Source of the DNA: Nitrosopumilus maritimus SCM1
GTDB taxonomy: Archaea; Thermoproteota; Nitrososphaeria; Nitrososphaerales; Nitrosopumilaceae
Assembly (NCBI RefSeq): GCF_000018465.1
Contig: NC_010085.1
Coordinates: 1,440,001-1,472,000, forward strand
Length of the DNA stretch: 32,000 nucleotides
Direction: 5' to 3'
Below, piece by piece: positions 1 to 32,000 of this stretch. The position numbers and the translations under genes are program-made. How positions within the stretch are numbered: position 1 is the first letter of the stretch; every line of letters starts with the position of its first letter. A model generated the notes under the pieces. It saw only the letters and a list, made by a program, of their open reading frames with translations. It made no database searches and was not told the DNA's origin.

Positions 1-114
1 TCAGACATTAGAGAAATCATTATCAAAAATTACAGACAAAAAGAAAGAGTCAATGAATTGATCAATACCGCAGGATGGTCATTGTCAAGAATGCTGGAGA
101 ATATTAACAAGTGA
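1..114 (+). CDS. 3' end of an upstream gene cut by the window edge (product not assignable)
   Basis: Frame 1 is open from base 1 and ends ...AGWSLSRMLENINK* at TGA 112-114, 4 nt before the guaA ATG. 37 residues are too few to name a product. Confidence 0.4.
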   Translation, partial: SDIREIIIKNYRQKERVNELINTAGWSLSRMLENINK

Positions 115-118
115 TTAC

Positions 119-1642
119 ATGGACAAGATTGTAGTTTTAGATTTTGGATCACAGTATAGTCATTTGATTTGTAGAAGAATAAGAGAATTTTCAGTATATG
201 CAGAACTAGTTCCTTTTGATATTAGCTATGAAGAGTTGCAAAAACACAATCCAAAAGGAATAATTTTTTCAGGCGGTCCATCTAGTGTTTATAGTTCTGA
301 TGCACCAGTTCCAGAAAGTAAAATTTTTGATATGAATTTACCGTTACTTGGAATTTGTTACGGTCATCAATTAATTGTAAACAAGTACGGAGGTAAAGTA
401 AAAAGAGCAAACAAAGAATACGGTTCCTCATTACTAACAATTGACAATGATAAAGATTTGCTAAATGGTGTCGGTGAATCAGTAAGGGCATGGATGAGTC
501 ACGGGGATGAAGCTGAAGAAATTCCTCCAGGATTCCAAGTCATAGGACATACAGAAAGTGCAAAAGCAGCTGCAATAGCATCAGATGAAAAATCAGTTTA
601 TGGAATTCAATTCCATCCAGAAGTTGTTCACACAGAACAAGGTACAGAAATTCTCAAAAATTTTGTGTTAAAAGTTTGTGGGGCAAAACAAGACTGGACA
701 ATGGAGGGTTTTATCGATTCGGCAGTAGAAAAAATCTCAAAAATTGAGGGTAACGTGCTTTGTGGAGTCAGCGGAGGCATAGATTCCACTGTAGCGGCAT
801 TGTTAATTCACAAAGCCATAGGAGACAGACTCAAGTGTGTTTTTGTCAATAATGGATTGCTTAGACTAAACGAAGAAACAGAGATTGAAACTATGTTCAA
901 AGATAATTTCAATGTAAATTTTACATCAATTAACGCAGTAGATAGTTTTCTTGACAAGCTCAAAGGAGTTGAAGACCCAGAAAAGAAGAGAAAGATTGTT
1001 GGTGAAGAATTTGTTAATGTATTTACAGAATTTGCTGAAAAGAACGGTCCATTCAAATGGTTAGCTCAAGGAACTCTATATCCAGATGTGATTGAAAGCG
1101 GAGTTTCAAAAGGACCAGCTGATGTAATAAAATCACATCACAATGTAGGAGGACTACCTGACTGGCTCAATTTAGAAATTTTAGAGCCATTAAGAGAACT
1201 ATACAAAGATGAAGTAAGAATGATTGCAAAAATTCTTGAAGTTCCAGAAAAACTTTTCATGAGACATCCTTTCCCAGGACCAGGATTGGCTGTAAGAATC
1301 ATCGGAGAAGTTACACCAACAAAACTCCAAATCTCAAAAGTTGCAAGTAAAATTGTAGAAGACGAACTAGTTGAAGCCGGTCTGTATGGAAAAGTTTGGC
1401 AAGCTTATGCAGCAGTAGGAGATGATAGGGCAGTAGGTGTTGTTGGAGATGAGAGAAAATACGGAAATATTGTAATGATCAGAGTTGTTGATTCAATTGA
1501 TGCAATGACTGCAGATTGGACAAGATTACCACACGGATTGTTAGAAAAGATGAGCAACAGAATAACAAATGAGATTGAAGATGTAACTTGGGTGACATAT
1601 ACTATATCAAGCAAGCCTCCTGCCACAATTGAGCCTCAATAG
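119..1642 (+). CDS. guaA: GMP synthase (glutamine-hydrolysing)
   Basis: 507-aa ORF. It has an N-terminal class-I amidotransferase domain (GICYGHQ catalytic Cys, FHPE), the ATP-pyrophosphatase P-loop SGGIDS, and a C-terminal ...KPPATIEPQ tail like the canonical KPPATIEWE. Confidence 0.97.
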   Translation: MDKIVVLDFGSQYSHLICRRIREFSVYAELVPFDISYEELQKHNPKGIIFSGGPSSVYSSDAPVPESKIFDMNLPLLGICYGHQLIVNKYGGKVKRANKEYGSSLLTIDNDKDLLNGVGESVRAWMSHGDEAEEIPPGFQVIGHTESAKAAAIASDEKSVYGIQFHPEVVHTEQGTEILKNFVLKVCGAKQDWTMEGFIDSAVEKISKIEGNVLCGVSGGIDSTVAALLIHKAIGDRLKCVFVNNGLLRLNEETEIETMFKDNFNVNFTSINAVDSFLDKLKGVEDPEKKRKIVGEEFVNVFTEFAEKNGPFKWLAQGTLYPDVIESGVSKGPADVIKSHHNVGGLPDWLNLEILEPLRELYKDEVRMIAKILEVPEKLFMRHPFPGPGLAVRIIGEVTPTKLQISKVASKIVEDELVEAGLYGKVWQAYAAVGDDRAVGVVGDERKYGNIVMIRVVDSIDAMTADWTRLPHGLLEKMSNRITNEIEDVTWVTYTISSKPPATIEPQ

Positions 1643-2008
1643 GTGAACAATATGGAATATGAGAAAATTTGTGATGAGATTTTAGGATGTGATAAAAAAA
1701 TCAGATATGTTGGAGTGTATGATTATGGAGAATTACATGATAAAATGCGTCCAGGAGTAGAAAGTTTTCTATCAAGAGAAGAAACAGAGTTGTCATTATC
1801 TCAAGCAGTTTATCGTTGGTCAACACGTAAAAAAACATCAGATAAAATTGGAAAACCAGAATTTGCACTAGCAAAATATGAGAAAATCTACAGAGTAACA
1901 GTACCAGTTGGAGGTGCAGGGTTGATTTTGTTCAGTACAGAAGTAGATGCCAATGTAAATGAGATAATTGACAAAGTTATTGAAATCAAAAATAAATACT
2001 CCGAATAA
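1643..2008 (+). CDS. hypothetical protein (small, no recognisable motif)
   Basis: 121-aa ORF that directly abuts the guaA stop (GTG 1643; alternative ATG 1652). It has non-repetitive, protein-like composition and is co-oriented with its neighbours. Confidence 0.6.
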   Translation: MNNMEYEKICDEILGCDKKIRYVGVYDYGELHDKMRPGVESFLSREETELSLSQAVYRWSTRKKTSDKIGKPEFALAKYEKIYRVTVPVGGAGLILFSTEVDANVNEIIDKVIEIKNKYSE

Positions 2009-2011
2009 TTT

Positions 2012-2281
2012 GTGATGAATATGGACTTTCATGTTTTTGATACATATGTCAAGGCAAAGGATGGACATACAATGCACTTTGATGTGGTTACAGACAATAG
2101 TAATGTAGAAAAGGCAATTTCTTACGCAAAAGAATGGCTCAATACAATTGGAGAAGAAAATTCCAAAGTGACAACTGAAGAATGTAAATTTTGTCACACA
2201 CAATCTGTTCCAGAAGATATTGAAATTGAGATAATGACTAACGGTTATTTCATTTCAAAGATGGAAGGTTGTCCTGAATAA
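2012..2281 (+). CDS. small conserved protein, DUF2024-like (from memory, unverified)
   Basis: 89-aa ORF (GTG 2012, ATG 2015). The FHVFDTYVKAKDGHTMHFDVV N-terminus and the C..C..H region resemble what I recall of DUF2024 proteins. Confidence 0.55.
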   Translation: MMNMDFHVFDTYVKAKDGHTMHFDVVTDNSNVEKAISYAKEWLNTIGEENSKVTTEECKFCHTQSVPEDIEIEIMTNGYFISKMEGCPE

Positions 2282-3151
2282 CTAATTTAGCAAAGCAGCA
2301 CCATAGACACCTGCTGAATCTCCCAATTCATTTTTCAAAATAGGGGTATCAACTAAATCTGAAAATACTTTTTCATAAACAGATTTTTTTCCTTCAGTAT
2401 ACAGGAAATCAATATTTGACAAACCACCTCCAAGTACAATTGCATCAGGATCCAAAATGTCAATCACATTTGCAAGACTATATCCAAAATTTTCTAAAAA
2501 TTCACTTTTCCAGGTTTTTCCAATATCATTATCAAGATTTGAAAGGATTTCAGGTACGGATTTTGATTCTCCTGAGAGTAATTCCCATTTTTGTTCCAAT
2601 GCAGGACCACTGATGTAGGTCTCTACACATCCAGTTTTTCCACAATAACATGGATTTCCATTACGATGCAATGTATGATGTCCCCATTCTCCAGCAATGT
2701 TGGTTCTTCCTGAATGTAGTTTTCCATTAACAGTAATACCACCACCAACACCAGTCCCCATTATCACGCCAAAAACAAGATCAAAATTTTTTGCAGCACC
2801 CATTTTTGATTCTGCCATAACAAAACAATTTGCATCATTTTCCATTACAATAGTTTTTTTCAATTTTTTTTCTAGATCTTCTTTTAGAGATTTTCCAATC
2901 AAACACTGAGTGTTGCTGTTTTTTATCAATCCAGTTTTTTTTGAGATTGCACCGGGAGTACATATTCCTAAAGAATAATCTAGAGTATTACTTGATAATT
3001 CTAAAACCAAATTTGAGATAGTATCAAGTATTTCAGAATAATTATTTTTAGGGGTTGGAACTCTTTTTCTTTCTAAAACATTTAGAGAATCATCTAATAG
3101 AATTGCTTCAGTTTTTGTTCCACCTAAATCAACACCTAGCTTGTACAACAA
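2282..3151 (-). CDS. ROK-family sugar kinase (glucokinase / N-acetylhexosamine kinase-like)
   Basis: 289 aa. It carries the N-terminal LGVDLGGTK phosphate-binding motif, GTGVGGG, and the ROK zinc motif HH...CYCGKTGCVETYISG. Confidence 0.85.
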   Translation of the reverse strand: MLYKLGVDLGGTKTEAILLDDSLNVLERKRVPTPKNNYSEILDTISNLVLELSSNTLDYSLGICTPGAISKKTGLIKNSNTQCLIGKSLKEDLEKKLKKTIVMENDANCFVMAESKMGAAKNFDLVFGVIMGTGVGGGITVNGKLHSGRTNIAGEWGHHTLHRNGNPCYCGKTGCVETYISGPALEQKWELLSGESKSVPEILSNLDNDIGKTWKSEFLENFGYSLANVIDILDPDAIVLGGGLSNIDFLYTEGKKSVYEKVFSDLVDTPILKNELGDSAGVYGAALLN

Positions 3152-3188
3152 TAACTTATGAAAATTAGAACGCTTAAGTTTTAATCAA

Positions 3189-4811
3189 TTATCCCATTGG
3201 AGGCATGCCACCGCCACCTGGACCACCAGATACTGCAATGACATCATCAATTCTAAGAATCATACATGCAGCTTCTGTTGCAGATTTGATAATCTGTTCT
3301 TTGACAGCAATTGGTTCTACAACATCAATAGAAAGCATATCTGCAATCTTTGTGTTTTTAGCATCAATACCAGTCCATTTACGACCTTGGTTTTGTTTTG
3401 CTCTCAAGTTTGCCATTGTGTCAATTGGATCCATTCCTGCATTTTCAGCAATTGTTAATGGAATTACCTCTAAGGCTTCAGCATATTTCTTAATTGCAAG
3501 TTGTTCTCGTCCATCAAAATTGTCAGCCCAGTCTTTGAGTTGTGATGCTGCAAATGATTCTGGAGCACCTCCACCTGCGACAATTTCAGGCTTTTCAATT
3601 ACGTCTTTTACTACCATGAGAGAATCATGAATAGAGCGGTCAACCTCATCAATTACTCTTTGAGAGCCACCACGAATCAACATTGTAACTGATTGTGGGT
3701 GTTTACATCCTTCAATGAATACCCATTTGTCAGATTCAACTTTCTTTTGGTGAACCAAATTAGCAGAACCAAGATCTTTTTCAGATAGGTCATCAATATT
3801 ACTAATTACACGGCCGCCAGTTGCTTTTGATAGTTTAATCATATCACTTTCTTTTACACGACGTACTGCAAGAATTCCGTTTTTGGCAAGATAATGTTGT
3901 GCAATATCATCAATACCTTTTTGGCAAATTAGAACATTAACTCCAATATCATGTAGTTTGTCAACCATTGTCTTGAGCATTCTGTTTTCCTCTTCTAAGA
4001 ACATCTGCATTTGAGTAGGATCAGAAATTCTAATTTCAGAACTCATTTCAGTTTTTTCAATTTCAAGTGCGGAATTTAACAAAGCAATGTTTGCTTTATC
4101 GATTTTTGTAGGCATTCCACTGTGAACAATTTCTTTATCTAAAACAATTCCTTTAACAATTTGAGTATCTTGAATTGATCCACCTGATTTCTTTTCAACT
4201 TTTATGTTTTCAAGATCAACAAAGTAATCTTCACCTTTCTTTGTAACTATGCTAAGAATAGCATCAACTACAATTTTTGATAATGTATCACTATCTTCTG
4301 AGATTAATTTTGATTGCATACTTGTTGTAGCAATTTTAATGAGTGATTCTTTGTCATCTGGTTTAATTTTCTTTGATAATTCAGAATAGATTTCAAGGGT
4401 TTTTTCTGCAGCAGCTTGATAACCGTCAATAATTGTTGAAGAATGAACATCTTTTTTGAGTAGGTCTTCGGCTTTAGCCAAAAGAGTACCTCCAAAAACT
4501 ACAGAAGAAGTTGTACCATCTCCAACTTCATTGTCAACAGTTTTTGAAATTTCAACCATCATTTTGGCTGCAGGATGCTGAACATCAATTTCTTTGAGAA
4601 TTGTTGCCCCATCATTTGTAATAGTAACATCACCTAAGGAATCAACTAACATTTTATCTAGACCACGTGGGCCAAGGCTGCTTTTGACTAATTCTGTAAC
4701 TAATTTTGCGGCTGCAATGTTGTTTTGTTGAGCGTCTTTACCTTTTTGTTGTAATGCACTCTCTTTGAGCACTAAAACAGGTCCATTTGGTCCTTGTTGA
4801 ATTGATGCCAT
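3189..4811 (-). CDS. ths: thermosome subunit (group II chaperonin)
   Basis: 540 aa. It has [17 protein letters not shown] and the GGGAPE ATPase motifs, plus the typical Gly/Met-rich tail [12 protein letters not shown]. Confidence 0.97.
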
Positions 4812-4814
4812 TTA

Positions 4815-4838
4815 GATTCAGCTTCAATCCCCTGAATC
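4815..4838 (-). promoter_or_regulatory. perfect 7-bp inverted repeat (GATTCAG-N10-CTGAATC) ending 3 nt upstream of the thermosome ATG
   Basis: Read directly: + strand gattcag (4815-4821) and ctgaatc (4832-4838). It lies between an A/T box (GTTAAAAA on the - strand) and the start codon. Confidence 0.35.
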
Positions 4839-4855
4839 CCCCTTTTTAACATTAC

Positions 4856-6619
4856 TTAGTTGATCGGTGAGATGTAACTTCGTTTTTTCACATCAACTAT
4901 ACCACCTGAAAGAATTCTGACAGAGGGTAAAGCCAAGAAAGGTAAGAACAAAGGAATCAGGTGAGGCCTAGAAAACTTGCATCCAGAATCAACAATAGAA
5001 TTGTTGATTTTTTCAAAGTTTGATGAAACCTTTTCAAAAGAATCTGTTGAAACGATCCCTGCAAATTGTAAAGGTAGTGAAGCAAGTATTTTACCGGATT
5101 TTACAACTACTAACCCACCTTGATTTTTTATCAAGTGGTTTGAAGCAACTTCCATGTCAGAATCATTTGAACCAATAACTATTAGATCATTTTCATGAAA
5201 ACTCCAAGTAGATGCAAATGCACCAATATCAGCACCAAAATTTTCAAGAAATCCTATAGAGTGTTTGCTTGTCCCATGGGTTCTATCAAATGCGGCTACC
5301 TTCCAGATATCAGAGTCTAAAGATGCAGATATCAAATTGTTCTTAGATTGAAGTTCAGCTGAACCTATCTTTGTAATAATTTCAGTCTGCATGAATATTG
5401 TGTTTGCAATAACATCTTTCTTTTTAGATTTTATTTCAAAATCATTTTTTGAGAATTTTTTTAATTTTACAGTATTTTTAATCCAAGGAGAGATTGTTTT
5501 TTTCTTTATAGGAAAAACAATTTTTCCATCAGATACTGCAAGTTTTCCACCTACGAATACGGTTTTGGGTCTAAAAGATTTCAAATCATTAAAAATTAGA
5601 ATATCAGCTAGTTTTCCGGGTGCAATTCCACCAAGATCTTTTCCCATGTTATAATAATCAAAGTTATTTTTTGATGCCATACTTACTGCATCAATCGGTT
5701 CTAGACCGAGTTTGATGGATTCACGAATACAATGATCAATATGACCAAATTTTGTAATATCTTGTGGATCAAGACCATCTGAACAAAACATCAATCGGTT
5801 TAGATATGTTCCATGAGACAACACTCTAGGAACAATTTCTTTCAAATCACGCCGAATAGAACCTTCTCTAATCATTATCCACATTCCAAGACGCAATCTC
5901 TCTAAGACTTGATCAAAATTAATTGGTTCGTGACAAGAAAGAACTCCTGATGAAACATAGGCGTTAAGTTTTTTGTCACTTGCGCCAGCAGTATGTCCAT
6001 TGATTATACAATCACATTCCAACATTGCAGAAAGAGATTTCATTGTTTTTGGTTCACGAAGAGTAACTTTTGTCCAAGAAAAAACTTCACCCAATCCAAG
6101 TACATGTGGATGTTTTACTGCAGATTTTTCTTGAGATAAAGTGAGAGTGTTGCTATTGCTAAATTTTGCATCAACAGGTAATCCACCAGGTACAACCTGA
6201 AAAATTCTTACGGGGAGGTCTTCTCCCAATTTTAAAAATTCTTGAAATCCTTTGTATCCACCTACACTAACAACATCAATAGGATCAGAAAAAAGAGAAG
6301 TTACGCCACAAAGAAGTGCTTGTTTTGCAAATTCAGATGGAAGAACAAATTGATCAATATGTAGATGAGGGTCTGCAAAACCGGGACCGACATACTTGTT
6401 TTTTACATCAATGACTTTTGTTTTAGGACCTTGGGCATGTGTTGCGTCTGGTCCAACATATGCAATTCTCTCACCAGTTATTGCAATCTGAGTTTTTGGA
6501 ATAATTTCTCTAGTATAGACAGAAAGTAAATTACAATTTTTTAAAATTAGATCTGCTTTCTTATCACCCATAGCCACAGAATTTAGAGTAGAGATCGAAT
6601 TTGCTAGGCTCGAAGTCAC
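4856..6619 (-). CDS. ade: adenine deaminase-family amidohydrolase (Ade/COG1001-like)
   Basis: 587 aa. Motif order matches the Ade family: PGFADPHLHID (HxH), NGHTAG, SCHEP, FCSDG, GHID, GGIAPGKLAD. The GTG start at 6619 sits about 26 nt downstream of a TATA-like box (6641-6650). Confidence 0.75.
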   Translation of the reverse strand: MTSSLANSISTLNSVAMGDKKADLILKNCNLLSVYTREIIPKTQIAITGERIAYVGPDATHAQGPKTKVIDVKNKYVGPGFADPHLHIDQFVLPSEFAKQALLCGVTSLFSDPIDVVSVGGYKGFQEFLKLGEDLPVRIFQVVPGGLPVDAKFSNSNTLTLSQEKSAVKHPHVLGLGEVFSWTKVTLREPKTMKSLSAMLECDCIINGHTAGASDKKLNAYVSSGVLSCHEPINFDQVLERLRLGMWIMIREGSIRRDLKEIVPRVLSHGTYLNRLMFCSDGLDPQDITKFGHIDHCIRESIKLGLEPIDAVSMASKNNFDYYNMGKDLGGIAPGKLADILIFNDLKSFRPKTVFVGGKLAVSDGKIVFPIKKKTISPWIKNTVKLKKFSKNDFEIKSKKKDVIANTIFMQTEIITKIGSAELQSKNNLISASLDSDIWKVAAFDRTHGTSKHSIGFLENFGADIGAFASTWSFHENDLIVIGSNDSDMEVASNHLIKNQGGLVVVKSGKILASLPLQFAGIVSTDSFEKVSSNFEKINNSIVDSGCKFSRPHLIPLFLPFLALPSVRILSGGIVDVKKRSYISPIN

Positions 6620-6640
6620 GATTTTTGATTAGATTTTGCG

Positions 6641-6667
6641 CCTATTATAGATTCAATGCTTAAATTA
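6641..6667. promoter_or_regulatory. divergent promoter region (ade-like gene / rpl44e-rps27e operon)
   Basis: CTATAATAGG (- strand, 6641-6650) is centred about 26 nt upstream of GTG 6619. TTAAATTA (6660-6667) is centred about 26 nt upstream of ATG 6690. Confidence 0.4.
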
Positions 6668-6689
6668 CGGGTGAGAAGGTTTTGTTGAT

Positions 6690-6971
6690 ATGAACATACC
6701 AAAGGTGATCCGAAAGTATTGTGCAAAATGTAAGACACATACTGAACAAAAGGTCTCCATTTACAAGGCTGGAAAGAGACGCGGTTCTGCAAGAGGTGAA
6801 CGTAGACACGCTGAACGTAAACATGGGTATGGTGGACAAAAGTTCCCAAAATTAGCAAAACCAGCCAAAGTTACAAAGAAAGTTACTCCAATTATGACTT
6901 GTACTGTATGTAAAAAGAAATACAATAAACTAGGTGTTAGAATTAAGAAATTTGAGTTGGTGGCAGCATGA
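6690..6971 (+). CDS. rpl44e: 50S ribosomal protein L44e (eL42)
   Basis: 93 aa, with YCAKCKTHTEQKV...CTVCKK zinc-ribbon cysteines and the GYGGQ motif. This is the conserved archaeal L44e-S27e gene pair. Confidence 0.95.
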   Translation: MNIPKVIRKYCAKCKTHTEQKVSIYKAGKRRGSARGERRHAERKHGYGGQKFPKLAKPAKVTKKVTPIMTCTVCKKKYNKLGVRIKKFELVAA

Positions 6972-7165
6972 AGAAAGATCACGTCGAAATTCCAAAACCA
7001 TCAAGTAAGTTTCAAAAAGTCAATTGTAATGAATGTGGAGAACTACAAATTGTTTATTCACATGCATCAACACAAGTTGCTTGTAATTCATGCGGAAATG
7101 CAATTGCAGAAGCAACAGGTTCTAAAGCAAAAATTAATGGTAAAGTCTCAGGCAGTGCTGAGTAA
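6968..7165 (+). CDS. rps27e: 30S ribosomal protein S27e (eS27)
   Basis: 65 aa, with FQKVNCNECG...VACNSCG C4 zinc ribbon. It has an ATGA overlap with rpl44e (6968-6971). Confidence 0.95.
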   Translation: MKKDHVEIPKPSSKFQKVNCNECGELQIVYSHASTQVACNSCGNAIAEATGSKAKINGKVSGSAE

Positions 7166-7732
7166 ATCATAATCCTGTTTAGTGTTTAGATTAAGTGCAA
7201 TTCTTTTATCATCAAGAATAACATAATTTTCTTCTATATTTTCAAGTGAATTAATTTTTTGAGAATCAATTAGAGATATTCCTGTGAAGTTACATTTTTG
7301 ATTATTATGAATTATAGAATATTCAGATTTTGTTCCAATAGAAGATAATAATTTGTCAGTTACAAGAATACTTGTCCAAATTTTTTTAGAATCAGATTGT
7401 TTTACAATTGTTTGAATAATTTCTGTATCTAACAAGGGTAGATCACCAGAGGTAACTAGAACTAAATCCTTGAATTTTCGTAATACTGAATTTAGATCTT
7501 CAACATATCCAAGTCCAGATGTATCAAAAGTTTCAATGTTATTTTCTTCTAGTAGTTTTTTTGTTTTAGGTGAATTAGGGCTAGTTACTGCAATAATTTT
7601 TGAAAAACAACTTGAATTTTTTAATGAATCAATAACATGAAGGATGATTGGTTTTTTGTATTGTAAGAGTAATTTTTCATCATCTAAATTCATGCGTGTT
7701 CCTTTACCACCTGCCATAACAATGCCAATCAT
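7148..7732 (-). CDS. cobY: adenosylcobinamide-phosphate guanylyltransferase, archaeal type
   Basis: 194 aa. It has the MAGGKGTRM nucleotidyltransferase loop and TSPNSPKTKKLL, as in archaeal CobY. It is the last gene of the cob operon and has an ATGA overlap with cobS. Confidence 0.7.
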   Translation of the reverse strand: MIGIVMAGGKGTRMNLDDEKLLLQYKKPIILHVIDSLKNSSCFSKIIAVTSPNSPKTKKLLEENNIETFDTSGLGYVEDLNSVLRKFKDLVLVTSGDLPLLDTEIIQTIVKQSDSKKIWTSILVTDKLLSSIGTKSEYSIIHNNQKCNFTGISLIDSQKINSLENIEENYVILDDKRIALNLNTKQDYDLLSTA

Positions 7733-8469
7733 ATTGATACAAACACCATCAATGAAGCTAGTCGGGTAAGTTCGTTTGTAGCACCAATTACATCTCCAGT
7801 AATTCCACCAAAACTACGTGTAGATATGCCAAGTAGGAATAATGTCAATGCAACAGTGACTCCAAGCATTATCAATCCAGTAGTCTCACCAATTAAGGCT
7901 ACAGGAATAAGCATGATGATAAATGCGGCTACCAGTTTTCTCTTGTCTTTCATCAAGTGTACAAAAGGAGAGTTTGAGCCAGATGCAGCTGAATTTCCTA
8001 AACTAGCCATAAGCACCATTGAGAATTTGGCTAAAATTTCGCTGATTAGAATTGCTTTAAACAAATCAAATCCATTAGTAAGTGATATTGTGATTATCAG
8101 ACCAACCAGATACAAAACGAGTCCAACAATTCCAGCTGAACCAGTAGAAAGATCTTTCATTGCTTGAATTTTCTTTTCTTTTGTTCCTTTCACCATAAGT
8201 CCATCTGCAAAATCAGCTAAACCATCAGCATGATGAATTCCAGTAACTATTGCAATAGATGCAACAACTAACAAGCTAACAAGTAGTGGATCTAAAAAGA
8301 AAGATAGTCCAAATCCAAATGAACCAACTAAAAGTCCAATTGCGATTCCAACAATAGGAAAGACATACATGTATTTTGCAATACTTTCCAAAGTTGCATT
8401 TGATGATGGAAATATTGTCAAGAAAGAAAAGACAGAACCTATTTCCTTAAGCATGAATCCACCATCCAA
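7729..8469 (-). CDS. cobS: adenosylcobinamide-GDP ribazoletransferase (cobalamin synthase)
   Basis: 246-aa polytopic membrane protein. It has HHADGLADFADG and GGITGDVIGA motifs typical of CobS. Confidence 0.9.
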   Translation of the reverse strand: MDGGFMLKEIGSVFSFLTIFPSSNATLESIAKYMYVFPIVGIAIGLLVGSFGFGLSFFLDPLLVSLLVVASIAIVTGIHHADGLADFADGLMVKGTKEKKIQAMKDLSTGSAGIVGLVLYLVGLIITISLTNGFDLFKAILISEILAKFSMVLMASLGNSAASGSNSPFVHLMKDKRKLVAAFIIMLIPVALIGETTGLIMLGVTVALTLFLLGISTRSFGGITGDVIGATNELTRLASLMVFVSI

Positions 8470-9418
8470 TTAATGTTAAAACAGTAACAATTGGAACAAT
8501 TACAAGTCCAAAGAATAGAATTGAGGTCAATTTCATAATAGATATTGCAGAATGTACGTGTTCTTTTGTAAGAGTTAATTCACCACTACCCAATTCATAA
8601 TGATTTACTTTTTCAAATTTTGTGCCAAGTGCTCCTGCTAATGCAGCCATAGGATATCCTGCATTTGGACTCTCAGTTTTTTTGCCATCACGAATCATAA
8701 TCTTGTAAGATTCTTTCCAGTTGTTTTGTAAAATAGCAGCTGAAATGATCATTACAAGTCCGGTGAGTCTAGATGGAATGTAATTCAATACGGTATCACA
8801 TGTAGCTGCAAACCATCCCAAATTTTTGAAAATATCAGTTTTGTATCCTATCATAGAGTCAGCAGTGTTGATAATTCTATACACAAATGCTCCAGGCAAG
8901 CCAAAAATAGCATAGTAAAAGAGAGGTCCAGTTATTCCATCTACAGTATTTTCACTAACGCTTTCAAGCACGCCTGAAATTACATGATTTTTGTCTAAAT
9001 TGGAGGTATTTCGCTTAACAATCATGGACAGATTCTCTCGTGCAGAATCCAAATTATTCATCTCAAGTGATTCTACTACTGCCATTGCATAGCGTTCCAG
9101 CCCCTTGATTGCAATAGTAGTCTTTAGTAGTAAAGCACCTATCACAACTGAAACTATCAAAGTTATCCAATCAGTTGAAAGTAATGAAATTCCAAAATCC
9201 AAAGTTAATAGTAATGTAACAACTATTCCGGCAGGGATTGTTACTACAAATATTCCACCAAATCTTTCGAGTTTTTGATTTTGATTTTGTCCAAGTGGAG
9301 TTAGTTTTGCAATTAATCCACCAATCCAAGCAGTTGGATGATATCTATTCTTAGGATCTCCAAACACTAAATCTATAACCAATGCAAATCCCACAATTAT
9401 CAAAGACTCTAAAATCAT
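8447..9418 (-). CDS. cbiB: adenosylcobinamide-phosphate synthase
   Basis: 323-aa membrane protein. It has the GDPKNRYHPTAWIG N-terminal motif, SMIGYK, and SPNAGYPMAALAGALG, all typical of CbiB/CobD. Confidence 0.9.
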   Translation of the reverse strand: MILESLIIVGFALVIDLVFGDPKNRYHPTAWIGGLIAKLTPLGQNQNQKLERFGGIFVVTIPAGIVVTLLLTLDFGISLLSTDWITLIVSVVIGALLLKTTIAIKGLERYAMAVVESLEMNNLDSARENLSMIVKRNTSNLDKNHVISGVLESVSENTVDGITGPLFYYAIFGLPGAFVYRIINTADSMIGYKTDIFKNLGWFAATCDTVLNYIPSRLTGLVMIISAAILQNNWKESYKIMIRDGKKTESPNAGYPMAALAGALGTKFEKVNHYELGSGELTLTKEHVHSAISIMKLTSILFFGLVIVPIVTVLTLIGWWIHA

Positions 9419-10254
9419 TTTATCATCCTCTCAATAGCTTTGATATCTAAATTGTTTTTTACGATTTTTGCTAGTTTATCTAGATCTTTATCAATTTTTG
9501 AAATATTCTTTTTTGTCCAAGCAATTTGTTTTGCCTTAACATTTAACGAATCTTCCTCTGGCAAGTCAACTTGCATCATGGGAATAGTTCCGATAACAGG
9601 GATTTTAGTAAGTTGTTTTATCTTTCTAAAGCCTGGTTTTAGCACATCAATGTCTCCTCTGAATTTATTTAATACAAATCCTTTTACTAATTTTTTATAT
9701 TTATTTTCAATTAAATTCATAGTTCCAACTAAACTTGCAAATGAACCACCTTTGTCAATATCTGAAATCAAAAGTACAGATGCATTTGCTTTTTGAGCAA
9801 TTTGCATATTTGCAATATCGTATTTTTGTAAATTAATTTCAGCTGGAGAACCTGCACCTTCTAAAATCACTAGATCATAATTTTTTTTCAGTTTTGATAA
9901 TGAAGTGGTGGCTGCCTTAAGTCCTTTAGATTTTACAAATTTTGTATAGTATTCTTTTGCATGCATTTTCTTGTAATGTTTTCCATTGAGGTAAACTGCA
10001 CTATAGTAATTTCCTAAAGGTTTGAGCATGATGGGGTTAAAATCAGGCTCAATTGGGCATTTGGCGGCAATAGCTTGGATTGCTTGCGCACGAGAAATTT
10101 CAAAATCAGGCGTGGCATAGCCAAAATTAGACATGTTTTGGGACTTGAATGGGGCCACAAGGTATCCTTTTTGTTCAAAGATTCTACACAATGCTGCAAC
10201 CAATGTTGATTTCCCAGCACCAGAAGAAGTTCCTTGAACCATCAAAGGTTTCAT
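9415..10254 (-). CDS. cobQ: cobyric acid synthase homologue, synthetase (ATP-binding) domain only
   Basis: 279 aa. It has MVQGTSSGAGKS, APFKSQNMS, EGAGSPAEINL and NKFRGD motifs of the CobQ/CbiP N-terminal domain. The ORF ends about 45 aa after LPEEDS with no GATase domain. It has ATGA overlaps on both sides. Confidence 0.7.
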   Translation of the reverse strand: MKPLMVQGTSSGAGKSTLVAALCRIFEQKGYLVAPFKSQNMSNFGYATPDFEISRAQAIQAIAAKCPIEPDFNPIMLKPLGNYYSAVYLNGKHYKKMHAKEYYTKFVKSKGLKAATTSLSKLKKNYDLVILEGAGSPAEINLQKYDIANMQIAQKANASVLLISDIDKGGSFASLVGTMNLIENKYKKLVKGFVLNKFRGDIDVLKPGFRKIKQLTKIPVIGTIPMMQVDLPEEDSLNVKAKQIAWTKKNISKIDKDLDKLAKIVKNNLDIKAIERMIK

Positions 10255-11330
10255 GCAATTGCCTCCATTGCAGTTACAAGTTTTAGATTATCTTTATGAG
10301 ATTTTATTGCAATTCGAATATAGTGATTATCTAGTCCACGAAAATTTTTGCAATCACGAATCAATATTTTATGTTTTAACAATTTTTTTTGAAGTTTTGT
10401 TGAATCGTATTTTGTTTTTATTAAAATAAAATTTGTTGAAGAGTCATGACATTCAAAACCTGGAATTCTAGCAATTTTCTTTTTTAGAAAATTTGATTCT
10501 TTTTTTATAATTGATTTTGATTTTGTTAAATGAGATTTATTTTTTATAGCTATCATTCCTGCTTCTTGTGCTAATGCATTAACACTCCAAGGAATTTTTA
10601 TTTTTTTCAGAATATCAATAATTGTTTTTGAACCTATACCATATCCAATTCTTATTCCTGCTAATCCAAACGATTTTGTTAATGATCTTAAAACAAAAAG
10701 ATTATCATATTTTTTTACCAAATTTATCACAGATTGGTTTGATTCAGGAACCAATTCAATAAAACATTCATCAACAAATACAAAACTAGATTTATTTTTT
10801 GCAGCAGATATTATTTTTGTTAATTGTTTTTTTGAGATAATATTTCCTGTGGGATTATTTGGGTTGCATACAAAAACACATCCATTTTTTGGAATCTTTG
10901 AAATAAAAGAATCTATATTTTTGGAAAGATTCATTGTTTTAAAAAAAGTAAATTTACAATCAACGAGTTTTGATGCAGACTCGTATTCGCTAAAAGTAGG
11001 AGTTGGAATCAAAACATGTTTTTTAGATAAAAATGCAGTACAGAAATTATAGAGAATTTCAATCGCACCATTACCCACAACTATGTGAGAATCAGAGAAT
11101 CCAGTGTATTTTTTGAGGCTAGAGAGCAAACTCAGTGAATCAGCATCAGGGTAGTGTTCCATTCCATCTAGTCTTTTTTTCATAGTGGATTTTACAGTGG
11201 ATGGCATTCCAGCAGGACTAGTATTTGAGCTAAAATCTATGACATCAGATTGCTGATTTCCTCCAGAAAATCGGCCCCCATGAGAGATAGGATGGTGTTT
11301 GGTGATGCTTGTTTTGGTCCTTATTTTCAC
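10251..11330 (-). CDS. cobD: L-threonine-O-3-phosphate decarboxylase (class I/II aminotransferase fold)
   Basis: 359 aa. Motifs are HGG...IDFSSNTSPAG, YPD, GNGAIE, NPNNPTG and SLTKSFGLAGIRIGY (PLP lysine). It is the first gene of the cob operon and starts at GTG 11330. Confidence 0.7.
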   Translation of the reverse strand: MKIRTKTSITKHHPISHGGRFSGGNQQSDVIDFSSNTSPAGMPSTVKSTMKKRLDGMEHYPDADSLSLLSSLKKYTGFSDSHIVVGNGAIEILYNFCTAFLSKKHVLIPTPTFSEYESASKLVDCKFTFFKTMNLSKNIDSFISKIPKNGCVFVCNPNNPTGNIISKKQLTKIISAAKNKSSFVFVDECFIELVPESNQSVINLVKKYDNLFVLRSLTKSFGLAGIRIGYGIGSKTIIDILKKIKIPWSVNALAQEAGMIAIKNKSHLTKSKSIIKKESNFLKKKIARIPGFECHDSSTNFILIKTKYDSTKLQKKLLKHKILIRDCKNFRGLDNHYIRIAIKSHKDNLKLVTAMEAIA

Positions 11331-11350
11331 ATAACAAAATAGGAGCAGGC

Positions 11351-11391
11351 GATATAGTATCTTTTGGTAATTTGAATAACGATTATTAATT
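11351..11391. promoter_or_regulatory. divergent promoter region (cob operon / asd)
   Basis: ATATAGTA (11352-11359) is centred about 25 nt from GTG 11330 on the - strand. ATTATTAATT (11382-11391) is centred about 27 nt upstream of ATG 11414. Confidence 0.4.
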
Positions 11392-11413
11392 GAAACCGAT
11401 CAATGATTAATTC

Positions 11414-12490
11414 ATGGAGAAGAAAAGAGTTGCAATTATAGGAGTTACAGGTTCCGTAGGACAGGAATTCGTACAATCTTTGAATAATCACCCATGGTTT
11501 GAAGTAACTCAAATCGCAGCTTCAGAACGCTCTGCAGGTAAGAATTATCTTGATGCCATCAGAAATGAAGGCGGGATCATCATGTGGGATGTAGGAGGCG
11601 AGATCCCAGATTACATCAAAGAAATGACTGTAAAAAGCATTGACGAACTTGATACATCACAATTAGACTTGATATTTTCAGCAGTTGAATCTCAAGCTGC
11701 AAGAGACATTGAAACTAAAATGGCAGCCGAACTACCAGTAGTTTCAACTAGTTCTGCATATAGATACGAAGAAGATGTTCCAATTCTCATTCCAGGTGTA
11801 AATGATGAGCAAGTTGAACTAATAGAAACTCAAAAGAAAAATCGCAACTGGAAAGGATTTGTAACACCATTACCTAACTGTACAACTACAGGTTTAGCAA
11901 TTACATTAAAACCACTACTTGAAAAATATGGTGCAAAAAAAGTCATGATGACTTCAATGCAAGCAATTTCAGGAGGTGGAAAGTCAGGAGTATCTGCCAT
12001 GGGAATTACAGATAACATCTTACCTTACATTCCAAAAGAAGAAGGTAAAGTTAGACTAGAGACAAGAAAAATTTTGGGAAAACTAGTAGATGGTAAAATA
12101 GAGGATGCAGATATTAGAGTTAGTTGTACTTGTACTAGAGTTCCAGTAATTGATGGACATACTGAATCAGTTTTTGTTGAAACTTCAGAAGACATTGATC
12201 CAGCTAAAGCAAAAGAACTCTACAATGGTTACAATAAAAATATCTCAGTTCAAGGATTACCATCAGCTCCTAAAGAATACTATGCATTCCATGAAGACCC
12301 AACAAGACCTCAACCAAGAATGGAAAGAGAAGTTGGTAACGGAATGACTACAACAATTGGCAGAGTTGAAAAAGAAGAATTGTTTGATAAAGGTCTCAAA
12401 TACATGTTATTCTCACATAACAAGAAAATGGGTTCAGCAAAAGGCGCAGTACTCTTAGCTGAAATGTTATACAAAAAAGGTAAGATCTAG
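11414..12490 (+). CDS. asd: aspartate-semialdehyde dehydrogenase (archaeal type)
   Basis: 358 aa. It has the IIGVTGSVGQ Rossmann motif, the active-site LPNCTTTGL Cys and VIDGHTES. Confidence 0.9.
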   Translation: MEKKRVAIIGVTGSVGQEFVQSLNNHPWFEVTQIAASERSAGKNYLDAIRNEGGIIMWDVGGEIPDYIKEMTVKSIDELDTSQLDLIFSAVESQAARDIETKMAAELPVVSTSSAYRYEEDVPILIPGVNDEQVELIETQKKNRNWKGFVTPLPNCTTTGLAITLKPLLEKYGAKKVMMTSMQAISGGGKSGVSAMGITDNILPYIPKEEGKVRLETRKILGKLVDGKIEDADIRVSCTCTRVPVIDGHTESVFVETSEDIDPAKAKELYNGYNKNISVQGLPSAPKEYYAFHEDPTRPQPRMEREVGNGMTTTIGRVEKEELFDKGLKYMLFSHNKKMGSAKGAVLLAEMLYKKGKI

Positions 12491-12560
12491 ATTTTTTTTG
12501 CAATTTTTTCAATAATAACTTTATAAGAACCAGAAATCTAGAACGACTCAGGTGTTTTAG

Positions 12561-13028
12561 ACGGCAAAAGTAGATGACCTGGATCTTCAGATTTTATCAG
12601 AATTATCAAATGATGCATCAATTTCAGTTCCACGTTTATCAAAAAAAATCAATGTGAATTCTTCAGTAGTATATTCAAGAATTAAGAGATTAGTAAAAAG
12701 AAAACTAATTGAACGATTTACAATTGTTGTAAATGATGCTGAATTAGGATACAATGTTAAAGCATTAACTGGAATTAACATGGATACAAAAAAACGCGAT
12801 CACATAATTTCAGAATTATTCAAAATTGATGGAGTAAGAGAAGTTGCAGAAGTTACTGGTAGATTTGATATCCTTGTTACAATGTATTCAAAATCATTAG
12901 ATCAGATGCACAAAATGGTCTCAGAGAGAATTGGACGAATTGAAGGCATTCAGTCTTCAGAATCATTTATTGAGATGAAATCACGTGCCAAAGCAATGCC
13001 ATATATGCCATCAAAGGATAGTGACTAG
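12561..13028 (+). CDS. Lrp/AsnC-family transcriptional regulator (start codon unresolved)
   Basis: The frame is open from 12561 (after TAG 12558-12560). It encodes the full wHTH (DDLDLQILSELSNDASISVPRLSKKINVNSSVVYSRIKRL) plus the RAM/ligand domain. The first ATG/GTG/TTG is GTG 12654, inside the recognition helix. See the finding at 12519-12660. Confidence 0.8.
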   Translation, partial: TAKVDDLDLQILSELSNDASISVPRLSKKINVNSSVVYSRIKRLVKRKLIERFTIVVNDAELGYNVKALTGINMDTKKRDHIISELFKIDGVREVAEVTGRFDILVTMYSKSLDQMHKMVSERIGRIEGIQSSESFIEMKSRAKAMPYMPSKDSD

Positions 13029-13030
13029 TA

Positions 13031-13960
13031 TTGCAAAAACAAAAGACAGAATCCAGAGTTGCAGTATATTATGAATTAACAAAGCCCAAAATTTGGTATT
13101 TGTTGGTATTTACCGCATTTGGGGCCGCTTTAACAGCATCTAATATTTACGGAATTGAGATTGCACCTTCCACATGGGCACTCATGTTATTTTCAGTTGC
13201 CGCAGGTTCTGCTGCAGCCAATACTTTGACAAATTATCACGATAGAGATATCGACGCAATAATGGAGAGAACAAAAGGCAGACCACTCCCATCAAAAAGA
13301 ATCTACCCAGCAGTAAAAGCACGTAATTTTGGATTAGCATTAGCCGGAATTTCATTAGTATTAGCATTTGGAATTTCATTTACAACTACTTTAGAACAAG
13401 GTCTATGGGCCACTGCATTCATAGCATTTGGATTACTGAACAACATTTTGGTATACTCGTATGCACTAAAACGAAATTCAAGAACTAACATAATTTTAGG
13501 AGGATTATGCGGAGGTTCACCACCAATGATTGGATGGGTTGCAGTTACAATGTCAGATTTATGGACAATGGGACTTGCAATGGCAGGATTGGTGTTCATT
13601 TGGATTCCAATGCACATTTGGGCATTAACTTTGCATTTCAAAGATGATTACAACAAGGTAAATGTTCCAATGCTAACTGCAGTTCAATCAGAAAAAACAT
13701 CTGCAAGAGCAATCGCAGGATCAACTGTGGTAATGGTATTATTTTCAATAGCACCATTTTTCATAACAACACAATCAGGAGAAGAGATGGTAGGAGGAGT
13801 GTACTTGTGGACTGCAATTGCATCAGGTATTTTGATGGTAGCACTATCAATTTGGGTAATAGTAAAACCCATGGAAAAAGCATCGTGGACTTTGTTTAAA
13901 TTTTCTAGTCCATATTTGGCAGTATTATTTATTGCATTAATGGTAGATTCTGCACTATAA
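13031..13960 (+). CDS. ctaB: protoheme IX farnesyltransferase (heme O synthase)
   Basis: 309-aa UbiA-family membrane protein with NYHDRDIDAIMERTKGRPLP and multiple TM segments. It starts at TTG, 2 nt after the Lrp stop. Confidence 0.9.
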   Translation: MQKQKTESRVAVYYELTKPKIWYLLVFTAFGAALTASNIYGIEIAPSTWALMLFSVAAGSAAANTLTNYHDRDIDAIMERTKGRPLPSKRIYPAVKARNFGLALAGISLVLAFGISFTTTLEQGLWATAFIAFGLLNNILVYSYALKRNSRTNIILGGLCGGSPPMIGWVAVTMSDLWTMGLAMAGLVFIWIPMHIWALTLHFKDDYNKVNVPMLTAVQSEKTSARAIAGSTVVMVLFSIAPFFITTQSGEEMVGGVYLWTAIASGILMVALSIWVIVKPMEKASWTLFKFSSPYLAVLFIALMVDSAL

Positions 13961-14164
13961 GATACTACTATTTTCATCTAAGCTGTTAAGTTCTTTTGTA
14001 ATTGAAGTGTGTTTTTCAACTAATTCTTCTAATTCTTTTTGTACGTCAATAGAATCCCAATTTGATGAAATCAAAGATGACAATTTTGCAACAATACTCC
14101 ATTGAACATTATTTTGCTCATCGATTAATTCCAGAAATCGTTTTCCTTTTTCATCATCATTCAT
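13955..14164 (-). CDS. hypothetical small acidic protein
   Basis: 69-aa ORF. A TATA-like ATTTTTATC is centred about 27 nt upstream of its ATG (14164). It overlaps the ctaB 3' end by 6 nt. Confidence 0.5.
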   Translation of the reverse strand: MNDDEKGKRFLELIDEQNNVQWSIVAKLSSLISSNWDSIDVQKELEELVEKHTSITKELNSLDENSSIL

Positions 14165-14254
14165 AATTAGAAAAAAGAGAAGGAGTGATAAAAATCTGTA
14201 GCAGGTAATAGTATAATTTCAAAGTTTTATTAGGAAATTATCAATATTTCACAT

Positions 14255-14413
14255 ATGCAATGTAGCATTTCAGAATGCAAATCAAAAGCAATTCAAACGA
14301 TCCAGATTAGTTTTAGAGAGACAAGGAATCTTTGCAAAGAACATTTTGAGTTATTCCAAAACAAAGACAAGAAACACGCAATCAATTTCACAAGAGCATC
14401 CAAAGTCAAATGA
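14255..14413 (+). CDS. candidate small Cys/His protein (52 aa), absent from the ORF track
   Basis: ATG 14255 to TGA 14411-14413 gives MQCSISECKSKAIQTIQISFRETRNLCKEHFELFQNKDKKHAINFTRASKVK (C-x4-C-x18-C-x2-H). TTTTATTA (14225-14232) is centred about 26 nt upstream. Confidence 0.35.
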   Translation: MQCSISECKSKAIQTIQISFRETRNLCKEHFELFQNKDKKHAINFTRASKVK

Positions 14414-14473
14414 GATATTTTCAAATTTCAGAATTATTGAAAGATTTAACATCTACTATTTTCAAACTACCAT

Positions 14474-14968
14474 ATGGCTGCTAAGAAAAAAACCACGGTA
14501 AAGAAGAAACCAGTCAAAAAAGCAACTTCAAAGCCAAAATCTAAGGCAACAAAGCCAAAATCAAGCACAAAATCATCTACAAAAAAACCAGAATTTGAGA
14601 AAGCTTGGAAAGAATACAATTCTGCATTAAATGGATGGAAGGAATCTTTGGCACAGTGGCAAAAGGCTACAAATGAAACTTTAATGACATATCACGATGC
14701 ATGTCAAAAAGCTGTAGAATCAGACGCAGAATTATTAAAAAAAGTCAGCTCTAGTTGGGAAAGTACTTGGGAAGAAATTGGTCCTGAATACATCAAACAA
14801 CAAACAAAGATGATTGAAAATATTTTTAAAGAAACCAACATTGAATCAATTAAAAAATTCAATGAACAATGGGAGAAATTCCTCAAAACATCAGGAGATG
14901 ATTCAATCATGGCATATCAAGAAGCTATAAAGAGATTCAATCAAGCCTGGCAATCAGGTCAAATGTAG
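14474..14968 (+). CDS. Lys-rich tail + Trp-rich helical protein (paralogue of 18608-19021)
   Basis: 164 aa. The N-terminal 39 aa are K/T/S/P-rich. The remainder aligns end to end by eye with the 137-aa protein at 18608-19021 (WKEYNSALNGWK / WQEYTKSLENWK; FNEQWEKFLKTSG..MAYQEAIKRFNQAW / FVENWQKSLSSSG..NAYGEMMKKFTETW). Confidence 0.7.
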   Translation: MAAKKKTTVKKKPVKKATSKPKSKATKPKSSTKSSTKKPEFEKAWKEYNSALNGWKESLAQWQKATNETLMTYHDACQKAVESDAELLKKVSSSWESTWEEIGPEYIKQQTKMIENIFKETNIESIKKFNEQWEKFLKTSGDDSIMAYQEAIKRFNQAWQSGQM

Positions 14969-14980
14969 TTTTTAAAATAA

Positions 14981-16726
14981 CTATTTTTTCATTTTTCCTA
15001 TACGAAAGACTTTACAATTACATGTTGAACATGTGCCCTTTACTGCAGGACGACCATTTTTCATAATTGTTTCTTCAGGATTTTTGATTTTTCTTTTTGT
15101 TTTACATTTAACACAGTAAGCTTCTATGGAAGAAGTTTCTGAAGAAATTTTTGAAGACTGTTCAAGTTTTTTCTCAATCTCATCTAATTTTTTATTTTGT
15201 TTTTGTAATGTTTGAATAATTTCATGTTCAATATCAGCAGATTCTAATTTTTCAATTTCTTTTTCTAGTTCTCTTACTCTTGAAATTTGTTCTTCTGTCG
15301 CTTCATCAGAAGGATGCAGTTTTGAAGTTAATTCATTTTCTAATTCATCAATTTGATCTTCTAAATCATTAAATTCAGAATATTCCTCAACTATAGGCTC
15401 AACTTCAGGCTCAGATTTTATTTCTGGAACAGGTTTTTCAGATAATTTAGTTTCTAATTCATCAATTTGTTTTTGAAGTTCATCTAATTGTTCAAATTGT
15501 TCAGGAGTAGCTTCCTCTTCTAGTTCTGGTTTAGATTCTAACTCCTGGATTTGTTTCTCTAATTGTTCAAATTGTTCAAATTGTTCAGGAGTAGCTTCTT
15601 CATCTTCTAGTTCTGGAGCTAAATCAAGTTCCTGTGGAAGTTCTTCTGCAGATTCTTTTGGTAATGAACCTCTAGGACTTGGAGGAGCTGGTTCTGGTTT
15701 AGATTCTAACTCCTGGATTTGTTTCTCTAATTGTTCTAATCTTGCTAATTGTTCAGGAGTAGCTTCCTCTTCTTCGGGTTCTGGTTTAGATTCTAACTCC
15801 TGGATTTGTTTCTCTAATTGTTCTAATCTTGCTAATTGTTCAGGAGTAGCTTCCTCTTCTTCGGGTTCTGGTTTAGATTCTAACTCCTGGATTTGTTTCT
15901 CTAATTGTTCTAATCTTGCTAATTGTTCAGGAGTAGCTTCCTCTTCTTCGGGTTCTGGAATTGGTTCGTCTGCAACTGGTTCTGGAGCTAAATCAAGTTC
16001 CTGTGGAAGTTCTTCTGCAGATTCTTTTGGTAATGAGCCTCTAGGACTTGGAGGAGCTGGTTCTGGTTTAGATTCTAACTCCTGGATTTGTTTCTCTAAT
16101 TGTTCTAATCTTGCTAATTGTTCAGGAGTAGCTTCCTCTTCTTCGGGTTCTGGAATTGGTTCGTCTGCAACTGGTTCTGGAGCTAAATCAAGTTCCTGTG
16201 GAAGTTCTTCTGCAGATTCTTTTGGTAATGAACCTCTAGGACTTGGAGGAGCTGGTTCTGGAATTGGTTCGTCTGCAACTGGTTCTGGAGCTAAATCAAG
16301 TTCCTGTGGAAGTTCTTCTGCAGATTCTTTTGGTAATGAACCTCTAGGACTTGGAGGAGCTGGTTCTGGAATTGGTTCGTCTGCAACTGGTTCTGGAGCT
16401 AAATCAAGTTCATCTAGATCAATGCTTGTTACTACAGGTAAATCACCCAGAGAATCTAATTCTACTTTATTTCCGTCAATTCGTAAAAATGGTTCACCAT
16501 CAATTGAAAAAGTTCGGATTCGATGTCCCTGTTTCCAGGAGTTTTTTCCACTGTAAATTGTGATATAAGAAATTCCGTTCTTGATGTCAGACGAAATAGT
16601 TAGTCGGTCAACAGGAGTTCCTTTAGTAATCCCCTTGTCGGTATCCTGATGTCTAATAGCAACAGAAATCAAATGGTTGGCATCATAACTGACTTCAGAA
16701 ATTAGATAGTCAGCCCATTTATCCAT
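14981..16726 (-). CDS. acidic tandem-repeat protein: DUF3892-like N-domain, Pro/Glu-rich and coiled-coil modules, C-terminal C4 zinc ribbon (DUF5679-like)
   Basis: 581-aa ORF. The globular N-terminal ~100 aa ends ...DGNKVELDSLGDLP. The core is made of LDLAPEPVADEPIPEPAPPSPRGSLPKESAEELPQE and EEEEATPEQLARLEQLEKQIQELESKPEP modules. The C-terminus is YCVKCKTKRKIKNPEETIMKNGRPAVKGTCSTCNCKVFRIG. DUF names are from memory. Confidence 0.85.
   Translation of the reverse strand: MDKWADYLISEVSYDANHLISVAIRHQDTDKGITKGTPVDRLTISSDIKNGISYITIYSGKNSWKQGHRIRTFSIDGEPFLRIDGNKVELDSLGDLPVVTSIDLDELDLAPEPVADEPIPEPAPPSPRGSLPKESAEELPQELDLAPEPVADEPIPEPAPPSPRGSLPKESAEELPQELDLAPEPVADEPIPEPEEEEATPEQLARLEQLEKQIQELESKPEPAPPSPRGSLPKESAEELPQELDLAPEPVADEPIPEPEEEEATPEQLARLEQLEKQIQELESKPEPEEEEATPEQLARLEQLEKQIQELESKPEPEEEEATPEQLARLEQLEKQIQELESKPEPAPPSPRGSLPKESAEELPQELDLAPELEDEEATPEQFEQFEQLEKQIQELESKPELEEEATPEQFEQLDELQKQIDELETKLSEKPVPEIKSEPEVEPIVEEYSEFNDLEDQIDELENELTSKLHPSDEATEEQISRVRELEKEIEKLESADIEHEIIQTLQKQNKKLDEIEKKLEQSSKISSETSSIEAYCVKCKTKRKIKNPEETIMKNGRPAVKGTCSTCNCKVFRIGKMKK
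15522..16409 (-). repeat. nested in-frame tandem repeats: 108-bp module A and 87-bp module B
   Basis: B copies at 15690-15776, 15777-15863, 15864-15950 and 16059-16145 are identical by eye. A copies are at 15951-16058 (1 synonymous difference), 16146-16253 and 16254-16361. Partial A copies are at 15609-15689 and 16362-~16409. A diverged B copy is at 15522-15608. Confidence 0.95.
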
Positions 16727-16837
16727 TATAAAAAATAGTGATTAGTTTCTAGTAAATAAGCGAGTCTAAATTCGAGGATCTAAGTATTATGCTTAAAAAA
16801 ATAAGATTATAATTGGTTTTTAGAAAACATTGTTCAA

Positions 16838-17221
16838 ATGGAAATTTCTGTAGAACCATGGAAAAAACTAGTAATTCACGAAGTAATTGAGTACAAATTT
16901 GATGATTGGGTAAAGCAAATAGCATTCAGTACTAGATCTTCTGGAGGAGCAATTCCTACGATGCAATGGACAAATGGCATTGTTTTCTCACCAGCAAATT
17001 TCCCAACAACTAATGCTACTGTTGAAGAACAATTGAAAGGAATTTTACACTGGTCATCAGTATCATTTGCAATAAAAGAAAAATTTGAAAAGCAAATTGT
17101 CAAGGAAAATGCTACAATAAATCTAGTAGATGTGAGTGTGAATGAAATTTTCAAGGAATTAGCAATTAGTTTGAAATCACAATCAAAATTTACAAACTCT
17201 GAATCTGGCAATGGTCAATGA
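16838..17221 (+). CDS. hypothetical protein
   Basis: 127-aa ORF. GATTATAATT (16805-16814) is centred about 28 nt upstream of the ATG. It has an ATGA overlap with the next ORF. Confidence 0.6.
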   Translation: MEISVEPWKKLVIHEVIEYKFDDWVKQIAFSTRSSGGAIPTMQWTNGIVFSPANFPTTNATVEEQLKGILHWSSVSFAIKEKFEKQIVKENATINLVDVSVNEIFKELAISLKSQSKFTNSESGNGQ

Positions 17222-17901
17222 ATATTGAAAAAATTATTGATGATTGTAAAATTTATCTAAAACAGATAAAACAATACGACCCCGATCCTTTCTATGTAAA
17301 TCATTTCTTTTCCAAATTCATAGACTCTGTAAATATGGTAATGGGAGGTATTTTTGATGAAGCAAACAGAGATTTTGGATTATTCATAACAGAGAAAATA
17401 TCGTATGAGAAATTTCTCAAGAAAGCAAAAGAAAAGAATGATGAGAAAGCAATTAAATTTTTAGAATGGTATTCAAACAAAATTAATCAAGAACACAAGA
17501 GTAAATTTCCAAAAGTAATTAAGAAAATATGTGAATTAAAAAATAAAGAAGATGCGTTACCTGAAATAAAAATTATGATAAGAGCTCAAGACAGATACGA
17601 GAAGGATATTAATCAACAAATCATAGTTGGGTTAAGCAATGAAAAACTACGTTCAAAAGAAGAGCTGCAAATTGAGATCAATAGACAGTTACCAGTATTT
17701 TTAGAAGTAATCAATCATAAAAGAACAAAAAATAATGAGCCTAATGTAAATGAAAATCAGGTAACTACATCAGCGTTTATTGATATTGGAGATATTTCTG
17801 AAGTTGAAGTTGCATACGCTGCAGAAATTTACATTCCTGTTTTAATTAGATTAGTTGAAGAATCTAGGAAAAAAATTAAAGAATTAACATCATGGAGTTA
17901 A
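17218..17901 (+). CDS. hypothetical protein (Lys/Glu-rich, predicted helical)
   Basis: 227-aa ORF translationally coupled (ATGA 17218-17221) to the 127-aa ORF. No catalytic motif was recognised. Confidence 0.6.
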   Translation: MNIEKIIDDCKIYLKQIKQYDPDPFYVNHFFSKFIDSVNMVMGGIFDEANRDFGLFITEKISYEKFLKKAKEKNDEKAIKFLEWYSNKINQEHKSKFPKVIKKICELKNKEDALPEIKIMIRAQDRYEKDINQQIIVGLSNEKLRSKEELQIEINRQLPVFLEVINHKRTKNNEPNVNENQVTTSAFIDIGDISEVEVAYAAEIYIPVLIRLVEESRKKIKELTSWS

Positions 17902-17902
17902 T

Positions 17903-18568
17903 TTAGTCTGAAAATCCAAACACAGGATGTTCATTTTTTATTTTAATTATTGGAAAATATGAGAAGCCATGATCAATAGTATCAGAGAATTCTGGATTTT
18001 TCCCATGGTTACCCTGATATTTTAAGAAATTTTTTGTTGGTTCAGAATCTAATTCAACGTAATTGAAGTTGTAATAAACATCATCCATTTCGAGAGAAGT
18101 TATGTAACCAAGTATCCAAGATTTTTTTCTAGGCAAAGCAAATAATGTTAAATTTTGTTCATCAGGGAATTCAGGATCATATGTTAATCTGGCCAAGCTA
18201 CCTAGATCTTTTACAGGTATTGGATGAAATTGATCTGGAATGTCTTTTTCATTTTCAGGTAAAGGAGAAATTTGTGATTCCATATGAACCACAGGTGCAT
18301 AATGAGAAATATCTTTTGTAGACTCTACAATATCACAGATTTCTTTTCCTCCAGTTACTTGATATGAAATGTATCGTCCAGATTTTTTCAAAGGGGTGTA
18401 AAAAATCAGTAATGTGTTAGCTAACATCATACTGCATGAAACAACGCGTTCTCCGTTAAATTCCTGGGAATAAACTCGTTGAGGATATTCTCTAAAGGCA
18501 CAAGCATATCTTGCTAAATCATCAAAACTAAATAATTCAACAAAGCACTCATTCTGAGATACAGACAT
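17903..18568 (-). CDS. hypothetical protein
   Basis: 221-aa ORF with balanced composition. An A/T box (AATAAAAA on the - strand, ~18590-18598) lies about 26 nt upstream of ATG 18568. It converges on the 227-aa ORF with a 1-nt gap. Confidence 0.65.
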   Translation of the reverse strand: MSVSQNECFVELFSFDDLARYACAFREYPQRVYSQEFNGERVVSCSMMLANTLLIFYTPLKKSGRYISYQVTGGKEICDIVESTKDISHYAPVVHMESQISPLPENEKDIPDQFHPIPVKDLGSLARLTYDPEFPDEQNLTLFALPRKKSWILGYITSLEMDDVYYNFNYVELDSEPTKNFLKYQGNHGKNPEFSDTIDHGFSYFPIIKIKNEHPVFGFSD

Positions 18569-18607
18569 AAAAAATTTAGAATAAAAGATGTTTTTATTCT
18601 TTCAAAA

Positions 18608-19021
18608 TTATTTGGATTTTGGCCACATTGAGCCCCATGTTTCGGTGAATTTTTTCATCATTTCACCATATGCATTCATCTGTTCTAATCCAGATGAACT
18701 AAGACTCTTTTGCCAATTTTCAACAAATTGTTTGAAAGTAGACATGTTACTATCATTGAGAGCTTTTTGCCAGTTCTCACTAAATTCTTTAAAAGAATTC
18801 ATTCCAGCATCAGTCATTGCTTTTTGCCAGTTTTCTCCAAATAATTTCATGGTTTCATTACTTGATTCAATGCTTGCTTTTTCCCAAACCTCATTAAATC
18901 TAGATTGCATCTCAGTGCTAGCAGTTTGAATCTGCTCAAAGAGAGATTTCCAATTTTCAAGTGATTTGGTATATTCTTGCCACAATGAATCCCATTCATT
19001 ATTTTTTTCTTGGTCAGACAT
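18608..19021 (-). CDS. Trp-rich helical repeat protein (paralogue of 14474-14968)
   Basis: 137 aa with 10 Trp and three tandem 19-aa repeats containing ENWQK. See the paralogue alignment under 14474-14968. Confidence 0.7.
   Translation of the reverse strand: MSDQEKNNEWDSLWQEYTKSLENWKSLFEQIQTASTEMQSRFNEVWEKASIESSNETMKLFGENWQKAMTDAGMNSFKEFSENWQKALNDSNMSTFKQFVENWQKSLSSSGLEQMNAYGEMMKKFTETWGSMWPKSK
18686..18856 (-). repeat. 3 x 57-bp (19-aa) imperfect in-frame repeat
   Basis: + strand tgcca anchors at 18711, 18768 and 18825 give a 57-bp period. The peptides are ETMKLFGENWQKAMTDAGM / NSFKEFSENWQKALNDSNM / STFKQFVENWQKSLSSSGL. Confidence 0.85.
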
Positions 19022-19072
19022 TAACTAAAGATAGAGTTCGTTGTTCTTAAATGGTTCTCTAAAAATCACAAA

Positions 19073-19558
19073 TTACTTTTGTCGATTTTGCAATCGCTTT
19101 TCCATTCGGATTTTGCCTTCTTCAAATTTGGCTCGGTCTTCATCTGTTTTTAAAGAGAGTTTTGGGACATGCAAAGGTTTGCCATTTTTATCTAATGCAA
19201 CAAATGTTACAAAAGCAGTTCCAGTAGTAGTTCTAATTCCCGTAACAATATCTTCAGCTTCTGCTTTAACTTCTATTTCCATAGAAGAATTGTGGACATA
19301 GTTTATGCGAGCATTTAATGAAAGTACATTTCCAACAAATACGGGTTTTAGAAAATTTACACTATCCATACATACAGTAACAGCATTTGATTGAGAATGT
19401 CTTTGGGCAACAATTCCTGCAACCATATCAATGTGTTTTAAAATTTCACCACCAAACACATTTCCAGCTGGATTTGCATCAGAGGGAAACATTCTGACAA
19501 TAACTTCAGCATGAGATTCAGCAGGACTCTTTTCTCGAATATTTGATTCAGATGACAT
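19073..19558 (-). CDS. acyl-CoA thioesterase (hotdog fold, YciA/ACOT-like)
   Basis: 161 aa. NPAGNVFGGEILKHIDMVAGIVAQRH...VTVCMDSVNFLKPVFVGNVL...SSMEIEVKA matches the acyl-CoA hydrolase hotdog pattern. Confidence 0.85.
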   Translation of the reverse strand: MSSESNIREKSPAESHAEVIVRMFPSDANPAGNVFGGEILKHIDMVAGIVAQRHSQSNAVTVCMDSVNFLKPVFVGNVLSLNARINYVHNSSMEIEVKAEAEDIVTGIRTTTGTAFVTFVALDKNGKPLHVPKLSLKTDEDRAKFEEGKIRMEKRLQNRQK

Positions 19559-19612
19559 TTTATCTAAAATGTTTCTAATTTATCCAAATTTAATTTAATC
19601 AGTTGATTTTGA

Positions 19613-20950
19613 TTATTTGAAATATTTTTCGAGTTTAATTTTATCGATTTTTGGGATTTTTGCCAATTCAAATCCTTCAGGACGTTTTGAAAGTGATCTA
19701 GTTGCATCAATACCCATTTTTGCAGTCTGTAACTTCTTTTGATTACTTGATGGATCAAGGCTAGAGCCACGCACGTTTTTTAGAATTATAAGATCTTTGT
19801 CTGCCTGGAATCTTGTGGCCATAGCATATTCTACTGCCTCAGCACTGTTAGGATCAATATCCTCATCAACTACTGTTACTTGTTTTAGCGAACGATGAGA
19901 TTCGAATGTTTTTTTGATAATTTTTTTTGCATCGGAATCGTGTTTCTTTTTTATTTGTACAACTGCATGTAGCCAATTACATCCACCATTTGTCATGGAT
20001 ACTTGTTGTGTTTGCTTGAATGCTTTTTTCAAATCACCATTTAATTTTGATTCAATTGGCATACCCATCAATAATCTATGTTCTGAATAACCAGACAAAA
20101 CATCATGAAATATTGGATTATTTCTAAAATACATATTTTCAAGTTCAAAAACTGGTTGAGATCTTTCATGGTCATATGTTTGAAGCATTTCGACCATCCA
20201 TTCAGGATGTGTTTTGTCCTGAAGAACTCTTCCTTCCATAACGATTTCTGAACCTGATGGAATATTTAGTCCAGTAAATGGGAGTTTTGTTAAAGTCAGT
20301 TTTCCACCCAACAGAGAATTTGCAATATCAATCTCGTCTTTTCCCCACTCTGCTTGATATGCTCCGGCAATAGAAATTGCAGGATGAACACCAACAGTTA
20401 TTGCAATCTTGAGATCCTCGCCATGTTCCTTAGCATCAATAAAACATCGATGTAAATGACGTCCTTCAACCATTCGTATTGAAAAATGAGTTTTATCAAT
20501 TGGCATCATTCGATGAAAAGATGAATTTTGTTTTCCAGTTTCAGGGTTTTTGGCATATGCAATTGATGAGGTGATAAATGGGCCAGATTCTTTTTCAAAA
20601 TGAGTAACAATAGGCATGGAAAGGAGGTTTTTTGAGCTATTTTCTTGAAATTTGCCAGAGGAGATAATTTTTGGGGCTTTTGCCTTTTTGATAGCAGAGA
20701 TGACTTTTTCATGTATATTATATTCAGTACCTCCAACAGCTAGAGCAAATCTTTTTCGAGTACCAACCAAATTTGCAACTAGATGAAAATCACTTTCCTT
20801 GATATTTTCAAATAGTACAGCATGTGAACCGTCAACTTTTGCAGTAATTCCTGCAATCTCATATTTTGTTGAAACTTTAGTTTTTACAGTTTTGAGTTCT
20901 TTGTTTTTCTTTATTTTTGAAATATAATTTCTTAAATCACTCATTCTCAA
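19613..20950 (-). CDS. UbiD-family (prenylated-FMN-dependent) decarboxylase
   Basis: 445 aa. The N-terminus DLRNYISKI...LKTVKTKVSTKYEIAGI and overall length and pattern fit UbiD/3-polyprenyl-4-hydroxybenzoate decarboxylase homologues. The substrate is not inferable. Confidence 0.85.
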   Translation of the reverse strand: MRMSDLRNYISKIKKNKELKTVKTKVSTKYEIAGITAKVDGSHAVLFENIKESDFHLVANLVGTRKRFALAVGGTEYNIHEKVISAIKKAKAPKIISSGKFQENSSKNLLSMPIVTHFEKESGPFITSSIAYAKNPETGKQNSSFHRMMPIDKTHFSIRMVEGRHLHRCFIDAKEHGEDLKIAITVGVHPAISIAGAYQAEWGKDEIDIANSLLGGKLTLTKLPFTGLNIPSGSEIVMEGRVLQDKTHPEWMVEMLQTYDHERSQPVFELENMYFRNNPIFHDVLSGYSEHRLLMGMPIESKLNGDLKKAFKQTQQVSMTNGGCNWLHAVVQIKKKHDSDAKKIIKKTFESHRSLKQVTVVDEDIDPNSAEAVEYAMATRFQADKDLIILKNVRGSSLDPSSNQKKLQTAKMGIDATRSLSKRPEGFELAKIPKIDKIKLEKYFK

Positions 20951-21278
20951 TCATCTCCATAATCTCAGACATTAAGTCTTTTGCAGTGTTAGGTTCTAAT
21001 TCTTTTTGAATAAATGCAGAAACTAATGCAATGCCTCTCATCCTAGTACTAATTCGTTCAGATACAAGTTTGAGAAAGAGAGATTCAGTTCTAGATGGAA
21101 TAATTGTGGTGGTGATCGGAGTAGGTCCAGTTGCTATTGAAGCCACCATGGAACCGATTTTGTTGGATCCTTCAGCTACAGAAATAAAATAACCATTATC
21201 AAATTTTTGAATAGATAAAGAAAAGTTACGGCCCTCCAAATTTACCAATTTTTGGAAAAATCCATTTGGAGAGTTCAA
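20937..21278 (-). CDS. hypothetical small protein, coupled to the UbiD-family gene
   Basis: 113-aa ORF that overlaps the UbiD-family start by 14 nt. No motif was recognised. Confidence 0.55.
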   Translation of the reverse strand: MNSPNGFFQKLVNLEGRNFSLSIQKFDNGYFISVAEGSNKIGSMVASIATGPTPITTTIIPSRTESLFLKLVSERISTRMRGIALVSAFIQKELEPNTAKDLMSEIMEMIENE

Positions 21279-21295
21279 TAAGCTATGAACAAGTC

Positions 21296-21742
21296 TTATG
21301 CTTTTATTGCTATTGATTCACTTTCTTGGGAGGCATCAGCTATGTTGTTTGGATTTTTTTTGCAGTTCTTTTGATGTTTGTCTAGATAAACAAAAGATTT
21401 CTGACAATACTCACATAGTGTTTTTTCCTTTGTCTTTGTAGCTTTTGATTTTTTTGTTTTAGATTTTGTAGTTTTTGCTTTTACTGCAATCTCTTCGGTT
21501 TCTGGTTGAACTTCAACAGATTTTGCTTCAACAGCATCAGCCTCAACTCTTGCACGTAATTTGGCTTTGTATTTCAAATTACGTGGTTTAGTTCTTAATC
21601 TATAGCCACAACATGGACACCATAGTCCTTCCCATTTGATGAATATTTCACAAATTTGACATCGACGTTGTCCAGAAGCATATCTTCCGGTTCCAACAGG
21701 CTTTTGAGCCTTGTATCTTACACAAATTCCTTTACAAGTCAT
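21296..21742 (-). CDS. zinc-finger protein with Lys-rich linker
   Basis: 148 aa. The N-terminal Cys cluster is C-x3-C...C-x2-C...C-x-C-C (CKGIC...CQIC...WCPCCGYRLR). It is followed by a K/T/S-rich linker (KAKTTKSKTKKSKATKTKEK) and a C-terminal CEYCQKSFVYLDKHQKNC C2HC-like motif. Confidence 0.7.
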   Translation of the reverse strand: MTCKGICVRYKAQKPVGTGRYASGQRRCQICEIFIKWEGLWCPCCGYRLRTKPRNLKYKAKLRARVEADAVEAKSVEVQPETEEIAVKAKTTKSKTKKSKATKTKEKTLCEYCQKSFVYLDKHQKNCKKNPNNIADASQESESIAIKA

Positions 21743-22052
21743 CTTGGTAGTATTTTATAGAATTCATAAGTATATAAGGATGGATCGATGAAAAATTGAT
21801 AAAACTTCATAAAAAGTTGTAAAAATTTTAAATAATTTTACGATCACAATAATTTGTTTCAACGAAAAACAAGAAATCTTCAATAAATATGTATAGCTTG
21901 TTTGAAATTCGTTTTTTTTGAAAAAATGATACGTGTCAATATAGTTGTTTGACAAAAAATTTCAGTTTTTTCTAAAAAAAATATAGAAAATAGAAGAAAA
22001 TCATACAGTATGATCTGAATAAATAGAAAGTTTGTTCTCAAAATATGAAAAA

Positions 22053-22715
22053 TTAACCGGTTATAGAGAGAGGCAATATAGAATGTCTATATCCGTCTCT
22101 TTGAGATATGTATTTTGCAGACAACATATCTCGTTTTCCTCTCTGATTGAAATTCTTGATTTTCATACTGGTCTTTCTTTCATCAACAAATTCCAATTCA
22201 AAAGATGAACAAAATTTGAGATTTAACATAGTTACAATTTGTTTTGCAATTCCCATATTGCCATTTCCAATTTTTACAATCTTTCTTTTTGCTCTAAGAC
22301 CTCCAAGAACTCTAATGATATGAGCAACTAATTCTTCAACAGAGGAATGAAATGAGCTCTCAATTTCTTTTCCATAGTAAAATACAGACAAGCCAGTTCT
22401 CTCCCCAGGATCAATTCCTAAAATCAGATCATTTTCTTCAAAATCAAGATTAAGTTTTTGCATCATTATTCCTCGGAGTACAGTTGGAGGATGTTCAAAG
22501 ATATCCTCATGAAGTATTGGGGTTTCACAGATTTTTGGAGATTCTTTGCGAGTGGTAAGAATAAGATGACCAGAATAATTTTGGATGTCTTCAGGCAAAA
22601 TAGAATCAAATGATAATTTGAGAGCTTTTAGATATGTCGAGAATCTATAGTATGGTTTACCATAGGAAGTAGCAACTCCAATACGAGAATTAAGTAAGGG
22701 ATCGATATTTGACAA
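22053..22715 (-). CDS. RNase H-fold nuclease, YqgF/RuvX-like domain with N-terminal extension
   Basis: 220 aa, TTG start. LILGIDPGERTGLSVF (first catalytic Asp strand) and FVDERKTS...GKRDMLSAKYIS resemble the YqgF/RuvX GxDxG...DERxT[ST] pattern. Residues 1-95 have no assignment. Confidence 0.55.
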   Translation of the reverse strand: MSNIDPLLNSRIGVATSYGKPYYRFSTYLKALKLSFDSILPEDIQNYSGHLILTTRKESPKICETPILHEDIFEHPPTVLRGIMMQKLNLDFEENDLILGIDPGERTGLSVFYYGKEIESSFHSSVEELVAHIIRVLGGLRAKRKIVKIGNGNMGIAKQIVTMLNLKFCSSFELEFVDERKTSMKIKNFNQRGKRDMLSAKYISQRDGYRHSILPLSITG

Positions 22716-22736
22716 AACGAAATATAGGATTTAGGG

Positions 22737-23069
22737 TTATGCCTTCAAAACAGTTGACACGACATGCGTTACTGCTTCATCAAAATTGGCATCAATTTTT
22801 GCTTGAATTTCAGATAATTTAGCCTCGCCTTCTTGGGCAATTTTTGCAGATTCAGCAGTTGCCTTTTCTTTAGAAGCATTGATCATAACTTCGGCTTCTT
22901 TTGTGGCCATTTCTCTGGTTTTTTCCATAAGGGCATCTATCTCATTTTGGGCCTTTACTGAGAGTTGTTTTTTCATGTCGCCAACTTTGCTGTTTAAGGA
23001 ATCAATATCGTCTTCTAAGACATTTAGAGATTTGATGATTCCAGTGACTTTAGATTCAGCCATACTCAT
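22737..23069 (-). CDS. coiled-coil protein (A/V-ATPase subunit H/G-like composition; function uncertain)
   Basis: 110 aa, Ala/Glu/Lys-rich heptad-like sequence (KEAEVMINASKEKATAESAKIAQEGEAKLSEIQAKI). It lies 21 nt upstream of the nuclease-like gene. Confidence 0.5.
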   Translation of the reverse strand: MSMAESKVTGIIKSLNVLEDDIDSLNSKVGDMKKQLSVKAQNEIDALMEKTREMATKEAEVMINASKEKATAESAKIAQEGEAKLSEIQAKIDANFDEAVTHVVSTVLKA

Positions 23070-23131
23070 TACATTCGGATTTCAATGATTCCATTACTTA
23101 AATCATTCATTTTTAGGCATAAAATGTGGGA

Positions 23132-23473
23132 TTATCCAGTAGTTAACAGTAGAATGGCTCTGGCAAGATCGCCTTTTGCTTCCTCTAATGCGGCTTTGGC
23201 CTTTTCTTCATCAACACCTGCTTGTTGGCTAACAAGTTGAATATCCTCTTCGGAGAAAATAGGAACTTCCAATTCCCTTTCCTCATAACTATCTGCAGTA
23301 ACAGTGAAAATGGAATTATCTTTGGCTTTCATTTCTGTAACAGAGGGTTTTGAAATAATGATCTCTTTCTTGTCGGTCTTGATCGTGACTTCTTGAACGT
23401 TTGGCAGTTCATTCATGTCCAAGCCCATCTTGTCCATCATTCTTCGCATTTCGCGATTTCCTCCGCGCATCAT
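23132..23473 (-). CDS. nac: nascent polypeptide-associated complex protein (NAC alpha homologue)
   Basis: 113 aa. The NAC domain is MRRMMDKMGLDMNELPNVQEVTIKT...IISKPSV. The C-terminal UBA-like segment is EEDIQLVSQQAGVDEEKAKAALEEAKGDLARAILLL. Confidence 0.93.
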   Translation of the reverse strand: MMRGGNREMRRMMDKMGLDMNELPNVQEVTIKTDKKEIIISKPSVTEMKAKDNSIFTVTADSYEERELEVPIFSEEDIQLVSQQAGVDEEKAKAALEEAKGDLARAILLLTTG

Positions 23474-23943
23474 GGTTCTTTTTCCTCTTTACGACTTTTT
23501 AAACTATCTCTAACCTTAATGGCTACACCTCTATCAAAATCAGAAATCATCTCATATGACAAAACAGCCCTACCTACTGCAATCACTTTGTTTTTGAACA
23601 GAACTGGAGTGTCAGATGCAATTCTAACATTTTTTCCGCATTTTACAACATGTTTACAAAATACTGATCTGCCTTCTTGAACAAATGGTGCGGCATCTTT
23701 GTTTATCTCAACACAATTTTCTTTGAAGGTTTTACTCTTCAAGAGCATTTGAGCAAAGTATGGACTAATTGCCAAACCTCCATCAATTCTTAATGTGCAC
23801 AATAGTTTTCCTTTATGAATAACAGTTCGAATTCTACCGGTTTTTCTAGAGAATGTCATTTCGATGTCTTTTGGAAGATGTTTAGAAACACCATTTCCAA
23901 ATAGGGAGTCAATGGAAGCTTGTAATTTCAGGACATGGTCCAT
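23470..23943 (-). CDS. PUA-domain RNA-binding protein
   Basis: 157 aa. The C-terminal PUA pattern is V...GKNVRIASDTPVLFKNKVIAVGRAVLSYEMISDFDRGVAIKVRD. It has an ATGA overlap with nac. Confidence 0.8.
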   Translation of the reverse strand: MDHVLKLQASIDSLFGNGVSKHLPKDIEMTFSRKTGRIRTVIHKGKLLCTLRIDGGLAISPYFAQMLLKSKTFKENCVEINKDAAPFVQEGRSVFCKHVVKCGKNVRIASDTPVLFKNKVIAVGRAVLSYEMISDFDRGVAIKVRDSLKSRKEEKEP

Positions 23944-23961
23944 ATTCTGACCTCACATCTT

Positions 23962-24011
23962 CTAAATATTAGTTCAGTGATGATATAGGAAAAGAGCATA
24001 AAACTATATAG
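23962..24011. promoter_or_regulatory. divergent promoter region (PUA-nac operon / phoU-like gene)
   Basis: CTAATATTTAG (- strand, 23962-23972) is centred about 24-26 nt from ATG 23943. AACTATATAG (24002-24011) is centred about 27 nt upstream of ATG 24034. Confidence 0.4.
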
Positions 24012-24033
24012 ACCCAATTTTTTTATGTAGTTC

Positions 24034-25080
24034 ATGGAAGAAAGAGAAGAAACAAGAAAAATACAGTTTACAGGTAAATCATCGTATATAGTTTCACTAC
24101 CAAAACAGTGGATCATGGATTTGGGATTAAAACAAGGTGATCAGATTAGAATGGTAAGAAAAGGCTCATCAACCTTAGAGCTTTATCCTCCAAAATTTGA
24201 ATCACGTAGTCAGAAAAAAGAAGAGGCAATAATTGAAATCAATTCTGAAGAAAAAGCATCATCAATTGTTAGAAAATTAATTTCACTTTATTTTCTGGGA
24301 TTTAAGACAATTAATGTAAAGCCGAAAGATGGGAGATTAAGCCCCATTCAAAGAAACACGGTAAAAGAAGCAGTAAAGCGAATGTTGATGGGTTCTGAAA
24401 TAATTTCAGACTCCACTAGTGGAATTACAGTACAAGTTCTAGTAAATTTGCTAGAATTATCAGTTGATGGAGCATTCAAGAGGATGATTCACTTGGCAAA
24501 ATCAATGTCAAGTGATGCATTACTGGCAGTGAAAGAAAACAATGAGGATTTAGCTCAAGAGGTAATCAACACAGATGACGAAGTAGATAGATTTGGATTC
24601 TACATCATTCGTCAGTTAAAGATAGCAATCCAAAACGAACACATGCTAAAAGAGATGGGCTTTAGAAATCCTAGAAATTGTCTGGGATACAGACTAGTTG
24701 TAAAAAATATAGAGAGAACAGGAGATCACGCGGCATTTATTGCAAAAGATCTCTTGGAATTCAAAAAACCAGTGAAAAAGGAGATTTTGCAGAAATTACA
24801 AGACATGAATGAGTTCTGCTTAGCATCACTGGATGAAGCATGTCTGGCTCTGTTCAAGGAAGACTATGCACAGGCTGAAAGGACCATTGAGAAAACCAAT
24901 GATATTGCAAAATTTGAGAAAAAGGTTAGAGAGGCTTCAAAATCGCTGAAAGATGATGAGGAGATTTACAGGGTCAGAAGAATGACAGAGAATATCAGAA
25001 GGATTTCTGAATATGCCAGCGATATTGCAGAAATTGTCCTCAATATGAACATAGAAAAGGCAATAAAAAAAACGGCATAG
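24034..25080 (+). CDS. PhoU-family phosphate uptake regulator with N-terminal AbrB/SpoVT-type DNA-binding domain
   Basis: 348 aa. The N-terminus RKIQFTGKSSYIVSLPKQWIMDLGLKQGDQI is a swapped-hairpin AbrB-like motif. It is followed by two PhoU-like helical repeats (DDEVDRF..., ERTGDHAAFIAKD, ISEYASDIAE). Confidence 0.85.
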   Translation: MEEREETRKIQFTGKSSYIVSLPKQWIMDLGLKQGDQIRMVRKGSSTLELYPPKFESRSQKKEEAIIEINSEEKASSIVRKLISLYFLGFKTINVKPKDGRLSPIQRNTVKEAVKRMLMGSEIISDSTSGITVQVLVNLLELSVDGAFKRMIHLAKSMSSDALLAVKENNEDLAQEVINTDDEVDRFGFYIIRQLKIAIQNEHMLKEMGFRNPRNCLGYRLVVKNIERTGDHAAFIAKDLLEFKKPVKKEILQKLQDMNEFCLASLDEACLALFKEDYAQAERTIEKTNDIAKFEKKVREASKSLKDDEEIYRVRRMTENIRRISEYASDIAEIVLNMNIEKAIKKTA

Positions 25081-25135
25081 ATTATTGAACAGTTAGAATC
25101 TTTAACTCGAATTATAGTAAAAACATGGAATCAAG

Positions 25136-26251
25136 ATGAAATCAGCAATTCTAATCACATACGATAAGGAAGATGTGATTAATGAGGCAAAAGGGCTTTG
25201 TGATGCAGCAGGATTTCAAGTAGTCCATACAATCAAACAGAAATTTTTGAAGAGACCAAAATACGGCATCAGTGGCGGAATTTTAGAAAGACTAGAAGAG
25301 ATTTCAGAAAAAATTAGGCCAGACGTCATAGTATTTGATGAGGTTCTAAAACCAAGTCAGAACTACAACTTAGCAGCAGCGTTGCATAGAGAAATTTTAG
25401 ATAGAGAAGCATTGATTCTTGAGATTTTTGAAAGTAGAGCATCAAGTGCAGAATCAAAGTTACAAGTAAAGTTAGCTCAGCTAAGATATGAAATGGCCAG
25501 AGCAAAAGAAAAAGTTCGACTTTCAAGTATGGGTGAGCAACCAGGATTCATGGGAATAGGAAAATTCGAAGTTGATGTTTACTATAATGATATCAAACAC
25601 AGGATGAATACTGTTAGATCAAAATTAGAAAAAGCTGGAAAACAAAGAGAATTGCACAGACAGGGAAGAAAAAGAATGGGATTCAAAACAATCTCACTTG
25701 CAGGATACACCTCAGCAGGAAAGACTACCTTGTTTAACATGATGACAGGCGAGACAAGAGACCAGAGTAGTGAGTTGTTTACAACACTTTCAACTACTAC
25801 ACGCAGAGTTTCAATTAATCAGGAGCCATTTTTGATATCAGATACTGTAGGTTTTATCAGTAAATTACCAGCATACATGATTGATGCATTCAAATCAACT
25901 CTAGAAGAACTGGGTCACACAGACATCATTATTGTGGTAATTGACATTGGTGATTCAATATTTGAGTTAAAAAAGAAATTTTCAAGTTGCATGAGAACAC
26001 TAAGTGAATTAGGAGTTGAGAAAGACAGAATGGTATATGCTCTAAACAAATCAGATTTGTTAGAGCATAGTGAAATTGAAGAAAAAATTGAGACACTAAA
26101 TCTAGTAGACAATAAAAAATGGATTCCAGTTTCTGCTAAAACTGGAAAAAATGTAAAACAACTCAAAGAATTGATTGGAGATATTTTGGAGAGTCATAAT
26201 TCTCACAAATTTGGAAAAAAGATAGGAGTTGAAGAGACATTTGGTAATTGA
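25136..26251 (+). CDS. hflX: GTPase HflX
   Basis: 371 aa. It has an HflX N-terminal domain followed by G1 [13 protein letters not shown]3 DTVGF and G4 NKSD. Confidence 0.93.
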
Positions 26252-26774
26252 AGTAGTACGAATTGGGCAGAGATTAGTAAGAGATGATAGAGTTACAACT
26301 CACGTAGCATTAGTTTCAAGAGCATTTGGTGCAGAAAGAATTTTCATGACAGAAATCAATCCAGAAATCAAAGACACGTTAGGAAAAATTAATGATACAT
26401 GGGGAGGCAATTTTGAAATTGAATTCATTGACAGTTGGAAACCAATTGTCAAAAAGAAAAAAGAAGAAGGTTTCAAAATAGTCCACCTTTCAATGTATGG
26501 TGAAAAAATTAATGATGCTCAAGAAGAAATTAGAAAAGAAGAAAATTTGTTAATAGTTGTAGGTGCTGAAAAAGTGCCTAGAGAAATTTACGAGTTGGCC
26601 GATTTCAATGTGGGAGTAGGTAGCCAGCCACATTCAGAGATAAGTGCTCTTGCCATTCTTTTAGATCGTATTCAAGGAGGGCAACAATTTGAGAAAGAAT
26701 TTCCAAATGCAAAACGGAAGATCATACCCACAAAAACAGGCAAAAATGTACAGGTAAAAGAAACAAGGGATTAA
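26229..26774 (+). CDS. trm56: tRNA (cytidine56-2'-O)-methyltransferase aTrm56 (SPOUT)
   Basis: [27 protein letters not shown]...[38 protein letters not shown] matches archaeal Trm56 almost motif for motif. The start is TTG 26229 or, more likely, TTG 26241 (MVIEVVRIG). It overlaps the hflX stop. Confidence 0.88.
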
Positions 26775-26800
26775 TAATAGAAAATCAGGAGAAATTAGAG

Positions 26801-27316
26801 TTGGTAGACAAGTACGAAGATCCTTTTGTTAGAATTGCTTCAATGATTGGAGGAGATGAATATCTCAAAGTAGCTCGTTCATTGCTAAAAGCAGAAGATG
26901 CAACTGATGAAGAGATTGCCAGTTCTACAGGACTTAGAATCAATATGGTAAGAAAAGTTCTCTATGATCTTTTTGGAAAATCACTAATCACAGGTATTAG
27001 AGTAAAAGACGAAAGAAAAGGCTGGTTTGTCTATAGATGGAGAACTAGAAGAGAGGAAGTCGAACACTTTATTGAAAATCAAAAAAAGAAAATCGAGGAG
27101 AGATTACAGCAAAGACTAGATTATGAGAATGCATCTGATTTTTACCACTGCGGAAATGAGGATTGTCCAAGAGTAACGTTTGAGGATGCTCTTGAGGGAA
27201 TGTTCAAGTGTCCTTCATGCGGAAATGTCCTTAATCTAAAAAAGAACGACAAATCAAAGAAAGCATATCAAAAGAAGATTGATGAAATCAAAAAAGATAT
27301 GCAACAAGTGTTCTAA
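26801..27316 (+). CDS. tfe: transcription factor E (TFE alpha, TFIIE-alpha homologue)
   Basis: 171 aa, TTG start. It has a winged helix (DEEIASSTGLRINMVRKVLYDL...WFVYRW) and a zinc ribbon (HCGNEDCPRVTFEDA...FKCPSCG). Confidence 0.9.
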   Translation: MVDKYEDPFVRIASMIGGDEYLKVARSLLKAEDATDEEIASSTGLRINMVRKVLYDLFGKSLITGIRVKDERKGWFVYRWRTRREEVEHFIENQKKKIEERLQQRLDYENASDFYHCGNEDCPRVTFEDALEGMFKCPSCGNVLNLKKNDKSKKAYQKKIDEIKKDMQQVF

Positions 27317-27352
27317 TTAAATTAGTAATAGTACTGAATTTGAGGTTACTAG

Positions 27353-27362
27353 AATAAATAAG
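27353..27362 (+). promoter_or_regulatory. TATA-like box positioned for a leaderless transcript starting at CTG 27383
   Basis: AATAAATAAG lies 21-30 nt upstream of 27383. No comparable A/T box sits 25-30 nt upstream of ATG 27443. Confidence 0.35.
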
Positions 27363-27382
27363 AGGAATAATTCTGACAGATC

Positions 27383-28774
27383 CTGAGTCAAATTACTACA
27401 GTAAACCCTGCAACAGGTGAAGATATCACCACATTTTCAGCAATGGATAAAGATCAGGTATTTGAATTAGTTAGAAAAGCAAAAAGAGCATTTCCTGAAT
27501 GGAAAAAAGATTATGAAAAACGTAGAAGTTACATTTACAATCTAGTTGAGCATTTAAAGAAAAACAAAACAGAGTTGGCAAAAATTGCAACTAAGGAAAT
27601 GGGAAAAGCACTAAAAGAATCAATTGGTGAAGTTGAGAAATGTGCTTGGGCCTTAGAATTTTATGCAGACCATGGAGATAGTTTTCTTTCTGACGAAGTA
27701 CTAAACACAGATGCAAGAAAGAGTTTTCTAACATTTGAACCACTTGGAGTAATTGGTTCTATCATGCCATGGAACTTTCCATATTGGCAAGCTCTAAGAT
27801 TTGCAGCTCCATGTTTGATGGCAGGAAATGTCATTGTGATGAAACCATCTAGAGTCACAATGCAATCAGGAATTGAAATTGAAAAAGCATTTGCAGATGC
27901 AGGAATACCTGACGGAGTATTCTCAACAGTAGTTGGCAGTGTAGATTCTGCAAATCACCTTATTGATTCAGAAGTTAATGCTGTGACATTTACTGGAAGT
28001 ACAAATGCAGGAGCAAAAGTAGGTGAGAGGGCTGCTATGAATCTTAAAAAATGTGTTTTAGAATTGGGTGGAAGTGATCCTTTCATAGTTTTAGATGACG
28101 CTATTATTGAAAAGGCAGCTGATGGTGCAGCAAAAGGCAGATTCATCAATTGTGGCCAAAGTTGTGTAGCCTCAAAAAGATTCTTTGTAGGCAAGAACAT
28201 TGCGGAAGATTTCATTGAATTATTCATCAAAAAGGCATCTGAGCTCAAAGTCGGAGACCCAATGTCAATTGAGACAGATATTGGACCGCTATCAAGCAAA
28301 GATGGATTAGAGACAATTTCTGGAATTGTAGAAGATGCAAAAGCAAAAGGTGCTGAAGTATTACTAGGCGGAGAAGAGATGGATGGAAATGGATATTTCT
28401 ACAAACCAACAATTCTCACAAACATCACACCAGACATGAGAATTGCAAAAGAAGAGACATTTGGACCAGTTGCACCAATAACAATTGTTGAAAATGAAAG
28501 TGATGCAATCAAGATGGCAAATGACAGTGAGTTTGGATTAGGTGCAAGTATTTGGACAAAAGATCTTGCAAAAGCAGATAAAATGTCAAGAAGAATCGAA
28601 TCAGGAATTGTTAGTGTAAACAATGTAGTAATTTCAGATCCAAGAATTCCATTTGGTGGAATAAAACACAGTGGATTTGGAAGAGAATTATCAAGATATG
28701 GAATGTTAGAATTTGTAAATCTAAAATCGGTTAGATTCTATGATAACTTGACACATCATCATTACGTAGAATAA
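27383..28774 (+). CDS. NAD(P)+-dependent aldehyde dehydrogenase (succinate-semialdehyde dehydrogenase-like)
   Basis: It has ALDH motifs: the TVNPATGE N-terminal strand, FPYWQ, FTGST, catalytic LELGGSDP Glu, NCGQSCVASKR Cys, and EETFGP. The conserved N-terminus lies upstream of the first ATG (27443), so the likely initiator is CTG 27383. Confidence 0.88.
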   Translation: MSQITTVNPATGEDITTFSAMDKDQVFELVRKAKRAFPEWKKDYEKRRSYIYNLVEHLKKNKTELAKIATKEMGKALKESIGEVEKCAWALEFYADHGDSFLSDEVLNTDARKSFLTFEPLGVIGSIMPWNFPYWQALRFAAPCLMAGNVIVMKPSRVTMQSGIEIEKAFADAGIPDGVFSTVVGSVDSANHLIDSEVNAVTFTGSTNAGAKVGERAAMNLKKCVLELGGSDPFIVLDDAIIEKAADGAAKGRFINCGQSCVASKRFFVGKNIAEDFIELFIKKASELKVGDPMSIETDIGPLSSKDGLETISGIVEDAKAKGAEVLLGGEEMDGNGYFYKPTILTNITPDMRIAKEETFGPVAPITIVENESDAIKMANDSEFGLGASIWTKDLAKADKMSRRIESGIVSVNNVVISDPRIPFGGIKHSGFGRELSRYGMLEFVNLKSVRFYDNLTHHHYVE

Positions 28775-28779
28775 TTTTT
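28775..28779 (+). terminator. oligo-T tract immediately after the ALDH stop codon
   Basis: TAA (28772-28774) is followed by TTTTT. Archaeal RNAP terminates at oligo-T runs. This is weak evidence in an AT-rich genome. Confidence 0.25.
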
Positions 28780-28915
28780 CATAGTTGAAATTATGAGCAT
28801 CCTTTAAGTATAATTTTAGCGTATTATATGGTGACGAGGACACTCGATGACGTGTTGTTGAGTGAAGATCAAAGAGATCTTGGGAACGCCTTGAGCTTTG
28901 AGATACATTCAGAGT

Positions 28916-29215
28916 TCATGATTCCTCTGGGACAAAGTCCTCGTCAAATTCTTCATCATCTTCTTCATCATCACATTCTTCTAATTCGATATGTGTAGGA
29001 GTTCCATCATCTCCAAAGAAAATTTCGATGCAGATATCAGTAGATAATGTAGAGGCTAAAGTTTCAGCTAATTCTTTTGGAAAATTTCCTAATCTACTTG
29101 GATCAGAGGAATATCGATATTCAGTTACTACATCATCATGATAGAAATCTAACTCGATATCTCCGTTTGCAAATTTTCGTACAGCAACTACTTGACCAAA
29201 TATGCTGTCAGCCAA
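28916..29215 (-). CDS. hypothetical acidic protein
   Basis: 99-aa ORF with a C-terminal acidic tail EECDDEEDDEEFDEDFVPEES. It starts 2 nt after the hemerythrin-like gene stop, so it is likely co-transcribed. Confidence 0.55.
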   Translation of the reverse strand: MADSIFGQVVAVRKFANGDIELDFYHDDVVTEYRYSSDPSRLGNFPKELAETLASTLSTDICIEIFFGDDGTPTHIELEECDDEEDDEEFDEDFVPEES

Positions 29216-29217
29216 GC

Positions 29218-29775
29218 CTACTTTCCTTGTTCAGCAACATCTCGTGTGAGATTTTCAGCAAGATCTTCATAGTGTTGCCTGGATTTTCCTAAATCTTTGA
29301 GTTTGGCAGCTTCAATTTCATTTAATTCCCCATCAACCTTCTGTGCAACATATTGCAATCTAGCTTCTGCCATCATAAACAATCGATTATTTTCTTTCCA
29401 AAGATGTTCAGTAATATGTTCCACATATTGTTTCATATCAGAAATTAATTTTGCAGATTCACCTGAAGAAAGATATTCTTTTGCAGAAGCTTCCATGTTA
29501 GATGCAATTTCTCGAGAACGTTCATGATCTATTAACATCATTGCGATAGGACCCATATTTTTTGGCAATCCAGCTTGTTCTAATGCAGGAAACAAAGAAT
29601 TCTCTTCTTTACTGTGATGACAAACATCTGTAAAGTTTTTTGAAAAATCAATAACAGGAAGTAAGATAGATTCAGGAATTTGTTTATTTTCATTTAATAA
29701 TTGAATTGTAGCATCCATTGCTTTGACAACTTTTTCAATTAACTCATGATCACGTCTTAATGATGCAGTTGACAT
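29218..29775 (-). CDS. hemerythrin-like (HHE cation-binding) domain protein
   Basis: 185 aa. His/Glu ligand pattern: RRDHELIE, VCHHSKEENSLFP, IDHERSRE, HITEHLWKENNRLF. Confidence 0.8.
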   Translation of the reverse strand: MSTASLRRDHELIEKVVKAMDATIQLLNENKQIPESILLPVIDFSKNFTDVCHHSKEENSLFPALEQAGLPKNMGPIAMMLIDHERSREIASNMEASAKEYLSSGESAKLISDMKQYVEHITEHLWKENNRLFMMAEARLQYVAQKVDGELNEIEAAKLKDLGKSRQHYEDLAENLTRDVAEQGK

Positions 29776-29840
29776 GACGAATGTAAATTATTTCTAGTAT
29801 CTATATCTTAGTTTTTTAAAATAATTAAAAGATAGAAAGT

Positions 29841-29860
29841 GTTAACGATTTTTCGTTAAC
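29841..29860 (-). terminator. perfect 7-bp hairpin GTTAACG-N6-CGTTAAC followed by a T-rich run
   Basis: It lies 9 nt downstream of the 29869 gene stop. On the - strand it is followed by ACTTTCTATCTTTTAATTATTTT. It could equally be an operator about 65-85 nt upstream of the hemerythrin-like ATG. Confidence 0.35.
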
Positions 29861-29868
29861 AAGTGGGT

Positions 29869-30123
29869 TTAACGATTAGAAAGTTTTTTTGATTTCACAA
29901 ATGCCCAAATCTTTTTGGTCATTTCACTTGGGGCAATTGGTTTTTTACCAAATATTTGTTCAGCAGTTTCTTTGCGACCTGCAAAACTAATGGCATATCC
30001 ACCAAATGCTGGTTTCTTTGCTTTTGATTTGGTTGCTTTCTTTTTTGGTGCAGCCTTTTTCTTTGGTGCAGCCTTCTTTTTTGTGGTAGTTTTTCTTTTG
30101 GTTGTTTTCTTTTTTACTGCCAA
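29869..30123 (-). CDS. Lys-rich small basic protein with C-terminal half-SWIB/MDM2-like segment
   Basis: 84 aa. The N-terminus is MAVKKKTTKRKTTTKKKAAPKKKAAPKKKATKSKAKK. The C-terminal IFGKKPIAPSEMTKKIWAFVKSKKLSN aligns by eye with the SWIB core (e.g. chlamydial IVGAGPMPRTEIIKKMWDYIKKNGLQD, recalled from memory). Confidence 0.6.
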   Translation of the reverse strand: MAVKKKTTKRKTTTKKKAAPKKKAAPKKKATKSKAKKPAFGGYAISFAGRKETAEQIFGKKPIAPSEMTKKIWAFVKSKKLSNR

Positions 30124-30159
30124 TTTCTTGTAGTTGTATTCGAAATAAAGTATAAGAAC

Positions 30160-30816
30160 TTAGAGCTTTACGTAATGTAAAACTAGATGATTTTTGAGCC
30201 TCTTTACTGATTTGAGTCTGAGATTAGGAGAATGAGAAATTCTGCTAAATCCAGTACCTCGTAAATAGGAAATAGAGTCTTCTCCACCAAGTAAGTAAGG
30301 AGATATCGTTAGTATCATTTCATCAAAGAGATTATGTTTTACAAATTCCCAGTTTACAGTTCCTCCTCCTTCAACCAGTATTGTTTTGATTTTCTTTTTT
30401 GATAGTTTTTTCAACAGTAATTTTAAATTCACAGAATCATTACCGGTACTAATTATTTCAACAGGGAATTTTTCTAGTTTTTCAAGATTTTTTTTAGTAA
30501 TTTTTTTAGATATTGCAATTATCGTTGGAACTTTGTTACTTGATTGAAGAATTTTTGATGTTTTTGAAATAGTACCTTTAGAATCTAAAACAATTCTGAT
30601 AGGGTTTTTTCCTTTAACATGACGAACAGTCAAGAGAGGATTATCACGTGATGCGGTATTTTTTCCAATAAGAATTGCATCTACACTTGAACGTAATTTA
30701 TGAAGTCTTTGAATATCTTTTTGTGATGAAAGTTTTGAATCGTTTGTTTTAGTTGCAATTTTTCCATCAACAGATATTGCTCCACTTAGAATAACATGAG
30801 GTCTAGATTTTTCCAT
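30160..30816 (-). CDS. arfC: 2,5-diamino-6-(ribosylamino)-4(3H)-pyrimidinone 5'-phosphate reductase (archaeal riboflavin pathway, RibD C-domain homologue)
   Basis: 218 aa. SGAISVDGKIATKTNDSKLSS...LHKLRSSVDAILIGKNT...DNPLLTVR...ILVEGGGTVNWEF closely tracks the archaeal MJ0671-type reductase as I recall it. Confidence 0.88.
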   Translation of the reverse strand: MEKSRPHVILSGAISVDGKIATKTNDSKLSSQKDIQRLHKLRSSVDAILIGKNTASRDNPLLTVRHVKGKNPIRIVLDSKGTISKTSKILQSSNKVPTIIAISKKITKKNLEKLEKFPVEIISTGNDSVNLKLLLKKLSKKKIKTILVEGGGTVNWEFVKHNLFDEMILTISPYLLGGEDSISYLRGTGFSRISHSPNLRLKSVKRLKNHLVLHYVKL

Positions 30817-31993
30817 GAACTATTTTACCTCCAATCATTACTGCTTGGATTGCAGATTCAGATGCTCTATGTACAATAGATGCATATGGTTCATGCATTG
30901 GTTCTAAATCTAATGCATGTTTGTTTAGAAATATGCAATCAGCAATTTTTTTGGTTTCAATTACTCCAATGTCTTTTTTTAGTATTTTTCCTCCATTTAC
31001 GGTAGCCATTTTCAAAATTTCTTTAGGATTGATTCTTTTTTTATGAATGCCCATTGTGACTTTCCAAAGATAATCCATTTCTCTGAACATGTCAGGAGAG
31101 TTTATCATAACATTATCTGTGCCTAATCCAAGCGTACAACCGGCCTTTTGCATCAAAGTAATGTCAGGAATTCCTTCAGCCAAAGAAGAATTTGCTCTTG
31201 GGCAAACTACTATTCCTCGAGTTTTTTTTGCAGCTAGATGAAGATCACTGTTTGATGCATGAGTCATATGAATAAGAAAATGAGGTTTCATGGACAATGC
31301 ACGAATCACTTCAGATTTTCTAGTCATCTTTTTAGATCTTGAAACGCTCTGTTTTGTTTCAGCAGAATGAATTGCTCGAATCTTTGATGTCTTTGAGTAA
31401 TGATTCAATGTTGAAGTACTGTTCTCATTTGCACCACTAACTCCAATACCATCACATTTTTGAAGAATTAGAGGCAATTCCTTGGCTTTTTCTTTAGGAA
31501 TGGGGAGATTTTTTTTGATTTCAGTTGAATTTTGGTAGAAATTAACCCTACCCAAAATAATTGATCGGATTGGAATTTCAGATAATGTTTTTTTCAACAA
31601 GATAACACCATCTAAACCCCCTTCTCTAAAATCAACAAAGGTGGTTATTCCTTTTCTAATCATAGAATGACATGTATTTTTCATAAAATTAGACAAATTT
31701 TCAGGAGGAGTGTTTTTTAGAATTTTTGACTTTGCCCCAAAAACAGGATGTATTTTTTTATCTACAGAACTTTCTAGAGTGACATCTTTTCCAATTGAAT
31801 CACCTATGTGTGTATGTGCATTGATAAATCCTGGGATCAATAAAAGATCTTCACAGTCAATAGAATCCTCTTTACCACTTGGTTTAATGTTAGGTTGAAT
31901 TCGTTTGAATCTACCATCTTGAATTTGTACATTTGTTTTTGAAACAAATTCTAATTCTTTTCCTAAAAGGAGACTAATGTTCTTGATTAACAT
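30803..31993 (-). CDS. amidohydrolase-superfamily deaminase (COG0402 / ATZ-TRZ / guanine-, SAH-deaminase-like)
   Basis: 396 aa. Metal and catalytic motifs occur in the canonical order: PGFINAHTH (HxH), IHSAETK (H-x-x-E), HMTH, LGTDN (Asp). It overlaps the arfC start by 14 nt. Its ATG at 31993 is 7 nt from the window edge. Confidence 0.85.
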   Translation of the reverse strand: MLIKNISLLLGKELEFVSKTNVQIQDGRFKRIQPNIKPSGKEDSIDCEDLLLIPGFINAHTHIGDSIGKDVTLESSVDKKIHPVFGAKSKILKNTPPENLSNFMKNTCHSMIRKGITTFVDFREGGLDGVILLKKTLSEIPIRSIILGRVNFYQNSTEIKKNLPIPKEKAKELPLILQKCDGIGVSGANENSTSTLNHYSKTSKIRAIHSAETKQSVSRSKKMTRKSEVIRALSMKPHFLIHMTHASNSDLHLAAKKTRGIVVCPRANSSLAEGIPDITLMQKAGCTLGLGTDNVMINSPDMFREMDYLWKVTMGIHKKRINPKEILKMATVNGGKILKKDIGVIETKKIADCIFLNKHALDLEPMHEPYASIVHRASESAIQAVMIGGKIVHGKI

Positions 31994-32000
31994 GATAATT

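Follow-up and report, generated by a model that had tools for sequence, protein, structure and literature searches.

[quoted passage not shown] These proteins are secreted or exposed at the surface, and they are under immune or adhesion selection. Here, an array of this kind is described from Nitrosopumilus maritimus SCM1, within a 32,000-nucleotide stretch of the chromosome (hereafter, the window). The array resembled the known systems in its long in-frame units, which are nearly identical within each genome, and in a copy number that differs among strains; as in those systems, changes by unequal recombination or slippage would result in length polymorphism of the protein and not in loss of function. 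Unlike those systems, the Nitrosopumilus protein showed no signal peptide or membrane segment when inspected by eye, its gene occupies a core, syntenic archaeal locus, and three types of cassette are interleaved where the others repeat a single unit. A report on Mycobacterium tuberculosis Erdman described copy-number variation of tandem repeats that was mis-assembled in the references and resolved only by HiFi reads (PMC12817950). That case is similar in that assemblies from short reads, or older ones, give a variable repeat copy number wrongly, although it concerns another organism and other genes.

The whole array was contained in one complete gene on the minus strand (14981..16726; 1746 bp), which encodes a protein of 581 aa and remains open through the entire array. 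No plus-strand ORF of 80 aa or more overlapped the array. There were 161 homologues with E < 1e-5, and the names from NCBI sources were DUF5679 domain-containing protein of Nitrosopumilus. The family was found across this genus, with lengths of 319–723 aa and a variable order of the two repeat units (A and B, defined below). Because the gene order around the locus was conserved genus-wide, the locus belongs to the core chromosome and is not an island.

The N-terminal conserved domain (aa 1–97; 16436..16726, minus strand) was predicted to consist mostly of beta strands plus one helix. Its mean column identity was 81–84% in alignments A1 and A2, and its AlphaFold2 model had a pLDDT of 72. Similarity to Pfam DUF3892 was weak and stayed under the gathering score of 22.3 bits, both for the whole protein (14.4 bits, E 0.056) and for the isolated domain (18.6 bits); 14 of 25 members of the DUF3892 family had matches at E up to 1, with a best E of 5.3e-5. 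This is consistent with a distant resemblance only. At the C-terminus, a four-cysteine zinc ribbon (aa 537–576; 14999..15118, minus strand) matched Pfam DUF5679 above the curated cut-off (E 2.6e-11; 43.9 bits versus 27), and its cysteines were invariant in alignment A4. This end is basic, with 15 Lys and Arg versus 5 Asp and Glu among the last 60 residues. The array between the two domains is composed of 28% Glu and 18% Pro and has a net charge of −71 across 300 aa. In its predicted plan, the protein thus starts with a beta domain, continues through an acidic Pro/Glu-rich spacer and coiled-coil helices, and ends in the basic zinc ribbon. As a working view, it may tether the N-terminal domain flexibly to the zinc ribbon by a polyanionic linker or act as a multivalent scaffold between the two, and the zinc ribbon probably binds nucleic acid.

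Neither the complete protein sequence nor profiles of the N-terminal domain and the zinc ribbon had a significant match among PDB sequences, and the best Foldseek match of the N-terminal domain model in the PDB (RuvBL insertion domain, E 0.058, TM 0.34) was not meaningful. Literature searches on DUF5679, DUF3892 and tandem repeats in Nitrosopumilus did not turn up any work on the protein or on its repeat, and we know of no function for either family. Stand-alone proteins of ~100 aa that likewise begin with DKWADYLIS were present in other Nitrosopumilaceae and on predicted viral contigs of higher GC content. The scan of viral contigs yielded no close viral copy of the gene, only stand-alone N-terminal domain proteins that were 30–33% identical and lay on higher-GC contigs. 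A role in defence was also considered and dropped: NCBIfam and PADLOC gave only noise of the coiled-coil type (for example, Rad50, SMC and LmuB), far under the cut-offs. The link of DUF3892 to bacterial defence is itself only a prediction (bioRxiv 10.1101/2022.04.27.489752, citing Burroughs and Aravind 2020), and nothing at the Nitrosopumilus locus points to defence.

The preliminary description of the array recognized a 108-bp unit (A) and an 87-bp unit (B). B was present in four identical copies (15690-15776, 15777-15863, 15864-15950 and 16059-16145), exactly as described, and A in three (15951-16058, 16146-16253 and 16254-16361). The sole difference among the A copies is synonymous, as had been stated, and is located at position 16037 (G versus A; GGC versus GGT for Gly on the coding strand), not at ~16036. 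The partial A copy at 15609-15689 was recovered as A positions 28–108, with the first base alone differing (A versus G); the other, starting at 16362 and thought to end at 16409, is identical to A over 50 bp, to 16411. The copy at 15522-15608 that had been called a diverged B shared 78 of 87 bases with B. An independent run of Tandem Repeats Finder, the check proposed along with that description, returned periods of 87, 108 and 195 bp with 99–100% match.

B had also been described as inserted inside A. This nesting is a product of the chosen unit phase. A simpler description without nesting uses three cassettes, a1 (27 bp), a2 (81 bp) and b (87 bp), each of which closes with Pro-Glu-Pro (PEP) codons, encoded CCAGAACC. 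In the direction of the protein, the order is a2* a1 a2 a1 a2 a1 b a2 a1 b b b a2 b' b''. The units are arranged head-to-tail within the ORF, and every length (27, 81, 87, 108 and 195 bp) is divisible by 3.

The array, on the minus strand throughout, merges into the unique linker that follows the N-terminal domain in a2*, a 23-bp partial a2 encoding ..LDLAPEP (16389..16411), to which the 50-bp identity to A extends. It is followed by a1 copy 1 (VADEPIPEP; 16362..16388), a2 copy 1 (APPSPRGSLPKESAEELPQELDLAPEP; 16281..16361), a1 copy 2 (16254..16280), a2 copy 2 (16173..16253) and a1 copy 3 (16146..16172). The first b copy (EEEEATPEQLARLEQLEKQIQELESKPEP; 16059..16145) comes next, with a predicted 19-residue helix at residues 201–219 (block pLDDT ~80), and then a2 copy 3 (15978..16058), which holds the only internal difference (16037 G, GGC), and a1 copy 4 (15951..15977). 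Copies 2–4 of b, three identical units in tandem (15690..15950), have predicted helices at 266–284, 295–312 and 324–341. The last a2, copy 4 (15609..15689), ends in PEL instead of PEP, its first plus-strand base being A and not G, and no a1 comes after it. The unit b' (15522..15608) contains a 9-bp micro-repeat in three copies at 15561-15587; its 5' coding part corresponds to the older b'', and its last 47 bp to b. Such a mosaic of b'' and b reads as a footprint of recombination. The remainder (15149..15521), b'' and three further helices, consists of older, diverged B-like helical units, which make up the non-repeated coiled-coil part (predicted helices 408–429, 446–470, 478–496 and 499–526).

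AlphaFold2 modelled each b cassette as a 19-residue helix (block pLDDT ~80–90), predicted to be short and amphipathic, and the a cassettes as coil (pLDDT <45). The a2 cassette carries the conserved motif PRGSLPKES..ELPQELDL, of which the genus-wide form is RGSLPK[ED]S..ELPQELDL. A CRISPR array was rejected, as the units abut without spacers inside a 581-codon ORF that is conserved as a protein genus-wide. A non-coding repeat was rejected on the anatomy, all units being in one minus-strand ORF.

We consider it probable that the array is a real in-frame coding minisatellite in a core Nitrosopumilus gene, the cassettes of which are gained, lost and homogenised by recombination. The pattern points to unequal homologous recombination, gene conversion or replication slippage, acting on the long identical units, as the probable process. 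With all unit lengths divisible by 3, an event would change how long the spacer is and how many motifs and helices it carries, and nothing else; the gene would never be switched off. The shared PEP codons would permit any cassette to follow any other in frame.

Every module boundary had been reported to begin with the same octamer, and this held for all 14. GGTTCTGG occurred 12 times, always on the plus strand and at unit boundaries within 15690-16396 (chance expectation 0.63; none of 100 shuffles reached 12), and AGTTCTGG occurred at 15522 and 15609; neither was present elsewhere in the window. The cassettes permute at PEP boundaries across many genomes, and within each genome the junction codons are uniform (CCAGAACC in 29 of 29 junctions in L014 and 12 of 12 in L002; CCTGAACC in 5 of 5 in L016). 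The 8-bp microhomology might thus itself drive the gain and loss of modules, either by slipped-strand mispairing at the PEP codons or by microhomology-mediated recombination there. However, the identical units of 87, 108 and 195 bp offer far longer homology for unequal exchange. The a1-b, b-a2 and a2-a1 junctions were also found in relatives down to ~75% N-terminal DNA identity; these junction types are therefore old, and the 8-bp identity need not have acted in the recent expansion. Given the conserved Pro-Glu-Pro and local codon bias, CCAGAACC is expected in ~41% of independent cases, and a duplicated unit brings its octamer with it. In addition, one junction in L003 (VTEEP followed by EEEEATPEQ) lies away from PEP. 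The 8-bp identity is real, but the conserved peptide and codon bias largely account for it, and copy number can change without it. The junction pattern is explained by long identical repeats and codon bias as well as, or better than, by microhomology-mediated rearrangement, and a driving role of the octamer is somewhat unlikely. The PEP codons would mainly be a consequence of the conserved peptide and codon bias and not the engine of copy-number change.

The repeat stretch of ~890 bp is near-perfect and longer than short reads, and the warning that such repeats can defeat short-read assembly was well founded. Independent Logan contigs that match the window at 100% ended at 15552 and 15514 or started at 16382, which is 30 nt inside the repeated sequence. 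Both neighbouring proteins were found on independent contigs identical to the window, all of which stop at the array. The public read sets with contigs that match both flanks at 100% included SRR6025869 and ERR14380316, and also SRR6025872 and the pair SRR000222/SRR000223. The assembly collection held no exact match to the window protein, and so no independent full-length copy. Among relatives, contigs ended inside the gene in 24 of 80 genome loci versus 6 of 80 just upstream, three MAGs had scaffold gaps within the array, and a frameshift within it also occurred among the short-read assemblies. The median gene length was 499 aa on megabase contigs versus 332 aa on short-read MAG contigs (p = 0.005). 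Exactly how many cassettes the window has, and in what order, is given only by the source assembly, as all independent short-read contigs stop at the edges of the array. The array could accordingly be real while the assembly misrepresents the number or order of its units in the window, with identical units over-expanded, collapsed or mis-ordered. This is unlikely, since relatives show similarly large and perfect arrays on megabase or complete-chromosome contigs (L002, L003, L014 and L177), a b-b-b run was seen independently in a 96% identical relative, and the ORF of the window is intact. Furthermore, the private synonymous difference and the mosaic b' are not easily made by a collapsed or duplicated consensus.

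A coding minisatellite with ongoing turnover agrees with the comparison among relatives. Array copies were 99–100% identical within a genome versus 81–97% between genomes. Each 108-bp unit showed 5–11 fixed differences between genomes and 0–2 variable sites within a genome, with no shared polymorphism, and synonymous sites were likewise identical within genomes. Lineage-specific substitutions were present in every copy: all four a1 copies read VADEPIPEP here versus VTDEPIPEP in both copies of P0001, and b ended in ESKPEP here, in ESQPEP in four copies of P0023/L167 and in ESMPEP in two copies of L003. Near-identity inside each genome, combined with fixed differences from one genome to the next, shows that the copies are homogenised within genomes, which is concerted evolution. 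This bears out the earlier suggestion of very recent expansion or concerted evolution.

Copy number had been expected to vary among strains, and when module order was compared in orthologues, the cassettes were the same but their number and order varied. The complete MAG chromosomes L002, L003 and L014 had the same three PEP-ended cassettes in other arrangements, L014 with 10 a2 copies and runs of VAEPEP. The gene products on these megabase or complete-chromosome contigs were 499, 506 and 645 aa long, respectively; L002, the best representative of the species, has an N-terminal domain protein 94% identical to that of the window. The closest clade comprised at least eight architectures among 24 relatives with N-terminal domains at least 90% identical, some of their assemblies being possibly collapsed. 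L176 and L166, which come from two runs of one sequencing project and have flanks 99.6–99.8% identical, differed by one 195-bp unit. Between L177, a 2.25-Mb contig, and L058, whose flanks are 99.7% identical, the difference was one 93-bp b unit. L001, L058 and L166 were assembled from short reads, possibly with identical units collapsed, and some of the apparent copy-number differences rest on them. Cassette number and order are thus seen to differ between close relatives, as judged from assemblies of which some are possibly collapsed.

A stable, selected array without ongoing turnover, its copies kept identical by strong purifying selection at the DNA level, would fit the high genus-wide conservation of the a2 and b peptides and the 66-bp b core, which is identical among L001, L002 and L003. 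However, synonymous sites are identical within genomes, yet fixed differences separate genomes, and architecture differs at 99.7% population identity and among the variants of the closest clade. This explanation is already largely refuted and very improbable. A phase-variable contingency locus, in which repeat number toggles the gene on and off, would also have perfect tandem repeats within coding sequence, but the chance of it is negligible, as all the unit lengths keep the frame and orthologues with other arrays retain the C-terminal zinc ribbon in frame. What was found corresponds to a coding minisatellite or intragenic VNTR: in-frame head-to-tail units, greater likeness within than between genomes, and a copy number that differs, with some assemblies possibly collapsed.

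The biological process, the concerted evolution of an in-frame coding repeat, is a textbook one. What is new is its occurrence in an uncharacterised protein that is found genus-wide in an archaeal group among the most abundant in the ocean. The main practical effect is that Nitrosopumilus short-read assemblies are broken or corrupted here, where contigs end, N gaps appear and copies may be collapsed, and the lengths of this protein annotated in MAGs are therefore unreliable. In long-read data, the array could be a high-resolution marker for strain typing. The conserved a2 motif (a2 peptide PRGSLPKESAEELPQELDL) and the b helix offer handles, for example as pull-down peptides, toward the role of the protein. 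It is conceivable, though improbable, that the PEP-delimited design of three cassettes is a functional, tunable scaffold, in which recombination at PEP sets the number of partner sites and the copy differences among strains are adaptive. The DUF3892 family has been predicted to act in conflict systems. If the scaffold were indeed tunable, partner-binding sites would be adjusted between the DUF3892-like domain and the basic zinc ribbon, and the adaptive context might be, for example, virus-host interaction or stress response in marine ammonia oxidisers.

The repeat array lies entirely within one minus-strand ORF (14981–16726, 581 aa); no plus-strand ORF of at least 80 aa overlapping the array was found, and the other minus-strand frame through the cassettes was full of stops. 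The C-terminus comprises a four-cysteine zinc ribbon belonging to Pfam DUF5679 (43.9 bits; threshold 27), and the N-terminus a conserved domain of ~97 aa, which resembled DUF3892 only below the Pfam threshold. The 161 homologues at E < 1e-5 (NCBI-source label: DUF5679 domain-containing protein, Nitrosopumilus) spanned 319–723 aa (median 360 aa), and thus the protein in the window is among the longest. Orthologues at three loci on complete or near-complete chromosomes (L022, L027, and L041) stop after the coiled-coil region, and the zinc ribbon was absent in every frame within 3 kb, which indicated that it is dispensable in some lineages.

The 87-bp B unit was present in four identical copies (15690–15776, 15777–15863, 15864–15950, and 16059–16145), and the 108-bp A unit in three (15951–16058, 16146–16253, and 16254–16361), which differed only at 16037 (G or A; GGC or GGT on the coding strand, Gly either way). 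The unit coordinates of the preliminary description were thus confirmed, and Tandem Repeats Finder independently gave periods of 87, 108, and 195 at 99–100% match. One partial A copy (15609–15689) corresponded to A positions 28–108 except for the first base; the other started at 16362 as described, but its identity extended to 16411 (50 bp) instead of 16409. A diverged B copy (15522–15608) shared 78 of 87 bases with B. The octamer GGTTCTGG, already noted at the boundaries, occurred 12 times in the window, every copy on the plus strand and at a unit boundary (0.63 expected; 12 copies in none of 100 shuffles), and both diverged boundaries carried AGTTCTGG. Elsewhere in the window there were two small imperfect tandem repeats, at 21435–21482 (15 bp × 3.2, 75% match) and 30038–30083 (18 bp × 2.6, 85% match).

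When the protein was cut after each Pro-Glu-Pro, three cassettes were obtained: a1 (27 bp, VADEPIPEP), a2 (81 bp, APPSPRGSLPKESAEELPQELDLAPEP), and b (87 bp, EEEEATPEQLARLEQLEKQIQELESKPEP). Their order in the protein was a2*(partial) a1 a2 a1 a2 a1 b a2 a1 b b b a2 b′ b″, after which come B-like helices that are older and diverged. The A unit is a1 plus a2 on the plus strand, and the nesting of B inside A proposed earlier arose because the phase of A was so chosen; three PEP-ended cassettes need no nesting. The single irregularity was at the last a2: it has PEL at its end, and b′ comes next without an intervening a1. The b′ cassette was a mosaic of b″, matched by the 5′ coding part including TTTGAACAATT, and b, matched by the last 47 bp; a 9-bp micro-repeat in three copies sat where the two parts join. 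Judged from its sequence, this mosaic is the trace of an unequal exchange that joined an old B unit to a young one.

The a1, a2, and b cassettes recurred genus-wide in different numbers and orders. At L002 (complete chromosome, 499 aa) the first nine cassettes were those of the window, followed by b a2 a1 b″; L003 (506 aa) interleaved them differently, L014 (645 aa) had ten a2 plus VAEPEP runs, the homologous protein P0003 (723 aa) had seven a2-type and nine B-type motifs, and many relatives had one a2 and one b. At least eight architectures existed among 24 relatives whose N-terminal domain was ≥90% identical to that of the window. The strain-variable copy number predicted in the preliminary description was found between close relatives: L176 and L166, which come from two runs of one sequencing project and have flanks 99.6–99.8% identical, were exactly one 195-bp unit apart, and L177 (2.25-Mb contig) and L058 (short-read MAG contig), with flanks 99.7% identical, differed by one 93-bp b unit. 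L001, a k147 short-read contig 96–98.5% identical to the window, contained just a2* a1 a2 a1 b b″ (367 aa); shorter arrays in short-read assemblies may be collapsed. L167 (flank 96.4% identical) had an independent b-b-b run in a different order. At L167:1-2900 (ENA ERZ25073763 ctg126484, 65 kb) the gene was cut inside a b cassette and continued into unrelated DNA that has low-complexity repeats of its own, so that the contig is chimeric or carries an insertion.

The a2 core was 99–100% identical at the DNA level within a genome vs. 81–97% between genomes, largely supporting the recent expansion or concerted evolution proposed earlier. Per 108-bp unit, genomes were separated by 5–11 fixed differences, copies in one genome varied at 0–2 sites, and no polymorphism was shared; lineage-specific substitutions occurred in all copies of a genome. 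Thus a1 was VADEPIPEP (×4) in the window and VTDEPIPEP (×2) in P0001, and b ended in ESKPEP in the window, ESQPEP (×4) in P0023/L167, ESMPEP (×2) in L003, and ESAPEP (×2) in P0010. Because the multi-copy layouts of the window and L002 were collinear yet every copy differed, the sequences suggest that homogenization of existing copies is more likely than one recent burst. Coding minisatellites that undergo concerted evolution are well known, and the array is one of them.

The octamer is real and striking, but its role as the microhomology driving module gain and loss is doubtful and not established. Pro-Glu-Pro belongs to the conserved peptide of every cassette genus-wide, and since 51% of Pro codons in the other ORFs of the window are CCA and 80% of Glu codons are GAA, it would be written as CCAGAACC in ~41% of independent cases; unit duplication then carries CCAGAACC along. 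This would largely account for the sameness of the octamer, and other genomes had uniform junction codons of their own (CCAGAACC in 29/29 in L014, CCTGAACC in 5/5 in L016). Moreover, the homology that identical units of 87–195 bp offer for unequal exchange far exceeds that of 8 bp, and the a1-b, b-a2, and a2-a1 junctions are old because they are common to distant relatives. The octamer may help new cassette adjacencies to arise on rare occasions, and these would always be in frame.

A genomic island was ruled out by the conserved gene order around the array gene. Across complete Nitrosopumilus MAG chromosomes this order was aspartate-semialdehyde dehydrogenase, AsnC-type regulator, UbiA prenyltransferase, 164-aa protein, and array gene, then 127-, 227-, 221-, and 137-aa proteins, thioesterase, and UbiD; neighboring proteins were 88–100% identical in the closest genomes. 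The locus is core chromosome. The Trp-rich helical 164-aa (14474–14968, plus strand, Lys-rich N-terminal tail) and 137-aa (18608–19021, minus strand, ENWQK-type repeats) proteins are weak paralogues flanking the locus (29% identity, E 2e-17), constant in position across Nitrosopumilus and without a Pfam family. Upstream (8474–12490), CobD/CbiB-like and CbiA-like genes, an aminotransferase, and aspartate-semialdehyde dehydrogenase, taken from gene calls on L162 (100% match to the window), are ordinary core metabolism.

The main value of the array is practical. On both sides, contigs of independent read sets were 100% matches to the window as far as the array and halted there: L162 (SRR6025869) and L164 (SRR000223) ended at 15552, L163 (ERR14380316) at 15514, and L168 (ERR14380316), L171 (SRR6025869), and L172 (SRR000222) started at 16382. 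Positions 15552 and 16382 are each 30 nt into sequence common to other cassettes, as would be expected of a de Bruijn graph with k = 31. These contigs corroborate the flanks and the repeat presence, but no independent contig spans the array. Contigs ended ≤700 bp after the N-terminal domain at 24 of 80 genome loci vs. six ≤700 bp upstream (p = 0.0014), and 19 of 51 close metagenome contigs ran off inside the gene, so the assembly risk raised earlier was largely justified. The N gaps in the arrays of three MAGs (L004, L036, and L044) and the frameshift at the array in a single-cell genome (L005), with its zinc ribbon in another frame, are probably assembly damage. Median gene length was 499 aa on megabase contigs vs. 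332 aa on short-read MAG contigs (p = 0.005).

PDB sequence searches with the whole protein, N-domain profile, and zinc-ribbon profile found no solved homologue, the N-domain model (pLDDT 72) had no significant fold match, defense-system models gave coiled-coil noise only, and no paper on DUF5679 function or this repeat was found. The tie of DUF3892 to bacterial defense is a prediction only (bioRxiv 10.1101/2022.04.27.489752, citing Burroughs and Aravind 2020). Other Nitrosopumilaceae encode ~100-aa proteins with the N-terminal domain only (L066-L071, L075, L077, and L078), and one complete chromosome (NZ_OY734802.1) has two loci with this domain (L047 and L061). The IMG/VR predicted viral contigs L178-L193 encode a stand-alone ~100-aa protein 30–33% identical to it, with the start DKWADYLIS in common; these contigs are probably bacterial because their GC (0.44–0.53) is much above the 33% of the window.

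Confidence in the AlphaFold2 model of the full protein was low overall, which is to be expected of a protein of this kind; the model contained a 19-residue helix per b cassette (block pLDDT ~80–90), coil in the a cassettes (pLDDT <45), and beta structure at both ends. The array was 28% Glu and 18% Pro with a net charge of −71 over 300 residues, and the last 60 residues of the protein had 15 K+R vs. 5 D+E. Model and composition together give the picture of a bead-on-a-string polyanionic spacer, with a small globular domain on one side and the basic zinc ribbon on the other. The new point is that a well-known kind of repeat was found in an uncharacterized archaeal protein, which we infer to be a flexible polyanionic tether or multivalent scaffold, and recombination would vary the length and motif number of this tether or scaffold.

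Follow-up and report, generated by a model that had tools for sequence, protein, structure and literature searches.

A predicted riboflavin-pathway deaminase of the MJ0699 amidohydrolase family in Nitrosopumilus maritimus

Deamination counts among the last steps without an assigned gene on the archaeal route to riboflavin and the FO/F420 precursor. On the basis of gene clustering and co-occurrence, the amidohydrolase family of MJ0699 and HVO_2483 was put forward as the archaeal pyrimidine deaminase, or 'PyrD' (Osterman, Overbeek and Rodionov, 2010; Rodionova et al., 2017, PMC5397151), and the family was likewise proposed for this step, with a listing as needing confirmation, by Pfeiffer and Dyall-Smith (2021, PMC8305020). 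SEED carries the role 'Pyrimidine deaminase archaeal predicted', and the name already stands on some GenBank records. The riboflavin-deaminase idea is therefore known for this family, and the case described here is a well-supported rediscovery of it. An initial annotation of the locus had held that the archaeal deaminase gene was unassigned, which is correct for experiments but not for predictions. Because the literature searched yielded neither an enzyme assay nor a knockout for a family member, we infer the substrate from context alone. What we add is limited, given that the candidate was published in 2010; it consists of phylum-wide neighbourhood and co-occurrence numbers and of the residues that separate the family from DadD/MtaD-like paralogues.

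The window analyzed here is a 32,000-nucleotide stretch of the N. maritimus SCM1 genome (contig NC_010085.1, positions 1,440,001–1,472,000), and its own numbering is used below. The ORF listing places a 396-aa amidohydrolase gene of the MJ0699/NF005552 family at 30803–31993 on the minus strand. It is followed by arfC (30160–30816, minus strand), which encodes the archaeal 2,5-diamino-6-ribosylamino-pyrimidinone 5'-phosphate reductase of 218 aa (RibD_C, PF01872, 169.2 bits; TIGR01508, 195.5 bits, above the cutoff of 186.45). The two genes share 14 nt, ATGGAAAAATCTAG (30803–30816, minus strand), within which the arfC start codon (ATG) lies upstream of the amidohydrolase stop codon (TAG). Both the overlap and the identity of the neighbor as ArfC had been claimed in the initial annotation, and the ORF listing, junction sequence and profile scores bear them out. 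At its other end, the amidohydrolase start overlaps the end of arfA, the gene for GTP cyclohydrolase III (PF05165, 164.2 bits), by 7 nt (ATGTTAA, 31987–31993, minus strand). The window edge falls 7 nt past the amidohydrolase start, such that the window holds the 3' end of arfA (31987–32000, minus strand) and the gene continues beyond it to about 32742 (2987–3742, minus strand, in the extended locus L002).

Outside the window, further upstream of the amidohydrolase, lie arfA and then ribH, ribB and ribE, giving the order ribE-ribB-ribH-arfA-X-arfC, where X is the amidohydrolase. With a 14-nt overlap on one side and a 7-nt overlap on the other, the amidohydrolase therefore sits inside ribB-ribH-arfA-X-arfC. 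This set of genes is preceded by a tandem RbkR-type operator: the spacer between ribE and ribB contains a TTAC-N10-GTAA element, kept in 57 of 68 loci, that matches the Thaumarchaeota RbkR motif (PMC5397151). Given this operator ahead of the message, expression should follow flavin demand. A scan for sigma-70 promoters and terminators, a bacterial model that does not apply to an archaeon, returned background levels.

The 396-aa product is orthologous to MJ0699 and matches the equivalog model NF005552 over its full length (330.7 bits, cutoff 294), on which MJ0699 (Q58110, a 380-aa amidohydrolase) itself scores 589 bits, and the two proteins are 35% identical (E = 5e-51). DUF447 was considered as the identity of MJ0699 and rejected, as it is absent from the genome and unlinked to rib genes elsewhere, and Q58110 is an amidohydrolase. 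In a maximum-likelihood tree of 33 family members and 14 paralogues, a branch with 100/100 support, recovered in every bootstrap tree (100%), divided the family, MJ0699 included, from the DadD/MtaD-like paralogues. The protein matches Amidohydro_1 at Pfam level (PF01979, 129.9 bits), and its AlphaFold model (pLDDT 95.9) is a TIM barrel with the COG0402 deaminase fold; we class it as an amidohydrolase of the subtype III (COG0402) deaminase type with a mononuclear metal center. Every top structural match in the PDB (TM 0.79–0.87) was a COG0402 deaminase or dechlorinase, guanine and isocytosine deaminases among them, and a PDB sequence search returned no near solved relative (best match 74.7 bits).

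An enzyme of this superfamily with these motifs could also be a nucleoside or base deaminase, of the DadD/MtaD-like, guanine or aminofutalosine type, that merely lies beside arfC; the DadD-like and aminofutalosine forms of this idea were raised in the initial annotation. Weak matches to such models do occur, but all fall far under the cutoffs: 102.7 bits against 522 for NF005557 and 55.6 against 779 for NF012037 (DadD/MtaD), 67.8 against 375.4 for TIGR02967 (guanine deaminase, with the C-terminal part alone aligned), and 69.3 against 320 for NF006269 (aminofutalosine deaminase). The separate clade in the tree argues the same way, as do the residues. Four positions conserved in the paralogues, R69, E92, H186 and Y375 in the numbering of the window protein, are replaced in its family.

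The deaminase signature described in the initial annotation is present in full. The strand-1 motif PGFINAHTHIGD (31799–31834; this and all residue coordinates are on the minus strand) carries the metal ligands H60 and H62 together with the family-specific D65, all three invariant in 33 of 33 diverse members; the paralogues have M or Q at position 65. HSAE (31358–31369) supplies the metal ligand H209 and the catalytic glutamate of the HxxE motif, E212, both invariant, and HMTH contains H242 (31268–31270), the invariant strand-6 histidine of the deaminase set. GTDN (31112–31123) provides the metal ligand D293 and the family-specific N294, which is G in paralogues. Two invariant basic residues also mark the family: K88 (31730–31732), hydrophobic in paralogues and a putative phosphate or ribityl contact, and R266 (31196–31198), T or V in paralogues and a putative phosphate contact. 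R376 (30866–30868) is kept in 30 of 33 members and is S, Y or N in paralogues. In total, H60, H62, D65, K88, E124, H209, E212, H242, R266, N268, D293 and N294 are all found in the window protein and invariant across the 33 members.

The adjacency to riboflavin genes extends well beyond this genome. A sequence-pattern scan of genome contigs, built from 14 sequences, returned only Nitrosopumilales, in which the ribB-ribH-arfA-X-arfC order was kept in 80 of 80 loci; wider sampling came from genome searches. The stop/start overlap between the amidohydrolase and arfC recurs in essentially all 80 of these related loci, and so the pairing is not due to chance. Across Thermoproteota we found at least six other arrangements, in which divergent orthologues (18–37% identical to the window protein) adjoin arfC, arfA, ribH, ribB-ribC(arch)-ribH, a creatininase-family gene or, once, cofH. 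Roughly one in five of the examined orthologues lay away from rib genes (families f10, f12 and f30 and some of f22).

Co-occurrence gave a similar picture. Among 301 sampled Thermoproteota genomes, with orthologues counted at 196 bits or more to profile A3, ArfC was present in 109 of 109 genomes with an orthologue, and an orthologue in 0 of 179 genomes without ArfC, although these numbers overstate independence because the sampled genomes are related. In two families where the genes are patchy, both occurred in the same genomes (1 of 12 in f9, 3 of 14 in f3). Thirteen genomes had ArfC but no amidohydrolase; lumazine synthase was missing in 7 of the 7 tested, one of the thirteen held a divergent copy of the amidohydrolase, two were fragmented assemblies, and a search of genomes of this kind for a RibD-N type deaminase found none. 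Taken with the phylum-wide adjacency in many arrangements, the confinement of the gene to ArfC-positive genomes makes an unrelated deaminase a most improbable explanation. Clustering and co-occurrence place the family in the pyrimidine branch without fixing its step.

We also surveyed the genome for other pathway genes. Searching it for a CDA-fold deaminase of the RibD-N type, one of the checks proposed in the initial annotation, we found none; the only genes recovered were dCMP-deaminase-like and cytidine-deaminase genes. Likewise, a search for a DadD/MtaD paralogue found none. At genome position 197069–197710 there is a separate creatininase-family gene.

The position of the amidohydrolase gene directly 3' of arfA, with the 7-nt overlap, raises the question of whether its product is instead a formamide hydrolase that replaces ArfB and deformylates the ArfA product (AFRPP), with no deamination. 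Amidohydrolase-superfamily enzymes can hydrolyze amides, and the genome's creatininase-family protein reaches just 38 bits on the ArfB model NF033501 (cutoff 180). However, the same protein scores 170 bits on PF02633, and to its family belong two proven AFRPP formamidases, ArfB and BrbF, of which BrbF is distant from ArfB yet carries out the same reaction (PMC9478397), making this gene a candidate for the formamidase step. Creatininase-family genes adjoin arfC and the amidohydrolase in other lineages (L123, L143, L144 and L149), and several lineages pair the amidohydrolase with arfC alone, or with arfC and cofH, with no arfA nearby. The window protein has no PF02633 match, its sole Pfam matches being two Amidohydro families, and its invariant HxxE glutamate and strand-6 histidine are those of the deaminase set. 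Finally, M. jannaschii carries both MJ0699 and a characterized ArfB (MJ0116, as cited in PMC5397151), such that the family is no ArfB substitute in that organism. We tried comparing RibA-type with ArfA-type genomes as a way to separate deaminase from formamidase, and set this aside when GTP cyclohydrolase II turned up in 1 of 301 sampled Thermoproteota. Replacement of ArfB is thus quite unlikely, though less so than a chance neighbor.

A somewhat better alternative, but still an unlikely one, is that the protein acts at another point of the riboflavin/FO pyrimidine branch: as the 5'-phosphatase, as a deaminase that takes the ribosylamino form ahead of reduction (EC 3.5.4.26), or in the clearance of damaged or side-product pyrimidines. 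The context evidence fixes the pathway and not the step, the archaeal phosphatase also has no assigned gene (PMC8305020), and the basic residues K88 and R266 (33 of 33) and R376 (30 of 33) point to a phosphorylated ligand. Against this, both the fold and the metal and catalytic residues match deaminases and not known phosphatases; reduction was shown to precede deamination in work on ArfC and on extracts of M. jannaschii (Graupner 2002, as cited in PMC5397151); and a housekeeping deaminase would still be needed, for which the genome offers no other candidate. A related reading, in which the family performs no deamination at all and serves as a 5'-phosphatase, in AFRPP deformylation where the creatininase-family protein is not ArfB, or in damage control, is equally doubtful. 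If some such role did prove true, K88, R266 and R376 would be the hallmarks of a new specificity toward a phosphorylated substrate.

We therefore favor, at a probability of roughly three in four, the reading that the window gene encodes the predicted deaminase of archaeal riboflavin synthesis. The proposal of the initial annotation, a guanine-deaminase-like enzyme as candidate for this step, is supported by operon position, neighborhood, co-occurrence with ArfC, lack of a RibD-N gene and the separate clade. A point against it is that we know of no characterized COG0402 deaminase that acts on a phosphorylated substrate. The substrate would be the ArfC product, 2,5-diamino-6-(5-phospho-D-ribitylamino)pyrimidin-4(3H)-one, whose 2-amino group would be hydrolyzed to give 5-amino-6-(5-phospho-D-ribitylamino)uracil and ammonia, as in the fungal RIB2 deaminase reaction. 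A metal-bound water (H60/H62/H209/D293) would attack C2 of the isocytosine-like ring, with E212 and H242 presumably relaying protons in the manner of guanine, isocytosine and cytosine deaminases, and D65, K88, E124, R266, N294 and R376 may form a pocket that receives the 5-amino, ribityl and phosphate portions. The protein would be translated from a ribB-ribH-arfA-X-arfC message through stop/start overlaps on both sides.

If confirmed, this assignment would represent a clear non-orthologous displacement, with a TIM-barrel amidohydrolase in place of the cytidine-deaminase-fold RibD-N/RIB2, and would correct thousands of annotations that now read 'chlorohydrolase', 'cytosine deaminase' or 'amidohydrolase family protein'. 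The deaminase prediction for the family could now be put to a simple bench test.

Of the known systems, the MJ0699/HVO_2483 family (PRK07213 'chlorohydrolase') is the closest, sharing with the window protein its clade, its invariant residues and its linkage to riboflavin genes. The two do not differ in any essential way; the Nitrosopumilus gene lies in a mosaic operon that includes a RibE of bacterial type. DadD/MtaD enzymes (MJ1541 type; TM0936, 1p1m; 4f0r) are the nearest PDB neighbors in sequence and structure and belong to the same TRZ/ATZ subgroup, but they form a separate clade, their conserved residues are not kept in the window protein, and their genomic context is different. Guanine deaminase (2uz9, 6ohb) and the isocytosine deaminase Vcz/8-oxoguanine deaminase (7ww2) share the fold (TM 0.79–0.85) and one HxH / HxxE / H / D residue set, and the 2-amino-4-oxo-pyrimidine edge of the proposed substrate is also found on guanine and isocytosine. 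Identity to these enzymes, however, is only 15–20%, the window family is about 50 residues shorter, and D65, K88, E124, R266 and N294 are its own invariants. The deaminase domain of RIB2 and the N-terminal part of RibD (PF00383 / TIGR00326 positions 1–135) offer the same proposed chemistry, hydrolysis of the 2-amino group of a diaminopyrimidinone intermediate, and RIB2 shares the ribitylamino substrate predicted for the window protein, but their cytidine-deaminase fold is unrelated to its TIM barrel.

The initial annotation had singled out a 396-aa amidohydrolase coupled to arfC, the archaeal pyrimidine reductase gene, and this pair was borne out. The amidohydrolase ORF (30803–31993, minus strand; Pfam Amidohydro_1, 129.9 bits), in which all four of the quoted deaminase motifs were found, lies upstream of the 218-aa arfC ORF (30160–30816, minus strand; TIGR01508, 195.5 bits, cutoff 186.45) and overlaps it by 14 nt (ATGGAAAAATCTAG). 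Its start codon stands only 7 nt from the end of the window (G+C ~33%), and the cluster continues beyond. Reading on in the genome, a single contig of 1,645,259 bp in which the window spans positions 1440001–1472000, gave a tightly packed minus-strand order of TPR protein, ribE, ribB (219.5 bits), ribH (131.2 bits), arfA (GTP cyclohydrolase III; Pfam, 164.2 bits), amidohydrolase and arfC, with ribH overlapping arfA by 4 nt and arfA overlapping the amidohydrolase gene by 7 nt (ATGTTAA). The bacterial-type riboflavin synthase RibE (228 bits; minus strand, 4902–5495 in L002, the fetched locus whose coordinates plus 29000 give those of the window) occurs in Nitrosopumilales within an otherwise archaeal-type operon. 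The gene for the 241-aa TPR protein (L002 5520–6245, outside the window) directly precedes ribE in most Nitrosopumilus loci. An 84-aa lysine-rich protein (29869–30123, minus strand) follows arfC by 36 nt; a Pfam scan at the threshold used gave no match, and its C-terminus weakly matches SWIB-domain tails of topoisomerase fusion models (22.6 and 17.8 bits).

The ribE-ribB spacer carries a tandem RbkR-type operator, CTAC-N10-GTAA then TTAC-N10-GTAA (L002 4846–4891, just outside the window), in which CTACCACTTTATTGGTAA is directly followed by TTACCAATTCTCAAGTAA and then by a TATA-like TTTATAAT, ~20 nt ahead of the true start codon of ribB. This codon is likely the ATG at L002 4823, the mechanically called ORF (TTG, L002 4880) being over-extended across the operator. 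Of 68 Nitrosopumilales loci, 57 carry exact TTAC-N10-GTAA sites in the ribE-ribB spacer, often in tandem, and these sites correspond to the Thaumarchaeota RbkR operator consensus, with two adjacent palindromes, of Rodionova et al. (2017; PMC5397151). Given this operator, the amidohydrolase gene is predicted from sequence to be the fourth in a flavin-regulated unit, ribB-ribH-arfA-amidohydrolase-arfC.

All closest protein relatives come from Nitrosopumilus, and the order ribE-ribB-ribH-arfA-amidohydrolase-arfC was retained in 80 of 80 related Nitrosopumilales loci wherever the contig extends far enough. We also sampled 301 Thermoproteota genomes and fetched ~19 kb around 40 divergent matches. 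Orthologues scoring only 38–273 bits against the Nitrosopumilus protein adjoined riboflavin genes in many arrangements, extending the adjacency to lineages beyond N. maritimus: next to arfC on either side (coded families f2, which is Bathyarchaeia, f36, f33 and f26); followed by arfC and a creatininase-family gene (f9/g128); at the end of ribB-ribC(archaeal; 212.8 bits)-ribH-arfA (f18) or of arfC-arfA-ribB-ribC-ribH, with a creatininase-family gene alongside (f17); divergent from ribB-ribC-ribH-arfA (f3); or after ribH (f22). Orthologues in f10, f12, f30 and part of f22 stand alone. One f33 genome has arfC and the orthologue convergent with cofH (FO synthase subunit, 508.8 bits; locus L127 8062–11224). 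CofH acts on the pyrimidine after its deamination and dephosphorylation, and this locus ties the family to deazaflavin precursor supply besides riboflavin. Crenarchaeal clusters place archaeal RibC between ribB and ribH (L126 7383–7847, L143 10666–11133, L145 7748–8218). In one lineage, f36, the amidohydrolase-arfC pair is immediately preceded by a DUF447 gene (L121 8305–8949; G161:C9:40955-41314); in other lineages tens to hundreds of kb separate DUF447 from the rib genes, and Nitrosopumilus has none.

Co-occurrence with ArfC (TIGR01508, E≤1e-40, intact) was scored with a profile, A3, built from 33 diverse members, which tells orthologues (196–461 bits, full-length alignment, ORFs of 350–430 aa in all listed matches but one) from paralogues (≤178 bits, ORFs mostly 405–594 aa, alignment starting at profile position 12–19 in most). 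ArfC was found in 122 of the 301 genomes and the orthologue in 109. All 109 orthologue-bearing genomes have ArfC and none of the 179 ArfC-less genomes has the orthologue, counts that are descriptive rather than a statistical test, the sampled genomes being related. Even in patchy families the two coincide: ArfC occurs in one f9 genome and three f3 genomes, and these, with no others of the two families, have the orthologue. Thirteen genomes have ArfC without it. Two are fragmented assemblies of f10, a family otherwise possessing it, and a third, G093, carries a diverged copy that scores 144 bits with A3 and 168 bits with a purpose-built HMM. The other ten belong to f11/g50, f39, f43, f37 and f22/g45; lumazine synthase was absent from all seven in which it was sought, and the ArfC-like gene adjoins a ~380-aa Glycos_transf_3 gene (TrpD/nucleoside-phosphorylase-like) in f11/g50, f39 and f43, and a DUF359 gene in f22/g45. 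On these grounds we regard the ten as non-producers of riboflavin. The ArfC-like RibD_C reductase of lumazine-synthase-less Thermoproteota (173–235 bits to a purpose-built ArfC HMM; L159 6602–8650, L160 8187–10074, L161 6255–8807, L163 6630–8676, L164 6957–8837, L165 7980–9183) has a role other than riboflavin synthesis.

A cytidine-deaminase-fold RibD homologue, which would be a competitor, is lacking from the genome: only two genes have that fold, one dCMP-deaminase-like and one encoding a cytidine deaminase, and RibD models matched neither at E≤1e-5. Besides the window protein, the genome's three Amidohydro_1 genes comprise an adenine deaminase homologue (587 aa; 4817–6580, minus strand, L007 817–2580; TIGR01178 379.4 bits, below the 472.5 cutoff) and a dihydroorotase/hydantoinase-like gene, and therefore no DadD/MtaD paralogue. 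The window protein might instead replace ArfB as the formamidase of the pathway. We consider this very improbable, mainly because the genome has a creatininase-family gene adjoining purU (PF02633, 170.4 bits), which gives that step its own candidate, because ArfB and MJ0699 coexist in M. jannaschii, and because the window protein bears the deaminase residue set. Members of the creatininase family include ArfB and BrbF, a formamidase proven by experiment (PMC9478397).

The best available reading is thus that the protein is the archaeal riboflavin pyrimidine deaminase, to which we give a probability of about three in four. The initial annotation held that this gene had not been assigned. Our literature search found no enzyme assay or gene name for the family, and the part of a 2026 pathway review available to us names no archaeal deaminase; the prediction itself, however, was published in 2010 and 2017, and our finding is a rediscovery. 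Archaea lack orthologues of the RibD deaminase (Rodionova et al., 2017; PMC5397151), and the same paper reports the candidate 'PyrD', which Osterman, Overbeek and Rodionov (2010) put forward because of its clustering on the chromosome and its co-occurrence, places it in RbkR regulons of 15 genomes and states that the prediction 'remains to be tested'. It probably covered the present lineage, since Nitrosopumilales genomes were in that study. Pfeiffer and Dyall-Smith (2021; PMC8305020) named HVO_2483 and MJ0699 (Q58110) as candidates requiring experimental confirmation. Q58110 (380 aa; 'Uncharacterized protein MJ0699', 'atrazine chlorohydrolase isolog') appeared in a cluster look-up among the Methanocaldococcus relatives of the family, shares 35% identity with the window protein (E 5e-51) and scores 589 bits on NF005552; M. 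lauensis orthologues are deposited as 'Pyrimidine deaminase archaeal predicted'. New here are the Thermoproteota-wide neighbourhood and co-occurrence figures, the recognition of apparent exceptions as non-producers, and a residue list setting the family apart from DadD/MtaD-like paralogues.

The window protein scores above the cutoff of the NCBIfam equivalog model NF005552 (PRK07213, 'chlorohydrolase'; 330.7 bits against 294), and with only 181 matches at E≤1e-30 among 1.84 billion representatives the family is small and distinct. No close solved structure was found, the best match being AtzA (74.7 bits), then MTA/SAH deaminase homologues. An AlphaFold model from 48 sequences (pLDDT 95.9, pTM 0.94) had as best PDB matches only COG0402 deaminases and dechlorinases (TM 0.79–0.87, identity 14–22%), including adenosine/MTA deaminase homologues, AtzA, TrzN, isocytosine deaminase Vcz and guanine deaminases. 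Models for DadD, MtaD, guanine, 8-oxoguanine and aminofutalosine deaminases and SsnA gave 55.6–102.7 bits, far under their cutoffs, which speaks against both a DadD/MtaD-like enzyme and an aminofutalosine deaminase. The former is further contradicted by a maximum-likelihood tree (LG+C20+F+G4 PMSF; 33 family members, 14 paralogues), in which the split between the two groups has 100/100 support and recurs in every bootstrap tree. On the family side stand the window protein, MJ0699 and M. maripaludis, Methanobacterium, Thermoplasmatales, Asgard, Bathyarchaeia and crenarchaeal proteins; ten paralogues scanned with NCBIfam fell nearest NF004701, NF004995 and NF005557, the TRZ/ATZ and 5'-deoxyadenosine deaminase group.

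Across the 33 members, a deliberately diverse set in which the most distant shares only 18% identity with the window protein, P54, N58, H60, H62, D65, K88, E124, H209, E212, H242, R266, N268, G291, D293 and N294 are invariant. By analogy with cytosine and guanine deaminases, whose established residue roles we take to hold here, H60, H62, H209 and D293 are the metal ligands, and proton transfer falls to E212 (HxxE) and H242, in the manner of subtype III amidohydrolase deaminases. Against the 14 DadD/MtaD-like paralogues, all from Thermoproteota, D65, K88, E124 (within a short insertion), R266, N294 and R376 (30 of 33 members) are family-specific; the basic K88, R266 and R376 would suit an anionic, phosphorylated ligand. 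The paralogues have conserved residues of their own at aligned positions R69, E92, H186 and Y375, and the family of the window protein does not keep these.
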